From: Candidatus Falkowbacteria bacterium
GTDB lineage: Bacteria; Patescibacteriota; Patescibacteriia; Patescibacteriales; UBA12465
DNA length: 64,000 bases
Reading direction: 5' to 3'
Assembly: GCA_016432645.1 (NCBI GenBank)
Contig: CP066698.1
Coordinates: 901,062 to 965,061 of the forward strand
Below the pieces are notes generated by a model, which saw nothing but the letters and a program-made list of their open reading frames with translations, did no database searches and was not told where the DNA came from. Position numbers and translations under genes: made by a program. Positions 1 through 64,000 of this stretch are shown one piece after another (position 1 is the stretch's first letter; every line of letters begins with the position of its first letter).

Positions 1-398
1 GGGTCATAAGGCATGCCTGTAGTGTCGCCAGCAATTGGATCAAGGTCAAATTTGCGCATAGTTTTCATTACTCGCCAAAGATGGTCGGGATGAGCGAAGG
101 TCAAGACAGTCTTTAATCCCTTGGGGATACAATATTCCGCGCATTGGCGCGAAACCTCGGAACTATCCAGATAGCGGCCGTCAGGAAGCCAATGGCGATA
201 AATAAGACGATTAACTTTAATGTCGGCGGGTAGGGCATCAGCGCAGTCTTTCTGGATAATTAGCGGCGCATTAGGAAAATTTTTGTGGGCTTCCACAACT
301 TTTTCAGCCAAGAATTTATTGCTAATTCCCGGGTCATCAACGCGCGGCCCGAAAGACTGGCAAAAAATTGCCTGAACTTTTTGTTCTGATGAATTCAT
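1..398 (-). CDS. hypothetical protein, C-terminal part cut by the window edge (weak guess: DUF218/YdcF-like)
   Basis: A minus-strand frame is open from the ATG (complement of 396-398; MNSSEQKVQAIFCQSFGPRVDDPG...) to position 1. It is absent from the ORF track because no stop lies in the window. Confidence 0.4.
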   Translation of the reverse strand, partial: MNSSEQKVQAIFCQSFGPRVDDPGISNKFLAEKVVEAHKNFPNAPLIIQKDCADALPADIKVNRLIYRHWLPDGRYLDSSEVSRQCAEYCIPKGLKTVLTFAHPDHLWRVMKTMRKFDLDPIAGDTTGMPYD

Positions 399-531
399 TT
401 TCGGTATTTTTATAGGTTAAAGTACAAATTATTTGATTTTAAATAATAATATAATTTTTTATATTAGTCAATAGGTGTTTAAAAATCATTATATTAAAGA
501 TATAATAAGAACAGCTTATAATAACAAATTT

Positions 532-1401
532 ATGCATATTCCGGTAAAAAAGTTAAATAATGGTTTAGAAATGCCAGTCCTTGGTTTTGGTACGTGGTTT
601 ATGGGCGGTAGTTTTGGACGGGAGGCTAATTATGATGAAACAGCTGATATCGCTGCCATTCAAAAAACTATCGAGCTTGGCGGCTATCGTTTTGACACGG
701 CTGAGATGTATGCCCTTGGTTATAGCGAAGAAATTTTAGGGCGTGCTTTGGCGGGTTATGACCGAACTAAGCTATTTATTACTTCTAAAGTTCTTCCTGA
801 ACATTTAGCGTATGATGACGTTATCGCGGCTTGCCAGGGAAGTTTAAAAAGGTTGGGCGTCGACTATTTAGATTTGTACCTTGTCCATATTCCTAATCCG
901 GAGGTAGATATCGCGGAAACAATGCGCGCTTTTGATTACTTAAAAGACCAGGGTTTGGTAAAAAATATTGGTGTTTGTAATTTTAACATTGAAAGGTTAA
1001 AAGCGGCTCAAGCAGCAACCAAGAACAAAATTGTTTTAAATCAGGTTCATTATAATTTAATTTTTCGAGAACCGGCTCTAAAAGGGGTGATCGATTATTG
1101 CCGCGAGCAAGATATTTTTGTTGAAGCTTGGCGGCCTGTACAACAGGGGAGCTTAACCAGAAAAGGGATTGAAGTAGTCGATAGGCTGTGTGAAAAATAT
1201 GGCAAGACGCCCGCCCAGATTGCTATTAATTGGCTTATTTCTCAACCGGGAGTAATTACTTTGGTAAAAGCTAGTAATTTGAAACATTTGGAGGAAAATT
1301 TTGGCGCCGTTGATTGGAATCTAAGCCCGGAGGATCTGGATTTGCTGAGACGCGATTTTCCGATTCAGCTTGATAGAAGTAATGCTGTTCAATTAAAATA
1401 G
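532..1401 (+). CDS. aldo/keto reductase family oxidoreductase
   Basis: The track ORF 475-1401 starts at GTG. The ATG at 532 gives MHIPVKKLNNGLEMPVLGFGTW, a typical AKR N-terminus. LDLYLVHIPN and a C-terminal AKR-like region are also present. Confidence 0.85.
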   Translation: MHIPVKKLNNGLEMPVLGFGTWFMGGSFGREANYDETADIAAIQKTIELGGYRFDTAEMYALGYSEEILGRALAGYDRTKLFITSKVLPEHLAYDDVIAACQGSLKRLGVDYLDLYLVHIPNPEVDIAETMRAFDYLKDQGLVKNIGVCNFNIERLKAAQAATKNKIVLNQVHYNLIFREPALKGVIDYCREQDIFVEAWRPVQQGSLTRKGIEVVDRLCEKYGKTPAQIAINWLISQPGVITLVKASNLKHLEENFGAVDWNLSPEDLDLLRRDFPIQLDRSNAVQLK

Positions 1402-1425
1402 TAAATAAAATTTATTAATCTAAAT

Positions 1426-3993
1426 ATGTTAAAAGATTGGCCGGAGTTGGATCAAATATCGCTTTTGGGGGTTAAGCAGTCTTTTCAGGCTTTAAATAGC
1501 GGGCCCAAAGGATTAAAAGATGCCGAAGTTGATTTAAGGCGAAAACGCTTTGGCGCTAATCAATTAGTTTTAGAAAAAAAACATCAAGCTCTGCGTAATT
1601 TGTTGGGCAAATTTTTAAGTCCGGTAATTTTGATTTTAATAATCGCCGGCTCTTTATCTTTGTTTTTTCATGATCGACGTTCGGCAATTGTAATTTATGT
1701 CATGGTTTTTTTGAGTATTATTTTAGATTTTATTCAAGAGTATAAATCGGCTAAAGCGGCGGCAAAATTACAGGAAAAAGTGGTGGTAAAAATAGAAGTT
1801 TGGCGCGACGGCCAAAAACGGCTTTTAAAATCCGCTGAGTTGGTACCCGGTGATTTAATTTCTTTAAGCGTCGGCTCGATCATTCCCGCTGACTGCCGTT
1901 TAGTTGAGGAGCATGGCTTATTTACCAATGAATCATCATTAACAGGTGAATCGTTTCCGGTTGCCAAAACCGATGCCGCTTCTAAAAATAAGGAGAATAT
2001 TTTATTTGCCGGGACTAATATCGTCAGCGGTTATGGGACGGCTTTAGTGGTGCGTACGGGCGCTAAAACTGATTTTGGTCAAATTGCCGCTAATCTCTCA
2101 TTGACCGAAGGTCCGACAGAATTTGAAAAAGGGATTAGGAGTTTTAGTATTATGGTCAGCCAGACCATTTTAATTTTGGTAATTGTCATTTTTTTTCTCA
2201 ACACTATTTTTAAAGGTTTTGACTGGTATAATTCTCTGTTATTTTCTCTGGCGCTCGCGGTCGGGTTAACCCCGGAATTATTGCCGATGATTGTTTCGAT
2301 TACGCTCGCCAAAGGCTCGCTGAGCATGTCTAAACACGGAGTAATTGTTAAGCGCCTAAACGCTATCCATAGTTTTGGTGCGATGAATATTTTATGTACC
2401 GATAAGACAGGAACTCTTACTGAGAATAAAATAAAATTAGTCAAGAATGTTGATATTTTCGGAACAGAAAGCAAGTTAGTTTTGGAACAAGCATATTTAA
2501 ATAGTTTCTTTCAAAGCGGATTAGTCAATCCGTTGGATGAGGCGGTTTTAAAAATAAAAATAAATATTATCCCTGGAGCCTATAATAAAATTGGAGAAAT
2601 CCCCTTTGATTTTAGCCGGCGCCGTTTAGCCGTTATTTTGCAAGCCAAGGCCGCGGCTAGCAAATTTTTCATTATTAGCAAGGGTGCTCCAGAATCCTTA
2701 TTTAATCTTTGTAATAAATATAACCAAGACGGTAAATTAAAAGAATTTTCCGCAATTGCCAAGGCCAAGGCTCTGGATGAATATCAAGCTTTAAGCCGTG
2801 ATGGTTTTCGAGTTTTGGCGATTGCTTATAAAGAAATCTCGGTCGGGAAAGAAGAGATAAAAAAAGAGAAAAAAGATATTTTAGCGCACGCCGCTGATTT
2901 TGAAAATGATATGATTTTGAGCGGTTTTATTGCTTTTTTTGATCCGCCTAAAAAAGCAGTCGCCAAAGCTATTAAAGATTTAAATCGCCAGGGCGTAGAG
3001 GTTAAGATTATTAGCGGCGACAATGATTTGGTAATCAAAAAAATCTGCCAAGAAGTCGCGTTGCCAGTTGCCGGTTATTTAAGCGGAGAAGAGGTGGAGG
3101 AATTGAGCCCGGAAGAGCTGGTCTTGAAAGTAAAAAATATTTCTGTTTTTTATCGCACCTCGCCTCAGCAAAAAGAAAAAATAATAAGAGCTCTAAGAGC
3201 GAGCGGCAACGTTGTCGGTTATTTAGGAGACGGGATTAATGATGCCTTACCGCTTAAAGCGGCTGATGTTGGAATCTCGGTTAATAACGGCGTTGATGTC
3301 GCTAAAGAGGCGGCTGACCTGATTTTATTAACTCATGATTTATCAGTTTTATCTTTGGGGGTTGATAGCGGCCGTAAAACTTTTGCCAACACCTTGAAAT
3401 ATATTCTAATGGGCTTAAGCTCTAATTTTGGCAATATGTTTTCTGTAGCCGCTGCCTCTTTCTTATTGCCCTTTTTGCCAATGACGCCTTTACAGCTACT
3501 GCTTAATAATTTTTTGTATGATTTTTCCCAGACCACTATTCCGAGTGACAATGTTGATTCCGAAATGATTGCTAAGCCGCGCCACTGGAGCACTAAAAAT
3601 ATTAGGAATTTAATGATTTTTTTGGGACCGATTAGTTCAATTTTTGATATACTGACTTTTATTATTTTATTTTTTGTGTTTAAACTTAATGAGAGCCAAT
3701 TTCAAACTGGCTGGTTCTTGGAATCTTTAGCTACGCAGATTTTAGTCATCTTCGTTATCCGAACAAAAAAAATTCCATTTTTACAGAGCCGTCCTAGCCG
3801 GTTGTTGTTTGTCTCTATTTTATTGGTCTTAGCCATTGCCTGGATGTTGCCGTTTATGCCATTCGCCTCTTATTTTGGTTTTGCTGCGCCGGATTATAAA
3901 GTTATGCTAGCCATTATGGTACTCGTGGCTGCCTATCTGATATTTACCCAGAAGTTAAAAGGCTATATCTTTAAAAAATTTTTGGATTACTAA
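1426..3993 (+). CDS. mgtA: magnesium-translocating P-type ATPase (MgtA-like)
   Basis: 855 aa. It carries the phosphorylation motif CTDKTGTLTENK, the hinge GDGINDALPLKAADVGISV, the MgtA-like segment LLNNFLYDFSQTTIPSDNVD, and multiple TM helices. Confidence 0.85.
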   Translation: MLKDWPELDQISLLGVKQSFQALNSGPKGLKDAEVDLRRKRFGANQLVLEKKHQALRNLLGKFLSPVILILIIAGSLSLFFHDRRSAIVIYVMVFLSIILDFIQEYKSAKAAAKLQEKVVVKIEVWRDGQKRLLKSAELVPGDLISLSVGSIIPADCRLVEEHGLFTNESSLTGESFPVAKTDAASKNKENILFAGTNIVSGYGTALVVRTGAKTDFGQIAANLSLTEGPTEFEKGIRSFSIMVSQTILILVIVIFFLNTIFKGFDWYNSLLFSLALAVGLTPELLPMIVSITLAKGSLSMSKHGVIVKRLNAIHSFGAMNILCTDKTGTLTENKIKLVKNVDIFGTESKLVLEQAYLNSFFQSGLVNPLDEAVLKIKINIIPGAYNKIGEIPFDFSRRRLAVILQAKAAASKFFIISKGAPESLFNLCNKYNQDGKLKEFSAIAKAKALDEYQALSRDGFRVLAIAYKEISVGKEEIKKEKKDILAHAADFENDMILSGFIAFFDPPKKAVAKAIKDLNRQGVEVKIISGDNDLVIKKICQEVALPVAGYLSGEEVEELSPEELVLKVKNISVFYRTSPQQKEKIIRALRASGNVVGYLGDGINDALPLKAADVGISVNNGVDVAKEAADLILLTHDLSVLSLGVDSGRKTFANTLKYILMGLSSNFGNMFSVAAASFLLPFLPMTPLQLLLNNFLYDFSQTTIPSDNVDSEMIAKPRHWSTKNIRNLMIFLGPISSIFDILTFIILFFVFKLNESQFQTGWFLESLATQILVIFVIRTKKIPFLQSRPSRLLFVSILLVLAIAWMLPFMPFASYFGFAAPDYKVMLAIMVLVAAYLIFTQKLKGYIFKKFLDY

Positions 3994-4026
3994 AACCGCC
4001 CCCTAGTTATCTTATTAATAAATATA

Positions 4027-4048
4027 ACGGGCCGTGAGGCCCGTTTTT
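4027..4048 (+). terminator. rho-independent terminator after mgtA
   Basis: ACGGGCC-GTGA-GGCCCGT forms a 7-bp stem with a tetraloop, followed by T5. It lies 34 nt after the mgtA stop. Confidence 0.65.
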
Positions 4049-4061
4049 AAATATATTACAT

Positions 4062-4601
4062 ATGACTTTAAATTCTCGCGAGCTTCGAAAGATTCCTTTA
4101 GAGTTATCGGAAAAAATAAAAAAAGAACGCGCCTACCAGCCGCTTTATATAGTTTTAGAAGATGTTTTAGATACTTATAATATTGGCGGTTTCTTCCGGT
4201 TAGCTGAGGCCATTGGCGCCTCCAAGTTGTATTTATGTGGCGGTTGTGCGACACCACCGGATACTAAAATTACCAAGGCCTCCGTGGGCGCTTATCAACT
4301 GGTTCCTTGGGAATATAAAGCCAGCACTCTAGAGGCGATTGCGGAAATTAGAAAAATAAAGAAAATTAAAATTATTGCCGTGGAACAGACGCCTCAGGCG
4401 GTAGATTATCGAAGCTTGAAATATAAATTTCCGCTCGCTTTTATTTTTGGCAATGAAACTGCAGGCTTAAAGAATGAAACTTTAAGTCTGGTTGATGGAG
4501 CAGTCGAGGTGCCGATGTATGGCATTAATAAATCGCTTAATGTGATGGTGGCCGCTGGGATAGTTTTGTATAAGTCGCTAGAAAAATTAAGAAAAAAATA
4601 A
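4062..4601 (+). CDS. SpoU/TrmH-family RNA 2'-O-methyltransferase
   Basis: 179 aa. NIGGFFRLAEAIGA, FIFGNETAGL and SLNVMVAAGIVLY match SpoU methylase motifs. Confidence 0.75.
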   Translation: MTLNSRELRKIPLELSEKIKKERAYQPLYIVLEDVLDTYNIGGFFRLAEAIGASKLYLCGGCATPPDTKITKASVGAYQLVPWEYKASTLEAIAEIRKIKKIKIIAVEQTPQAVDYRSLKYKFPLAFIFGNETAGLKNETLSLVDGAVEVPMYGINKSLNVMVAAGIVLYKSLEKLRKK

Positions 4602-4624
4602 TCATCGCCAAAATATATTGAGTC

Positions 4625-4669
4625 TTTACTTTTTTTTGTTTTTGAACTATAATCACACTACTTATAGTT
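4625..4669 (+). promoter_or_regulatory. putative suf promoter (TTTACT-N17-TATAAT) overlapped by a perfect inverted repeat, AACTATAA-N9-TTATAGTT
   Basis: The -35-like element is at 4625-4630 and TATAAT at 4648-4653. The 8-bp inverted-repeat arms are at 4645-4652 and 4662-4669, about 50 nt upstream of the Rrf2 regulator gene. Confidence 0.45.
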
Positions 4670-4719
4670 ATTAGGCGTTAGCCCTATTTTTAAGGGCCGC
4701 CGGTTAACTAATTAATATT

Positions 4720-5124
4720 ATGTTTCAAATTAAAACCCGGGTTGATTATGGTCTAATTATTATGCTGGAATTGGCGGCTAATGATAGTTCGCCGCTGTCT
4801 TTAACTGGCCTAGCTAAACGCCTCAAGGTTACTTCGGCGTACCTAATTCAAATTTCCCAACCGCTAACTAAGGCAGGGCTTATTAAAAGCCGGGAAGGAA
4901 CCAAGGGCGGCTATACGCTCGCTAAGCCGGCTGGCAAAATTTCTTTGTTGGCTATTTTTGAAGCACTGGAGGGAGATATTAAAAGGCGTTGCGTTTCTTT
5001 AGACGGAAAATGTCCGAACGCCAAAGATTGTAAGGCGCGCGGTCCTTGGGATATTGTTTTGGACGATATTAAATCAGCTTTAGGCAAGCGGAGCTTGGCC
5101 TCGCTTGTTGGAAAAAAATTATGA
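4720..5124 (+). CDS. Rrf2-family transcriptional regulator (IscR/SufR-like role inferred)
   Basis: 134 aa. It has an Rrf2 wHTH N-terminus (RVDYGLIIMLELA...LTGLAKRLKVTSAYLIQISQPLTKAGLIKSREGTKGGYTLA) and Cys residues at CVSLDGKCPNAKDC. Its stop overlaps the sufC start (ATGA). Confidence 0.85.
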   Translation: MFQIKTRVDYGLIIMLELAANDSSPLSLTGLAKRLKVTSAYLIQISQPLTKAGLIKSREGTKGGYTLAKPAGKISLLAIFEALEGDIKRRCVSLDGKCPNAKDCKARGPWDIVLDDIKSALGKRSLASLVGKKL

Positions 5125-5864
5125 ATTTATTAACTGTTAAAAATTTACGAGTTTCTGTCGGCGGTAAGACTATCTTAAATGATGTCAGTTTTACTATCAA
5201 AAAAGGAGAAACCGTCGTTATCATGGGACCTAACGGTTCCGGTAAGAGCACCTTATCCAATGTTTTGATGGGCCATCCAGCTTATCAGATTGAGTCTGGT
5301 AAAATTATTTTTAAAGGTAAAAATATTTTGGATTTAAAACCGGAAGCGCGGGCGGCTTTAGGAATATTTTTAGCTTGGCAGCAACCGCGGGAAATTGCCG
5401 GTTTGGATTTTTATCCTTTTTTGTTTGATTTTCATAAATCATTAGTTGCCGCGCGCGGCAAAACCGCTCCGAGCGTTTTTAGTTTTAAAAAGAAATTAGA
5501 CGCCGAGGTCGCCTTATTGCAAATTAAAGATGATTGGAGTAAGCGCTACCTTAATCAAGGATTTTCCGGTGGTGAAAAGAAAAAAGCGGAAATGCTCCAA
5601 TTAGCTTTAGCGGCGCCAACGCTGGCCGTCTTTGACGAGATTGATTCTGGTTTAGATGTCGACGCTTTGAAGGTTGTCGGTCAGGCCATGGCCAGATTTA
5701 AGACTAAGGACACCAGCGCGATGATTGTGACTCATTATTTACGCATTTTAAAATATATTAAGCCGGATAAAGTAATTGTGATGAAGCAGGGTAAGGTCGC
5801 AGCGAGCGGCGGACCAGAACTAGCCAAGCGTTTAGAAAAATCAGGCTTTAAAAAAGTTTTATGA
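5121..5864 (+). CDS. sufC: Fe-S cluster assembly ATPase SufC
   Basis: Walker A GPNGSGKST, the ABC signature FSGGEKKK, and Walker B LAVFDEIDSGLD are present, and sufB follows. Confidence 0.95.
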   Translation: MNLLTVKNLRVSVGGKTILNDVSFTIKKGETVVIMGPNGSGKSTLSNVLMGHPAYQIESGKIIFKGKNILDLKPEARAALGIFLAWQQPREIAGLDFYPFLFDFHKSLVAARGKTAPSVFSFKKKLDAEVALLQIKDDWSKRYLNQGFSGGEKKKAEMLQLALAAPTLAVFDEIDSGLDVDALKVVGQAMARFKTKDTSAMIVTHYLRILKYIKPDKVIVMKQGKVAASGGPELAKRLEKSGFKKVL

Positions 5865-7300
5865 AAATGCCGCCCGAGGCTCTAAAAAAGAAAATCATTC
5901 CAAAAAAGAAGGACACAGTTAGTGCCCACGATTCTTTATGGGATTCTTATAACCAGTCGGAGTATATGTCCGGCACTAAGGTTGGTTTGGATGAAAATCT
6001 GGTTCGCTTTATTTCTCGGGAAAAACAGGAGCCGGAGTGGATGCTACAAAAACGTTTAGCCGCTTTGAAGTTATATCAGGAAATGCCTTTACCGACCTGG
6101 GGCCCTGATTTGACGCGTTTAGATTTGGAAAAAATTACTTATTACGCTCGTGCGACTGATAAGCAATCGCAAACCTGGGATGATGTTCCAGCTGATATCA
6201 AAGAAACTTTTAATAAATTAGGAATCCCTAAGGCAGAACAAGAAGTTTTGGCTGGCGTGGGCGCTCAATATGAATCAACGGTTATCTATCACAGCCTGAA
6301 AGAACAATTCCGCAGCCAAGGAGTAATTTTTGAAGATTTAGATGTAGCTTTGCAGACGCACGAAGAATTAGTTAAACAACATTTTATGCGCGCAGTGCCC
6401 CCGACTCTGCATAAGTTTGCGGCGCTCCATGGCGCCGTTTGGAGCGGCGGAACTTTTTTGTATATTCCGAAAGGAGTTAAAGTTGATTTGCCTTTGCAGG
6501 CCTATTTTCGAATGAATGCCAAGGGCATGGGACAATTTGAACATACTTTAATAATTGTGGAAGAAGAGGCGCAGGCTCATTATATAGAAGGTTGTAGCGC
6601 TCCGCGTTATGGCGTCGATTCCTTGCATGCAGGCTGTGTGGAGGTCTATGTCGCTAAGAAGGCTCGCTTCCGTTATAGCAGTGTGGAAAGCTGGAGCAAA
6701 GATGCATATAATTTAAATACTAAAAGAGCTCTGGTTCAAGCGGGTGCGCATATGGAATGGGTGGGCGGTAATTTTGGCAGTAATGTGACCATGCTTTATC
6801 CTTGTTCAGTTTTATTGGGGGAAGGGGCGAGTGCTGATCACTTGGGAGTGGCTTTTGCTAACCACGGGCAGATTCAGGATACTGGTGCCAAAGTAATCCA
6901 TCTAGCGCCGAAAACCACTTCCAATATTGTGATGAAGAGTATTAGCAAGGATGGCGGCCGCGCCGTCTATCGCGGTTTGGTGGAAATCAGCGCGGCGGCC
7001 GAGGATGCCGTTTCCAACATTAAATGCGATGCTTTAATTTTAGATCCGCAGTCGGCTTCCGATACAATTCCGATGATTAAAATAAATAATCCTAGCGCCG
7101 TGTTAGCGCATGAAGCGACGGCCGGCAAATTAAATGATGAGGATATTTTTTATCTGCGCAGTCGCGGTTTAAGCGAAAGCGAAGCCAGCGCAATGATTGT
7201 TAACGGTTTTATTAATCCGATTGTTAAGGAATTGCCTTTAGAATACGCCGTGGAGATGAATCGAATGGTAGAATTAGAGATGGAAAATAGCGTCGGTTAA
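5861..7300 (+). CDS. sufB: Fe-S cluster assembly scaffold SufB
   Basis: 479 aa. It shows typical SufB segments (FEHTLIIVEEEAQAHYIEGCSAP, AHEATAGKLNDEDIFYLRSRGL). Its start overlaps the sufC stop. Confidence 0.95.
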   Translation: MKMPPEALKKKIIPKKKDTVSAHDSLWDSYNQSEYMSGTKVGLDENLVRFISREKQEPEWMLQKRLAALKLYQEMPLPTWGPDLTRLDLEKITYYARATDKQSQTWDDVPADIKETFNKLGIPKAEQEVLAGVGAQYESTVIYHSLKEQFRSQGVIFEDLDVALQTHEELVKQHFMRAVPPTLHKFAALHGAVWSGGTFLYIPKGVKVDLPLQAYFRMNAKGMGQFEHTLIIVEEEAQAHYIEGCSAPRYGVDSLHAGCVEVYVAKKARFRYSSVESWSKDAYNLNTKRALVQAGAHMEWVGGNFGSNVTMLYPCSVLLGEGASADHLGVAFANHGQIQDTGAKVIHLAPKTTSNIVMKSISKDGGRAVYRGLVEISAAAEDAVSNIKCDALILDPQSASDTIPMIKINNPSAVLAHEATAGKLNDEDIFYLRSRGLSESEASAMIVNGFINPIVKELPLEYAVEMNRMVELEMENSVG

Positions 7301-7305
7301 ATATT

Positions 7306-8076
7306 ATGAAAGAAATAGTTATTGCCAAGCGTCAGAAAAAAGTTGTGGTTCCCGATGGAACTGAGGCTTTTATTATTGATAAGCCGCTAGCTCAGACTGG
7401 GATTGCTAAGAAACCTGTAAAAAATATTCAGATTATTATTGGCCGTAATTGCCGGGTTAAATATATTTTTCTGGCCGGTATAAATAATCTTTCAGATTCG
7501 CAAAATCGGGAGTTAATCATCGGCGATAAATCTCAGGTGGTTTCTTATCGCGCTTATTTTGGTGCTGGCGCTAATGATTCAAAATTTGTTAACAGCCTGG
7601 GGAAAGAGGCTGACTTTGAGAGCCGAGTCTTATTTTATTTTTCCGGCCATGATTCTTTAACGGCTAACGATGATTACGTTTTTGCTAAACCAGGAACGCA
7701 GGGCCGCTTTTCAGTAGTCGGACTTTTAAACGGAGAAGCGATTGCTAAATATTATTCCAATATTATAATTAAGCCGCTAGCGCAACAGACGGATTCGCGC
7801 ATTGATATGAAGCTGTATTTGATGAGCCGGACTGCTAAGGGTGTAATGCTTCCGGGATTAAAAATTGATGCCAATGAAGTTAAGGCGGGCCACGGAGCCA
7901 GCACTTTCCAGCTCTCGCCGGAAGATATTTTTTATTTGCAGAGCCGCGGTTTGACTGAAAAGCAAGCGCGCGAGTTAATAATTAATTCTTTAACTGCTAG
8001 GTTTACGGATGGTTTGCCGCTTAAGTTTAAAAAAGAAATTGACTCTGAAATTAAGAAAAAGAACCGATCTAAATAA
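7306..8076 (+). CDS. sufD: SufD-like Fe-S assembly protein (short form)
   Basis: 256 aa. The C-terminus, AGHGASTFQLSPEDIFYLQSRGLTEKQARELII, is paralogous to SufB. The gene sits between sufB and sufS. Confidence 0.75.
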   Translation: MKEIVIAKRQKKVVVPDGTEAFIIDKPLAQTGIAKKPVKNIQIIIGRNCRVKYIFLAGINNLSDSQNRELIIGDKSQVVSYRAYFGAGANDSKFVNSLGKEADFESRVLFYFSGHDSLTANDDYVFAKPGTQGRFSVVGLLNGEAIAKYYSNIIIKPLAQQTDSRIDMKLYLMSRTAKGVMLPGLKIDANEVKAGHGASTFQLSPEDIFYLQSRGLTEKQARELIINSLTARFTDGLPLKFKKEIDSEIKKKNRSK

Positions 8077-8078
8077 TT

Positions 8079-9284
8079 ATGATCAAAAGAACAGATTTTC
8101 CAATTTTAAATAAAAAAATCCAGGGACAGCCTTTGGTTTATTTTGATAATGCTTCAACCGCTCAAAAATCGTATCCGGTTGTCAAAGCGCTTAGTGATTT
8201 TTATAAAAATGAAAATGCTAATGTTCATCGCGGCTTAAACCCGCTAGCTAATGAGGCTACTAAAAAATATGAAGCGGCTCGTGATTTAGTAGCAAAATTT
8301 ATTGGCGCCCAAAAAGAGGAAATTATTTTTACTCCAGGCGCGACCGCCAGCATCAATTTAGTAGCCCGTTCTTGGGGTGAAGCTAATCTGCGCCCCGGTG
8401 ATATAGTTGTCTTGAGTATTGCCGAGCATCATGCCAATATTGTCCCCTGGCTGCAACTTCAGGAAAAAATTGGTATTAAGTTGGAATATATTCCGCTCAA
8501 GGCCGATGGTTCTTGGGATTTACTTACAGCTAAAAAATTGTTAAATAAGCGTCGAGTTAAGTTATTAGCAGTTTCTCAAGTTTCTAATGTTTTGGGAATT
8601 ATTAATCCCGTTACCCAGTTGATCAAACTGGCCAAACAAAAAGAGATTATAACTTTAATAGATGCGGCGCAAAGTATCGCTCACTTGCAGATAAATGTTA
8701 AAAAACTAGGCTGCGATTTTTTGGTTTTTTCCGGGCATAAACTCGGCGGGCCGACAGGAATTGGCGTCCTATATGGACGTCAAGAATTATTGGCTACAAT
8801 GCCGCCTTTTATGGGTGGCGGCGATATGATTAGCTTTGTAAAAACAGATAGCTTTGGCGTCAGCGAGTTGCCTTATAAGTTTGAAGCGGGGACACCTAAT
8901 ATCGCCGGAGTAATTGGCTTGGGAGCAACCATAAAATATCTAGAGAGCGTTGGTTATTATAATATTCAAAAACAAGAACAGCAATTGACCGCTTATTTTT
9001 TACAGAAAATTGAAAAATTAGCAGCAGTAAAAATTTTAGGCACTGCCAAAAATAAATTACCGATTTTTTCTTTGACTATTGAAGGAATTCATCCCCATGA
9101 CGCCGCTGATATTTTAGGTCAGACGGGGATTATCTTACGTGCCGGCCATCATTGTGCTCAACCTTTACATGATTATTTTGAAGTACCGGCAACTTTGCGC
9201 GCCAGTCTCAGTTTTTATAATACTAAAAAAGAAATTGATTATTTTATTGCCCGTTTGCAGGAATTAATAAAGGCATTTAAGTAA
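8079..9284 (+). CDS. sufS: cysteine desulfurase SufS (class V aminotransferase)
   Basis: 401 aa. It has the PLP-lysine context FLVFSGHKLGGPTGIG, the active-site region RAGHHCAQPL, and a YFDNASTAQKS N-terminus. Confidence 0.9.
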   Translation: MIKRTDFPILNKKIQGQPLVYFDNASTAQKSYPVVKALSDFYKNENANVHRGLNPLANEATKKYEAARDLVAKFIGAQKEEIIFTPGATASINLVARSWGEANLRPGDIVVLSIAEHHANIVPWLQLQEKIGIKLEYIPLKADGSWDLLTAKKLLNKRRVKLLAVSQVSNVLGIINPVTQLIKLAKQKEIITLIDAAQSIAHLQINVKKLGCDFLVFSGHKLGGPTGIGVLYGRQELLATMPPFMGGGDMISFVKTDSFGVSELPYKFEAGTPNIAGVIGLGATIKYLESVGYYNIQKQEQQLTAYFLQKIEKLAAVKILGTAKNKLPIFSLTIEGIHPHDAADILGQTGIILRAGHHCAQPLHDYFEVPATLRASLSFYNTKKEIDYFIARLQELIKAFK

Positions 9285-9285
9285 T

Positions 9286-9660
9286 ATGGATATCTACGCC
9301 CAAAATATTATTGACCATTATAAGCATCCACGGAATTTTGGTGTTTTATCTGGCGCTGATTTTAAACAGCAGGAATTAAACGCGACTTGCGGGGATGATA
9401 TTACGGTTTTTTTAAAATTTTCCGGGACTAAACTGAAAACTTTGAATTTTATCGGTCAGGGTTGTGCAATTTCGCAGGCCGGAATCTCTATTTTAAGCGA
9501 AGAGTTGATTGGGAAAACCAAGAAACAAATTTTAGCTTATAACTTTGAGGATATTAAAAATATTTTTGGCGTGGAAATCAGCGCCCGAAGATATAATTGT
9601 GCGATGTTGGGTCTGCGGGCTGTCCAAAAGGCGATTAGCGACTTAGCAAGATCCAAATAA
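9286..9660 (+). CDS. sufU: SufU/IscU-type Fe-S scaffold or sulfur acceptor
   Basis: 124 aa. The motifs NATCGDDI, GQGCAISQA and RYNCAMLG supply three conserved Cys residues. Confidence 0.85.
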   Translation: MDIYAQNIIDHYKHPRNFGVLSGADFKQQELNATCGDDITVFLKFSGTKLKTLNFIGQGCAISQAGISILSEELIGKTKKQILAYNFEDIKNIFGVEISARRYNCAMLGLRAVQKAISDLARSK

Positions 9661-9790
9661 TAGCCGGCTTGTAAATATTGGAGAATTGTTTTAGTATAAA
9701 AGTATGAGTTTAAATAAATTAAGAAATTTGAACATTTCCTGGCAGGCCGCCCGCGATTAGGGTAGGCGATTTTGTTATATATTATTTCAG

Positions 9791-9826
9791 CCGCCCGATA
9801 TCTCTTTAGACATTGGGCGGTTTTTT
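9791..9826 (+). terminator. rho-independent terminator downstream of the suf operon
   Basis: CCGCCCGAT / ATTGGGCGG forms a 9-bp stem (one G-U pair) with a 12-nt loop, followed by T6. Confidence 0.6.
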
Positions 9827-9952
9827 ATTTGTTTAATATGAACCATCAGCAGTTAAAATATTATTTTTTACATAAATGCACCTATAGTTGGCGCCGCTGA
9901 TTTTAACTGTCTTTAGATTTTACTCACTACTAAAAAATTAATTAAAAATAAT

Positions 9953-11155
9953 ATGAAAAATAATTTAAAATCATTACCAAATACATTGGGATATTTTGGA
10001 GTTTATGGCGGTCGGCAAATTCCGCCGGAGTTGGCGTCTATTTTTGAAGCGATTGAAAAAGAATATTTAATTGCGAAGGAAGACCCAGCTTTTCAAGAGG
10101 AATATCAATCTTTGCTTAGAGATTATGTCGGTCGACCATCGCCCTTATATTTAGCCAAGAATTTAACGGCGCGAATCGGTGGCGCCAAGATTTATTTGAA
10201 GCGCGAGGATTTAAATCATACGGGTGCGCATAAAATAAACCATACTTTAGGTGAAGCGTTGCTTGCTAAAAGATTGGGTAAGAAAAAATTATTAGCGGAA
10301 ACGGGTGCCGGACAACACGGGGTTGCCTTAGCAACCGCCGCTGCCTTAGTCGGTTTGGAATGTGAGATTCATATGGGAGAAATTGATATTTTAAAACAGG
10401 CACCGAATGTCGCGCGCATGAAAATCTTGGGAGCGAAAGTCGTGGCCGTTAAGTCCGGCGGTCGGTGTTTAAAAGATGCGGTTGATAGTGCCTTTGAAGC
10501 CTTTGTTAAAAATCCGCAAGACACTTTTTTTGGCATCGGTTCGGTGGTTGGACCACATCCTTTTCCAATGATAGTCCGCGATTTTCAGTCAGTCGTCGGC
10601 CGGGAAGTGAAGGCGCAAATAATTGATAAAGAAAAACGTTTACCCGACTATTTAGTGGCTTGCGTCGGCGGCGGTTCTAATGCGATTGGTTTGTTTCATG
10701 AATTTTTGGAAGATGAGGATGTTAAAATGATTGGCGTGGAGCCGGCGGGGCGGGGATTTGGTTTAGGCGAGCACGCCGCGACTTTAACTTTTGGCAAGCC
10801 GGGAAATATTCACGGAATGTTCACCTACTTATTACAAGATGAAAAAGGCCAGCCTTTACCGGTGCATTCCATTGCTTCCGGCCTTGATTATCCTGGCGTC
10901 GGACCAGTACACTCTGATTTAAAGGATAAAGGGCGGGTTGTTTATGAGACGATTAATGACCAGGAAGCCTTAGAAGCTTTTTCGGAGCTTTCCCGTACCG
11001 AAGGCATTATTCCCGCCCTAGAAAGCGCCCATGCGCTCGCTTATGCCCTTAAGTTGGCGGCTACGCTGGCTCCGGATAAGATAATCATTGTTAATTTATC
11101 TGGTCGAGGGGATAAGGACGTGGATTTTGTAGCTGAACACCTTCTTATTAGTTAA
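9953..11155 (+). CDS. trpB: tryptophan synthase beta chain (stand-alone)
   Basis: 400 aa. It carries YVGRPSPLY, the PLP-lysine motif [23 protein letters not shown] and GGGSNAIG. No trpA or other trp genes are adjacent. Confidence 0.9.
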
Positions 11156-11182
11156 GAGTCATTTGTGGATTAATTTAGAAAT

Positions 11183-11215
11183 AAAACCGCTAACCATAAT
11201 TTGGCAGGCGGTTTT
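11183..11215 (+). terminator. putative terminator after trpB
   Basis: AAAACCGC...GCGGTTTT hairpin with an interrupted inner stem and a T-run. Confidence 0.5.
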
Positions 11216-11284
11216 ATATTGACAAAAGCCCTTATTTTATGGGAAATTATATGATAAAATAAGGGGGAGTTATTTAAATTATCT

Positions 11285-13315
11285 ATGTTGAAGATTTTTC
11301 AGAACTTACGTGATTTTCAAAAGCTTTGGCGGATATTTATCTTGCTCGGTTTGAGTTTGTTGGTTATTATAGTTTTCGCCCAAAAAATAGAGTTTTCAGC
11401 GGTTGATTTAGGTCGGCATCTAGAAAATGGCCGTCTAGTTTTTAGCCAGTCTGATCTCTTGTATAAAAATTTCTATTCTTACACGGAACCCGACCAGCGC
11501 TTTGTTAATCATCACTGGCTAGGTGGAGTTATTTTTTATGCTGTTTATTTAGTTGGTGGTTTTAATTTGCTTTCCATTTTTAATATCTTGTTAGCTCTGG
11601 CGGTTTTTTTATGTTTTTTCAAGCTGGCTTATAAACGAGCCGGTTTTTATTTACCAGCAATTTTATCATTACCGGTGATTTTGCTTTTTAGCGAAAGAGT
11701 GGAAATTAGGCCGGAAATTTTTAGCTATTTGTTTTTAGCACTCATTTGGCTTATTTGGGAGAGCGAGAAATTATCGGTTAAGCGGAAAATGTTGATTTTG
11801 ATTCCACTATTTATCATTTGGGCCAATATTCATATTTATTTTTTCTTGGGGCTGGCGCTCTTAGGCTTTAAATTGGCGGAAAAGTTTTTATGGCAAGCAT
11901 TTGACGGCAGTGCTAACAGTTTAAATTTTAAGTTTAAGAATGCCTTTTCTGCAATTAAAAAAGATTTGTTAATTTTATTAACACTCGCCGCCGCTTGTTT
12001 TCTTACGCCGAATACTTGGCGCGGCTTTTTTTATCCTTTTAATATTTTAAAAAATTACGGCTACCAAATTGCGGAAAATAAAAGCATCTTTTTCTTACAG
12101 GATTTAATGTTAAATTATAATTTTGGCATTTTTAAATTATTATTGGCAGTTTTATTGCTTGCCCTGATTGCTACTTGGTTTTTTTATAAAAAGCCGCGCT
12201 GGTTTGATTTATTTTTTGGAATTTTTATCGCCCTGCTCGCCTTATTTGCTTCTCGTAATTTAGCTTTATTCGGGCTTGTCGCCTTAGTTTTAATTAGCTC
12301 TAATTTGAAGAGGCCGCTGGCGTTTTTAGGTTTGCGGCTAATTCCTGATAAGCCTGAAATTTTTGAGAAAGTGAAAAAATATTCACCAATCATAACCGGT
12401 TTATTAATTTTTGGCCTGATGGTATTTTTAATTAGTGATTATCAGGAGCGTAATAATTTTTTGAAAGGCAGTTTCGGTATCGGTTTAGGCACAGGGCAAG
12501 AGGAATCTTTTGAATTTTTCCGCGCCAGCGGACTCAGCGGTCCGATATTCAATAATTATGATAATGGCAGCGCCCTTATTTTTGGGCTTGATAATCAGGA
12601 AAAAGTTTTTGTTGATAATCGTCCGGAAGCATATAGTGTGAAGTTTTTTACGGATATTTATTTGCCGATGCAAAATGAGGCGGCTGCCTGGCAGCGGGCG
12701 CTAGCGCAATATAACATCAAAACCATTTATTTTTCCCATACCGACCAAACTCCTTGGGGTAAAACTTTTTTAAAAAGAATTCTGGCGGACAGTGATTGGC
12801 AATTAATATATTTTGACAGGCAATATGTAATTTTGTCCCGCAAATCAGTCACTGAGGCGGCTATTTTAGATAAATATGCTTTAAATGAGTGGGGCTTTAG
12901 AGTGCGTTTGCGGGAATTAGCAGAAAGTTCCAATGTTCGCGAACGCCTTTATTTGGCGGCCTTAGCTCAAAGTTACGGAATGCCTGATTTAGCGGAAGAA
13001 ATATATCGCCAGCTGTTATTGGCTAATCCTAAAAATCAAAGAGCGGTTTTTTCGCTCGCTTATTTATATGCTGCTTCCCGTGATCGTAATACCCTTTTAA
13101 AATCGATAGAATATTTTCGGCGCGGCCTGAAAATTGAAAACAAAACCCCTAGCGCTTATAGTGACTTAGCGATGGTTTATTGGAATTTGGGAGATTATGT
13201 CCAAGCGGAAGCTAATTGGCGGGAGGCCTTGAAAATAAATCGCCGTGATGCCGACGCTTTGTATTATTTATCGCAAGTTGAGGATTTAAAAAAACGAGGC
13301 CGTCTGCCCCGCTAA
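11285..13315 (+). CDS. polytopic membrane protein with a C-terminal TPR domain (possible GT-C-type glycosyltransferase)
   Basis: 676 aa. Roughly 10 or more hydrophobic segments fill the first ~400 aa. The C-terminus has TPR-like repeats (AYSDLAMVYWNLGDYVQAEANWREALKINRRDADALYYL). Confidence 0.6.
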   Translation: MLKIFQNLRDFQKLWRIFILLGLSLLVIIVFAQKIEFSAVDLGRHLENGRLVFSQSDLLYKNFYSYTEPDQRFVNHHWLGGVIFYAVYLVGGFNLLSIFNILLALAVFLCFFKLAYKRAGFYLPAILSLPVILLFSERVEIRPEIFSYLFLALIWLIWESEKLSVKRKMLILIPLFIIWANIHIYFFLGLALLGFKLAEKFLWQAFDGSANSLNFKFKNAFSAIKKDLLILLTLAAACFLTPNTWRGFFYPFNILKNYGYQIAENKSIFFLQDLMLNYNFGIFKLLLAVLLLALIATWFFYKKPRWFDLFFGIFIALLALFASRNLALFGLVALVLISSNLKRPLAFLGLRLIPDKPEIFEKVKKYSPIITGLLIFGLMVFLISDYQERNNFLKGSFGIGLGTGQEESFEFFRASGLSGPIFNNYDNGSALIFGLDNQEKVFVDNRPEAYSVKFFTDIYLPMQNEAAAWQRALAQYNIKTIYFSHTDQTPWGKTFLKRILADSDWQLIYFDRQYVILSRKSVTEAAILDKYALNEWGFRVRLRELAESSNVRERLYLAALAQSYGMPDLAEEIYRQLLLANPKNQRAVFSLAYLYAASRDRNTLLKSIEYFRRGLKIENKTPSAYSDLAMVYWNLGDYVQAEANWREALKINRRDADALYYLSQVEDLKKRGRLPR

Positions 13316-13316
13316 T

Positions 13317-13994
13317 CTAAAATTTTAATTTTTCTTTAATTAGTGTTTTAACCGCCAGCCAGCCGTCTCGAGCGGTTATTTTTTTGCCCTCCAAATAAGT
13401 CCGCCTGGTATAGCTAATCGGGAATTCCGTTATTTGGTAGCCGGCTTTTAAGAGTCTGGCCGTTATTTCCGGTTCAATTTCAAACCTCTGGCCGCTGAGT
13501 TTTATTTGTTTAAGGGCGGCAGCGGGAACGAGTTTAAAACAAGTTTCCATATCGGTTAATCGCGAACCGAAAAGGATATTAGTTAAGAGCGTTAAAAAGC
13601 GGTTAACAAAATAATGGAAAGAGAAGGGATGATGATTTTTAAAGCGCGAACCGTAGATAACTGTATTTTTTGGGAGCGAGGGAATTTGCGACCATAAGAA
13701 TAAGATTTCTTGGGGTTTATATTCTAAATCAGCATCGCAGATAACAAAATAATCGCCGCTGATATTTTCCAAGGCTTTCTTAACCGCGGCCCCTTTGCCT
13801 TGGTTTGGGGCTTGAGTTAAGAGTCTAAAATCATAGCGCGTTTTTAATTCTTGGAGAATTTCCGGACTTTTATCACTTGAGCCGTCGTCAACGACAATTA
13901 CTTCTTTTTCGGCCGCCAATTCAAAAATTTCCGGCAGGGAGGTCGGGATTAATTTAGCTTCATTGTAAATAGGGACAATTATGGATAGCTTCAT
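13317..13994 (-). CDS. family 2 glycosyltransferase (polyprenyl-phosphate sugar synthase-like)
   Basis: 225 aa. It has SIIVPIYNEA, VIVVDDGSSDKS and CDADLEY (DxD). The size and layout resemble dolichyl/polyprenyl-phosphate mannose or glucose synthases. Confidence 0.85.
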   Translation of the reverse strand: MKLSIIVPIYNEAKLIPTSLPEIFELAAEKEVIVVDDGSSDKSPEILQELKTRYDFRLLTQAPNQGKGAAVKKALENISGDYFVICDADLEYKPQEILFLWSQIPSLPKNTVIYGSRFKNHHPFSFHYFVNRFLTLLTNILFGSRLTDMETCFKLVPAAALKQIKLSGQRFEIEPEITARLLKAGYQITEFPISYTRRTYLEGKKITARDGWLAVKTLIKEKLKF

Positions 13995-14001
13995 AATGAT
14001 A

Positions 14002-14853
14002 TTATAGCAGATTTTGGAAATTTAAAGATTTTTGAGCGGCGCTGGATAAGGGGTTTATTAAAAATTTAATTAACGGCGCGTTATCTTTTATTTTTAATTT
14101 AAGCGCTTCTTGCTTTGCCTTGTTACATAAATTAAGGATATTTTTGGCTGTTTGTGGTCCTGCATTATTGGCAAATAACAGATAAGTTATTTCCGGCTTC
14201 GTTTTAAGATTAAGTTTTATTTTTTTATTTTTAGCGGCTCTAAGAACTAGTAGATTAACTGGGTTTATTAGGCCTCTCTCTAAATCTGCCAGCCAGTCAC
14301 TGGCGTCATCGGCTAATTGTCTAGCGGCTAGAGCATATCTAAAAAAGTTAAAGGCAATTTTAAATTCTTTAGAGCCATTAATTAAGCTTGACTTTATAGC
14401 GCTCGCAATTGGTAAAATTGCCAGAGGTAGTGATTTTCGGTAGCCGATGTTAAAAGTTCCTGTTTGCGGTAAATATTTAGGAATTTTTATTATTCCATTT
14501 TTAATATTCAATTTTGAGGATTGCCATTCTCGGCGATTAACTTTTTCCCAGGCAGCGATAATATTGTCGGACTCATTAATAAAATCGCCGGCCAGATTAG
14601 AATTATATAGCACTTTTAAAAAGTTTCTAAAACTATTATTGGCGCTCATTAAATCAGCTTGAGGATTATCGTTGTCAATAATATCGTCATAGATATTCAA
14701 AGCTCGCCATAAGGAGGATTGCGCCCGGCAAAATATTTTTTGTCGGTTTTGATAATTAGGATTTAAAGATTGAGCTAGCCATATTGGCCAGTAGTAAGCT
14801 TGTTCACGTGGCATATGATAATGGGATATTAACTGTAAATACAGTTTTTTCAT
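14002..14853 (-). CDS. hypothetical protein with two DDxxD motifs (divergent isoprenoid-synthase-like fold, inferred)
   Basis: The track ORF is 14002-14898 with a TTG start. ATG candidates lie at 14853 and 14814, and every option overlaps the 3' end of the kinase gene. DDIID (aa 71-75) and DDASD (aa 197-201) are ~126 aa apart, similar to FARM/SARM spacing. Confidence 0.4.
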   Translation of the reverse strand: MKKLYLQLISHYHMPREQAYYWPIWLAQSLNPNYQNRQKIFCRAQSSLWRALNIYDDIIDNDNPQADLMSANNSFRNFLKVLYNSNLAGDFINESDNIIAAWEKVNRREWQSSKLNIKNGIIKIPKYLPQTGTFNIGYRKSLPLAILPIASAIKSSLINGSKEFKIAFNFFRYALAARQLADDASDWLADLERGLINPVNLLVLRAAKNKKIKLNLKTKPEITYLLFANNAGPQTAKNILNLCNKAKQEALKLKIKDNAPLIKFLINPLSSAAQKSLNFQNLL

Positions 14854-16222
14854 GTGGCTGGCTGTAAACAGCAATTGTCCCCAAAAATTCTTTTTCAATT
14901 ATGTTTTTAGTTGACGATAGCCCTAAGCCCAGGCCTTGTCCATTTTTAGTGCTGAAAAACGGCTGAAAAATTTTATTAATATTTTCCGGCGCTATTCCCG
15001 GTCCTTGGTCTTCCACGGTAATTATTAATGACTCATTTTTTCGGGCGAGGCTAACATTCACGGGTTTAAGAGCATTCTTCGCTTGAGACTCCAAAGAATC
15101 AATGCCATTGGATATTAAGTTTATTATAATTTGACTGAATTTTACCGGATCGCCGTAAATATTAAAGTTTTCTGCTCCGAAAAAAGAGATTTCCACTTGC
15201 GCTTTGCGCGCTTTATAAGCAAGGATATTGATTACTGTTTCAATCTCCATTTTCGGGCAAAAATCAACTTTATTATTTTCCGGCCTGATAGATCTTTTGA
15301 TACAAGCAATCAAGTCCTCCATTTTATGAGAGGCAACAATTGCTTGCGAGAGGCAGTCTTTGGCATTTACCAGGCTCGCGGCCTCCTCATTTTTTATTTG
15401 TTCCAGATTAAGAGACACTGCGGTTAACGGGTTGATTAAATCGTGAAAAACGCCTGATGATAAACGGCCGAATTCGGCCAGACGATAGAGTTGGCCGATT
15501 TTTTCCGCTTCCAGTTCTCTTAATTGAGCCGTTCTTTCTACTATTTTTATTTCTAAGTCATCGCGTTCTTGTTTTAAGGCTTCTTCACTAGCATGAGCTC
15601 GTTTTAAGGCTTTATTCAGCCCATTATCAAATATCCAAACAATAACCGTAATAATCATCATTAAAATCGCATAAGCGATGGTATCGCCTAGTTCATTTTT
15701 TTCCAGCCGCCAATAATTTGTGATTGTTATTAATCCTCTGGCTTGTAAGTTCGTTAATACAATCAAAAATATGCTCAGAATTGATGCGCTGATTAGTGAA
15801 GCCCGGGAGCCCATTAACACGCCGAAGAAAGTAATTATCAGCATCGCCATTAATAAAGCGGCTGGTAAATCAGCCCCCCAAATTATAAATGAATAAAACA
15901 TCGGCAAGGAATAAATGGTAATTAAGAGCCAAGAGGCAGTTTTAAGCATTTTCTTTTTTGACAGCCAGAATAAAAAGATAAAGAAACCTAAGATTATCAG
16001 CAAGAAAATAACGGATAGTCCGCGATCCGGCCCATGTGCCATCAAGTCTAATAAACGGATTAAGCTCAGGGCGGAAAAACAAATAATTGAGAAAAAAATT
16101 AGAATATTTAATATTTGTTCCCGTCGCGCCGCTTCTTCATTAATACTTTTTGGGGCTAAAAGCTTTTTTATTTTTTGCGTGATAGTTTTGAATTTTATAA
16201 AAAATCCTGAGAGGTTGGACAT
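14804..16222 (-). CDS. sensor histidine kinase (multi-TM N-terminus)
   Basis: It has the H-box SGVFHDLINPLTA, an N-box IIINLISNGIDS, and the G-boxes EDQGPGI and GQGLGLGLS. The ATG at 16222 (MSNLSGFF...) is preferred over the TTG at 16291, which would read through a terminator hairpin. Confidence 0.85.
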   Translation of the reverse strand: MSNLSGFFIKFKTITQKIKKLLAPKSINEEAARREQILNILIFFSIICFSALSLIRLLDLMAHGPDRGLSVIFLLIILGFFIFLFWLSKKKMLKTASWLLITIYSLPMFYSFIIWGADLPAALLMAMLIITFFGVLMGSRASLISASILSIFLIVLTNLQARGLITITNYWRLEKNELGDTIAYAILMMIITVIVWIFDNGLNKALKRAHASEEALKQERDDLEIKIVERTAQLRELEAEKIGQLYRLAEFGRLSSGVFHDLINPLTAVSLNLEQIKNEEAASLVNAKDCLSQAIVASHKMEDLIACIKRSIRPENNKVDFCPKMEIETVINILAYKARKAQVEISFFGAENFNIYGDPVKFSQIIINLISNGIDSLESQAKNALKPVNVSLARKNESLIITVEDQGPGIAPENINKIFQPFFSTKNGQGLGLGLSSTKNIIEKEFLGTIAVYSQPHEKTVFTVNIPLSYAT

Positions 16223-16245
16223 GGTTTTAAATTTAAAAATAAAAT

Positions 16246-16276
16246 AAAAGCGCCCTCGTTTTGTGAGAGCGCTTTT
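16246..16276 (-). terminator. intrinsic terminator-like hairpin between the regulator/micro-ORF and the kinase gene
   Basis: AAAAGCGC-cCTC-loop-GAGa-GCGCTTTT. On the minus strand it is followed by ATTTTATTTTT, and the A and T tracts flanking it make it potentially bidirectional. Confidence 0.55.
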
Positions 16277-16278
16277 GT

Positions 16279-16389
16279 TTAATCGCGCCAAGGAGTGCCC
16301 GGGTTAAGTAGGCTGGCCAAAATAATCGCCATCGGCAATAAGCGCGATGTCGAAAATTTTGTTTTTAATTTTTGATTTTTTGGTTTCAT
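16279..16389 (-). CDS. possible 36-aa small membrane peptide
   Basis: ATG at 16389; the product is MKPKNQKLKTKFSTSRLLPMAIILASLLNPGTPWRD. It has a basic N-terminus and one hydrophobic stretch. It lies 19 nt after the regulator stop and directly before the terminator. It is too short for the ORF track. Confidence 0.3.
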   Translation of the reverse strand: MKPKNQKLKTKFSTSRLLPMAIILASLLNPGTPWRD

Positions 16390-16408
16390 AGTTTTTTTGT
16401 TATTTAAA

Positions 16409-17080
16409 TTAGATGCTCTCGTCTAGCTTGTAGCCGCGGTTGGGAATTGTAAAAATATAGCGGTCTTTTTTGGTTTCTATTTTGCGGCGCAGATTCATCA
16501 TGTGGACTTCAATGGTATTAGAAAAAGGGTCGCCATTTTCGTCCCAAACATGATCCATAATATCTTGGCGCGAGACCACCGACCCTTTATTTTTAAATAG
16601 ATATTCCAGTAGCATAAATTCTTTAGTTCTCAGAGGAATGCTGCGTCCGTTTTTGGTAACCTTAAAGTTAGTTGGTTCCATTTCTAAATTTTTGCAGGTT
16701 AATTTTTGACTTTCCAATTTAATTGGTCGCCTTAGTATGGCCTTTATTCTGGCAAATAATTCTTTTAATAAAAAAGGCTTGATTAAATAGTCGTCGGCGC
16801 CGATGTCTAAAATATTTATTTTATCGTTTAAATCATTTCTGACTGTGAGCATAATAATAGGAGTCATCTGGCCGTCAGCTCTTATTTTAGCGATTATTTC
16901 TTGGCCGCTGATTTTTGGCAAATTATAATCAAGTAAGATTATGTTATAATCGCCGACGGTAGCTAAAAATAATCCCCGCTCTCCATCTTCAGCAATATCA
17001 AAAATTATATTTTGGCTTTTAAAAAAATAAGCCAAAGAGGTGCTAATATTTTTATCATCTTCAATGATTAAAATTTTCAT
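16409..17080 (-). CDS. OmpR/PhoB-family response regulator
   Basis: MKILIIEDD start, taken in preference to the track start at 17140. A receiver domain (LLDYNLPKISG, KPF) is followed by a winged-helix C-terminus (IEVHMMNLRRKI...RGYKL). Confidence 0.9.
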   Translation of the reverse strand: MKILIIEDDKNISTSLAYFFKSQNIIFDIAEDGERGLFLATVGDYNIILLDYNLPKISGQEIIAKIRADGQMTPIIMLTVRNDLNDKINILDIGADDYLIKPFLLKELFARIKAILRRPIKLESQKLTCKNLEMEPTNFKVTKNGRSIPLRTKEFMLLEYLFKNKGSVVSRQDIMDHVWDENGDPFSNTIEVHMMNLRRKIETKKDRYIFTIPNRGYKLDESI

Positions 17081-17245
17081 ATTTTTTATTTTTGTTTTTA
17101 TATAACCAGGCCTTAAATAACTGTTTATATTATAGAACATTGCGGATAAACTAAAAATAAAATCGTTTTTTTAGCTCCGGGCCGCGGTTTGCCTTTCTCT
17201 CTGATTCAGGTTAATATTAATAATACTCAAGTATTTATTATTAAA

Positions 17246-19342
17246 ATGGCCCGTAATACTAAAAAACGACATCTGCTCGAAGCACTGCAGGATAAAGAGT
17301 CTGATCCTTTTGCTATTAAGGAAGGCCGCTTTCGTTTTGGCCAGCTTAAGGACTCAGTTTATTATTCTGATTGGACCGAGCAGTCTTTTTTATCCGACAG
17401 CAGCAATAAAGAGATTATTACCCGCAGTTTTAATTTTTCCAAACTGAAATATTTTGCGTTGATTACTTTTTTGGCGCTGGCTTTAATTTTTGCCCGCACA
17501 ATTTGGCTGCAGATTATCAAAGGCAATTATTATTATTTATTATCAGAAGACAACCGTTTGCGGGCGGAAACTATTGAGCCGAAACGCGGCATTATTTATG
17601 ACCGCAATTTAAAGCCGTTGGTTAGAAACAAGGCCAACTTCGTTTTGTATTTGCGGCCGATAGATTTGCCGAAAAATGAATTGATACGCGACGAGCTGAT
17701 TAGGCAAATCAGCGCCGTGCTTGATGGCACGGATCAGGCTAAGCTGCCAACCGCCTCAATTTCTTCCAGTTCGCGGGAATTGAAATTAATTTCTGACAGC
17801 CCCTCTTTTTATACAATTAAAGAATTGCTGGCGACCGTAAAATTAGGTTCGCTTGAGTCTTATCAGCCTTTATTCATTCAGGATAATATTGACTATGACA
17901 AAGCGATGTTGATTTCTCTGCGCCTGCCGCAGTGGCCCGGAGTTTTTTTAACCACTAAAATCAGGCGCGAATATTTAACAGATAGCGATAACGGTCCCGT
18001 TATTTCCGGGGTGGACAGTTTGGCGCATATTTTAGGCTATACCGGTAAAATTAATGAGACGGAATTAAAAAAATTCGGTGCCAAATATTCGTTAATTGAT
18101 TATGTCGGTAAAGTCGGCATTGAGTATTCCTGGGAAGCAAAATTAAAAGGCGAGGCGGGCCGGAAAAATATTGAAGTTGACGCGCTCGGCCGCCAGAAGA
18201 AAATCATTAATGAAATTCCGGCTCAGGATGGTGCTAATTTAATGCTGGCGCTTGATTTGGACTTGCAGGAAAAAGCGGCTCAAGTCGCTCAAGTTTATTT
18301 GGATAAGTATAAGCTTAAGAAGGCCTCGATAATTATTATGAATCCGCAAAGCGGCGAAATTAGAGCGATGGTCTCTTTGCCGGCTTATGACAATAATGCT
18401 TTTGCCGCCGGTATCAGCCATGACGACTATAATAAATTTTTAAATGATGCCAGCCAGCCGCTTTTTAACCGTTCCATTAGCGGTGAATTTCCTTCCGGCT
18501 CTACTATCAAGCCAATTTTTGCCGCTGGCGCCTTGCAGGAAGGAGTTATCAATGAAAATACCAGTTTTTTAAGCAATGGCGGTCTGCGAATCGGCGAATG
18601 GTTTTTCCCAGATTGGAAGGCCGGCGGTCACGGAATGACGGATGTTAAAAAGGCAATTGCCATGTCTGTTAATACCTTTTTCTATTATATCGGCGGCGGC
18701 TATGGTGATTTTAAGGGCTTGGGATTAGATGGTTTAGTAAAGTATGCCAGATTATTTGGTTTAGGAGAGAAAACCGGCATTGATTTGAATGGCGAGGTTT
18801 CCGGTTTCGTGCCGACAGCCGCTTGGAAGGAACAGACCAAAAATGAACCTTGGTATATCGGCGATACTTATCACTTTGCTATCGGCCAGGGAGATGTTTT
18901 AGTAACCCCTCTTCAAGTAGCTAATTATACGGCGGCCATCGCTAATGGCGGGACGCTGTATCAGCCGCACCTAGTAGCCAAAATTTTAGATAGTAATAAC
19001 CAGTTGATTCAGGAAATTAAACCCCAAGTCATCAGACAGAATTTTATTAATACGGTTGATTTAAATATTGTGCGCGAAGGTATGCGCCAGACCGTGACTT
19101 CCGGCAGCGGCCGCTATTTAAATACTTTGCCGGTAACGATGGCTGGTAAAACCGGCACTGCTCAATGGTCAACGGTCAAAGCGCCTCACGCCTGGTTTAT
19201 CGGTTTTGCGCCTTATGAAAATCCGGAGCTATCAATCTCTATTCTAGTTGAAGAAGGAGTGGAGGGAAGTACCGTGGCCGTCCCGATAGCTTATGATATT
19301 TTTAATTGGTATTTTAGTGGCCATAATCAAACCGTTCAATAA
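17246..19342 (+). CDS. class B penicillin-binding protein (PBP2/FtsI-type transpeptidase)
   Basis: Motifs SGSTIKP (SxxK), SVN and KTGTA (KTG) are present, with an N-terminal TM anchor. The ATG at 17246 is preferred over the TTG at 17189. Confidence 0.9.
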   Translation: MARNTKKRHLLEALQDKESDPFAIKEGRFRFGQLKDSVYYSDWTEQSFLSDSSNKEIITRSFNFSKLKYFALITFLALALIFARTIWLQIIKGNYYYLLSEDNRLRAETIEPKRGIIYDRNLKPLVRNKANFVLYLRPIDLPKNELIRDELIRQISAVLDGTDQAKLPTASISSSSRELKLISDSPSFYTIKELLATVKLGSLESYQPLFIQDNIDYDKAMLISLRLPQWPGVFLTTKIRREYLTDSDNGPVISGVDSLAHILGYTGKINETELKKFGAKYSLIDYVGKVGIEYSWEAKLKGEAGRKNIEVDALGRQKKIINEIPAQDGANLMLALDLDLQEKAAQVAQVYLDKYKLKKASIIIMNPQSGEIRAMVSLPAYDNNAFAAGISHDDYNKFLNDASQPLFNRSISGEFPSGSTIKPIFAAGALQEGVINENTSFLSNGGLRIGEWFFPDWKAGGHGMTDVKKAIAMSVNTFFYYIGGGYGDFKGLGLDGLVKYARLFGLGEKTGIDLNGEVSGFVPTAAWKEQTKNEPWYIGDTYHFAIGQGDVLVTPLQVANYTAAIANGGTLYQPHLVAKILDSNNQLIQEIKPQVIRQNFINTVDLNIVREGMRQTVTSGSGRYLNTLPVTMAGKTGTAQWSTVKAPHAWFIGFAPYENPELSISILVEEGVEGSTVAVPIAYDIFNWYFSGHNQTVQ

Positions 19343-19348
19343 TTATTT

Positions 19349-19840
19349 ATGCCTTTAACGCTTCATTTATTTATTCATTTTGCTCTCGCCGCTTTAATTG
19401 GCTATTATTTTGGCCGTCGTTTTAATCATATTTGGCTGGGGCTTATTTTAGGAATTATCGGTGGATTTTTAATTGATTTAGATCATGTTTTGGAATATTT
19501 TTTATTTTACGGACTGCATTTTAATTTTACTTATTTTATTGAAAGCCGCCAATTTTTACTCACTGATAAGATTAGGCTTTTTTTTCATGCCTGGGAATAT
19601 TTCCCTGTATTATTGTTAATCGCCTGGCTCGGTCGTCGGCAACAGATATTAAAAATGGTTTTTTTGACGCTCGCGTTCGCTGGCCTGATCCATCTAATTA
19701 CCGATGTTGTTATCAACGGATATAGTTTGCCGTATTACTCTATTGCCTATCGCGCCCAGCATCATTTTTCGGCGCCGGAGCTTCTCAGTCCGGCTGATTA
19801 TCAGCAGAATCTTGACTATAAGCAGGAACTGGGAATTTAG
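19349..19840 (+). CDS. small polytopic membrane protein (possible DUF457/YdjM-like metal-dependent hydrolase)
   Basis: 163 aa with 4-5 hydrophobic helices and His/Asp residues (DLDHVLEY, HAWEY, HLITD). The family call is tentative. Confidence 0.4.
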   Translation: MPLTLHLFIHFALAALIGYYFGRRFNHIWLGLILGIIGGFLIDLDHVLEYFLFYGLHFNFTYFIESRQFLLTDKIRLFFHAWEYFPVLLLIAWLGRRQQILKMVFLTLAFAGLIHLITDVVINGYSLPYYSIAYRAQHHFSAPELLSPADYQQNLDYKQELGI

Positions 19841-19867
19841 CTTTTATTAGTTAATTTTTGTTCATAA

Positions 19868-19907
19868 TTAGCACTCTATTGACTTGAGTGCTAATTTTGT
19901 TTATAAT
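19868..19907 (+). promoter_or_regulatory. perfect CIRCE operator (TTAGCACTC-N9-GAGTGCTAA) interlocked with a TTGACT-N17-TATAAT promoter
   Basis: CIRCE spans 19868-19894. TTGACT at 19879-19884 lies in the CIRCE spacer, and TATAAT is at 19902-19907. hrcA starts at 19928. Confidence 0.9.
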
Positions 19908-19927
19908 GATATTTAGTTATAAAATAT

Positions 19928-20620
19928 ATGATTTCCGAGCGTAAACAATTTATTCTAGAAACCATAATTAAAGAGTATGTGAAGACGGCACAGCCCGTAT
20001 CTTCCGGCGTTTTGGTGGACAAATACAAATTGGATATTTCACCGGCCACCGTCCGCAACGAAATGATGGAACTGGAAGAAGAAGGCTATATCTATCAGCC
20101 GCATACTTCTGCCGGCCGGGTGCCGACCGAGATTGCTTATGAGTTGCTTTTGGAAACGATAAAAGACGTTAAAAAAAAGCGCAGCCTTAAAGAAGCGGAT
20201 GAGAAAAATTTAGAAAACATTTTTAATAAAGAGGGCGTAGCCTTGCGGCAAACCGCTAAAGCTATTTCCGAATTGGCGAGCGGCGCGGTTTTTTGGGCTT
20301 TTAATAAAAATGATTTATATTATACCGGTCTTTCCAATTTATTCTCTCAGCCGGAGTTTAAGCAAGTGGATGCCGTTTGTGATGTTTCGGGAATTATTGA
20401 TCGCATGGAAGAAATAATCGATGATATTTTTGAAGAGTTGCCGGAAGGCAGCCAGACTTTAATCGGTTCCAAAAATCCCTTCGGTAATTTTCTAAGCGCC
20501 GTCCTGGTTAAATACCGGCATGAGGGCGCTCATGGCTTGTTTGGAATTTTAGGGCCGATGCGCATGGATTACGGCCATAACTTGGCGCTGGCCGAATTTA
20601 TTAAAAAGAAATTTGATTAA
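19928..20620 (+). CDS. hrcA: heat-inducible transcription repressor HrcA (short, 230 aa)
   Basis: It has an N-terminal wHTH (ETIIKEYVKTAQPVSSGVLV...SPATVRNEMMELEEEGYIYQPHTSAGRVPT) and the conserved C-terminus GILGPMRMDYGHNL. CIRCE lies directly upstream. Confidence 0.85.
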   Translation: MISERKQFILETIIKEYVKTAQPVSSGVLVDKYKLDISPATVRNEMMELEEEGYIYQPHTSAGRVPTEIAYELLLETIKDVKKKRSLKEADEKNLENIFNKEGVALRQTAKAISELASGAVFWAFNKNDLYYTGLSNLFSQPEFKQVDAVCDVSGIIDRMEEIIDDIFEELPEGSQTLIGSKNPFGNFLSAVLVKYRHEGAHGLFGILGPMRMDYGHNLALAEFIKKKFD

Positions 20621-20624
20621 AATT

Positions 20625-21248
20625 ATGGAAGAGTTAAAAAAAGGAATTTATCGTCATTATAAAGGCGGCGAATATCGGATTTTAAACGAAGCGCTTAATT
20701 CCGAAACTAAAGAAGAGCAAGTTGTTTATCAGGACCTTAAGAATGAATCTAAAATTTGGGTTCGTCCTAAAAAAATGTTTTTGGAAGAAGTGGAAGTCAA
20801 GGGAGTTAAAAAGGCGCGTTTTGAATTTTTAGCTACCGCCGATGAAACTTCTGAGGCCCTAGAACATCAATATAAGAGGGCTTTAGCCGATTATCACAAT
20901 CTGCTAAAGCAAAGCGCTAAGGATAAAGCTGATTTTGTAAAATATGCGCTCCAAGATTTCTTGCAGGATATTTTGCCGGTGTATGACCATCTTAAACTAT
21001 CTTTGCTGGGGTTGAAGGAGGAAGATAATAGTAATCCGTGGGCCGTCGGCGTCCGTCATGTCTTGAAACAGTTTAAAGATGTTTTAGAGTCAAAGGGAGT
21101 TATGGAAATTAAAACGGTGGGTGAAAAATTTGATCATAATACGATGGAAGCCATGGATGGCGCGGGTGAATTAGTTGATAAAGAAGTGATGCCCGGGTAT
21201 ATGTTAAATGGCCGCGTAATCAGGCCCGCCAAAGTAATTGTTAAATAA
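20625..21248 (+). CDS. grpE: GrpE nucleotide exchange factor with an N-terminal DUF1653-like domain
   Basis: The C-terminal part (ALADYHNLLKQSAKDK...FDHNTMEAM...GYMLNGRVIRPAKVIV) is GrpE-like. The N-terminal ~65 aa (GIYRHYKGGEYRILNEALNSETKEEQVVYQDL...IWVRPKKMF) resembles DUF1653. Confidence 0.8.
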   Translation: MEELKKGIYRHYKGGEYRILNEALNSETKEEQVVYQDLKNESKIWVRPKKMFLEEVEVKGVKKARFEFLATADETSEALEHQYKRALADYHNLLKQSAKDKADFVKYALQDFLQDILPVYDHLKLSLLGLKEEDNSNPWAVGVRHVLKQFKDVLESKGVMEIKTVGEKFDHNTMEAMDGAGELVDKEVMPGYMLNGRVIRPAKVIVK

Positions 21249-21273
21249 ATTAATTTTTAATCTTTCGCTATCT

Positions 21274-21298
21274 ACTGGCCGTCAGAGTCGCCAGTTTT
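21274..21298 (+). terminator. weak terminator-like hairpin after grpE
   Basis: ACTGGC-N10-GCCAGT followed by TTTT. Confidence 0.4.
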
Positions 21299-21319
21299 AG
21301 GGAAAGAGATATTAAGTCT

Positions 21320-21748
21320 ATGTCTTTAATAAAATGGACTCCATTCTTTTCAGAATTTGACGACATGGATAAGGCTTTAGAATCCATGTTGCCAAGCGTT
21401 CGCGGCAATCAGTTCGGTTTTACGCCGGCGGTTGATATGTACGAGGACAAAGATAATATTGTTGTCGAAACGCAACTGGCCGGTATTGACCCGGATAAGG
21501 TTGATATCTCCATTGAAAACAACGTACTGTGCATCAAGGGAGAAAGTGAAAAAAAGAGCGAAGTGGAAGATAAGAATTATTATCGTCAAGAAATTCGCCG
21601 CGGTTCTTTTTACCGCTCCATTCCTTTACCGACTAAAGTTGATGGCGATCAAGCCAGCGCTGTAAATGAAGGCGGTGTTTTAAAGATTAACATTCCCAAG
21701 GCTTCTGAGGTAAAGCCAAAATCTATTAAAATCCAAACTAAAAAATAA
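21320..21748 (+). CDS. Hsp20/alpha-crystallin small heat-shock protein
   Basis: 142 aa. The core PAVDMYEDKDNIVVETQLAGIDPDKVDISIENNVLCIKGE...FYRSIPLP...GVLKINIPK is a typical ACD. Confidence 0.9.
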   Translation: MSLIKWTPFFSEFDDMDKALESMLPSVRGNQFGFTPAVDMYEDKDNIVVETQLAGIDPDKVDISIENNVLCIKGESEKKSEVEDKNYYRQEIRRGSFYRSIPLPTKVDGDQASAVNEGGVLKINIPKASEVKPKSIKIQTKK

Positions 21749-21828
21749 TCAGTAATTGATATTTCGGCCCTGAAATATTCGGGGCCGATAATCAGTTAGT
21801 GATTAACTAATTATAAAAATAAAAAAAT

Positions 21829-23745
21829 ATGGCAAAAATTTTAGGAATTGACTTAGGGACGACTAATTCCGCCATGGCAATCATGGAGGGCGGCGTTCCT
21901 AAAATCATTGAAAACATTGAAGGCAATCGGACAACTCCTTCGGTGGTGGCAATTTCCAAAACTGGCGAGAGAATCGTCGGCGCCGCCGCTAAAAGACAAG
22001 CAGTTATTAATCCGGAGAATACCGTTTACGCGGTTAAGCGTTTAATCGGCCGTCATTTTGGCGAAGAAGAAGTGCAGCGCGATTTAAAGACGGCACCTTA
22101 TAAAATTGTTCAAGCTGGGGAAGGCGTTAAAGTGAAGATGGGCGATAAAGATTATACGCCTCAAGAAATTTCCGCAATGGTTTTGTCTAAATTAAAAGCG
22201 GATGCTGAAGCGAAGCTGGGAGAAAAAATTACCGAAGCGATTATTACTGTTCCGGCCTATTTTAACGACTCTCAGCGCCAAGCAACCAAAGACGCTGGTC
22301 AAATTGCCGGTTTAGACGTTAAACGCATTATCAATGAACCGACAGCAGCCGCTTTGGCTTATGGTTTTGATAAAAAGAACGGCCAGAAAATTGCTGTCTA
22401 TGATTTAGGCGGCGGCACTTTTGATGTTTCCGTCCTTGATATTTCCGCTGATACGGTTGAGGTTAAATCAACTAATGGCGACACTCATTTAGGCGGTGAA
22501 GATTTTGATCAGCGAATTATTAATTGGATTATTGAAGAATTTAAGCGCGATCAAGGTATTGATTTGTCGAAAGATGCTTTGGCTTTACAGAGAATTAAAG
22601 AAGCAGCTGAAAAAGCTAAAATTGAATTATCAACTTCTCAAGAAACAGAAATTAATCAACCTTTTATTACGACCGATGCCAATGGCCCGAAACATTTAGT
22701 AATGAAAATGTCTCGCGCAAAACTGGAATCTTTGGTGGCCGATTTGGTTGAGAAGACTATTGAGCCTTGCCGCCAAGCCATTCATGATTCCGGTTTCCAA
22801 ATTGGCGATATTAATGAAATCTTAATGGTTGGCGGAATGACTCGCATGCCTTTGGTTCAGCAAAAAGTTAAAGAATTTTTTGGTAAAGAACCAAATCTAA
22901 GCGTTAATCCTGATGAAGTAGTAGCGATGGGGGCTGCCGTTCAAGCTGGCGTTTTGCAGGGCGATGTTAAAGACGTTTTATTGCTTGATGTCACTCCGCT
23001 TACTTTGGGAATTGAAACTTTAGGTGGTGTGGCTACTCCTTTAATTGAAAAGAATACGACCATTCCTACCTCCAAGTCGCAAGTATTTTCTACGGCTGCT
23101 GATGGCCAAACGAGCGTGGAAATTCATATTGTCCAGGGCGAAAGACCGATGGCTGCCGATAATAAAACTCTCGGACGTTTTATTCTAGACGGCATTCCAT
23201 CCGCTCCGCGCGGCATTCCGCAAGTGGAGGTTAAATTTGATTTGGACGCCAATGGTATTTTAAATGTTTCGGCGACTGATAAGGCGACTAACAAGCAGCA
23301 AAAAATTACGATTACGGCTTCTTCGGGGTTGTCGAAAGAAGAAATTGAAAAAATGAAACAAGAGGCCGAGTTGCACGCCGAAGAAGACAAAAAGAAAAAA
23401 GAAGAAGTGGAGATAAAAAACCAAGCTGAAGTCGTAGTCTTTACCACCGAGAAAATGTTGAAAGAATCCGGTGATAAGATGAAGGCTGAAGACAAGAAAG
23501 ATTTGGAAGAAAAAGTTGAGGCTCTTAAGAAAGCTAAGGAGAGCGGCAGCTTAGAAGAGATGAAAAAGAAAATGGAAGAATTGAATACCGTTGCCCAGAA
23601 GATTGGCGCCGCGATGTATCAGCAGCCGGGAGCGGGCGCTCCGGGAGCCGGAGCAGCGGGTGCTGGCGCGGAAGCAGCTGGCGATAAGCCGGCTGAGGAG
23701 AAAAAAGATGATGTGGTTGAGGGTGAAGTAGAAGAGAATAAATAA
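21829..23745 (+). CDS. dnaK: molecular chaperone DnaK (Hsp70)
   Basis: [19 protein letters not shown] and the rest of the Hsp70 layout are present, ending in a Gly/Ala-rich tail. Confidence 0.97.
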
Positions 23746-23761
23746 GTTTGCTTATTCTTTG

Positions 23762-23787
23762 GTTGCCTCTCTTTAAAGAGAGGCAAC
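23762..23787 (+). terminator. perfect 10-bp hairpin between dnaK and dnaJ (attenuator or processing site; weak T tail)
   Basis: GTTGCCTCTC-TTTAAA-GAGAGGCAAC followed by TTGTTG. Confidence 0.45.
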
Positions 23788-23805
23788 TTGTTGAATAAAT
23801 AAATT

Positions 23806-24891
23806 ATGTCCAAAGATTATTACGATATATTAGGGGTTTCAAAAACGGCCAGTCCCGATGAAATCAAGACCGCTTTTCGCAAAAAAGCACATGAGCATCA
23901 TCCGGATAAAGGCGGGGACGCGGAAAAATTTAAAGAATATAATGAGGCCTATCAAGTATTAGGCAATCCCGAAAAAAGAAAGCAATACGATCAATTCGGC
24001 TCCGCTTTTCAAAATGGCCAAGCCGGCGGCGCTAATTATGGCGGGTTTTCCGGTTGGCAAAACGGCGGCGGCTTCAATATGGATTTTGAAGATTTAAGCG
24101 AAATGTTCGGCGGCTTCGGCGATATTTTTGGTTTCGGTGGCGCTAATACGCGCGGCGGCGCTAAACGCCAAGCTCGCGGGCGCGATTTAGAATTAAATTT
24201 AAATTTGGATTTTAAAGAAGCGGTCTTTGGATTAGAAAAAGAAATTCAATTTTCTAAAAATATCACTTGCCATCACTGTCATGGCCAGGGCTACGAACCG
24301 GGAGCAAAAGTTGAAACCTGTACTAATTGTCGGGGGACTGGAAAAATTGCCCGTCTGCAAAGGACAATTTTAGGTAATATCCAAACGCAATCAGTCTGCC
24401 CTCATTGCGATGGCGAAGGCAAAATTTATAGTCAAAAATGTACTAGATGCAGCGGTTCCGGAGTTCATCATGAACAAGTCAAAATAAAAGTTAGAATTCC
24501 AGCCGGTATAAATAATGGCGAGTCAATTCGTCTAAGCGGCCAAGGAGAAGCTGGTCAGAAAGGCGCCTCAGCCGGCGATTTGTATTTGCGCGTTAAAATA
24601 TCTAACCACCCCCAGTTTATTCGTGATGGCTACGATATTAAAACAGAAGAAACGATTAGTATCCGACAAGCAATTCTCGGGGATAAAATTGATATTGAGA
24701 CGGTAAATGGACCTTTAAAGCTAAAAATTCCTGCCGGAACGCAATCCGGCACAATCTTTAAGCTAAAAGAAAAGGGAATTATAAAATTGCATAGCCGCGG
24801 CATTGGCGACCATTTTGTTAAAATAATAGTAAAAATACCTTCCAACCTTAGCCGAAAACAAAAAAATCTACTGGAAGAACTTGATATTTAA
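23806..24891 (+). CDS. dnaJ: co-chaperone DnaJ (type I: J domain, G/F region, zinc finger)
   Basis: DYYDILGV...HPDK is the J domain. A G/F-rich linker and four CxxCxGxG repeats ([32 protein letters not shown]) follow. Confidence 0.95.
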
Positions 24892-24904
24892 GACCTTGAT
24901 TTTA

Positions 24905-24932
24905 TTGACTTTTCGCTTAAAAATGCTAAAAT
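24905..24932 (+). promoter_or_regulatory. putative promoter TTGACT-N16-TAAAAT for the Cys-rich micro-protein gene
   Basis: TTGACT at 24905-24910 and TAAAAT at 24927-24932, 32 nt before the ATG at 24965. Confidence 0.45.
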
Positions 24933-24964
24933 AAGAGTGTTTATTATTTTAACCAAATAAAACT

Positions 24965-25174
24965 ATGAGTAATTGGTTTAAGAAGCTTTTTGGCGCCAAG
25001 GATTGTTGTTGCCATAAAGGCGAAGACTGTTGTCATAAAGGTGAAGACTGCTGCCATCACCAAGAAGAAAATAAGAACGAGGAAGCTGCGGCTCCGATGT
25101 CTGCTCCTGAAACCCCGGTTTCTAGTCAGGAAGCTCCTGTTGCCGACAATAACGAAGCTCCAAAAACAGAATAA
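24965..25174 (+). CDS. 69-aa Cys/His-rich small protein (CCHKGED tandem repeats); function unknown, metal binding hypothesised
   Basis: The product is MSNWFKKLFGAKDCCCHKGEDCCHKGEDCCHH followed by an acidic, Pro-rich tail. The gene has its own promoter-like element and a strong terminator. The two nucleotide differences between the full repeat copies are both synonymous. Confidence 0.6.
   Translation: MSNWFKKLFGAKDCCCHKGEDCCHKGEDCCHHQEENKNEEAAAPMSAPETPVSSQEAPVADNNEAPKTE
25007..25057 (+). repeat. in-frame 21-nt tandem repeat, about 2.4 copies
   Basis: Copy one is tgttgccataaaggcgaagac and copy two is tgttgtcataaaggtgaagac; a partial third copy begins tgctgccat. Each full copy encodes CCHKGED. 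Confidence 0.85.
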
Positions 25175-25194
25175 TTTTTTTAGGTTTAAAAGTT

Positions 25195-25220
25195 AAAAAG
25201 CGCGATTTTTCGCGTTTTTT
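25195..25220 (+). terminator. rho-independent terminator after the micro-protein gene
   Basis: AAAAAGCGCGA-TTTT-TCGCGTTTTTT: a GC-rich stem, a tetraloop and a T6 tail. Confidence 0.7.
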
Positions 25221-25237
25221 ACTTGATTAAGATATTT

Positions 25238-26092
25238 ATGATTATTGATACCCATGCTCATGTAAATTTTGCTGCTTTTAGGGATGATGCCGATGCGGTT
25301 ATCCGCCGGTCTCTAGATAATGAGACTTGGATGGTTTTGGTTGGTTCTGAATTTAAAACTTCTAACCGCGCCTTGAATTATGCCAATAAATATGAGAAGG
25401 GTGTTTATGCCGCTATTGGATTGCACCCGGTTCATTTGCAAGAGGGACTAATTGAAAATGATGATGATGAAAATGGTGAATATAGTTTTACCCCGCGAGC
25501 CGAGGAGTTTAATTATGGTAGTTACGAAAAATTGGCTAAATTTGAAAAAGTGGTGGCTATCGGAGAAATCGGCTTAGATTATTATCATCTAGATCCAACT
25601 CAAGACATAACAGCTATAAAGAAAAAACAGCAAGAAGTTTTTGCTCAACAATTAGTCTTAGCACAAAATTTAGATTTACCGGTGATTATCCATTGCCGCC
25701 AAGCACATGATGATTTATTGGCCATTTTACAGGATTTTAAAAAGGAATATGGTCATTTATTACCCACCGATCGTCCTTGGGGGGTTATTCATTGTTTTTC
25801 CGGCGACGAAGATTTGGCTTGGAAATACTTTAATCTAGGTTTGATTATCTCCTTTACTGGTTTAATTACTTTTAGCCAGCAATGGGATAATTTAATCAGA
25901 AAAACGCCGCTAGAAAAAATAATGGTCGAAACAGATACTCCTTACATGACTCCAGAACCTTATCGTGGCCAGAGAAATGAGCCGGTCTTAGTACAGTATG
26001 TGGCTGCTCGAATTGCAGAAATTAAGGGGATAAAGTTGGAAAAAGTAGCTGAAATTACCACGGCGACTGCTAGGGCCTTTTTTAGGATATAA
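25238..26092 (+). CDS. tatD: TatD-family metal-dependent hydrolase/DNase
   Basis: The MIIDTHAHVNF start is preferred over the TTG at 25223. GEIGLDY, VIIHCR, GVIHCFSG and ETDTPYM are present. Confidence 0.85.
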   Translation: MIIDTHAHVNFAAFRDDADAVIRRSLDNETWMVLVGSEFKTSNRALNYANKYEKGVYAAIGLHPVHLQEGLIENDDDENGEYSFTPRAEEFNYGSYEKLAKFEKVVAIGEIGLDYYHLDPTQDITAIKKKQQEVFAQQLVLAQNLDLPVIIHCRQAHDDLLAILQDFKKEYGHLLPTDRPWGVIHCFSGDEDLAWKYFNLGLIISFTGLITFSQQWDNLIRKTPLEKIMVETDTPYMTPEPYRGQRNEPVLVQYVAARIAEIKGIKLEKVAEITTATARAFFRI

Positions 26093-26130
26093 TTTGGCCA
26101 TTTTCCTAAAATTTTTGAAAAATTGGAGGG

Positions 26131-26159
26131 TTGACATTTATTGTTTTCTGCTGTATAAG
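26131..26159 (+). promoter_or_regulatory. putative atp operon promoter TTGACA-N17-TATAAG
   Basis: TTGACA at 26131-26136 and TATAAG at 26154-26159, preceded by TG. This lies 28 nt before the first atp-associated ORF. Confidence 0.5.
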
Positions 26160-26186
26160 GAAGATGGCTTAAAATAAGCTAAAAAT

Positions 26187-26438
26187 ATGAAAAATGATAC
26201 TTGGAGCCTGGCTTTGAAAATCATGGCCAGAATTTCTGGTTGGATTGCTTTTCCGGTGATTATTGGGGTTTTTTTAGGAAAATGGCTGGATAACAGATTT
26301 AATACTGAGCCTTGGCTTTTTCTGGCGACTGTTGCTTTGAGTTTTGTGGTTTCAATGTATGGCCTGGTCAAAAACGCCATGAAAGAATTTAAAAAAATTG
26401 AAGACGAATACGCTAAAAATAAAGAAGAAAAAAAATAA
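26187..26438 (+). CDS. AtpZ/AtpI-like small membrane protein of the ATP synthase operon
   Basis: 83 aa with two TM helices (ISGWIAFPVIIGVFLGKWLD, WLFLATVALSFVVSMYGL), placed immediately upstream of atpB. Confidence 0.6.
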   Translation: MKNDTWSLALKIMARISGWIAFPVIIGVFLGKWLDNRFNTEPWLFLATVALSFVVSMYGLVKNAMKEFKKIEDEYAKNKEEKK

Positions 26439-26453
26439 GTTAATTCCAAAAAA

Positions 26454-27317
26454 ATGGGAGCAGAGAATATTATCCAAGAAAATACTGAGGGTGCCGTTCA
26501 CGAAAATACTGATGAAGTAATCCATGAGAATACTTTGTTTGCCGAGCCAATAGCGCACATTGGTCATTTTCCAATTACTAATGCCTTGGCGACATCAACT
26601 GTGGCTTTGATTATTATTGCGATTTTAGCGATTGTTATTAGACGAAACTTAAAGAAAGTCCCGACTGGCTTGCAGAATGCGATGGAAATTATTATTGAAG
26701 GTTTCTTGGGAATTTTTGACGGTGTCACCGGCGATCGTAAAAAATCTTTAAAATTTGCGCCGGTAGTTTTAGCTTTTTTCTTTTTCATCCTTATTAATAA
26801 CTGGATGGGGCTATTGCCGGGAGTTGGTTCTATTGGCCAGATTGCCGCTCACGGCGGAGAAAAAATATTTATTCCTTATTTGCGCGGCGGCACCGCTGAT
26901 TTAAATACTACTTTGGCGCTGGCGACTTTAGGCGTAGTACTCAGCCATATTATGGGAGTACTGGCTGTTGGCTGGTGGAAATATTTAAATAAGTTTATTA
27001 ATATTAAAGCCTTTTTAGAAATACCAAAAAAGATTGTGAAGGATCCGATGATTATTTTAGTTAATCCCATTAAAGCTTTTGTTGGTTTAATTGAGATTAT
27101 TGGCGAGCTGGCTAAAGTAGCTAGCCTCTCCTTCCGTTTGTTCGGTAATGTTTTCGCGGGTGAAGTGTTGCTTGCTTCGATGTCGGCTATTTTGGCTTAT
27201 GGGGTTCCGATTCCGTTTATGTTTTTAGAAGTTCTGGTCGGCCTGATTCAGGCGCTTATTTTTGCGATGTTGATTTTAACATATTTAACAATTAACACGA
27301 CAGCTGAAGAACATTAA
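26454..27317 (+). CDS. atpB: F0F1 ATP synthase subunit a
   Basis: 287 aa. The conserved SLSFRLFGNVFAGEVLL segment carries the essential Arg, and the protein is multi-TM. Confidence 0.9.
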   Translation: MGAENIIQENTEGAVHENTDEVIHENTLFAEPIAHIGHFPITNALATSTVALIIIAILAIVIRRNLKKVPTGLQNAMEIIIEGFLGIFDGVTGDRKKSLKFAPVVLAFFFFILINNWMGLLPGVGSIGQIAAHGGEKIFIPYLRGGTADLNTTLALATLGVVLSHIMGVLAVGWWKYLNKFINIKAFLEIPKKIVKDPMIILVNPIKAFVGLIEIIGELAKVASLSFRLFGNVFAGEVLLASMSAILAYGVPIPFMFLEVLVGLIQALIFAMLILTYLTINTTAEEH

Positions 27318-27353
27318 TTAAAATTTAAATAAACAGCGGGGCGAAAATAATAA

Positions 27354-27593
<240 letters not shown>

Positions 27594-27605
27594 TATTTTG
27601 ACGGA

Positions 27606-27630
27606 TTTCTCCTGAAATTTTCGGGAGAAA
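27606..27630 (+). other. intercistronic hairpin between atpE and atpF
   Basis: TTTCTCC-N11-GGAGAAA, a 7-bp stem with no T tail. It may act as an mRNA stability or stoichiometry element. Confidence 0.35.
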
Positions 27631-27656
27631 GCGCTAGATTATTATAAAAAATAAAT

Positions 27657-28145
27657 ATGGAATCATTAGTTTCAACTTTTCATGTCGATGTCCAATTGTT
27701 AATTGCGCAATTGGTAAATTTTGCCATTGTTTTTTCAGTTTTATATTTCTTTGCTTTTAAGCCTTTGGTCAAAATGATGACCGAGCGCTCGGAAAAAATT
27801 GATAAGAGTTTAAAAGACGCCGATGAAATTGAAAAGCGTTTGGTGTTAACCGAAAAAGAACAAGCAGATATTATTGCGGCCGCCAAAAAGCAGGCTAATT
27901 TAATAATCGAAGAAGCCGACAAGCGCGGAGAAGAACGGAAAGCCGCTCTAGTTGTTAAGGCCAAAGAAGAGGTTGCTCAAGTAATTAGCGGCGAGAAAGC
28001 TAAATTAGTTAGCGAGAAGGCCGAAATGCTTAAAGAAATTAAAAAAGAAGTTGCCAGTTTGGTTATTTTAACAGTTGAAAAATTATTGGAGGAAAAAATG
28101 ACTGGCGAAAAAGATAAGGAGCTTATTAGTAAATTGGTTAAGTAA
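27657..28145 (+). CDS. atpF: F0F1 ATP synthase subunit b
   Basis: 162 aa with an N-terminal TM helix and then a long charged helix (KEQADIIAAAKKQANLIIEEADKRGEERK). Confidence 0.85.
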   Translation: MESLVSTFHVDVQLLIAQLVNFAIVFSVLYFFAFKPLVKMMTERSEKIDKSLKDADEIEKRLVLTEKEQADIIAAAKKQANLIIEEADKRGEERKAALVVKAKEEVAQVISGEKAKLVSEKAEMLKEIKKEVASLVILTVEKLLEEKMTGEKDKELISKLVK

Positions 28146-28149
28146 GATT

Positions 28150-28551
28150 ATGAAAATATCCGTTTCACAATATGCATCCGCTCTATTTGATTTAGTGGCC
28201 GGTAAATCTGAAAAAGAAGCTAAGGCCATTATTAAGAATTTGGTATTTACCTTAGATAAAAATCATGACCTTGGTAAAGCGGACGCTATCAGCGCTTCAT
28301 TCGCGGAGCTCTGGAATAAGGAGCACGGGGAAGTTGATGCTAAGTTATCAAGTGCTCGTGAATTTTCTGCCGCTACTCGGGAAATGGTAGTTGATTATCT
28401 AAAAAATAAAACTGGCGCTAAAAAAATTATTTTAGAAACGGAAGTTAATCCTGAAATTATCGGCGGGTTTGTTCTTAGATACGGGTCAAAAGTTTTAGAT
28501 GGCAGTTTAAAGAATAGTTTAAATAGTCTTAAAAATAAAATTAGTAATTAA
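28150..28551 (+). CDS. atpH: F0F1 ATP synthase subunit delta (OSCP), short form
   Basis: 133 aa. YASALFDL is at the N-terminus and IIGGFVLRYGSKVLDGSLKNSL at the C-terminus. The gene lies between atpF and atpA. Confidence 0.75.
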   Translation: MKISVSQYASALFDLVAGKSEKEAKAIIKNLVFTLDKNHDLGKADAISASFAELWNKEHGEVDAKLSSAREFSAATREMVVDYLKNKTGAKKIILETEVNPEIIGGFVLRYGSKVLDGSLKNSLNSLKNKISN

Positions 28552-28572
28552 AAATAAATTTAGCATAAACGT

Positions 28573-30096
28573 ATGTCAACTACAAAGGATTTCATTGTTG
28601 AACAGCTAAAAGAAGAGATTTCCGGCTTTAAAGCCGAGGTGAGCGAAAAATCAGTCGGTAAAGTTTTAAAAGTTTCCGATGGTATTGCGCTAGTTTCCGG
28701 TTTAGCCGAAGCGATGATGAGTGAAATTTTAATTTTTAAAACCGAAAAAGGCGAAATTAACGGCGTGGCTTTGAATTTAGAAGAAAGCCAAGTCGGCGCC
28801 ATTGTTTTGGGAGATTTTACCGTTATTAAAGAAGGCGACGAAGTCGTGGCTACTAAGAGAATCTTAGAGGTTCCAGTCGGTGAAAATATGGTTGGCCGCG
28901 TCGTTAATCCTTTGGGAGAACCGCTAGATGGTAAGGGAAAAATTGAAACTACTAAATTTTATCCGGTAGAAAAAATCGCCCCCGGTGTTATTACACGCGC
29001 CTCTGTTAAAGAACCGGTACAAACCGGTATTAAAGCGATTGACGCCATGATTCCAATTGGTCGCGGTCAGAGAGAACTTATTATCGGTGATCGCCAATTA
29101 GGGAAAACTGCCATCGCAGTTGATACAATTATCAATCAAAAAGGTCAGAACATGAAATGCGTTTATGTGGCTATCGGTCAAAAAGAATCCAAGGTTGCTA
29201 ATATTGTTACTAAATTAACGGAAGCAGGTGCTATGGATTATACTACGGTTGTTTTAGCTGGTGCCTCTACTCCGGCCTCCTTAATATACATCGCTCCTTA
29301 CGCTGGTTGCGCGATGGCCGAATATTTTTTGGATAAGGGTGAAGATGTCTTGATTATTTACGATGATTTATCTAAGCATGCGGTTTCATATCGAGAAATT
29401 TCCTTGTTATTACGCCGTCCTCCAGGACGCGAAGCTTATCCGGGCGACGTTTTCTATCTCCACTCTCGTTTACTAGAACGCGCTTGTAAATTGAACAAAG
29501 ATTTCGGTGGCGGCTCTATCACCGCGTTACCGATTATTGAAACTCAGGCGGGGGATTTATCAGCTTATATTCCAACTAATGTTATTTCTATTACCGACGG
29601 TCAAATTTTCTTGGAACCAGATTTATTTTATAAAGGTAATCGCCCAGCGGTTAATGCCGGTTTGTCGGTTTCCCGTGTCGGTTCCAGCGCTCAAATTAAA
29701 GCGATGAAAAAAGTAGCCGGTAAGATGCGTTTGGAAGCAGCTCAATATCGTGAACTCGCGGCTTTTGCTCAATTCGGTTCCGACTTGGACTCAGAAACCA
29801 AGAAGAAATTGGAACGTGGCCAGAGATTATATGAAATCTTTAAGCAAGACCAATATCAGCCGCTTTCAGTTGCAAAGCAGGTTTTAACTTACTTTGCCTT
29901 GATTAATGGTCTTATGGATGACGTTCCGGTAGAGCGTGTTCGCGAGTTTGAAGCTGGTTTATATAAATATGCTGATTTGAATGACACTGTTTTGAAATTA
30001 ATCGCCGAAAAGAAAGAATTAGATGAAGAAATAGAAGCCGGTTTAAAGAAATTGATTGGTGATTATAAAGTAACGGTGGATTATTTAATTAAGTAA
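28573..30096 (+). CDS. atpA: F0F1 ATP synthase subunit alpha
   Basis: It has the Walker A motif GDRQLGKTA plus YDDLSKHA and ITDGQIFLE. Confidence 0.97.
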
Positions 30097-30099
30097 AGT

Positions 30100-32453
<2,354 letters not shown>

Positions 32454-32456
32454 TTT

Positions 32457-32903
32457 ATGTCTAATAAGACTATAAAATTTGAAATTGTTACTCCGGAACG
32501 AGTGGTTTTGAAACAGGAAATTTTACAAATTACTGTGCCGACCGCCAGTGGGGAAATAACAGTTTTGCCAGATCACATTCCTTTGGTTTCAATTTTGAAA
32601 TCCGGAGTCATTGAAATTAAAAGAGCCGACAATATTACCGAAATTATGGCTGTTTCCGGTGGTTTTTTGGAAGTTATGAAAGATAAGGTGGTTATTTTGG
32701 CCGACACCGCTGAAAGAGCGGAAGAGCTTGATGAGGCACGAATTAAGGAAGCTAGGGAGAAGGCCGAGAAGCTTAAGGAAGAGGCCAAGAATGTTGATGA
32801 TGTTCAATTCACTAATATTGCCGCTAAGATTGAAAAGGAATTGGCGCGTGAACGGGCACTTAATAAATGGCGCCGTCTTAAAAATGTAAATCCAGGAAAA
32901 TAA
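32457..32903 (+). CDS. atpC: F0F1 ATP synthase subunit epsilon
   Basis: 148 aa with an N-terminal beta-sandwich (FEIVTPERVV...LPDHIPLVSIL) and a charged helical C-terminus. Confidence 0.9.
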   Translation: MSNKTIKFEIVTPERVVLKQEILQITVPTASGEITVLPDHIPLVSILKSGVIEIKRADNITEIMAVSGGFLEVMKDKVVILADTAERAEELDEARIKEAREKAEKLKEEAKNVDDVQFTNIAAKIEKELARERALNKWRRLKNVNPGK

Positions 32904-32916
32904 AAATATAAATTGT

Positions 32917-33735
32917 ATGTTTAAAGAAGCTAATATGTTTAATCAAAAAAACGAAACAATGGACAAACATCACAATCATGAAGCGCTCTTTGACCAAGAA
33001 TGGGAGAAGGGCCAAAACAATGAGTTAATTGAAGCGCTGAAAGCTGGAGTTGGTTTTCAAGAAAAATTATTTGCGCTTCCTGGTTTTAAAGAGGCTTTTG
33101 CTCATAAGCTTACATGCCTTGAATGTTCTGACGGCAGGGTTAATTCCCATTTAGGGAAATTGGCTTTGGCCGGAGAAGGCTTATTGCTTAATTCTGAAGA
33201 TCGCGAGATTTTAGTTAAAGCAATTAAGGAACAAGGACTGACGATTACTGGTCACGAAAATTGCGGCGCCGCTGGCATTGCTCATCCTGGCGAAGGCAGT
33301 GACGATTATGGCTATCAGAAAGCTAAAGAATTGGTGGCTGACACCGGCAATGCTTATCACGAGGTTCACCACGATGAATTTACTTCACCGGTTCATAATG
33401 AACGGACCTTAGTCTTAGAAGGTACTGGTCGCTTTAATGTCGCTGATTTAGAAGGCTTTCCGGGCCAATTTATTAGCTCCGCTTCTCATTTTGGTTTGAG
33501 TACTGAATATCAGAAGACTGAAGCTAAGGCTTTAATTGGCATTGCTTTAGGGGACCATTCCTTTGGAAAGAGATTTGATAAAGAGAATCCTTTTTATCTG
33601 ATTGTTTCCGCTAAAGACGAAGCTCAATATGAGCAGTTAACCAAGATGGCTGAAGAAATTGCGGCTGACTATGACGGGTTTGTTAAGGTAAATGGCTTTA
33701 TTGCTCCTCAGGAAGTTCTCGCTCAAAAAATTTAA
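32917..33735 (+). CDS. hypothetical protein with beta-class carbonic-anhydrase-like zinc motifs (CSDGRV ... GHENCGAAG)
   Basis: 272 aa. It starts 13 nt after atpC on the same strand and has a terminator only after it. C70-x-D72-x-R74 and H113-x-x-C116 match the CxDxR and HxxC zinc-ligand pattern, but the rest is divergent. Confidence 0.4.
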   Translation: MFKEANMFNQKNETMDKHHNHEALFDQEWEKGQNNELIEALKAGVGFQEKLFALPGFKEAFAHKLTCLECSDGRVNSHLGKLALAGEGLLLNSEDREILVKAIKEQGLTITGHENCGAAGIAHPGEGSDDYGYQKAKELVADTGNAYHEVHHDEFTSPVHNERTLVLEGTGRFNVADLEGFPGQFISSASHFGLSTEYQKTEAKALIGIALGDHSFGKRFDKENPFYLIVSAKDEAQYEQLTKMAEEIAADYDGFVKVNGFIAPQEVLAQKI

Positions 33736-33758
33736 CTCTAAAAATCAAACTGGATTTT

Positions 33759-33785
33759 AAAACCGCCTTTAACAGCGGTTTTTTT
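33759..33785. terminator. bidirectional terminator between the atp-linked gene and convergent uppP
   Basis: AAAACCGC-CTTTAACA-GCGGTTTTTTT, flanked by A and T tracts. Confidence 0.7.
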
Positions 33786-33796
33786 GTAGTTTTGTC

Positions 33797-34594
33797 TTAA
33801 AGTAGTATATAAGCTATTAAGATAATCCCGGCAATTATTCTATACCAACCAAAAATTGCAAAACTGTTTTTTTGGATATAGCGTAAGAAAAATTTAATCC
33901 CTAAAATCGCGGTTATAAAAGCCATCACAAAACCTAACGCCCAAACAATAATCTCCTGGCTGTTTAGTATCGGGGGATTTTTGTATAAATCAAAGGCGGT
34001 GGCAGCCAACATAGTTGGCATGGCCAGTAAAAAGGAAAATTCTACAATATTTTTACGGGTCACTCCAAGAGATAGACCGCCCATGATAGTCGCCGCTGAA
34101 CGAGAAACGCCTGGGATAACAGCGAGTGCTTGGTAAATGCCAATAATTGCCGCTTGGCGGTAAGTAATGGCGCCTAGCTCAGCTTCGTTCGGTTGTTTAA
34201 TGACGGTGCTTCTTAGCGCCTTTTTAGAGAAATATTTTTCCAGAACAATTAAAATTGCGCCGCCGATAATGAGCGCGCCGGCAATTATTGGTAGACTTTC
34301 CATTAGATAGCCTTTTACTAGTTTATAAGCCGCGAGGCCGATAATCGAGGTTGGGATGAAGGCAGCGGCAATTTTCCAAATTAATTTCGGATTTTTAATG
34401 ATGGTCTTGGCATATAAGACAGCCACTGACAAGATTGCGCCTAGCTGGATGGCAATTAAGAAGCTTTTTAGAGATTCTGAATCCGGGATTTTAAGCCAAT
34501 TAGCGGCAATAATCAGATGGGCGGTTGACGAAATCGGCAGAAACTCGGTTAAGCCTTCGATTAATCCCAGAATGAGGGATTGGATAATAGTCAT
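33797..34594 (-). CDS. uppP: undecaprenyl-diphosphate phosphatase UppP/BacA
   Basis: 265 aa. It carries GLIEGLTEFLPISSTAHL and PGVSRSAATIMGGL, and has 8 TM helices. Confidence 0.9.
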   Translation of the reverse strand: MTIIQSLILGLIEGLTEFLPISSTAHLIIAANWLKIPDSESLKSFLIAIQLGAILSVAVLYAKTIIKNPKLIWKIAAAFIPTSIIGLAAYKLVKGYLMESLPIIAGALIIGGAILIVLEKYFSKKALRSTVIKQPNEAELGAITYRQAAIIGIYQALAVIPGVSRSAATIMGGLSLGVTRKNIVEFSFLLAMPTMLAATAFDLYKNPPILNSQEIIVWALGFVMAFITAILGIKFFLRYIQKNSFAIFGWYRIIAGIILIAYILL

Positions 34595-34675
34595 ATATTT
34601 TTATTATACCCCCATTTTACCTTAAATGGAGCGATAAATAAACCCCTATTTTTTGTTTTAATCTATTCGATTTTT

Positions 34676-34684
34676 TGCTATAAT
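34676..34684 (+). promoter_or_regulatory. extended -10 promoter element TGCTATAAT
   Basis: TG-N-TATAAT at 34676-34684, 30 nt before the ATG at 34714. No clear -35 element is present. Confidence 0.45.
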
Positions 34685-34713
34685 ATAATCATTAAAAATA
34701 AATTTTTTTAAAT

Positions 34714-35208
34714 ATGGCTATTGCTAAAAAAGCATCTCAAAAAAAGTCGATTGTGGTCGCCGTTTCAGGCTATTTTAATCCGCTGCATGTCGGGCATTTA
34801 GATATGATTACTAAAGCCGCTAAACTGGGAGATAAGTTGATTGTTATTGTTAATAATGACCAGCAAGTAAAACTTAAAGGCAGCGTGCCTTTTATGTCGG
34901 AAGCTGATCGGGTCAGGGTTATCGGCGCTTTAAAAGGAGTTGATGAAGTTTTTTTGTCAATTGATAAAGATAAAACTGTTTGCCGCTCATTAACCAAGAT
35001 TAAACCTAATATTTTTGCTAATGGCGGCGATCGTCACAGCATTGGCGATGTTCCAGAATATCCAATTTGTAAAAAATTTGGGATTAAAATGGTTGATGGC
35101 TTGGGTAAGAAAATTAGAGCTAGTTCCGAAATGATTGCTCGAGCGGCTATTTTAAAAGCTGAAAAAGCCAAACTGGAAGAACAGGCAAGGGCTGGTGCTA
35201 AAAAATAA
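34714..35208 (+). CDS. cytidylyl/adenylyl-transferase-family nucleotidyltransferase (RfaE domain II / TagD-like)
   Basis: 164 aa. VAVSGYFNPLHVGHLDMI carries the HxGH motif, followed by a Rossmann-like layout. Confidence 0.65.
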   Translation: MAIAKKASQKKSIVVAVSGYFNPLHVGHLDMITKAAKLGDKLIVIVNNDQQVKLKGSVPFMSEADRVRVIGALKGVDEVFLSIDKDKTVCRSLTKIKPNIFANGGDRHSIGDVPEYPICKKFGIKMVDGLGKKIRASSEMIARAAILKAEKAKLEEQARAGAKK

Positions 35209-35210
35209 CT

Positions 35211-36146
35211 ATGGATAAACCGTTAACATTAAAATTAATCCTGATTGCTGCTATTATTTTGATGCTAGTTCTTTTGATAAAACCATTTTACCGCGAAGTT
35301 ATTAAAAGGAATAAGTCTTATCTGCCGGGGTTTATTGAGAATTGGATTGATGCTCGCGATAGCCGCCAAAAACCAAGTGCTGTTGTTTATCGTCCGGAAG
35401 AAACTATTAAAATCTTGGAAGGCTGGACTGTTGAAGATATTAATAATTATTTGGTTTCTTTCGGAAAATGGTCGCGTGAAGATTTGAATCAAGCTATTGG
35501 TATCTCTAAACTGGATTACCGCACCTTGAAAGATTCGGACAGGCCCTTAGATTTTTCTGATAAGTTTGATTTTTTACGGGATAAGCCGAATTATTATAGC
35601 TTGGAAGGATTTCTTTTTCCCGATACTTATCGTGTTTATGCCGATGCCTCGACTACGGATATTATCTATAAAATGCTGAGTAATTTTGATAAAAAATTAA
35701 CTTCACAAATGCGCGCCGATATTGCGGCTCAGGGGAAGACAATCTATGAAGTTGTTATTATGGCTTCTTTAATAGAAAAAGAAGCGTTGATTAATTATAC
35801 TGATTCGGAAAACAGGGATGCGCGGATTGTTTCGGATATTTTTTGGGGAAGATTAAAAACCGGTCAAGCCTTGCAATCAGATGCTACTCTTTCGTATTTA
35901 TTAAATGACAGCAATCCGGCTCATTCCGGTTCCGATTTGGAAATCGATTCCCCTTATAATAGTTATAAATATAAGGGTTTGCCGCCGACGCCAATTTGTA
36001 ACCCCGGACTCCGCGCTTTAGAAGCGGCGATTTATCCGATTAAAACCGATTACAATTATTTTTTAACTAGCCGTGACGGCAAAAATATCTATTACGCCAA
36101 AACTTACGAAGAGCATTTGAACAACAAATATAAATATTTGAAATAA
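35211..36146 (+). CDS. mltG: endolytic murein transglycosylase MltG (YceG-like)
   Basis: It has an N-terminal TM helix, EGFLFPDTY, ASLIEKEA, LQSDATLSY and SPYNSYKYKGLPPTPICNPG. Confidence 0.85.
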   Translation: MDKPLTLKLILIAAIILMLVLLIKPFYREVIKRNKSYLPGFIENWIDARDSRQKPSAVVYRPEETIKILEGWTVEDINNYLVSFGKWSREDLNQAIGISKLDYRTLKDSDRPLDFSDKFDFLRDKPNYYSLEGFLFPDTYRVYADASTTDIIYKMLSNFDKKLTSQMRADIAAQGKTIYEVVIMASLIEKEALINYTDSENRDARIVSDIFWGRLKTGQALQSDATLSYLLNDSNPAHSGSDLEIDSPYNSYKYKGLPPTPICNPGLRALEAAIYPIKTDYNYFLTSRDGKNIYYAKTYEEHLNNKYKYLK

Positions 36147-36150
36147 AAAT

Positions 36151-38529
36151 ATGTTTTCCGAACAACCAATTGTTATTTCGCCAGAGCAGGAAAAACAATA
36201 TGCCCTAGCGCCTGAACCTTCAGATCAGGATTCAAAGAGACCGATAAAGAAAATAATTTTAATTATTGCCTTGGTTTTGGCGGTGGTCGCTTTAGCATTC
36301 GCTATTTTTTTAATTGTTAAAAAATATCAAGTTAAGCCGCCAGTGTCTGTAGAGCCGACAGCGACGACTACGGTAGAAAATAACTTTAATTCTTCAAGTA
36401 CTTTGCCCGACTTGAGCAACCCGGACGGCACCGCCAGTTCTTCTGCTTCTACAACTTTGGCTAATTTAGCGGTGGAATATCTGGCTTTTACTGATTTTTA
36501 TCAAGCCCCCGATAATAATTTAGACTTTAAGATAGAGGATTATAGTTTGCCTCTTAATATCAAAAAAGACGGCATGAATTATTATGATTTGTCGCGGAAA
36601 TTAAATCTAGAGCCGGGAATAGCGAATCTTAATAATAGCGGGTTTGCAGTTGTTGATAATCCTTGGCAAAATGAAGCCAATGATTTTTATTCTATCTATC
36701 AGCGCTTAGATGAAAAACAGATTCCCGTTTTAATCACCTCGGATTTTTTAATTTATTACTATCAAAACACTCTTAAAAGCGTTTTTAAAGATATTGAAAG
36801 TAATATTTTTTATGACAATCTATGGTTGATTAATAAAGAGCTTTATAATTTGGCCAAGAATCGTTATGAAACCAGATTAGCCTCTATCGGCGATGTTAAT
36901 GATTCAATTTTAGAGGGGCAGCGTTTAGAGATGGCTTTTTTTGCTGTTTCTTTGGAGCTTTTAAAGCCGGATGCCGACCAGATATCAACCCAAGGAGCAA
37001 TTGATAATAAAAGTAAATTTAGCGCCGGTGATGTCGAAAGATTTTATTTGACTATCCCGCCTTATTTGAAAGATGATGTTGCTAAAGAGCTGGCCTTAAT
37101 AAAAGAGGGTAAGCAAAATACTAAATCTCCTAATCTGCTTTACAAAAAAAATTATGCTGATTTTATTGTTCCCGCCGAATATAAAATCGATGCCAAGCTT
37201 AATAATTTTTATTTGGCAACTAAATGGCTTAGTTCCACTTTTCCCCTAGAATATCAAAGCGGTACCTGTCCTAACTGTCTTTTGGATAAAGAAGATTGGC
37301 GTTTAAGCATGATTGCCGCCAGCTTGATAAGCACCGATTTCTCCAGTCGTCCCGATTTAAAAAATCGTTGGGCGAAAATATATAAGCTCATGGCCTTTTT
37401 TAAGGGTTTACGCGATGAAATAGATTATGTTAACTACCATGATTCGTTGGTAGCTTTATTTGGTGATAATTATAGCGTTGAAGATTTATTTGCCGACAGT
37501 AACCCAGAAGCAGCCTCTAATTTAGAAAAATTAAAAAATAAAGTGTTTGCTCATGATTATAAAATTATTCAGGGAGCAATCAGTAAAACTGATGCCAGTC
37601 TCCGGCCAACAATCGGCTTTAAAATGTTAGCCGAGTCTTATTGGCCCAATGATTATATTTTTAATCGTCTAACCTGGCCTTTAGTCGGCACTTATCAAGG
37701 GACTTCAACTAAAGTGGTCGGCGATGTTACCGCTTGTGATTATCAAAAAACAGTTAGGCGCTGCAATGGCTTCTCTATGGATATTGTCAATTTAATCCAT
37801 CCGCTTGCCGGCAATACTATATTTGATAAGAACACTAGATATACTAATTATCAAAAAGAAGCCGCCGGCTTAGTTTCCAGTCTTAGCGACCTTACTTTTT
37901 GGCACACCTCTAATTACTGGTCAACTTTAAGCATTATGAAGTCAGTATTGGCTGTGGATGTTAAAAAAATGCCGGTTTTTGCCGCCTCCAGCCAGTGGGA
38001 AGCGCAAAATTTAGAAACGGCCTCCGCTGCCTGGGTTAATTTGCAATTACCTTTGGAAAAATTTTCAGTTACCCCGGTTTTTACTGGACAGAGTTTGGGT
38101 AATTTTTCTCAGTATAACGAAAATGTCTACGTGGAGCCGAATTTACCCTTGGTGAATGAACTAATCGCGACTAATAATATGCTAGCCCAGATGTTCACCG
38201 CGCTTCGTCTTAATGAGGAGCTTAATTCGGCCGCCAAAAATCTTCAAGACATTGATAATGATTTAAAGGATATTCGTGAGATTATTATTAAAGAATTAAC
38301 CTCAGAAGAGCTTGACGAGCGCGACAGTGCAACTATTACCGACTTTGCCAGGAAGTTCACCGTTGATCAAAAAACTCGGGCCAGCCGAGTCTTGTCGCTC
38401 ACCTCTCCTAGCAAAACCACGATTAAGGAGAGTTTGGAAAAAATAAGATTGAAAGTTTTAGTCCACGAATCACAGGGTAATAAAGTTATTTCCGTCGGGC
38501 CGGTATGGGATTTTCAAGAAAGCCGTTAA
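36151..38529 (+). CDS. large membrane-anchored extracytoplasmic protein of unknown function
   Basis: 792 aa. A single N-terminal TM helix (KKIILIIALVLAVVALAFAIFLIV) precedes an ~730-aa soluble domain with no motif I recognise. The gap to mltG is 4 nt. Confidence 0.6.
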   Translation: MFSEQPIVISPEQEKQYALAPEPSDQDSKRPIKKIILIIALVLAVVALAFAIFLIVKKYQVKPPVSVEPTATTTVENNFNSSSTLPDLSNPDGTASSSASTTLANLAVEYLAFTDFYQAPDNNLDFKIEDYSLPLNIKKDGMNYYDLSRKLNLEPGIANLNNSGFAVVDNPWQNEANDFYSIYQRLDEKQIPVLITSDFLIYYYQNTLKSVFKDIESNIFYDNLWLINKELYNLAKNRYETRLASIGDVNDSILEGQRLEMAFFAVSLELLKPDADQISTQGAIDNKSKFSAGDVERFYLTIPPYLKDDVAKELALIKEGKQNTKSPNLLYKKNYADFIVPAEYKIDAKLNNFYLATKWLSSTFPLEYQSGTCPNCLLDKEDWRLSMIAASLISTDFSSRPDLKNRWAKIYKLMAFFKGLRDEIDYVNYHDSLVALFGDNYSVEDLFADSNPEAASNLEKLKNKVFAHDYKIIQGAISKTDASLRPTIGFKMLAESYWPNDYIFNRLTWPLVGTYQGTSTKVVGDVTACDYQKTVRRCNGFSMDIVNLIHPLAGNTIFDKNTRYTNYQKEAAGLVSSLSDLTFWHTSNYWSTLSIMKSVLAVDVKKMPVFAASSQWEAQNLETASAAWVNLQLPLEKFSVTPVFTGQSLGNFSQYNENVYVEPNLPLVNELIATNNMLAQMFTALRLNEELNSAAKNLQDIDNDLKDIREIIIKELTSEELDERDSATITDFARKFTVDQKTRASRVLSLTSPSKTTIKESLEKIRLKVLVHESQGNKVISVGPVWDFQESR

Positions 38530-38530
38530 G

Positions 38531-40507
38531 TTAGCGTGTATATTTGAAAATAAAAATTTCGTTATTGCCAATTAGGCTCCAAGAGTCGGCGCTTAGTTTA
38601 GCGGCAGCAATTATCTTACCGCTTTCATTCCAATATTTATTGATAATCAAATAAGCCTCATTGGTCCCGGCCATATCCATGGCATCTAACATGGTTTTGC
38701 GGCTGGGATTTTTATAAACCATATCCAGAAAATATTGATATAAGGTGCCGCCAGTCGGTATTGGATAAAAATAAATATCTTCGCCTTTGGCGGTTTTAAA
38801 ATAGTGGTTAAATCCTAAAAGTTTTAGCGCGCCGGCGGAAACTTGCTGATTAGCTAGAACAATGTAGGGTTGTTCGGTTTCGGCTTCTATTTTTTGGACG
38901 GCCTCTAAGTCAAAAATACTGGTGCTATAGCCGCGGGAATTAAAATATTTATCAAAACGCGGATAGGCTAGGTATAAGGAAATAACCATAAAGGCAGTTC
39001 CTAGAGTTAACCAAATAAACTTTAGCAATTTTTCTTTTTGAAAATTTATCTTACCAATTAACCAGCTAATCGCCAGAGCGATAAAGGGCAGGAAAAAGAT
39101 AATGATAATATTTAGAATGCGCTTGGAATACCCGCTCTGTTCGTAGGCGATGATTTGTTCAAAATTTATTTGGGTGCTAAAAATAAAAGCCAAGATTAAA
39201 GAAGAGTTTATTGAGAGAATGCCGCGGATTGCGTGTTTTTTGTTCTCGGAAAGTTGAGTTTGGTTTTTTTGATAGAATAAGGCGATTCCAGCGGTGATTA
39301 AGACGGCGATTAAAAGTCTATAATTATAAAAAATAAAATAGCTTAAATTTAGCAGCCAGTTTTCTTGGCCGGCCGCCCCTAATTTAAAAATATCCTGCAG
39401 GGTTGTTTCAAGAATTGTTAAATTAAATTTTAAATTAGCCATTTTTCCACCGCTGATGATAAATAGAGCTAGCGGCAAAATAACCGCCCCGCCTGATAAA
39501 ATAAGAGCGGAAATAATTTTTTGATATTTGACGCGTAGTTTTGAAAAATGGGTTTTAAATATCAGCCAAGTACTCCAAATTAAGACCGGAATGCCGGAAA
39601 GGGGATGAATGGCTGCCGCCGCTAGAGAAAAAATTAAAGCCTCAGCTTTTCTCCGACTAGTCAAGCCATTGGCAACTGCGATAATAACGAAGATATAGCT
39701 AAAATTTTGGGGGGTGCTGACGATAAATAACGGTAAGCTTAAAGTAAGAACGATTAGCGTCCCTAAAAAATTTACGGAATCATTTTTTTCATCACTCGGA
39801 TTTAAAAATTTAAATAATTGATAAACTACTGGCGGCAGTAAACAAGCGGCGGCTAAGGGGACTAAGAATTTATTTAGGGCATAAATCGAAATTCCCAGGA
39901 TTTTATGGATAATTATGATAAATCCGTATTCGCCCAGGTAATACGGCGTTTTTGGAGAAATAAAACCTGCCTGATTAATGGTTTCCATGGCGGCTTGATG
40001 GATGAAAGGATCAAAGCCATAACCGACCTTATAGACGATAGTCGCTATTGCCAGACTTAAAAAATAATGGGCGGCAACTAATATTAATTTCGTCTTTCTG
40101 GCCAATTTGGCGTCCACCAACAAAACTATCAAAGTTAGGGAACTAAGAGCGTAAAACCAGAAAAAATGGCTGCTGACAACTTCCCAGGGGGATATTAGCG
40201 GCCGACCGCTGCGGCCTTGAATTAATTCCCAAGCGGCCGCCGCTAGGATTATTAAATAAATAATGGCCGTTTTTGATATTTTTTGCTGTTTAACGGTTGT
40301 TTCTTTTATTAAATCAGAATCATGGCTGCTACTCAGAATTCGGTATTTGTTTAAAAAAATTAGGCTAACTATAGATAAAATAATTGTTATAATGACGGCC
40401 CCGAAGTTAAGCTGATAAAAATAATAAATAACCGCGCTAAAAAATATTAGCAAGGCGACAATAATTCTTAAGTTTTGGCTTATTTTTGCTTGTTTTAAGT
40501 ATCCCAT
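38531..40507 (-). CDS. large polytopic membrane protein with a C-terminal soluble domain (possible GT-C-like glycosyltransferase)
   Basis: About 658 aa from the ATG at 40507 (the track TTG is at 40549). There are 13 or more hydrophobic segments and a ~130-aa C-terminal soluble region. Confidence 0.55.
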   Translation of the reverse strand: MGYLKQAKISQNLRIIVALLIFFSAVIYYFYQLNFGAVIITIILSIVSLIFLNKYRILSSSHDSDLIKETTVKQQKISKTAIIYLIILAAAAWELIQGRSGRPLISPWEVVSSHFFWFYALSSLTLIVLLVDAKLARKTKLILVAAHYFLSLAIATIVYKVGYGFDPFIHQAAMETINQAGFISPKTPYYLGEYGFIIIIHKILGISIYALNKFLVPLAAACLLPPVVYQLFKFLNPSDEKNDSVNFLGTLIVLTLSLPLFIVSTPQNFSYIFVIIAVANGLTSRRKAEALIFSLAAAAIHPLSGIPVLIWSTWLIFKTHFSKLRVKYQKIISALILSGGAVILPLALFIISGGKMANLKFNLTILETTLQDIFKLGAAGQENWLLNLSYFIFYNYRLLIAVLITAGIALFYQKNQTQLSENKKHAIRGILSINSSLILAFIFSTQINFEQIIAYEQSGYSKRILNIIIIFFLPFIALAISWLIGKINFQKEKLLKFIWLTLGTAFMVISLYLAYPRFDKYFNSRGYSTSIFDLEAVQKIEAETEQPYIVLANQQVSAGALKLLGFNHYFKTAKGEDIYFYPIPTGGTLYQYFLDMVYKNPSRKTMLDAMDMAGTNEAYLIINKYWNESGKIIAAAKLSADSWSLIGNNEIFIFKYTR

Positions 40508-40533
40508 AGCTTTGTTTATATGATAGCAAATTC

Positions 40534-40562
40534 TTGCTAAAATTGGCAATTTCGGATAACAT
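40534..40562 (+). promoter_or_regulatory. putative promoter TTGCTA-N17-TAACAT inside the 59-nt divergent region
   Basis: TTGCTA at 40534-40539 and TAACAT at 40557-40562. It overlaps the TAGCAA-N4-TTGCTA inverted repeat at 40524-40539. Confidence 0.35.
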
Positions 40563-40566
40563 TAAA

Positions 40567-42384
40567 ATGATGAAAATAAAAATTAAAAACCATATAAACA
40601 TTGCTCTTGTCGTTGTTTTGGCGGCTGTTTTTTTTGTGGCAACTTCCAGTTTTAATTATTTTACTCAAACTGCTGATTATACCAAATGGTCATCGCCCGA
40701 TGAAACTGCCAATTATTTTTTTGCCAAACGCTTCAGCCAAGGTGAAAGTCTGGCTTATTTTGATGCCGCAGCTATTATCGGTGATAATATGGTAATGCCG
40801 CGCAGCGTGCGCAGCGATGCCGGCTGGCTGAAGCCAGTGAGCTTTTTGGGGATAATTTTAATGTACGGAGAACTCGGTTCGATTTTTGGTTCAGCGGTCA
40901 TTCCTTTTTTGACGCCATTTTTTGCGGCTTTGGGAATAATTATTTTTTATGCCCTGATTAAAAAAATATTTTCGGAGCGCATCGCCCTTATCTCCGCTTT
41001 TTTATTAGCGACTTTCCCAGTTTATATTTATTATACCGTGAGAAGCATGTTTCATAATGTTTTGTTTATTGTCTTGGTGGTATTCGCAGTTTATTTTATT
41101 GTTTTGGCGGCGGGGAATAGAAAGAAAAAATTGGAAGAATCGCCCGAAGCCGTTAAAATCTCAGTTTATAAAAAGTTTTTAACTTTCAAGCTTGATTTGA
41201 AAATTTGGTGGCAAATGCTGGCGGCCTTTATCAGCGGTATTTTCTTTGGTTTGGCGCTGATAACCAGATCATCGGAAATTTTATGGTTAGCCCCGGCGGC
41301 TTTTGTGGTTTGGTTATTTTATGCTAAGCGTCTGGGAATAATCAAATTGATTTTAGTCCTCTGCGGCATGTTTTTGGCAATTTTGCCGAATGCTTATTTT
41401 AACCAAGCGCTATATTCCGCTCCGATTTATGGCGGCTATAACGAAATGAACCGCTCGCTTGATGATTTATCAAAAACCGGGTCGCAGATGATTAATTCTT
41501 TTTTCAGCGGCGATAATAAATATGGCGCCTACCTGGAAACGATTTATCGTAATATTTTTTATTTTGGCTTTAATAAAGACCAATCAATCAGCATGGCGCG
41601 GCATTATATTTTAGAGATGTTTCCGGTTTTGTTAGGCGCTTTTTTATTGGGCTGTTTAATCATTCTAGTTTTAAATATCCGTAAGTTCCAGAAAAAATAT
41701 TTAGCTTATTTTTTAGCTTTTGCAATTATTAGTGCGATTTTAATTTTTTATTACGGCTCTTGGAAGTTTAATGATAATCCCGACCCCAATCGCTTTACCA
41801 TCGGGAATTCTTATACCCGTTATTGGCTGCCGATTTATTTGATGATGATGCCGATTGCCGCCCTAGCTATTACCAGATTTTCTCAAGCGATAATGTTTTC
41901 GGGCGACCATCCTAAAAGACGCTGGAAAAGAATTATTATCGCCGGCATCCAATCTTCGGCAGTGCTCATTATTTCGGCGGCCAGTATTTTGTTTGTTTTG
42001 TACGGTTCGGAAGAGGGGCTAGCCTATTTATACTATAATAATTTAGCGGAGAAAAATAACGCTCAGCGCGTCTTTAGCTTAACAGAAAATAATTCCGTGA
42101 TTATTACCAGATATTATGATAAATTTTTCTTTCCTGATCGCCGGGTAATTATGGGGACCATCCCCGATGCGGAAATGCTAACGGCTGTTTCTAAATTAGT
42201 TAATTACTATCCGGTTTATTATTATAATTTCTATTTAAAAGAAGAGGATGTCAATTATCTTAATGAACGAAAACTTTCGCCCTACCAACTTAAAATGTCG
42301 CTAGTAAAAAAAATGAATCGCAATTTTGGTTTATATAAATTGGAAAAAGCGGTTGTAGAAGTGCCGGCGGCTAACAAAAAATAA
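40567..42384 (+). CDS. large polytopic membrane protein, GT-C (ArnT/PMT-like) glycosyltransferase candidate
   Basis: About 605 aa from the ATG at 40567. The acidic DE motif after TM1 (SSPDETANYFFAKRF) is typical of first-loop GT-C catalytic motifs. There are ~12 TM helices and a C-terminal soluble domain. Confidence 0.55.
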   Translation: MMKIKIKNHINIALVVVLAAVFFVATSSFNYFTQTADYTKWSSPDETANYFFAKRFSQGESLAYFDAAAIIGDNMVMPRSVRSDAGWLKPVSFLGIILMYGELGSIFGSAVIPFLTPFFAALGIIIFYALIKKIFSERIALISAFLLATFPVYIYYTVRSMFHNVLFIVLVVFAVYFIVLAAGNRKKKLEESPEAVKISVYKKFLTFKLDLKIWWQMLAAFISGIFFGLALITRSSEILWLAPAAFVVWLFYAKRLGIIKLILVLCGMFLAILPNAYFNQALYSAPIYGGYNEMNRSLDDLSKTGSQMINSFFSGDNKYGAYLETIYRNIFYFGFNKDQSISMARHYILEMFPVLLGAFLLGCLIILVLNIRKFQKKYLAYFLAFAIISAILIFYYGSWKFNDNPDPNRFTIGNSYTRYWLPIYLMMMPIAALAITRFSQAIMFSGDHPKRRWKRIIIAGIQSSAVLIISAASILFVLYGSEEGLAYLYYNNLAEKNNAQRVFSLTENNSVIITRYYDKFFFPDRRVIMGTIPDAEMLTAVSKLVNYYPVYYYNFYLKEEDVNYLNERKLSPYQLKMSLVKKMNRNFGLYKLEKAVVEVPAANKK

Positions 42385-42385
42385 T

Positions 42386-43690
42386 ATGAAGAACAGATAT
42401 TTTATTATTACCATCGGCTGTCAGATGAATAAGGCTGACAGCGAGCGGTTAGCGGCTTTTTTAGAATCAAAAAAATTAGTTGCCGGTTCCGATTTTAAAA
42501 CCGCTGGCCTAGTGGTTATTAATACTTGCAGCATCAGACAGTCGGCCGAAGATCGTTTATACGGATTGGTAAATCAAATTAAAAAATATAATCCGCGAGT
42601 TAAGATTGTGGTTACCGGCTGCCTGAGCAAGCGTCCGGATGTTATGAAGCGCTTGGAGGAGAGAGTTGATTTGTTTATGCCGATCAACGAAATGCCTAAT
42701 ATTTTTGATTTATTGGAAAAACGCCAAATTAAAACCAAGTTAAGCTTGGATGAAGTCAGAATTTTGCAGGGAGAAAAATATTTATCTATTATCCCTAAAT
42801 ATCAGAATAAATTCAGCGCTTATGTTCCGATTGGCAACGGCTGCAATAATTTTTGTTCTTATTGTGTTGTGCCTTATGCGCGCGGACGAGAAGTTTATCG
42901 TCCGGCTGCGGAAATAATTAAAGAAATAAGAGCGCTAATTAAGGGCGGTTATAAAGAAATTATTTTAATTGCTCAGAACGTTAATAGCTACCATGATAAA
43001 TCAATGATTTTTTCTGAACTATTAGAAAAGATTGCTAAAATTCCTGGAGATTTTTGGATTAGATTTTCTTCGAGCCACCCCAAAGACGTTAGTCCGGAAT
43101 TGATTCAAGTTATCGGCGCTTATCCTAAAATCTGCCCCCATTTACATCTGGCTGTTCAGTCGGGGGATGATAAAATTTTAACCGCCATGAATCGAAAATA
43201 TACAGTCGCTCATTTTATAGATTTAGTCGCTAAAATTAGAAAGGCTAGGCCGGGAATCGCCATCACTACTGATGTTATTGTCGGTTTTCCCGGAGAAACT
43301 AGGGCGCAATTCGCTAATACCGTCAAGCTATTTAAAAAGATAAAGTTTGATTTAGTTTATATTTCGCGCTATAGCCCGCGTCCCGGAACCGTTTCTTATA
43401 ATTTAAAAGATAACGTGAGCCCGGCGGAAAAACAGCGGCGTGAATTCGAGCTGGAGGCTATATTGCAAAAAGGAGTCCATGATAATAATGCCGCTTATAT
43501 CGGCCGCACCGAGAAAGTTTTACTTGAAGGCGTTAATAAAAAAAATAAGTATTATGGTAAAACCGGAACTTATAAAATGACTTTAGTAAAGCCTCTGGGT
43601 AAAATTAAAAAATCTTTAATTGGCTCCTTCGTTGATGTCAAAGTTGATAGCATCGGCAAGTTTGGCTTAGAGGGCAGTTTAGTAAAATAA
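42386..43690 (+). CDS. miaB: tRNA-i6A37 methylthiotransferase MiaB (radical SAM)
   Basis: It has the UPF0004 N-terminus GCQMNKADSE, the radical SAM motif CNNFCSYCVVPYARG and a TRAM-like C-terminus. miaA follows. Confidence 0.9.
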   Translation: MKNRYFIITIGCQMNKADSERLAAFLESKKLVAGSDFKTAGLVVINTCSIRQSAEDRLYGLVNQIKKYNPRVKIVVTGCLSKRPDVMKRLEERVDLFMPINEMPNIFDLLEKRQIKTKLSLDEVRILQGEKYLSIIPKYQNKFSAYVPIGNGCNNFCSYCVVPYARGREVYRPAAEIIKEIRALIKGGYKEIILIAQNVNSYHDKSMIFSELLEKIAKIPGDFWIRFSSSHPKDVSPELIQVIGAYPKICPHLHLAVQSGDDKILTAMNRKYTVAHFIDLVAKIRKARPGIAITTDVIVGFPGETRAQFANTVKLFKKIKFDLVYISRYSPRPGTVSYNLKDNVSPAEKQRREFELEAILQKGVHDNNAAYIGRTEKVLLEGVNKKNKYYGKTGTYKMTLVKPLGKIKKSLIGSFVDVKVDSIGKFGLEGSLVK

Positions 43691-43700
43691 TCACGTCGTT

Positions 43701-44666
43701 ATGGCTTCACATAAATTAAATATTCAGAAAATAAAAACTGCCGCCGGTGCCGCCAAATCAAAAGTAGTGGTTATTTTAGGCCCGACTGGTAGCGGCAAGA
43801 CGGCTTTAGGTGTTAAGTTGGCGTCCGAATTTAATGGAGAAATTATCAGCGCCGATAGCCGCCAAGTATATCGCGGCATGGATATTGGTACAGGCAAAGA
43901 CTTAGCGGAATATAAAATTGGCCGGAAACAGATTCCTTATCATTTGATAGATATAATTAGCCCTAATACTAAATTTAATTTAGCGCGTTATCAAAAATTA
44001 GCTTTTAAGGCGATTGCTGATATTTTACACCGCGGCCGCTTGCCGATTATTGTCGGTGGCACTGGTTTATATTTACAAGCGGTGATTGATAATTATCAGT
44101 TGTCGGCGGTTAAGCCGGATACTAAACAAAGAGATTCTTTAGAATTATTAGGGGCGCCGGTTTTGTTCGAAAAATTAGCCATTTTAAAACCGGAATTTGC
44201 TGCTAAGTTAAATAATAGCGATAAAAATAACGCCCGCCGTTTAGCGCGTTATTTAGAAATTGCCGTTCTTAAGAAAAACCCCGATACCGGCAAAGAGGAC
44301 TCCCCGTTTGCATTTTTAGTTTTAGGAATTGATGTTGATGATGAAGCGATGCGTGTCAAAATTGCGCGACGCCTAGATAAGCGTTTGCAGGCAGAAGGAA
44401 TGGTCCAAGAAGTTGAGCGTCTGCACGGCGAGGGCGTTTCTTTTAAGCGTTTAATTTCTTTTGGTTTGGAATATAAATTTATCAGTCATTTTTTGCAGGG
44501 GAAGTTAAATGCTATCGAAATGCGCGATAAATTATTAACGGCGATTTATCGTTTTGCTAAGAAGCAAAAAACTTGGTTTCGGCGCTGGGAGAAGCAGGGC
44601 AGGCAGATTGAATGGGTGCAAGATGAAAAGGCGGCTGCTAAAAAAATAATTAAATTTTTAAAATAA
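43701..44666 (+). CDS. miaA: tRNA dimethylallyltransferase MiaA
   Basis: It has the P-loop GPTGSGKTALG plus SADSRQVYRGMDIGTGK and PIIVGGTGLY. Confidence 0.9.
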   Translation: MASHKLNIQKIKTAAGAAKSKVVVILGPTGSGKTALGVKLASEFNGEIISADSRQVYRGMDIGTGKDLAEYKIGRKQIPYHLIDIISPNTKFNLARYQKLAFKAIADILHRGRLPIIVGGTGLYLQAVIDNYQLSAVKPDTKQRDSLELLGAPVLFEKLAILKPEFAAKLNNSDKNNARRLARYLEIAVLKKNPDTGKEDSPFAFLVLGIDVDDEAMRVKIARRLDKRLQAEGMVQEVERLHGEGVSFKRLISFGLEYKFISHFLQGKLNAIEMRDKLLTAIYRFAKKQKTWFRRWEKQGRQIEWVQDEKAAAKKIIKFLK

Positions 44667-44682
44667 TATTTATCTTAGTTGC

Positions 44683-44711
44683 AAAAAATCCCAGAGATAC
44701 TGGGATTTTTT
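44683..44711. terminator. bidirectional terminator between convergent miaA and gatB
   Basis: AAAAAATCCCA-GAGATAC-TGGGATTTTTT. Confidence 0.75.
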
Positions 44712-44728
44712 ATTTTTTCAGCTGTAAG

Positions 44729-46234
44729 TTATTTGAGATTCTTTTCCAGTAGTTCTTTAACAATTTTTGGATTAGCCTTGCCACCGGTTTCTGCCATTAC
44801 TTTACCGAGCAGGAATTGAATAACGTTAGTTTTGCCCTTTTTGTATTGGTCGACCTGCTCCTGATTATCCGAAATAATTTTGATAACTGTTTTTTCAAGC
44901 GCGGCTTCGTCGTCCATTTGTTCTAAGCCCATTTCGGCCATAATATCAGTCGGGTCGCCGCCTTGATTATACATGAATTCTAAAATCGTTTGGCCGGCGG
45001 AAGAATTTATCTTTCCCTGATAAATTAAAGAAACTAATTCCGCAAAATTTTCCGCAGTTATTTTCAGTTGGTTAACGGTTTCATTATTTATTTTAAAATG
45101 TCTCATTAATTCACTGGTAATCCAGTTGCCGGCTATTTTAGCCAGTTTTTTATCTTGGCGTTCTGATTCGTCGCCATTGGCGTCTATCCAGGCATCAAGT
45201 TCAGAGATAACCTGTTCGCTCCAATTTGCCAAATCCCGATCGCTAGTAAGAATTTCCGCAGTTTCCCGGGTTAGCCCGTACTCGCGTTCAAAGCGGCGCA
45301 TCTTTTCATCTGGTAATTCTGGTAAGCTAGCTTGGATATCGGCGAGCCACTGGCCAGCTATTTCTAAAGGCGGAATATCTGGCTCTGGGAAATACCGGTA
45401 ATCAGCCGAGCTTTCTTTAACGCGCTGGCTGACGGTGGCATTTTTTTTGTCATCCCAACCGCGGGTCTCGGCAATAATTTCCTGGTCTTTTTCCAGTAGC
45501 TCTGTTTGGCGTTTAATTTCAAAATTAATTGCTTTTTCAACAGCACGAAAAGAATTAATATTTTTAACCTCCACTTTATTATTTAATTTATGTTTGCCGA
45601 CAGATTTAATTAAGCCGCCTTCATATTTAAAGGCGCCGGCTTTTTGGACGCTGACGTTCGCTTCACAGCGCATTTCGCCGTGCTCCATATCGGCGTTGCT
45701 AATCTCTAGATAACGGAGAATTTGCTGATATTTCTGGCAGAATTTTTTGGCTTGAGCGGCATCCTCAATTACCGGTTCAGTTACTAATTCCATCAGCGGC
45801 GTTCCGGCCCGGTTAAAATCAATTAACGTGTGGCTTTCGCCTTTGGGATGGAAAGACTTCCCGGTATCTTCTTCCAAGTGGATCCTAGTAATTAATATTT
45901 TTTTGCCATCCACTTCCAGATAGCCGCCATAAGCGAGCGGCAAATCATATTGTGATATTTGATAGCCCTTTGGCAAATCAGGATAAAAATAATTTTTGCG
46001 ATCAAATTTCGATAAGCGGTTGATTTGGCAGTGTAGCGCTAAGCCGGCAGAGATTACAAATTCCACTGCTTTTTTATTAGGAACTGGCAGGGTGCCTGGA
46101 TGGCCGAGACAAATTGGGCAGACGTTGGTATTGGCCGGTTTATTAGCAGCATCATTATCGCAAGCGCAAAACATCTTGCTTTTTGTTTTTAGTTCGGCGT
46201 GTATTTCCAAGCCGATAATCGCTTGATAGGCCAT
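44729..46234 (-). CDS. gatB: Asp/Glu-tRNA(Asn/Gln) amidotransferase subunit B
   Basis: 501 aa. It carries IGLEIHAEL, NRAGTPLMELVTEP and a GatB/YqeY C-terminal domain. Confidence 0.95.
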   Translation of the reverse strand: MAYQAIIGLEIHAELKTKSKMFCACDNDAANKPANTNVCPICLGHPGTLPVPNKKAVEFVISAGLALHCQINRLSKFDRKNYFYPDLPKGYQISQYDLPLAYGGYLEVDGKKILITRIHLEEDTGKSFHPKGESHTLIDFNRAGTPLMELVTEPVIEDAAQAKKFCQKYQQILRYLEISNADMEHGEMRCEANVSVQKAGAFKYEGGLIKSVGKHKLNNKVEVKNINSFRAVEKAINFEIKRQTELLEKDQEIIAETRGWDDKKNATVSQRVKESSADYRYFPEPDIPPLEIAGQWLADIQASLPELPDEKMRRFEREYGLTRETAEILTSDRDLANWSEQVISELDAWIDANGDESERQDKKLAKIAGNWITSELMRHFKINNETVNQLKITAENFAELVSLIYQGKINSSAGQTILEFMYNQGGDPTDIMAEMGLEQMDDEAALEKTVIKIISDNQEQVDQYKKGKTNVIQFLLGKVMAETGGKANPKIVKELLEKNLK

Positions 46235-46255
46235 ATAATTAATTTTTTTTGTAAA

Positions 46256-47602
46256 TTAGAATTTTCCGGAACTGCCGAAAGCCCCTGCTTGGCGGCTAGT
46301 GTCATCAGTGATTAAGCCGTCTTCTAAGATTGGCGTTTTAACTTCTTGGATAAGAATTTGAGCGATTTTTTGCCCGGGGACAATGTTAAAAATATCTTCG
46401 CTTAAATTTTTCATAATCACTTTTATTTCTCCGCGATAGCTGGAGTCAATTACCCCGCCCATAGTAGTAATTCCTTCGTTGGCTAATCCGCTTTTGTCCC
46501 AGACTAAGCCGACATGGCCGCTGGGAATAGCGATTTTAATGCCGGTAGAGACTAGTGCTTGTCCGTAAGCGGTAATTGAATAATAATCAGCGGCATATAA
46601 ATCAAAACCGGCATCGCCCGGATGAGCTAGCTGTGGTATTTTAGCTTCCGGAGAGATTTTTTCCACGGTTAGGCGCATTAACTTGTCCGGTTTTGGCAAA
46701 GACAACTCTTTATTTTCCGGTAGCTCTGGGACTGAGGGGATGAAATTAGGGAAGTCATCGGTCGGTTTAGGGGTTTCGGTAATTTTATTTGGCTGATTGT
46801 TTTGAATGTTATTATTGCCGTTGTTGTTATTGAAAAGCAGGTCGCGATTTTTTAGAATTTGCTCGCTGGCGCCGATTAAACTGGAAATTGATTCAAACCC
46901 CGGCTTAACTTTTGCTTGATGAACTACTAATTGATTCGCGGCCAGCCAAACTAAAAAGTGGATAGATTCCCGGCTCAGTATTTGGTTATTATGAGTACAT
47001 TTTATCAATCTAAAACCCGGAAGCGTGTTGGCAATTTCTACATAAACTTGTTCAGCTTTTTTCAGATGTTCGAAATTATTTTCGTGGATGTCGGTGGTTT
47101 TTCCGCGCCAATCTTCGCGCGCCCGATCTTGAGCCAGTTGGAAAGAAATTTCCGGTTCAACCTGCAAAATTAAGGTTAAATCTGGACGGGGAATTTCAAA
47201 AATTTTATATTCTAAATCATATAGCCAATTGAAAAAAACTTTGCGTTCTAGAGGGTTGTCTATTTTACAGCCCTGATGGCCCAAACTGGCGCTGGTGTAT
47301 CTATTGGCTAAAACTATTTTGCCTTCATCTAGCCATTGTTTAATTTTTTGGCTGGCATCATAACGGTCGACCGCATAGAAAATAGAAGCTTTATAGGGAT
47401 CAACCTCATCGGCTTGTCCATATTTTCCGGATAAATATTCTTCGACCAAACCAGCTGACTTGGTGTTGTATTGAGGGAAATCGGCTACAGCCACCGCATA
47501 GCCTTCCTCTTCCAGCTTGGCTTTTAGCAGATTTAATTGGGTCGTTTTGCCACTGCCGTCAGTGCCGTCAATGACAATAAATTTTCCGGACGTGTTTTCC
47601 AT
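46256..47602 (-). CDS. fusion protein: thymidylate kinase (N-terminal) joined to dUTPase (C-terminal)
   Basis: The N-terminus has the IVIDGTDGSGKTTQ P-loop and the DRY motif. An Asn/Pro-rich linker follows (NNNNGNNNIQNNQPN...). The C-terminus has the dUTPase motifs GDAGFDLYA, GGVIDSSYRGEI and RQAGAFGSSG. Confidence 0.85.
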   Translation of the reverse strand: MENTSGKFIVIDGTDGSGKTTQLNLLKAKLEEEGYAVAVADFPQYNTKSAGLVEEYLSGKYGQADEVDPYKASIFYAVDRYDASQKIKQWLDEGKIVLANRYTSASLGHQGCKIDNPLERKVFFNWLYDLEYKIFEIPRPDLTLILQVEPEISFQLAQDRAREDWRGKTTDIHENNFEHLKKAEQVYVEIANTLPGFRLIKCTHNNQILSRESIHFLVWLAANQLVVHQAKVKPGFESISSLIGASEQILKNRDLLFNNNNGNNNIQNNQPNKITETPKPTDDFPNFIPSVPELPENKELSLPKPDKLMRLTVEKISPEAKIPQLAHPGDAGFDLYAADYYSITAYGQALVSTGIKIAIPSGHVGLVWDKSGLANEGITTMGGVIDSSYRGEIKVIMKNLSEDIFNIVPGQKIAQILIQEVKTPILEDGLITDDTSRQAGAFGSSGKF

Positions 47603-47606
47603 ATGA

Positions 47607-48161
47607 TTATTTATTTATTTCAGCAATTATCTTGTCTATTTTTGCATAAAGTTCTTCCAATGTTCCGTTATTATTCAGATGATAAGCGGCATGAGAAATT
47701 ACGATAGGTATTTCTTTCTCAGCTTCTTTTTGGCAGTCATTTTCAAATTCAGCAAAAGTTTTACCGGCATCTCCCTCATTTTCATTACGAAGCTTCATTC
47801 TTTCGTAGCGCAGATTAATATCTGCCTCTACGCTTATTAATTTAAATTCCGGCAGATTGCTTAGGTGAACAATATCATCCATCCGTCTAACGCCGTCAAC
47901 AATTACAATTCCGCCGTTATCGTTTTTGGCATCTGTGGCAATAATTCTGGCTAAAATATCGCTGCCGAAACGATTCCGTAAATCAAGCGATAAATCTTGC
48001 ATGTTTTCTCGGTTAATTGGGATATATAAGCGATTTAAAATATCTCGTAGAACGGTAGAGAATTTATAACTGGAAGCGCGATAGTGCTCTTCAATGTATT
48101 TTTTGCTGACATCCTTGCCGCTGGCAATCGGGCCAACGAGACCGATAATAATTTTAGACAT
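47607..48161 (-). CDS. P-loop nucleotide kinase (dNMP-kinase / CoaE-like)
   Basis: 184 aa. It has the IIGLVGPIASGKDV P-loop and VDGVRRMDD. Substrate is unknown; the context is deoxypyrimidine metabolism. Confidence 0.5.
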   Translation of the reverse strand: MSKIIIGLVGPIASGKDVSKKYIEEHYRASSYKFSTVLRDILNRLYIPINRENMQDLSLDLRNRFGSDILARIIATDAKNDNGGIVIVDGVRRMDDIVHLSNLPEFKLISVEADINLRYERMKLRNENEGDAGKTFAEFENDCQKEAEKEIPIVISHAAYHLNNNGTLEELYAKIDKIIAEINK

Positions 48162-48163
48162 AA

Positions 48164-49453
48164 TTATTTAGCAGTAATATCCGCTAAACCGCGGCGTACA
48201 TCCCAGTCATCCAAATCCAAATCGGCGTAAAGTTTGAGATTGGGAAATTTTTCACTTAAAGCCGCATACATTTTATGGGCAATGCTGCGCAGTGAAGGAT
48301 GGACGGTTTTATTTGATCTTAATTCGGTTACGTAGACGGCGGCCGGTAGCGGGAAGCTGAAATAACAATCAACATTAAAGCCCATAGCAATATAGTATTG
48401 TTTTATTTCCGCGCTGGCCTCTAAAGTATCAATTTTTGCTTTTTGCTGGGCGATCAGTTCTATGGCTTCGGCACGCATATCTTCCGGCAGTTGTTCTAAA
48501 TACCAATCGGCAAAGCCTAGGTCAGTGGTTAGCAGGGGCATACGGCAGATCCCGCTGCGATGGCGCTGAATATCGCGGAAAGAACCGAAGTCCAAAATAA
48601 ATTTAAAATTACAAAGCCCTAAATCTCCCAAAAATACCGGCAGGGATGTTTTTAGCGGTCGGTTGTCTAAAATTTCTTGATAAGCTGCTAAATCTTCAAG
48701 CTTAATATCGCTGGAGAAGGAAAAATCAACGGCTTGGTCGGGTTTAAAATAAGCATACTGGCCGACGCATTCTTCTCGATATTTTTCTTGTTCGTCTGTC
48801 GGTTGATGAGAAAAGCTATGTTCGTATTTTTCTTTTAATTTTTCCAGAATGGTATTGGCGCTATCGCGCACCTCTATTAACGGATGATGTCGTAGCAGGG
48901 CTAAATGATCCCAAGCTTGGCGCAGATTAGTATGCCAGCTTAATTGGGTTGTTATGCCAGCTGGTAAAAATCCTCGCATAATATCAAAACCGCGCGCTTT
49001 GATGGCTTTGCTATAAACCAATTCGTTTTCATCATCACGGCGCGGATATTTGGTCATAAGAAAGGCCTGAATTCGTTCTTGGTTATCATTATAAAATTTC
49101 ATCCAATTGTCTAAAATGTTCTTGGATTCAGCGCTGGCGATTGGGTCGATAATAGCGCGGCTGCCCATATCTATGTATCTAGTGCTGGTTTCTTGGCCGC
49201 TGTAAAGTTGCCAATCTTGGATAGCTTTGTCGCCGACTATACTGATGTCCTCAATAAAAATAGTAGTGCTGCCGCAATCGGCGATACTGGCATGGCCATA
49301 GCCGACATAGAAAGTAGCCATAAATTTACCGGAACCGCTTTGTTTAACTTTTTCCACGTGTTCGGTAACGCTTTTAGGACTGCGTGAATATAGCGCCTGC
49401 ATCATCGCTACATCTTCCGGGTTAAACTCATCGTAGATAAAAATATTGGACAT
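48164..49453 (-). CDS. long ThyX-like (flavin-dependent thymidylate synthase family) protein
   Basis: 429 aa. HASIADCGSTTIF and QETSTRY lie in the first half, while FRDIQRHRS and TELRSNKTVHPSLRSIAHKM lie in the second. It is about twice the usual ThyX length. Confidence 0.55.
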   Translation of the reverse strand: MSNIFIYDEFNPEDVAMMQALYSRSPKSVTEHVEKVKQSGSGKFMATFYVGYGHASIADCGSTTIFIEDISIVGDKAIQDWQLYSGQETSTRYIDMGSRAIIDPIASAESKNILDNWMKFYNDNQERIQAFLMTKYPRRDDENELVYSKAIKARGFDIMRGFLPAGITTQLSWHTNLRQAWDHLALLRHHPLIEVRDSANTILEKLKEKYEHSFSHQPTDEQEKYREECVGQYAYFKPDQAVDFSFSSDIKLEDLAAYQEILDNRPLKTSLPVFLGDLGLCNFKFILDFGSFRDIQRHRSGICRMPLLTTDLGFADWYLEQLPEDMRAEAIELIAQQKAKIDTLEASAEIKQYYIAMGFNVDCYFSFPLPAAVYVTELRSNKTVHPSLRSIAHKMYAALSEKFPNLKLYADLDLDDWDVRRGLADITAK

Positions 49454-49472
49454 AGTTTAAAATTTATTTAAC

Positions 49473-49988
49473 TTAATATTTTGCCACATCATTTGATAAA
49501 AGTACATACTCTATACCCGCTTCTTTAAAAATCTCCCGACTGCGAGCCCCGGCCTGATAATCAAGAGCGCAAACAACGCGTTTGATACCGGCGTTGATAA
49601 TCATTTTGGCGCAGGTATAGCAAGGGGACATCCGGCAATATAAAGTTCCGCCCTCTAAAGCAATTCCCATTCTTGCGGCTTCACAGATTGCATTTTGTTC
49701 GGCATGAACAGTACGGATACAATGTTGGGTTTGACTGCCGTCCTCATGAGTAACGGTGTGCATTTCGTGACCAACTTCGTCGCAATGAGGTAAGCCCATT
49801 GGTGCGCCAACGTAGCCGGTGGACACAATGCGCCGGTCGCGAGTGATAACACAACCAGTTCGTCCCCGATCACAAGAACCGCGGCTAGCAACCATTTCCA
49901 CAATTTTCATAAAGTATTCATCCCAAGAAGGGCGATGATATGGCTCCTGGGAGCTCTCATTTTTGGCAGTTAATTTTTCTTCATTCAT
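49473..49988 (-). CDS. dCMP deaminase (ComEB-type cytidine/deoxycytidylate deaminase)
   Basis: It has the zinc motifs HAEQNAI and PCYTCAKMI. The ATG at 49988 is preferred; an alternative ATG at 50042 adds 18 hydrophobic residues. Confidence 0.85.
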   Translation of the reverse strand: MNEEKLTAKNESSQEPYHRPSWDEYFMKIVEMVASRGSCDRGRTGCVITRDRRIVSTGYVGAPMGLPHCDEVGHEMHTVTHEDGSQTQHCIRTVHAEQNAICEAARMGIALEGGTLYCRMSPCYTCAKMIINAGIKRVVCALDYQAGARSREIFKEAGIEYVLLSNDVAKY

Positions 49989-50179
49989 ATTTAAAATATT
50001 TATCAAAATAACTAAAAAATTAAGCGTTCTTTCTATACCCATTTTAATATATTATTACAATAAAATAAATCTTGACAGAAGTCATTTTTATGTCATTTAG
50101 GCCTTTTAAAAAGCGCCAAAAGGGGTTAGAATGATAGTAGGAGAATGATTGAGCTTATAATAATTTGCCTTTTAATTTT

Positions 50180-50446
50180 ATGTTAAGTAAATTTAAAGAA
50201 AATTTAGCTAATAATAAAGAACTTCTTCTAAAAGTTAAGGTTTTTCCGCTTTCTTCCCGCAATGAAATAAAGGGTATAATGACTGATGGTACAATTAAAA
50301 TCGGGATTAACGCTCCGGCCGAAGATAATAAGGCTAATAATGCTCTAATTAAGTATTTAGCCGACGAATTAGGCGTTCGGCGCTACCAAGTAGAAATCAT
50401 CAGCGGCGCTCTTGATCGCGTCAAAGTAATCAAGGTTGGCCGCTAA
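50180..50446 (+). CDS. DUF167 (YggU-like) protein
   Basis: LLLKVKVFPLSSRNEI...INAPAEDNKANNALIKYLADELGV...VEIISG is the typical DUF167 pattern. The ATG at 50180 is preferred over the TTG at 50165. Confidence 0.7.
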   Translation: MLSKFKENLANNKELLLKVKVFPLSSRNEIKGIMTDGTIKIGINAPAEDNKANNALIKYLADELGVRRYQVEIISGALDRVKVIKVGR

Positions 50447-50452
50447 TTTATT

Positions 50453-51289
50453 ATGGATTTGTCTATCATTATTGTCTCCTGGAAGGTGAAAGAAAAATTA
50501 CGCCTTAATTTAAAAGCTCTCTATGAATCGGAGGGTAATTTTAAATCGGAAATATTTGTCGTCGATAATAACTCTCAAGATGGGAGCGTGGAAATGCTTC
50601 AGAATGAATTTCCGCAAGTAAAATTAATTGCCAACCAAGAAAATTTAGGGTTTGCTAAAGCTAATAATCAGGCTCTGCGCTTAGCTTCCGGCCGCTTCAT
50701 TTTATTGCTCAATCCGGATATGCTTGTTTATCGTAATTCCTTGGCTCAGATTTTAGCTTGGGCACAAAATAATGAACAGGCAACGGTTACCGGCTGCCGC
50801 TTGGTTGATGACCAAGGGAAAATTGTCAAACAAATTAGAAAATTTCCTAAATTTTTTGATCAGCTGATGGTAGTTTTAAAATTACCTCATCTTTTTCCAA
50901 GTTTGCTTAATCGCTATTTATGTCCACGGTTTGATTATAGTTTGGCGAGCCGCGTAGACTCTATCCGTGGCGCCTTCTTTTTAATAAATACCGCCAACTA
51001 TCAAAAAATCAGCGGTCAGCCTGTGCCTTTTTTAGATGAACGCTATTTTATTTGGTTTGAAGAAGTTGATTTTTGCCGCCAGGTTTATAAATTAGGGGGC
51101 GAAGTTTGGTATACGCCAGCCGCCGCCTGCCTGGATTATGTCGGCCAAAGTTTTAAGCAAGTGGCCCGTTTAAGAACTCAGCTTTATTTCCGCGACTCGA
51201 TGCTTAAATATTTTAAAAAGTGGGAACCGGCTTGGCAGGCTCAAGCGCTGGCGTTAGCTTGGGGATTGGTGAAAATTTTCGTTAAATAA
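50453..51289 (+). CDS. family 2 glycosyltransferase
   Basis: LSIIIVSW, VVDNNSQDGS and LLNPDM (DxD-like) are present. Confidence 0.85.
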   Translation: MDLSIIIVSWKVKEKLRLNLKALYESEGNFKSEIFVVDNNSQDGSVEMLQNEFPQVKLIANQENLGFAKANNQALRLASGRFILLLNPDMLVYRNSLAQILAWAQNNEQATVTGCRLVDDQGKIVKQIRKFPKFFDQLMVVLKLPHLFPSLLNRYLCPRFDYSLASRVDSIRGAFFLINTANYQKISGQPVPFLDERYFIWFEEVDFCRQVYKLGGEVWYTPAAACLDYVGQSFKQVARLRTQLYFRDSMLKYFKKWEPAWQAQALALAWGLVKIFVK

Positions 51290-51293
51290 GATT

Positions 51294-52361
51294 ATGAATA
51301 GATTGGTAGGCGTTGTTTTAGTAAATTATCAAGATTACGCGGAGCGGTTTCTGACGGCTTGCCGCGATTCTTTGCGCGCGCAAGATTATCCGGCCGCTAG
51401 TTTTAAAATTTATTTGGTTGACAATGCCTCTTCGGAAAAAAGCCGCGCTTATTTGCACGGTTGTTATCCGGAGGCTAAGATTTTAGAGCGCGGTGATGGC
51501 AATTATTGTGCGGCCAATAATTTAGGATTTGCCGAAGCCATTAAAGACGGTTGCGAATATTTAGTGGCTCTTAATATGGATACGGAGATGAAACCTGACT
51601 GGTTGCATAAATTAGTTTTAGCACTAGAAGATAATACGGAGGCCGCTATTGCTCAATCTAAAATATTGCTTTATCCGCAAACAGAAGCCGAAAAAGAAAA
51701 TCCAAAAATTAATACGCTCGGCAATCGTTTAAATTTTCTAGGTTTTGGTTTTACCTCGGCTTATCGTGAAGCTGATCGCGAAATCAGCGCCTATCCGGAA
51801 ATCAGCGGCTATGCCAGCGGCTGCTGTTTGATGATTAGAAGAGAGGTCTTTGAATCAGTCGGTGGCTGGGACGACAGTTACTACATGTATCATGATGATA
51901 TTGAATTAAGCTTAAAAGTTCGCTTGGCAGGCTATAAAATAGTTTTAGCACCGCAATCAGTCGTTTTTCATAAATATGAGTTTAAGCGCAGCGTCCGCAT
52001 GCTTTATTATATGGAGCGCAACCGTTATTTATTGGCTTTTGGCTTTTATCCTTTGCGCCTGTTGATATTTTTAGCGCCGGCCTTTATAATTATGAGCTTA
52101 GGGATGCTGGCTTTTGCGCTCGCCAAAGGCTGGGCGCCTACTTGGTTTAAGGTTTGGGGATTTTTTCTTAAACCAGCAACCTGGATAAATATCCGTCAAG
52201 CGCGCGCTAGGATAAAATGGATCAGCAAAGTTCCTTTTTCAATCGTAGCTAAAAATTTAGAAAGCCGAATTGATTTTTCGGAAATTAATAATCCGCTCTT
52301 AAAATATGTAGGCAATCCACTGCTTCGACTTTATTGGAAAGGCGCCAAAAAATTAATTTAA
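51294..52361 (+). CDS. family 2 glycosyltransferase with C-terminal TM segments
   Basis: VGVVLVNY, LVDNASSE and YMYHDDIELSLK are present, with two hydrophobic helices near the C-terminus. Confidence 0.85.
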   Translation: MNRLVGVVLVNYQDYAERFLTACRDSLRAQDYPAASFKIYLVDNASSEKSRAYLHGCYPEAKILERGDGNYCAANNLGFAEAIKDGCEYLVALNMDTEMKPDWLHKLVLALEDNTEAAIAQSKILLYPQTEAEKENPKINTLGNRLNFLGFGFTSAYREADREISAYPEISGYASGCCLMIRREVFESVGGWDDSYYMYHDDIELSLKVRLAGYKIVLAPQSVVFHKYEFKRSVRMLYYMERNRYLLAFGFYPLRLLIFLAPAFIIMSLGMLAFALAKGWAPTWFKVWGFFLKPATWINIRQARARIKWISKVPFSIVAKNLESRIDFSEINNPLLKYVGNPLLRLYWKGAKKLI

Positions 52362-52362
52362 T

Positions 52363-53178
52363 ATGGATTTATCAATTATTATCGTTAATTATAAAAGTAA
52401 GGATAAATTAAAGAATTGCTTGGATTCTATTTTTAAGGCTGATTGGCCGGGTGTCAAATTGGAAGTAATTGTGGTTGATAATTTTTCTCAAGATAATTTG
52501 AGTAATTTAGATATTGAATACCCTAACTTGCGCTTAATTACCAGCGTCCGTAATTTAGGCATGGGCGGCGGTAATAATTTGGGGATTGCGGCGGCAACCA
52601 GCGAATATGTTTTAGTCCTTAATCCGGATACAGTCATCGGAAAAAATTCAGCCATCATCCTGCTGAACTATTTAAAAAATAATCCTGATGTTGGGTTGGT
52701 CGGTCCTAAGCTTCTTTATCCCGACGGCAGTTTGCAATTGTCTTGTTCTAATTTTCCTGGATTTTTCATCCCGATTCTGCGCCGCACTTTTTTAGGGAAT
52801 TATTTCAAAAAAGTTCGTGACAATTTTACCATGAATGATTTTGACCATAATTCCATTAAGGAAGTTGATTGGTTGATGGGCTCATGCCTGATGTTTAGAA
52901 AAAAACAGGTTACTCCCAAAAATGAAGAATTTTGGCCGCGTTTTGATGAGCGTTATTTTATGTATTTTGAAGACACTGATTTAGCCCGGACCTTTAAAAG
53001 CCGGGGTTTAAAAGTTATTTATAATCCGGAAGCAGTGGTTATTCATGATCATGCGCGCGAGAGCGCCAAGCATCCCTGGTATATTGCGGTCTTTACCGAT
53101 CGTTTAGCCTGGATTCATATAATTTCTTGGTTTAAATATTTTATAAAATGGGGTTTTAGCCCTAAGTTTAAAAGATAA
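52363..53178 (+). CDS. family 2 glycosyltransferase
   Basis: LSIIIVNYKS, VVDNFSQD, LNPDT and YFEDTDL are present. Confidence 0.85.
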   Translation: MDLSIIIVNYKSKDKLKNCLDSIFKADWPGVKLEVIVVDNFSQDNLSNLDIEYPNLRLITSVRNLGMGGGNNLGIAAATSEYVLVLNPDTVIGKNSAIILLNYLKNNPDVGLVGPKLLYPDGSLQLSCSNFPGFFIPILRRTFLGNYFKKVRDNFTMNDFDHNSIKEVDWLMGSCLMFRKKQVTPKNEEFWPRFDERYFMYFEDTDLARTFKSRGLKVIYNPEAVVIHDHARESAKHPWYIAVFTDRLAWIHIISWFKYFIKWGFSPKFKR

Positions 53179-53183
53179 AAAAT

Positions 53184-54059
53184 ATGCAAAAGATTAGAAA
53201 AGCTATTTTTCCGGTAGCCGGATTTGGTACTCGTTTTTTGCCGGCCACCAAAGCCCAGCCTAAAGAAATGTTGACCGTGGTCGATAAGCCGGTTATTCAA
53301 TACTTAGTAGAACAGGCAGTGGCTGCCGGCATTGAAGAAATTATTTTTGTCACCGGCCGGGGCAAGCGCGCCATTGAAGATCATTTTGACTATTCGTTTG
53401 AGCTGGAAAAAACCTTAGTTGAAAAAAATAAGCTCGATTTAGTTAAGAAGGTTAAGGAAATTGAAAATTTGGCGAAATTTTCTTATGTCCGCCAGCCGAT
53501 TCCTTTGGGAGACGGCCATGCGGTTCTTTGCGCCTCGCATTTAATCGGCGAAGATGAAGCGGTCTTGGTGATGTTCGGCGATACTTTGTATGACGCCGAA
53601 GTTTCCCCGGTTAAGCAGGTAATTGATGTTTATGAGAAATATGGCGATACGGTTATCGGCCTATCAGAAGTTAAGCCGGATGAGGTCAGTCAGTTTGGAG
53701 TAATGGGCGGAGTAGATTTGGGTGAAGATATTTATGAAGTAAGAAAATTTATTGAAAAGCCAAAAATGAGCGAAGCTCCTTCTAATTTAGTACAGGTCGG
53801 AATTAATGTTATTACTCCGGAAATAATTAATATTTTGAAAAACATGAAGCAAGGGAAGTCCGGAGAAATCAGATTGGCTGATGCTTATGATGAAATGTTA
53901 CAGCAAGGGCGGCCGCTTTACGGCAAAAAAATAAGCGGCGAGTGGCTGGATACCGGCAATAAATTTAACTTTATTAAGGCCACTTTAAAGTTAGGCCTTA
54001 AGAATGAAGAAGTAAAAGATAAGCTCCAGGAGTTAATTAATGATTTAAGCCAAAAATAG
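53184..54059 (+). CDS. galU: UTP--glucose-1-phosphate uridylyltransferase
   Basis: KAIFPVAGFGTRFLPATKAQPKEML and VEKP-type motifs are present. Length is 291 aa. Confidence 0.9.
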   Translation: MQKIRKAIFPVAGFGTRFLPATKAQPKEMLTVVDKPVIQYLVEQAVAAGIEEIIFVTGRGKRAIEDHFDYSFELEKTLVEKNKLDLVKKVKEIENLAKFSYVRQPIPLGDGHAVLCASHLIGEDEAVLVMFGDTLYDAEVSPVKQVIDVYEKYGDTVIGLSEVKPDEVSQFGVMGGVDLGEDIYEVRKFIEKPKMSEAPSNLVQVGINVITPEIINILKNMKQGKSGEIRLADAYDEMLQQGRPLYGKKISGEWLDTGNKFNFIKATLKLGLKNEEVKDKLQELINDLSQK

Positions 54060-54061
54060 AC

Positions 54062-55387
54062 TTATTGGAGCAGCAGCTTGTATAAACCAGGCTGATTATC
54101 AATATTTGCTTGAAAATATAATAGGTTATTTTTTTCGTCTAGCGCTAAGTCATTAATATTTAGAGCTCGAGCGATTGAAGTTACCGTGCCTGTTTGGAGA
54201 TCGGCGGCGTTTAGGTTGCTAGCAGTGGAAAAAATGAAATAACGGCCGCTATGGTGCCAGATAATATCATTTATCGCTTCACTAACCCGGGTAATCAGAA
54301 ATGATTTCCCGGTTTTGATATTAAAGGTATTTATTTCCCAATCATTATGATAAATTATTTCTTCGCTATTTATCCATGACCAGCTTTTAATGCCTTTAAT
54401 TACCGTAGTATTATTTATAGATAAGGGGTCTATTAAATATAAAGTTAAATTTTGATTATCGTAAAGACAGAGGTAATTGGCGTGCTCTTGCTTGAACGAA
54501 TAATTGCCAACGGTCGGCAATTCTAATTCTTCTAGCTTGGCCCCAGTTTTTAAAGAATAGCTCTTCAGCGATATTTTATTGCCAGTTTTAACGACCGCAA
54601 AAATAGTTTCTCCGCGCGGTTCGTAGCTTAAATAATTCTCGCCCTTCAAAAGTACGGTCGCCGTTTTATTTCCCGATTCTAGACGATTAATGGCATAAGC
54701 GGTGGCGTAATATATGTAATCGTCATTTTCGCTGTAATACCAAGAATTCACGCCGGCACCGACAATGGTTGTCAAATCTTGAATGCTGTTGTTGCCAAAA
54801 TCTAATATTTTTCCGCCCGCAAACAATTTATCGCCATTTTTAATCCAGTGCCCGCCAGTGTTATCGCTTGCTTTAATCGGCGATAAGCCGTTATCTTTTA
54901 AATTGATTATTTGTCCGCTGGTTTTTAAATAAATATAGCGGCCATTACCGTTAATTAAAGGGGCTGAGAGATTGCTGCTTAGGAATAGTGGTGAATCGGA
55001 ACGAAAAAGATTAATGTCCTCGGCAAAGGTTGTTTGCCCGGAGTCAATGCGAATTTTTTTTTCGTAAGGCCAATAGCCCTCTCTTTCCAAACGCAAAGCA
55101 TACTCTCCGGGAAGAATATTTTTTATTTTATTGGGAGTTGTTAGGAAGTCTTTTTTAAATAAACTGAAGACCGCGCCCGTCTGTTCTTTGCCGTTTAAAA
55201 AGATATAAGCATTTTTAGGCACAGTCGCAACATTAAGCATGCCGGTTTTTTGCAAGAGGCGGTTAAATTTTAAAGGCCAGCTTAGATTGAATTTATAGCC
55301 GGAAGCGTATAGCGAAATTAAAATTGTCATTATCGAAAAAATGACAATAAAAATATAAAACAAACAGTCTCGGACTTTTTTGGACAT
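54062..55387 (-). CDS. membrane-anchored PEGA-domain protein with a beta-propeller-like C-terminal region
   Basis: It has an N-terminal TM helix and a PEGA-like segment (VATVPKNAYIFLNGKEQ...PGEYALRLEREGYWPYEKKIRI), followed by a repetitive beta-rich region. Confidence 0.6.
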   Translation of the reverse strand: MSKKVRDCLFYIFIVIFSIMTILISLYASGYKFNLSWPLKFNRLLQKTGMLNVATVPKNAYIFLNGKEQTGAVFSLFKKDFLTTPNKIKNILPGEYALRLEREGYWPYEKKIRIDSGQTTFAEDINLFRSDSPLFLSSNLSAPLINGNGRYIYLKTSGQIINLKDNGLSPIKASDNTGGHWIKNGDKLFAGGKILDFGNNSIQDLTTIVGAGVNSWYYSENDDYIYYATAYAINRLESGNKTATVLLKGENYLSYEPRGETIFAVVKTGNKISLKSYSLKTGAKLEELELPTVGNYSFKQEHANYLCLYDNQNLTLYLIDPLSINNTTVIKGIKSWSWINSEEIIYHNDWEINTFNIKTGKSFLITRVSEAINDIIWHHSGRYFIFSTASNLNAADLQTGTVTSIARALNINDLALDEKNNLLYFQANIDNQPGLYKLLLQ

Positions 55388-55392
55388 AATAG

Positions 55393-56652
55393 TTATTCTA
55401 CACGGCTGATATCGGCGCCGATACTTCTTAATCTAACATCTAATTTTTCGTAGCCGCGGTCAATTTGATAAATATTGTCTATTTCGCTTGAGCCTTCAGC
55501 GGCTAAAGCGGCGATTACTAAAGCAATGCCGGCACGGATGTCCGGGCTGATTATTTTTTTGCCGAATAATTTGGTCGGACCATTGATAACCACGCGGTGC
55601 GGATCGCACATAATAATATTTGCCCCCATTTGCGAAAGCATATCCGTCCAAATCAAGCGCCGGTCATAGATAGTTTCCTGGATTAAAGAAATCCCTTGCG
55701 TCTGGGTCATAAGAACAGCATAAGGTGATTGCAAATCGGTGGGGAAACCCGGATATTCATGGGTTTTAATACCGTAAGCTTTAATATTTTCTGATTTTTT
55801 AATTAATAACCAGTCGGCGCCAGTTTCATAGTTAACGCCAATTTTTTTAAATATCGCTAACAGATTTAAAATATGTTCCGGATTGCAGTGAGTAATTTTT
55901 AATTCAGATTTAGTGGCTGCAGCCAGTAGCGCAAAAGAACCGGTTTCCATACGATCAGGGATTATTTCACATTGGCCGGCATTAAGTTCGGTCACCCCGT
56001 CAATAGTTATTGTCGGCGTGCCGCTGCCGCTAATTTGCGCCCCCTGGCTATTAAGATATTCAATTAAAGCTTCAATTTCCGGTTCCATGGCGCAGTTCTT
56101 TAAAATTGTTCTTCCGGGAATAAGGCAGGCGGTCATAATTAAGCTTTGAGTGCCGGTGACACTCACGGTAGAAAAGAAATATTCAAAATTATGAAGTTTA
56201 GCGGCGCTGATGTGATAAAATTTCTCGCTAATTTCAACTTTGGCCCCCATTGCCTCAAACCCTTCAATAAAGAGGTCTATTGGCCGGCCAGCAGCTCCGA
56301 TAACACAGCCTCCGGGATGAGGGAAGCTAACTTTGCCAAAACGGGCCAATAATGGACCGACAAACATGACTGAAGTTCTAAATTTATCGGCAATTTTGGG
56401 GTCAAGCTCAGTTTTGCTAACTTTAGAGGTATTTATGGTTACTTGGTTAGTTGTGCGAGTAATATCAGCCCCTAAGTCGGCTAATAGCTCTAATGATTTA
56501 TCTACCCCGTCTATTTCCGGTAAGTTACTGATAGTTATCGTTTTTTTCGACAGTAAAGACACGGGAAGCATTATTTGAGCGTTATTTTTAGCACCGCCAA
56601 CGGCAATTTCTCCGGAGAGTGATTTGCCGCCGTTAATTACGAATTTAGGCAT
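55393..56652 (-). CDS. murA: UDP-N-acetylglucosamine 1-carboxyvinyltransferase
   Basis: 419 aa. It has GAKNNA and the active-site region PGGCVIGAAGRPIDL, with the EPSP-synthase fold layout. Confidence 0.95.
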   Translation of the reverse strand: MPKFVINGGKSLSGEIAVGGAKNNAQIMLPVSLLSKKTITISNLPEIDGVDKSLELLADLGADITRTTNQVTINTSKVSKTELDPKIADKFRTSVMFVGPLLARFGKVSFPHPGGCVIGAAGRPIDLFIEGFEAMGAKVEISEKFYHISAAKLHNFEYFFSTVSVTGTQSLIMTACLIPGRTILKNCAMEPEIEALIEYLNSQGAQISGSGTPTITIDGVTELNAGQCEIIPDRMETGSFALLAAATKSELKITHCNPEHILNLLAIFKKIGVNYETGADWLLIKKSENIKAYGIKTHEYPGFPTDLQSPYAVLMTQTQGISLIQETIYDRRLIWTDMLSQMGANIIMCDPHRVVINGPTKLFGKKIISPDIRAGIALVIAALAAEGSSEIDNIYQIDRGYEKLDVRLRSIGADISRVE

Positions 56653-56739
56653 AATAATTGTATTGACAGAATATTAATAATTAGGTATTGATAAAGCCCC
56701 AATTTTATGAGAGCCGCTGACATAACTATAAATCATTTA

Positions 56740-56766
56740 TTGACATTTTTCAAATATTTGTATAAT
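56740..56766 (+). promoter_or_regulatory. putative rplU promoter (TTGACA, then TGTATAAT)
   Basis: TTGACA is at 56740-56745 and TATAAT at 56761-56766, preceded by TG. The spacer is only 15-16 nt, which lowers confidence. Confidence 0.4.
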
Positions 56767-56854
56767 ATGGATTTATTCAGAATAAGCTCTGATTTTTTAT
56801 TATAAAAAACGCTGATTTAAAACTTAGACTTAGATTAGCGCGTTTACAAGACAT

Positions 56855-57163
56855 ATGTCAAAAATTGCAGTTATTAAAACCGGCGGCAAACAATATAAAG
56901 TCGCGGAGGGTGAAATTTTAAAGGTGGAGAAGTTAGCGGCCGAAAAAGGCGCTAAGCTTAATTTAGAAACTCTTTTAATTATTGATGGCGATAAAGTAGA
57001 AATCGGTCAGCCGAGTTTAGGTGAAAAAGTTGAGGTAGAAATCGTTGATAGCGGTAAGGCTAAAAAAATTACCGTTGTTAAATACAAGAATAAGACCAGA
57101 TACAAAAAAACTGTCGGCCATCGCCAACAGTTCACCGCTATTAAGATTGCTAAAATTTCTTAA
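56855..57163 (+). CDS. rplU: 50S ribosomal protein L21
   Basis: The product is MSKIAVIKTGGKQYKVAEGEILKVEKL...GHRQQFTAIKI. Confidence 0.95.
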   Translation: MSKIAVIKTGGKQYKVAEGEILKVEKLAAEKGAKLNLETLLIIDGDKVEIGQPSLGEKVEVEIVDSGKAKKITVVKYKNKTRYKKTVGHRQQFTAIKIAKIS

Positions 57164-57186
57164 ATTCGTTAATTAGTTTTGCCAAT

Positions 57187-57225
57187 AAAAAACCGCTTTA
57201 ATTTATTTTTTAGAGCGGTTTTTTT
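57187..57225. terminator. bidirectional terminator shared by rplU and the convergent small membrane protein gene
   Basis: ACCGCTTTAA / TTAGAGCGGT forms a 10-bp stem (one G-U pair) with an 8-nt loop, flanked by A6 and T7. Confidence 0.7.
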
Positions 57226-57484
57226 GTTTGGCTTTTTTTAGGGCTCTTCTGATTTTTATTTTGTTCAAGAAAAGCTTTTTCTTGTGAATCAGAACCTTTA
57301 CTAATTTAGCCAATTTTCTCGGCAATTGCCGGGCATTTTTAGAATTAGGGTTTAGGTTAGCTAGAGCAAATATAATCAGCTCTACTTGGCCGGAGACGCG
57401 GCTGCTAAAGAACCCAATAATATAAAAAATCCCGAGGATTAGAGCCAAGAGAATGACGATGCCGATAATTGTTAAGGTTAACAT
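57203..57484 (-). CDS. small membrane protein with a polybasic C-terminal tail
   Basis: 93 aa. It has an N-terminal TM helix (LTLTIIGIVILLALILGIFYIIGFF) and a Lys/Arg-rich tail. A strong GGAGGA motif sits 6 nt upstream of the ATG (complement of 57491-57496). Confidence 0.6.
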   Translation of the reverse strand: MLTLTIIGIVILLALILGIFYIIGFFSSRVSGQVELIIFALANLNPNSKNARQLPRKLAKLVKVLIHKKKLFLNKIKIRRALKKAKQKNRSKK

Positions 57485-57514
57485 TTTTGCTCCTCCTTCT
57501 TTTTAGGTGCGATA

Positions 57515-58111
57515 TTATTTTACTTCATTTCTAAATTTTAAAGCATTAGACAAGGTGGTTTCATCAGCATACTCCAAATCAGATCCAGCTGGCAAGCCCT
57601 TGGCCAATCTTGTTATTTTGATTCTATTTTTTAAGATTTTTCCTAAATATAGGGCAGTAGTTTCACCTTCCAGGGTAAAGTTTAAAGCTAAGATTAATTC
57701 TTTTATGTCTTCCGCTTGGATGCGTTTAATCAGTTTGTTAATATTTAAAGTCTCCGGCCCGACATCTTCAATCGTATTAATTAGTCCGCCAAGAACAAAA
57801 TATAAGCCGTTAAATTGTTTAGTGGACTCAATTGCATTTAAATCTTGGCTATTTTCCACTACGCATAAAGAGGCTTTGTTTCTGTTGGTATCGGCGCAAA
57901 TCGCGCAGGGGCTTGATTCGGAGATGGCTAAACAAGAGTGGCAGACGGTAGTTTTTTGTTTTAATTCCTTAATTGCTAAAGCTAAAGCCTCCAAACGTTC
58001 TTCACTTTGGTTTAAAAGATGAAAGGCATAGCGTTCGGCCGTTTTTTGACCGACACTGGGGAGAATCGCTAAGCGATCTATTAAATTTTGCAAGGCAAGC
58101 GGATATCTCAT
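57515..58111 (-). CDS. recR: recombination protein RecR
   Basis: It has LPSVGQKTAERYAFHL (HhH), a C4 zinc finger (CHSC...CAIC) and a Toprim region. Confidence 0.95.
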   Translation of the reverse strand: MRYPLALQNLIDRLAILPSVGQKTAERYAFHLLNQSEERLEALALAIKELKQKTTVCHSCLAISESSPCAICADTNRNKASLCVVENSQDLNAIESTKQFNGLYFVLGGLINTIEDVGPETLNINKLIKRIQAEDIKELILALNFTLEGETTALYLGKILKNRIKITRLAKGLPAGSDLEYADETTLSNALKFRNEVK

Positions 58112-58136
58112 ACCGCTAAAATGTTAGCTAGTTAGT

Positions 58137-58415
58137 TTATTGGGTTAAGCCAGGAATACCGCCCATATCTTGAAGTTTCTTGGCCATTAATCTTTGCGCT
58201 TTTTTGACGGCTTCGTTAAAACAATTTTTTAAAGCGTTTTCTTGCGCGGCCTTATCCATTCCACCTGCTAAAGTAATATTTAAGACTTCCATGTTGCCGT
58301 TCATTTTGATGGTGACGCCGTTTTTTTCTTCGGTAATAACTTCTTGAGCTAAAACATCTTGAATGGTTTTAGCTTGGCTTCTTAAATCACGGAACTGTTT
58401 TAATTTGCTGAACAT
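58137..58415 (-). CDS. ybaB: YbaB/EbfC nucleoid-associated protein
   Basis: 92 aa, lying next to recR as is typical, with an MGGIPGL C-terminus. Confidence 0.9.
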   Translation of the reverse strand: MFSKLKQFRDLRSQAKTIQDVLAQEVITEEKNGVTIKMNGNMEVLNITLAGGMDKAAQENALKNCFNEAVKKAQRLMAKKLQDMGGIPGLTQ

Positions 58416-58457
58416 ATTATTGTGTAATTTTTATTATTCATTTTTATTATAAATCAT

Positions 58458-59855
58458 TTAGAACTCGGTGGGAATCATTTCCCCGGGTTGTTTAGCTAAG
58501 CTTTTAAAGCTGACCGTGTTTTCATCAAAGAATAGGTCAACTCTTCCGGTCGGGCCGTTACGATGCTTAGCGATATGAATTTCGGCTTTATGTCTTTCAT
58601 CTTGCGGCAAGTCATTAGGGTTGAAACTTCGGTCGGCGGCTTTACGATAAATAAACATGACAATATCAGCATCCTGTTCAATGGAGCCGGAATCACGCAA
58701 ATGAGAAAGTTTGGGAATCGCCGGGCTGGTTTGCTCCACGGCGCGCGATAGCTGTGCTAAAGCGAGAATCGGAATATTTAATTCGCGGGCGATTGATTTG
58801 AGACCACGGCTGATTTCGGCAATTTCTTGGACGCGGTTATCACCGTATTTTCCTCGCCCCTCCATTAACTGTAAGTAGTCAATCACAATTAACCCTAGAC
58901 CCTTTTCCATTTGTAAGCGGCGCGCTTTGGCGCGGATTTCCATAATAGATAGTGTTCCAGAATCATCAATGTAAATTGGGGCTTCTGCTAGTTCACCCAT
59001 CGCCTGACCGATTTTGGCGAAATCATTATCTTCTTCTTTATCGGACAAATTACCGGTACGCATTTTCCATAAACTGACATTTGCTTGGGAGCAAAGCATG
59101 CGATCGACTAGCTGCTCCTTACTCATTTCCAAAGAGAAAATGCCGACGCCCTCTTTACTCTTGATGGCTGCTTGGCGGGCAATGTCGAGAGCAAAAGAGG
59201 TTTTACCAACGGAAGGGCGGGCGGCTAAAATTATTAAATCTGATTTTTGTAAGCCGGCTAAAACATGGTCGAGGTCAGGGAAGCCGGTTGGTAGGCCGCG
59301 CAGTTTACCACTTTGCTTATGTAAATCATCAATGCGTTCGAAAGCGTCAGTGAGTAGATTGTCAATTGGCATGAAAGCATTTTTTAAATACTTTCGGGAA
59401 ACGCCAAAAACTTTTTTTTCAGTTTCATCCAAGATTTCGTCGATTTCCCGTTCTTCGTTAAAGCTGATATTGGAAATTTCAGCGGCCGCTTGCTGCAGTC
59501 TTCTAAGAGTTGCTTTTTTTTGGATGATATTGGAGTAATGAACAATATTACCGGAGGTGGCTACAGTATTGGATAGTTTAGCTAGATAACTACGCCCGCC
59601 AATGCCGGCTAACTTTTTTTTATCTTCTAAACGATTGGAGATAGTGATAATATCAATCGGTTCCTGGTTGGCATAAAGTTCGCGCATCGCTTCAAAGATA
59701 ACTTTGTGGCCATCGCGATAGAAATCCTCAGCAGTCAGATTGTCCGCAACTTTAATAATTGCGTCTTTATCAATTAAGAGGGCTCCCAAAAGCGATTCTT
59801 CCGCTTCTTGGCTATGGGGAGGGACTTTTTCTAATAGCTCTTGTTCTTTAGGCAT
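58458..59855 (-). CDS. dnaB: replicative DNA helicase DnaB
   Basis: It has the N-terminus PPHSQEAEESLLGALL and the Walker A motif ARPSVGKTSFAL, plus IVIDYLQLM and LAQLSRAVE. Confidence 0.95.
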   Translation of the reverse strand: MPKEQELLEKVPPHSQEAEESLLGALLIDKDAIIKVADNLTAEDFYRDGHKVIFEAMRELYANQEPIDIITISNRLEDKKKLAGIGGRSYLAKLSNTVATSGNIVHYSNIIQKKATLRRLQQAAAEISNISFNEEREIDEILDETEKKVFGVSRKYLKNAFMPIDNLLTDAFERIDDLHKQSGKLRGLPTGFPDLDHVLAGLQKSDLIILAARPSVGKTSFALDIARQAAIKSKEGVGIFSLEMSKEQLVDRMLCSQANVSLWKMRTGNLSDKEEDNDFAKIGQAMGELAEAPIYIDDSGTLSIMEIRAKARRLQMEKGLGLIVIDYLQLMEGRGKYGDNRVQEIAEISRGLKSIARELNIPILALAQLSRAVEQTSPAIPKLSHLRDSGSIEQDADIVMFIYRKAADRSFNPNDLPQDERHKAEIHIAKHRNGPTGRVDLFFDENTVSFKSLAKQPGEMIPTEF

Positions 59856-59971
59856 AGACGCAGTGTTAATTACTTAAAATCTTTGCCCCTCCATCTTAAC
59901 TTAATAGGAGGGTTTTTTCAAGCAAATAAGAATCACAGTTTGTGCGCCGGTTTTCCACACTAACAATAACG

Positions 59972-59999
59972 AAAAACCGTCAAGTAGATGACGGTTTTT
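59972..59999 (-). terminator. terminator downstream of tRNA-Thr
   Basis: AAAAACCGTC-N8-GACGGTTTTT, 9 nt past the tRNA 3' end. Confidence 0.65.
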
Positions 60000-60008
60000 A
60001 GTTTAATA

Positions 60009-60084
60009 TGGAGCCGACTGTCGGGCTCGGACCGACGACCTGCTGTTTACAAGACAGCTGCTCTACCAGCTGAGCTAAGTCGGC
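60009..60084 (-). tRNA. tRNA-Thr (anticodon UGU), with encoded CCA
   Basis: The reverse complement, GCCGACTTAGCTCAGCTGGTAGAGCAGCTGTCTTGTAAACAGCAGGTCGTCGGTTCGAGCCCGACAGTCGGCTCCA, folds as a cloverleaf. It has a 7-bp acceptor stem, a GCTC/GAGC D stem, the anticodon loop CTTGTAA, and a GTCGG/CCGAC T stem with a TTCGAGC loop. Confidence 0.95.
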
Positions 60085-60100
60085 TTAAGTTAACATAGTT

Positions 60101-60129
60101 AATATAAAAGATTTTTTTTAGTTTGGCAA
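60101..60129 (-). promoter_or_regulatory. putative tRNA-Thr promoter TTGCCA-N17-TATATT (read on the minus strand)
   Basis: The -35 element is the complement of 60124-60129 and the -10 element the complement of 60101-60106, about 17 nt upstream of the tRNA 5' end. Confidence 0.5.
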
Positions 60130-60239
60130 GGGTTAAATAAAAATAGTTAGAGAAGGCCGTATTTTAGCCTTTTTATTTACTTTGCTCAGTAATTATGGGA
60201 AAATAGAAAGGTAATAATCTTGAAATTAAGCAAAAATTT

Positions 60240-61847
60240 ATGAATTTTGAGAAAATGAGAGAAATCGCTAATAAAAAAACTATTCGTGCAGTTTCAGTAG
60301 CCCTTTTGCTTTTAGCTGGTAAAACGGCGGTCGCTAATACTGAAACGGGAGCCAAGACTAACACTGAAGCCAAATCTAAGGCCGCTAGTAATAAGGAAAT
60401 AATGGCACTCAATACTGATAAAGCCGCGTTTGTTAATGATAAGAATACTTACGTTGTTTCCGGCAAGGAGATGCTGGAAATGGAAGTGGCCAATAATTTT
60501 GAATTGGTTAAGCTTGATTTTGATGTTAATTATGAGACGGATAAGGCTAATCTAGCCGAGCAGGCTCAGGTGGAAATCTCCGAACAATTTACGGGGTTTC
60601 TAGGCAACATTAATCAGGCTAATTTCCAGGCAGCGGAAGAGGCTGATTGGCAAGTTGTTAGCTCTTGTGATGAGCGGCCGACTAATGTTTGGGGCGAAAA
60701 AGGCAATGAGGCTTTAGCTACAGCGCGCGGGGAAGCGCTTATTAGATTACTGCAAGAAGATTTAAAAAAATATGAATTTTCCGGTTTAAGCGCCGAGCAG
60801 GTTGCGGCTTTGAAAAATAAAAGCATTGAAAATGCTATTGTCGCTGCGCATCAGGACCACAAAGGAGAAACTTTAATAACCGATATTATTAATCCGGAAA
60901 CCGGTCGTAATTATACCGAGGCGGAAGTGCAAGATATTAAACAAAATAACCAGGTCAAATACTTATCTTTATTGGCTCAGAATAGAATTTCTCAGTTTCG
61001 CGCGGAAATTCCGGTATTTAAATTAGAAAAAATGGGCCTTGTTGATTCGTTGCCGAGAGTGCCGAATAAAGCTCCGCATTTTGAAAATATCGAAAAGCCA
61101 GATTTAACAAGTTTGGTAAAAAAATTTCCGGAATATAAAAATATTATTTTACTTTTGGACAATAGTCCGTCAATGCGGGACGACAAGGAAAAGTTAAGCG
61201 AAGAAATTGCCAAACAGCAGAGGAGTTTAAACGGTATTAAATTTTTTATCGGTCATTATTCCGATAAATTACAAAAATTAATTTCTGCTGACAGTGCTCA
61301 GGCCGGCCAAGAAATTATCGCTGAAGTCGGGATGGGCAGCGAACACGAATTATCGGTGCAAGCCCCGGCTGAAGCCTGGGATAGGATTGGCGCCGATATT
61401 AAATCGGAAGATAAAACCTTAATCTTAGTTAATACTGATGAGGCGTTGCAGCGTTTTTCGTCAGCAGATTTAAACAAGTTAGATTCTTTACCGGATAATG
61501 TTGAAGTAAAATTTGTTTTTCATCTAGGGGGTGGTCGCTGCTTGGATATTCCACTAAGCGTTGTACAAAATAGTGTCGATAAAATAAATGACAAGGGAAT
61601 TGCTAATTTGAAAAAATTTCTGGCCAATACGGAAAAACAATTATCCAAACTGCACGTTCGCCAGCTTAATACCGCTGATCGTGATGCCGACAGACAGTTG
61701 AAAAAAATGATTACTGCTTTAGAAAAACAGCAAGCAGATATTACCGCCAGGATGGCTGGCATCAATGAATACCATGCTAGCCGTAAAATAAACTTGCATG
61801 AATTTACCGATGAAAATGGCCAGACAGCAAGATTAGAAATTTATTAA
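60240..61847 (+). CDS. secreted protein with an OmpA-C-like segment, a vWA-like MIDAS motif and a C-terminal coiled coil
   Basis: 535 aa. It has a signal-peptide-like N-terminus (TIRAVSVALLLLAGKTAVA), an OmpA-like segment (VVSSCDERPTN...GNEALATARGEALIRLL) and the DxSxS motif in IILLLDNSPSM. A heptad-rich tail ends the protein. Confidence 0.55.
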   Translation: MNFEKMREIANKKTIRAVSVALLLLAGKTAVANTETGAKTNTEAKSKAASNKEIMALNTDKAAFVNDKNTYVVSGKEMLEMEVANNFELVKLDFDVNYETDKANLAEQAQVEISEQFTGFLGNINQANFQAAEEADWQVVSSCDERPTNVWGEKGNEALATARGEALIRLLQEDLKKYEFSGLSAEQVAALKNKSIENAIVAAHQDHKGETLITDIINPETGRNYTEAEVQDIKQNNQVKYLSLLAQNRISQFRAEIPVFKLEKMGLVDSLPRVPNKAPHFENIEKPDLTSLVKKFPEYKNIILLLDNSPSMRDDKEKLSEEIAKQQRSLNGIKFFIGHYSDKLQKLISADSAQAGQEIIAEVGMGSEHELSVQAPAEAWDRIGADIKSEDKTLILVNTDEALQRFSSADLNKLDSLPDNVEVKFVFHLGGGRCLDIPLSVVQNSVDKINDKGIANLKKFLANTEKQLSKLHVRQLNTADRDADRQLKKMITALEKQQADITARMAGINEYHASRKINLHEFTDENGQTARLEIY

Positions 61848-61866
61848 AAAATTATTAAGTAAAAGT

Positions 61867-62157
61867 ATGGCTAAAAATAATATTCAAGAAGTAGTTGCCG
61901 CCATTATTGACTGTTTTTATGAAGCTCATTGTGCCGCCACGGAAATTGAAGGAAATGAATTAGATTTAAAACAATACTGCCTCTCTTTGGTTAAGGGAAA
62001 ATTTCAAGAGCAGGGAGTTGATTTTAATAATCCCACTAAGGAAGGAATTTTAAAAGTTATTAATGCTTTAGCTGCTTTTTCAAAAGATTTCCGTTCCCAG
62101 GAAGTGATTGATAAGCATAAGAGCGAGATTATAGTGCTGCTAAATAAAGTGGAATAA
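61867..62157 (+). CDS. 96-aa hypothetical protein (predicted helical)
   Basis: Intact ORF 19 nt after the upstream gene, on the same strand. I recognise no motif. Confidence 0.5.
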   Translation: MAKNNIQEVVAAIIDCFYEAHCAATEIEGNELDLKQYCLSLVKGKFQEQGVDFNNPTKEGILKVINALAAFSKDFRSQEVIDKHKSEIIVLLNKVE

Positions 62158-62198
62158 AAATTCAAGCTTTAGTTTTTTAATGTTCTAAATTAATATTT

Positions 62199-62804
62199 AT
62201 GATGCCCGATCAACAAGTTCAAACAATTTTAAGCAATGGTGAAAAAGTTTCTTGGCGCGGCGGCGTTAACCGCACCGTTATTGGAATTAATCTCGCCCTG
62301 TCATTAATTTTATTTTTGGCAATTTCCGGAGCTGTTTATTCGGTGGATACTATTAATTATTTTTCCAATGATTTTTCTCGGACAATTAGCGGCTCCACAG
62401 TGGCTACTTTAATTTTAATTTTTGGTTGTTTGTTTTCGGTGCTGATCTTCTTTTCTAACTATGTTAAAGAGTTTGTGATTACTGATAAGCGTGTTTTAAT
62501 TAAATCAGGGATTATCGGCACGGATTTTAATTCTATTTATTTTACCGAAATAAAATCGGCGAACGTTAATGTCGGCTTGGTTGATAAATTATTATCGGTA
62601 GGGACTATTAATATTGATACCGGCAAAGTTTCCAGCACTAGCGATAAAAATGGCGTGACGAGCGTCAATACCGTCTATGATAAGCTGCTGCACATTGATG
62701 CCCCTTATGAAGTTTATAAATATTTTCAAGAGGCTTTGACTGGCCGCCAAGAGAGCCTCTATTCCGGAAGAGCAGACCAAGAAAATTTGGCGGTCAGAAA
62801 ATAA
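62199..62804 (+). CDS. membrane protein with a bacterial PH (bPH_2/YdbS-YdbT-like) domain
   Basis: Two TM helices are followed by [51 protein letters not shown]. Confidence 0.65.
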   Translation: MMPDQQVQTILSNGEKVSWRGGVNRTVIGINLALSLILFLAISGAVYSVDTINYFSNDFSRTISGSTVATLILIFGCLFSVLIFFSNYVKEFVITDKRVLIKSGIIGTDFNSIYFTEIKSANVNVGLVDKLLSVGTINIDTGKVSSTSDKNGVTSVNTVYDKLLHIDAPYEVYKYFQEALTGRQESLYSGRADQENLAVRK

Positions 62805-62823
62805 TTAAATAAACGCTTTATAT

Positions 62824-63390
62824 ATGATTACGATTCCCATCGAGGTTTCGGCCCGGCATATTCATTTAAGCCGACCTGATTTTGAATTACTATTTGGCAT
62901 CGGCTATCACCTCGCGCTTTTTAAAAATATTTCTCAAACCGGTCAATATGCGGCCATGGAAAAAGTGATTTTAGAAAACGGTGATAAAAAAATAGAAAAT
63001 ATCCGCATCGTTGGTCCGGAACGGCGGGAAACACAAATTGAGCTTTCGCTAACAGAAGCACGTCAGCTCGGACTCACAATCCCGCTTGCGGTTTCCGGCG
63101 ACATTGCTCAAGCGGCTAAACTGACTATTATTGGTCCCCAAGGACAAATAAGTAAAAATTGCGCGATTATTGCCCAACGGCATATCCACGCTTCTTTAAA
63201 AGACGCGGAAAAATATCATCTCCATGACGGGCAAATCGTTTCTGTAGAATGTGGAACGCAGCGCGCGGTAATTTTTAGGCAAGTAGTTGTGCGCGTACGG
63301 GCGGATTTTGTCTGGAATTTACATTTAGACACGGACGAGGCTAATGCCGCCGGCCTCCAAGGCGGGGAAACTGGCATCTTGATAATATAA
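62824..63390 (+). CDS. pduL: phosphate acyltransferase PduL (phosphotransacetylase/propanoyltransferase type)
   Basis: It shows the duplicated PduL signature: VSARHIHLS ... IAQRHIHAS ... LHLDTDEANAAG. Confidence 0.85.
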   Translation: MITIPIEVSARHIHLSRPDFELLFGIGYHLALFKNISQTGQYAAMEKVILENGDKKIENIRIVGPERRETQIELSLTEARQLGLTIPLAVSGDIAQAAKLTIIGPQGQISKNCAIIAQRHIHASLKDAEKYHLHDGQIVSVECGTQRAVIFRQVVVRVRADFVWNLHLDTDEANAAGLQGGETGILII

Positions 63391-63406
63391 GCTAAAATTT
63401 TCATTA

Positions 63407-63435
63407 TTGACTCTCTGAACTAATTATGGTATATT
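63407..63435 (+). promoter_or_regulatory. putative promoter TTGACT-N17-TATATT
   Basis: TTGACT at 63407-63412 and TATATT at 63430-63435, upstream of the last gene in the window. Confidence 0.5.
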
Positions 63436-63438
63436 ACT

Positions 63439-63525
63439 ATGATGCTTTTTAGATTTAAGTATCCCCGATTCCGCCCTGGGAAAGTGCGGAAAACGCACAT
63501 TAACACCCAAAATTATATATTATGA
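63439..63525 (+). CDS. possible 28-aa basic micro-ORF, stop overlapping the downstream start (ATGA)
   Basis: The product is MMLFRFKYPRFRPGKVRKTHINTQNYIL. Its start lies only 4-7 nt after the predicted -10, so it would have to be leaderless. Support is weak. Confidence 0.2.
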   Translation: MMLFRFKYPRFRPGKVRKTHINTQNYIL

Positions 63526-64000
63526 CAATGACGGCTAAGTATTTAGAAGAATTGCGGACGACGGAATCGGAGCCGCTAGAAACTATTACCGCGCTTCAGG
63601 CCGGTAAGATTAAATTTTATTCAGTAATTGAAAATTTACTGATTGAATCTTTGAGCGGGAAAATGCTGATTGCTGATTTTGCTAGCAGATTTCATTTTAT
63701 TGATCCAGATTTTCGTCTTTATGACCTTGATCAGCCTAGTTTGGAGACCGACGCTATTTTAGTTGATGTTAAAGAATTTAAATCCGGAAACGCCACTTTA
63801 GCCCAGATATTTCTGCGGCTGAGCGATGATTTAGAAAAGATTGTTTTAACACCAGCGCAGATTTTGCGTTTTTGTCTAAAATTTTCCAAGCACTTATCTC
63901 AAGGAGACTGCGGGACTTTTTTTCCGACTAGGATTGGAAAAAAGTATTATTGTTTTTATATTTATTCCGATGACGGCTGGTATTTACACGTCACTAGAAT
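63522..64000 (+). CDS. hypothetical protein, N-terminal 159 aa (runs off the window end)
   Basis: The frame is open from the ATG at 63522 to the window end (MTMTAKYLEELRTTESEPLE...). It is not in the ORF track because it has no stop, and I recognise no motif. Confidence 0.5.
   Translation, partial: MTMTAKYLEELRTTESEPLETITALQAGKIKFYSVIENLLIESLSGKMLIADFASRFHFIDPDFRLYDLDQPSLETDAILVDVKEFKSGNATLAQIFLRLSDDLEKIVLTPAQILRFCLKFSKHLSQGDCGTFFPTRIGKKYYCFYIYSDDGWYLHVTR

Follow-up and report, generated by a model that had tools for sequence, protein, structure and literature searches.

In Candidatus Falkowbacteria the interval between dnaJ and tatD holds a real small-protein gene that is under purifying selection and belongs to an unnamed family. 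The product, a micro-protein of 69 amino acids, is modular, with an N-terminal amphipathic segment, a cluster of cysteines and histidines and an acidic tail, and its amphipathic segment and the transcription signals of the gene are conserved in relatives. We propose, with a probability of roughly 0.45, that it is a peripheral-membrane micro-protein in which a membrane-type helix is combined with a metallothionein- or Hpn-like thiolate site and an acidic disordered tail. From this design we infer membrane binding, metal binding and the buffering or hand-over of metal at the membrane.

The gene, its promoter and its hairpin

The gene was analyzed in a window of 64,000 nucleotides (the whole stretch of DNA that was studied), to which all positions refer. 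The features needed for the argument are:

19868 to 19894, + strand: perfect CIRCE operator TTAGCACTC-N9-GAGTGCTAA, overlapping the hrcA promoter (0 mismatches, 0 expected by chance)
24905 to 24932, + strand: predicted sigma-70-type promoter with −35 TTGACT (24905-24910), 16-nt spacer and −10 TAAAAT (24927-24932), 10/12 in a consensus scan
24940 to 24964, + strand: predicted short, A/T-rich 5′ UTR (inferred transcription start), no Shine-Dalgarno sequence
24965 to 25174, + strand: micro-protein coding sequence from the ORF list, ATG start, 69 aa, stop codon included
24971 to 24994, + strand: conserved amphipathic helix N-W-F-K-K-L-F-G, codons 3-10, resembling a membrane-targeting sequence (MTS)
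25001 to 25060, + strand: Cys/His cluster DCCCHKGEDCCHKGEDCCHH, codons 13-32 (D13-H32), 7 Cys and 4 His in 20 residues, next to the helix
25007 to 25057, + strand: 21-nt tandem repeat, 2.4 copies, CCHKGED / CCHKGED / CCH (Tandem Repeats Finder)
25061 to 25171, + strand: acidic tail, codons 33-69, predicted disordered, rich in Glu, Ala, Pro, Thr and Ser, net charge −7, ending in PKTE
25195 to 25220, + strand: predicted intrinsic-terminator hairpin, A5 (25195-25199), G, stem CGCGA/TCGCG (25201-25214) with loop TTTT, T6 (25215-25220)
25238 to 26092, + strand: tatD-family hydrolase gene (Pfam PF01026 on the orthologous gene), 17 nt past the T-run; context, outside the micro-protein

The initial annotation had reported a 69-aa ORF between a promoter-like site and a terminator directly after dnaK-dnaJ. 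All of these features are in place, the peptide is exactly the one quoted there, and the identical protein has also been called on a Logan contig. A 68-aa ORF overlapping in another frame (24990 to 25196) was rejected, its frame not being the conserved one, and no paralog of the micro-protein was found within the 64-kb window. Upstream lies the block hrcA-grpE-hsp20-dnaK-dnaJ, with dnaJ ending at 24891, 14 nt ahead of the −35 hexamer of the micro-protein gene. In the genomes seen, the order PBP2-hrcA-grpE-hsp20-dnaK-dnaJ-X-tatD-atp, where X is the micro-protein gene, is invariant. No heavy-metal transporter or metalloregulator was found adjoining the gene; the sole P-type ATPase in the window (1426 to 3993) is 21 kb off and of the Ca/Mg/Na type (type-II cation class).

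The promoter-like element TTGACT-N16-TAAAAT, proposed from the first inspection, is borne out by the consensus scan and by an extended −10 (TGcTAAAAT, 24924-24932, with the TG at 24924-24925). In all 61 of 61 family loci a TTGACT-N16/17-TGnTAnAAT element lies 49-76 nt upstream of the ATG. The 100-nt bin that contains the promoter is 95-98% identical to the corresponding bins of the relatives L004 and L005, whereas the region around it is at about 87%, and no other 100 nt of that region is as well conserved; the 5′ UTR is likewise strongly conserved in close relatives. The lack of a Shine-Dalgarno sequence is normal in this genome, where just 1 of 51 long ORFs is preceded by such a sequence. 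Judged from these signals the product is probably abundant.

The hairpin folds with a pair probability of about 1.0 in the predicted transcript; together with its T-run it has no counterpart elsewhere in the 64-kb window. Of 59 loci, 48 have a perfect hairpin with a T-run behind it; the loops vary, and some of the stems are compensatory, such as CACGC/GCGTG. What had been called a strong GC-stem/T6 terminator thus exists as hairpin and T6, but the stem consists of 5 G/C-rich pairs lengthened by A-U pairs, and "strong" is a generous term for it.

Promoter, short ORF, terminator and the start of a gene 17 nt further on form the classical layout of a translated leader, which here would attenuate tatD, and perhaps the atp genes, by sensing Cys-tRNA at its Cys codons. 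Three observations fit this layout: the distance from stop codon to stem is constant (median 25 nt across loci), tatD has no room for a promoter of its own (its ATG follows the T-run by a median of 18 nt), and in three loci without the ORF (L039, L042 and L074) the same promoter persists, directly facing tatD. We nevertheless consider attenuation very improbable. Purifying selection acts on the entire peptide, the N-terminal motif of which is conserved; family peptides are 42-98 aa long, and at least 140 nt lie between the Cys codons and the hairpin downstream. With the pair probability of the hairpin near 1, no antiterminator or complementary segment was found, and no more than 8 of 59 ORFs contain CGCG. 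The same hairpin follows orthologs that have no Cys at all, and tatD is outside the cysteine and metal pathways.

The gene had also been described as self-contained. It does have its own promoter and codes for a peptide, but it is not separated from dnaJ, since no terminator (hairpin plus T-run) was found on the + strand between the two genes, and its promoter probably also serves tatD by read-through of the hairpin. Because of the missing terminator, read-through from the operon into the micro-protein gene is possible, and transcription controlled by CIRCE/HrcA at dnaK-dnaJ probably adds to that from its own promoter. The only CIRCE in the window is the one upstream of hrcA; none is present at the promoter of the micro-protein. 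The gene is therefore not a member of the HrcA/CIRCE regulon through an operator of its own, although the regulon could reach it by operon read-through.

Distribution and selection

Owing to the shortness and low complexity of the query, a homolog search with the single sequence yielded one relative only; the family was recovered through the synteny with TatD. In this way the search for syntenic copies suggested earlier was answered: of 80 Falkowbacteria/Patescibacteria species that were compared, 58 have an ORF with the conserved N-terminal motif in the dnaJ-tatD interval, and 3 others have divergent variants at that position. The trio of ORF, promoter and hairpin is found again at this position in 58 further genomes at species level. 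Several clades are without the gene, dnaJ directly abutting tatD there; the gene must thus be dispensable.

All homologs are annotated as "hypothetical". That the protein belongs to no named family, as had been suspected, agrees with searches of profiles and sequences. For the 69-aa product Pfam returned 0 families at E ≤ 10 and NCBIfam only a chance match to HisIE (E = 0.35), neither yielding a metallothionein profile; PADLOC and PHROGs profiles gave no family, and the PDB gave no sequence match at E ≤ 10. Rfam on positions 24000 to 26000 returned only sub-threshold chance matches. No homologs outside Patescibacteria were found in searches of 5.8 billion and 1.8 billion proteins, and literature searches on Falkowbacteria together with cysteine-rich, or on Patescibacteria small proteins together with metallothionein, yielded nothing relevant. 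As far as these searches reach, the family is restricted to Candidatus Falkowbacteria, ultra-small groundwater bacteria.

The claim that the peptide is what selection acts upon was strengthened. Among the orthologs pairwise dN/dS ranges from 0.06 to 0.45, pooled pN is 0.15 versus a pS of 0.58, substitutions are mainly synonymous, and every indel is a multiple of 3 and in frame, including gains and losses of the repeat in exact 21-nt steps. An apparent divergence hot-spot at the micro-protein was rejected: the "100%" identity of TatD to L004 arose because identity was taken from the best segment, and over its whole length the region is about 87% identical.

These data effectively refute the reading of the ORF as spurious, with the DNA acting as a noncoding repeat or a small RNA. 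That reading could appeal to the shortness and low complexity of the ORF, to its DNA tandem repeat and to a promoter and 5′ UTR that are more conserved than the ORF itself. Against it are the conservation of the frame in 58 other species, the predominance of synonymous changes, the restriction of indels to multiples of 3 and the absence of an Rfam match. Checked for frameshifts in relatives, for behavior as a noncoding repeat and for a match to a characterised family, the locus each time came out in favor of a gene.

Helix, cluster and tail

The sole strongly conserved segment, and the invariant part of the family, is N-terminal N-W-F/L-K-K-L-F-G. Its Trp is kept in 58 of 61 loci and its Gly in 55 of 61, with all four Gly codons in use, and pN/pS for the motif is 0.31. 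The amphipathic N-terminus noted at the outset is present. AlphaFold2 predicts a helix at residues 3-9 only, at low confidence (mean pLDDT 56); W4, F5, L8 and F9 lie opposite K6, K7 and K12, giving one hydrophobic and one Lys face; the N-terminus has a net charge of +3 versus −7 for the tail. The hydrophobic moment is 0.31 with charge +3, compared with 0.27 and +4 for the MTS of E. coli MinD (KGFLKRLFGG); WFKKLFGA and FLKRLFGG share 4 identical and 4 conservative positions of 8. [quoted passage not shown]

The segment is of the MinD/SecA type, a motif class rather than a protein family, which is defined by a terminal stretch of 8-12 residues that is predicted helical and has a hydrophobic face and a Lys/Arg face; as in MinD and SecA it sits at a protein terminus. 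The remainder of these two proteins is unrelated to the micro-protein, for which membrane binding is proposed by analogy, and the resemblance, at 8 residues, is a similarity of motif and not homology. Searching with a degenerate DNA pattern, we found NWFKKLFG at a protein terminus in 69 of 120 metagenomic occurrences and at the extreme C-terminus of 28 large proteins. The survey points to a portable terminal anchor of many unrelated proteins in uncultivated microbes.

The Cys/His cluster is as first described: the count of 7 Cys and 4 His in some 20 residues is exact for D13-H32, and Cys makes up 10% of the whole 69-aa protein and 35% of the 20-residue core, with His at 4/69. Tandem Repeats Finder and reading of the sequence both find the 21-nt repeat of about 2.4 copies, which is in register with codons 15-31 and whose two full copies differ at TGC/TGT and GGC/GGT only, both synonymous. 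The suggestion to look for variation in repeat number proved fruitful: CC-x5 heptads are present in 1-4 copies in relatives, and L005 has exactly one 21-nt unit fewer. In 66 of 72 family members the cluster begins 0-7 residues past the helix motif, and because it is kept in the same place it is usually under selection.

As the defining feature of the gene, which the initial annotation had taken it to be, the CCHKGED repeat did not hold up. It is one of several interchangeable patterns, the clusters of orthologs being of the CC-x5 heptad, CxC or CxxC type or absent, with 0 to 10 Cys (typically 4-7). The varied CC, CxC and CxxC patterns indicate that selection is on composition and not on fold. 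Six orthologs from at least three clades have kept helix and acidic tail with Cys = 0, and two further orthologs have only 2 Cys; metal binding can therefore not be the shared function of all members. On the evidence of sequence conservation, the core of the family is the N-terminal MinD/SecA-like amphipathic motif rather than the Cys repeat.

The tail, first seen as acidic, Pro/Ala-rich and disordered-looking, matches that description in its charge and in the absence of any AlphaFold2 structure. Family tails have a median length of 34 aa, a median charge of −5, 4% hydrophobic residues and a composition of 20% E, 11% A, 10% K and 10% P. Across them a weak C-terminal consensus, E-K-x-[QEK], can be recognized.

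A helix and a tail that persist without cysteines raise the question whether these two parts carry the common function, as a membrane polyanion or as a regulator or decoy of DnaK/DnaJ, ATP synthase or TatD that contacts its partner through the helix, with its hydrophobic core between lysines, or through the E-K-x-Q/E end. The Cys cluster would then be an accessory switch, or add avidity through metal- or disulfide-bridged oligomers, and would not be a store. This is possible, though unlikely. Besides the Cys-less orthologs, it is favored by the helix as the sole strongly conserved segment, by the weak C-terminal consensus and by the fixed location between dnaJ and tatD-atp in every genome seen; this synteny may, however, be historical, since dnaJ simply abuts tatD where the gene is missing. 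Against it, 66 of 72 members keep the Cys cluster in the same place, and no partner can be inferred.

The order of modules, in which a variable Cys-rich "core" comes after a short N-terminal segment that is conserved, also recalls a RiPP precursor or an exported membrane-active peptide. However, the conserved neighborhood (dnaJ, tatD, atp) contains no modifying enzyme, protease or exporter, the micro-protein is without a signal peptide and continues beyond the Cys region in a long acidic tail, and PADLOC and PHROGs gave no match, so that this origin has hardly any probability left.

Known proteins with similar parts

The nearest likeness to the cluster is found in Helicobacter pylori, in Hpn and in the C-terminal tail of HspA (GroES), which like GEDCCHKGEDCCHH have Cys-Cys followed by His and acidic flanks in a small or appended low-complexity sequence. 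CC/CCH peptides of Hpn (EEGCCHGHHE) and HspA (GSCCHTGNHD) are documented as sites that anchor Zn(II) and Ni(II) strongly, and this chemistry makes the metallothionein-like metal site, which we deduce from composition, more plausible. HspA shares with the micro-protein gene the link to a chaperone locus. There is, however, no detectable sequence homology, and the phylum is a different one. Hpn is dominated by His runs, which the micro-protein with 4 His in 69 residues is not, and it does not belong with Hpn. Hpn and HspA are also without a membrane-targeting helix and a long acidic Pro/Ala tail, whereas the micro-protein has both, the helix being predicted.

Metallothioneins (SmtA/BmtA, MymT) resemble the family in being small and in keeping their Cys richness while CC, CxC and CxxC vary, and like the micro-protein they are predicted to be unstructured without metal. 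They differ from it in that no metallothionein profile matches, in that Cys is just 10% of the micro-protein outside its dense core being counted in, in the aromatic amphipathic N-terminus and the acidic tail of 37 residues of the micro-protein, and in the existence of Cys-less orthologs.

Eukaryotic proteins of the CYSTM/CDT1 type and those like GAP-43 are small and membrane-associated; they place a Cys cluster at the membrane interface and have a polar or acidic region that is disordered. CYSTM proteins, with a C-terminal transmembrane helix, are linked to stress and heavy-metal tolerance; GAP-43 has a basic N-terminus, a Cys-Cys pair that is S-palmitoylated enzymatically and a long acidic Ala/Pro/Glu tail. 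With the micro-protein they have an analogy only: they are eukaryotic, and there is no Pfam match.

The same cysteines might instead act as a thiol redox buffer or sensor at the membrane surface, with vicinal Cys that cycle or are sacrificed, and without a role for metal, in an organism with few antioxidant systems. The high thiol density would suit such a role, and so would the location behind a stress operon under CIRCE control from which no terminator separates the gene. It is doubtful all the same: the alternation of CC with His and acidic residues (CCHKGED) is characteristic of metal sites, a disulfide between vicinal Cys is a strained one, and the orthologs without Cys would lack the function.

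Proposed function and its meaning

In the peripheral-membrane model that we prefer, residues 3-10 (NWFKKLFG) would form a short cationic amphipathic helix that lays the protein against the membrane from the cytoplasmic side. The adjoining vicinal Cys/His cluster, here CC-H heptads, would provide a thiolate site for soft or borderline metal ions such as Zn, Ni, Cu, Cd or Fe, the size of which could be altered by slippage of the 21-nt repeat, and the disordered Glu/Ala/Pro-rich acidic tail would project into the cytoplasm. Transcription would start at the near-consensus promoter of the gene, supplemented by read-through from the CIRCE/HrcA operon; a hairpin follows the gene, and tatD would be reached by reading through it.

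A bolder version, which we regard as quite improbable, makes the protein a switchable tether: clusters bridged by metal or by oxidation would multimerise the protein, clamp it onto the membrane and display an acidic brush. A single helix of the MinD type alone binds membranes weakly, and MinD needs dimerisation; bridging next to the helix would strengthen binding, non-enzymatic S-acylation could act alike, and 21-nt slippage would tune the switch between strains. If true, this would be a bacterial counterpart of eukaryotic proteins of the GAP-43/MARCKS type, and would imply a metal- or redox-responsive remodelling of the membrane surface, or a regulation of neighbouring complexes, the F-ATPase for instance, in an ultra-small symbiotic bacterium.

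Patescibacteria (CPR) have tiny genomes, and most of their lineage-specific proteins are of no known function. If the proposals made here fail, the gene encodes an ordinary, dispensable orphan micro-protein, albeit one with a simple three-part design and one of the best promoters of its region. If the peripheral-membrane model holds, the family would be the first described case of a bacterial metallothionein- or Hpn-like site tethered by a MinD/SecA-type helix, and the 1-4 CC heptads among close relatives would be a natural series for the tuning of capacity. It would then show how Patescibacteria may handle metals or thiol stress at the membrane.

The ORF between dnaJ and tatD

The initial annotation had described, immediately after the dnaK-dnaJ stress block, a 69-aa ORF with a promoter-like site, a 21-nt repeat encoding CCHKGED units and a terminator-like hairpin. 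All of these are present, with dnaJ ending at 24891 and hrcA, grpE, hsp20 and dnaK upstream of it:

24905..24932: promoter-like site TTGACT-16-TAAAAT, score 10/12, with an extended -10 TG
24965..25174, + strand: micro-protein ORF with ATG start, encoding the 69-aa peptide MSNWFKKLFGAKDCCCHKGEDCCHKGEDCCHHQEENKNEEAAAPMSAPETPVSSQEAPVADNNEAPKTE
25007..25057: 21-nt tandem repeat, 2.4 copies (Tandem Repeats Finder), in register with codons 15-31
25201..25214: hairpin CGCGA-TTTT-TCGCG, A5 before and T6 after

The two full repeat copies differ only in TGC/TGT and GGC/GGT, both synonymous, and folding of the whole predicted transcript gives the hairpin a probability of about 1. Throughout the window start codons are preceded by A/T-rich sequence, and GGAG, GAGG or AGGA lies within 20 nt upstream of the start in 1 of 51 ORFs of at least 150 aa. 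It appears that the genome does without Shine-Dalgarno-led initiation, so the lack of such a sequence at the micro-protein ORF is uninformative.

A 6.2-kb Logan contig (run SRR12113407) is 100% identical to the window, and two MAGs labelled Patescibacteria or Candidatus Falkowbacteria show about 87% DNA identity to it. Further relatives were gathered by a scan with the neighbouring TatD protein, one genome per species, which gave 80 loci; those with informative labels were MAGs of Falkowbacteria or Patescibacteria, and the labels of some automated assemblies are evidently wrong. In 58 of the 80 species dnaJ and tatD are separated by a small ORF (42-98 aa) that has a conserved motif at its N-terminus, and three further species have divergent variants at the same position. 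Changes in the DNA alignment of close relatives are mostly in third positions, with indels of 18 and 9 nt. In 21 pairwise comparisons of the ORFs dN/dS was 0.06-0.45 wherever dS was unsaturated, and pooled pN was 0.15 vs a pS of 0.58. Among relatives the number of CC-x5 units is one, two, three or four, and one locus of the TatD scan (L005) differs from the window by the deletion of exactly one 21-nt unit. The micro-protein ORF is a gene. The initial annotation had named a broken frame in relatives and variation as a noncoding repeat as findings against it; neither was observed, since the ORFs are conserved, the dN/dS values are low and the indels of 18, 9 and 21 nt leave the frame intact. That the ORF is spurious has a next to negligible probability.

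Transcription from the heat-shock block to tatD

A perfect CIRCE operator, TTAGCACTC-N9-GAGTGCTAA (19868..19894), overlaps the hrcA promoter, and a promoter upstream of hrcA that scores 11/12 has its -35 TTGACT within the CIRCE spacer. Judged by its predicted signals, the heat-shock block of this CPR genome is a textbook HrcA-controlled operon. From the hrcA promoter to the micro-protein gene the + strand showed no canonical terminator (hairpin plus T-run), and heat-shock transcripts probably extend into that gene. Between hsp20 and dnaK there is a GC-rich stem-loop, TCGGCCC...GGGCCGA (21764..21790), with no T-run, which may serve for processing or stabilisation, or as a weak terminator, within the block. 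GrpE is encoded in the window at 20613..21248; its orthologs at two loci (L084, L085) have a DUF1653 domain at the N-terminus, joined in L084 by a NUDIX domain, and such a fusion is unusual among nucleotide-exchange factors. Elsewhere in the window the following were listed:

1426..3993: P-type ATPase, type II (Ca/Mg/Na class)
36151..38529: DUF3160 protein, 792 aa
38531..40549 (-): 658-aa ORF with no Pfam match

The micro-protein gene has its own promoter, which has no CIRCE in the window. This promoter is present in 61 of 61 family loci, and the 100-nt bin containing it is the best conserved of the region (95-98% vs about 87%). Of 59 loci, 48 have a hairpin at the equivalent position, its CGCG core kept across species and its stem nearly fixed in spacing (median 25 nt from the stop codon); within the 64-kb window the hairpin (in the interval 25195..25240) is the sole such element. 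The stem and T-run (25201..25220) would end both the heat-shock and the micro-protein transcripts. From the T-run to the tatD start there are 17 nt in the window (median 18 nt across loci), which leave no room for a separate promoter, so tatD presumably depends on read-through, and the hairpin may control how much tatD transcript is made relative to that of the micro-protein.

The succession of promoter, ORF, hairpin and tatD resembles that of a leader-peptide attenuator. Such a function is very improbable, however, because no antiterminator can form, the hairpin is distant from the Cys codons, orthologs free of Cys keep the hairpin, and the peptide is under selection over its whole length.

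Several clades lack the gene; in them dnaJ abuts tatD or the promoter alone is left, with or without the hairpin. In three ORF-less loci (L039, L042, about 2760-3003; L074:2911-3003) the same TTGACT...TGnTAAnAT promoter faces tatD directly, and in another (L010:2866-3003) promoter and hairpin are kept and the ORF is deleted. Since the promoter survives in species without the ORF, the ORF sits in what is otherwise the tatD leader, and possibly arose there.

Helix, cluster and tail

The sole well-conserved block of the family alignment is the N-terminal N-W-[FL]-K-K-L-F-G-x-K, in which Trp is kept in 58 and Gly in 55 of 61 loci, the latter with all four Gly codons in use; pN/pS of the block is 0.31, with synonymous sites saturated. 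AlphaFold2 (24-sequence alignment) predicted a helix at residues 3-9 and nothing more (mean pLDDT 56). The membrane-targeting sequence of E. coli MinD is KGFLKRLFGG (PMC5471200), to which WFKKLFGA of the micro-protein is identical in 4 of 8 positions and conservative in the other 4, with nearly the same charge (+3 vs +4 for MinD) and a similar hydrophobic moment (0.31 vs 0.27).

Metagenome contigs scanned with a degenerate DNA pattern for NWFKK[LF]FG yielded at least 120 stretches. Among the 120 matches listed, 69 have the motif at a protein terminus: 14 Cys-rich small ORFs, all followed downstream by a tatD of the Falkowbacteria type (80-83% identity with the window TatD), 13 other small ORFs and 14 large proteins with the motif N-terminal, and 28 large proteins with a signal-peptide-like start and the motif at the extreme C-terminus. 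The N-terminal cases include a genuine SecA (L203:151-2658 (-); SecA_DEAD E=1.6e-118) that starts MNWFKKLFG, and an adenylate kinase (L090:3681-4307 (-)) has the N-terminal extension MFIINWFKKLFG. Found on SecA and adenylate kinase, the 8-mer is a terminal amphipathic segment of unrelated proteins. SecA docks on lipid through its N-terminal amphipathic helix (bioRxiv 10.1101/2021.03.26.437172). Such terminal placement would be expected of an amphipathic membrane anchor that is portable; it is support for, though not proof of, an association of the micro-protein with the membrane. That the product is a RiPP or an exported peptide is highly improbable.

The 28 C-terminal cases (among them L089, L092, L094, L095, L098, L104, L109, L117, L143, L145 and L163) share a conserved module, C-x-N-N-F-E-C-S-S-N-V-C-x4-C-I-S-E-G-F-L-x-K-I-I-N-W-F-K-K-L-F-G-G, in which the amphipathic 8-mer comes after a knot of four Cys. 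Pfam recognised no family in it, and it looks like an undescribed C-terminal anchoring domain.

The Cys/His cluster begins 0-7 residues past the motif in 66 of 72 family members. Its pattern is not conserved among orthologs:

Heptad type, CC-x5-CC: CCHKGED in the window, CCSKHDD in another clade
CxC-run type: CKCHCEKC
CxxC-run type: CEHCDHC
Lone-CCCH type with extra N-terminal cysteines flanking: MCKCAWLKKLLGLKKECCCH

The heptads of the two separate Falkowbacteria clades differ in their spacers, and either descend from an ancestral heptad or arose by convergent repeat expansion. In the CCSKHDD clade (L022, L028, L034; about 2840-2992) the ORF adjoins tatD with no hairpin between.

All family tails are acidic and contain few hydrophobic residues (median length 34 aa, median net charge -5; E 20%, A 11%, K 10%, P 10%), with a weak E-K-x-[QEK] consensus at the C-terminus.

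The closest documented chemistry, at the level of motifs, is found in Helicobacter Hpn (EEGCCHGHHE) and HspA (GSCCHTGNHD), whose -Cys-Cys-(His) anchors bind Zn(II) and Ni(II) and do so more strongly than sites of the CH/HC type or with His alone (PMC10221980). As in metallothionein-like sequences, CC, CxC and CxxC are swapped freely among the orthologs. By these two analogies metal binding by the cluster is a reasonable inference, no more. It cannot be the function common to the whole family. Orthologs have 0 to 10 Cys, most commonly 4-7, and the six without Cys, which fall into at least three separate clades of the TatD tree (L024 with L044/L052; L011; L029/L063), retain helix, acidic tail, promoter and terminator. 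That helix and tail, directed to a partner or to the membrane, are the function and the Cys accessory is unlikely; a thiol redox role is slightly less likely again.

A candidate membrane-bound thiolate site

From its sequence, the product is best read as a peripheral-membrane micro-protein. The N-terminal helix would lie in the membrane interface, where the Cys/His cluster would coordinate metal ions of the soft or borderline class, the number of repeats determining its capacity, and the acidic tail would be disordered in the cytoplasm. Since a single MinD-type helix binds weakly, metal-bridged multimerisation could, we speculate, strengthen membrane binding.

The initial annotation had assigned no named family, and the micro-protein is indeed outside every one: profile libraries gave no match for the cluster, a PDB sequence search none for the micro-protein, and the homologs in collections of 5.8 billion and 1.8 billion proteins were all unnamed or 'hypothetical' Patescibacteria proteins with no Pfam domains. 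By sequence it belongs neither to the metallothioneins nor to Hpn. In function, which we infer from composition, its nearest counterpart would be a thiolate site of the metallothionein/Hpn type fused to an anchor of the MinD/SecA type. To our knowledge no bacterial protein with this combination has been described, and literature searches for one found none. The gene is a dispensable, lineage-restricted orphan; it is real, well supported and open to experimental testing.
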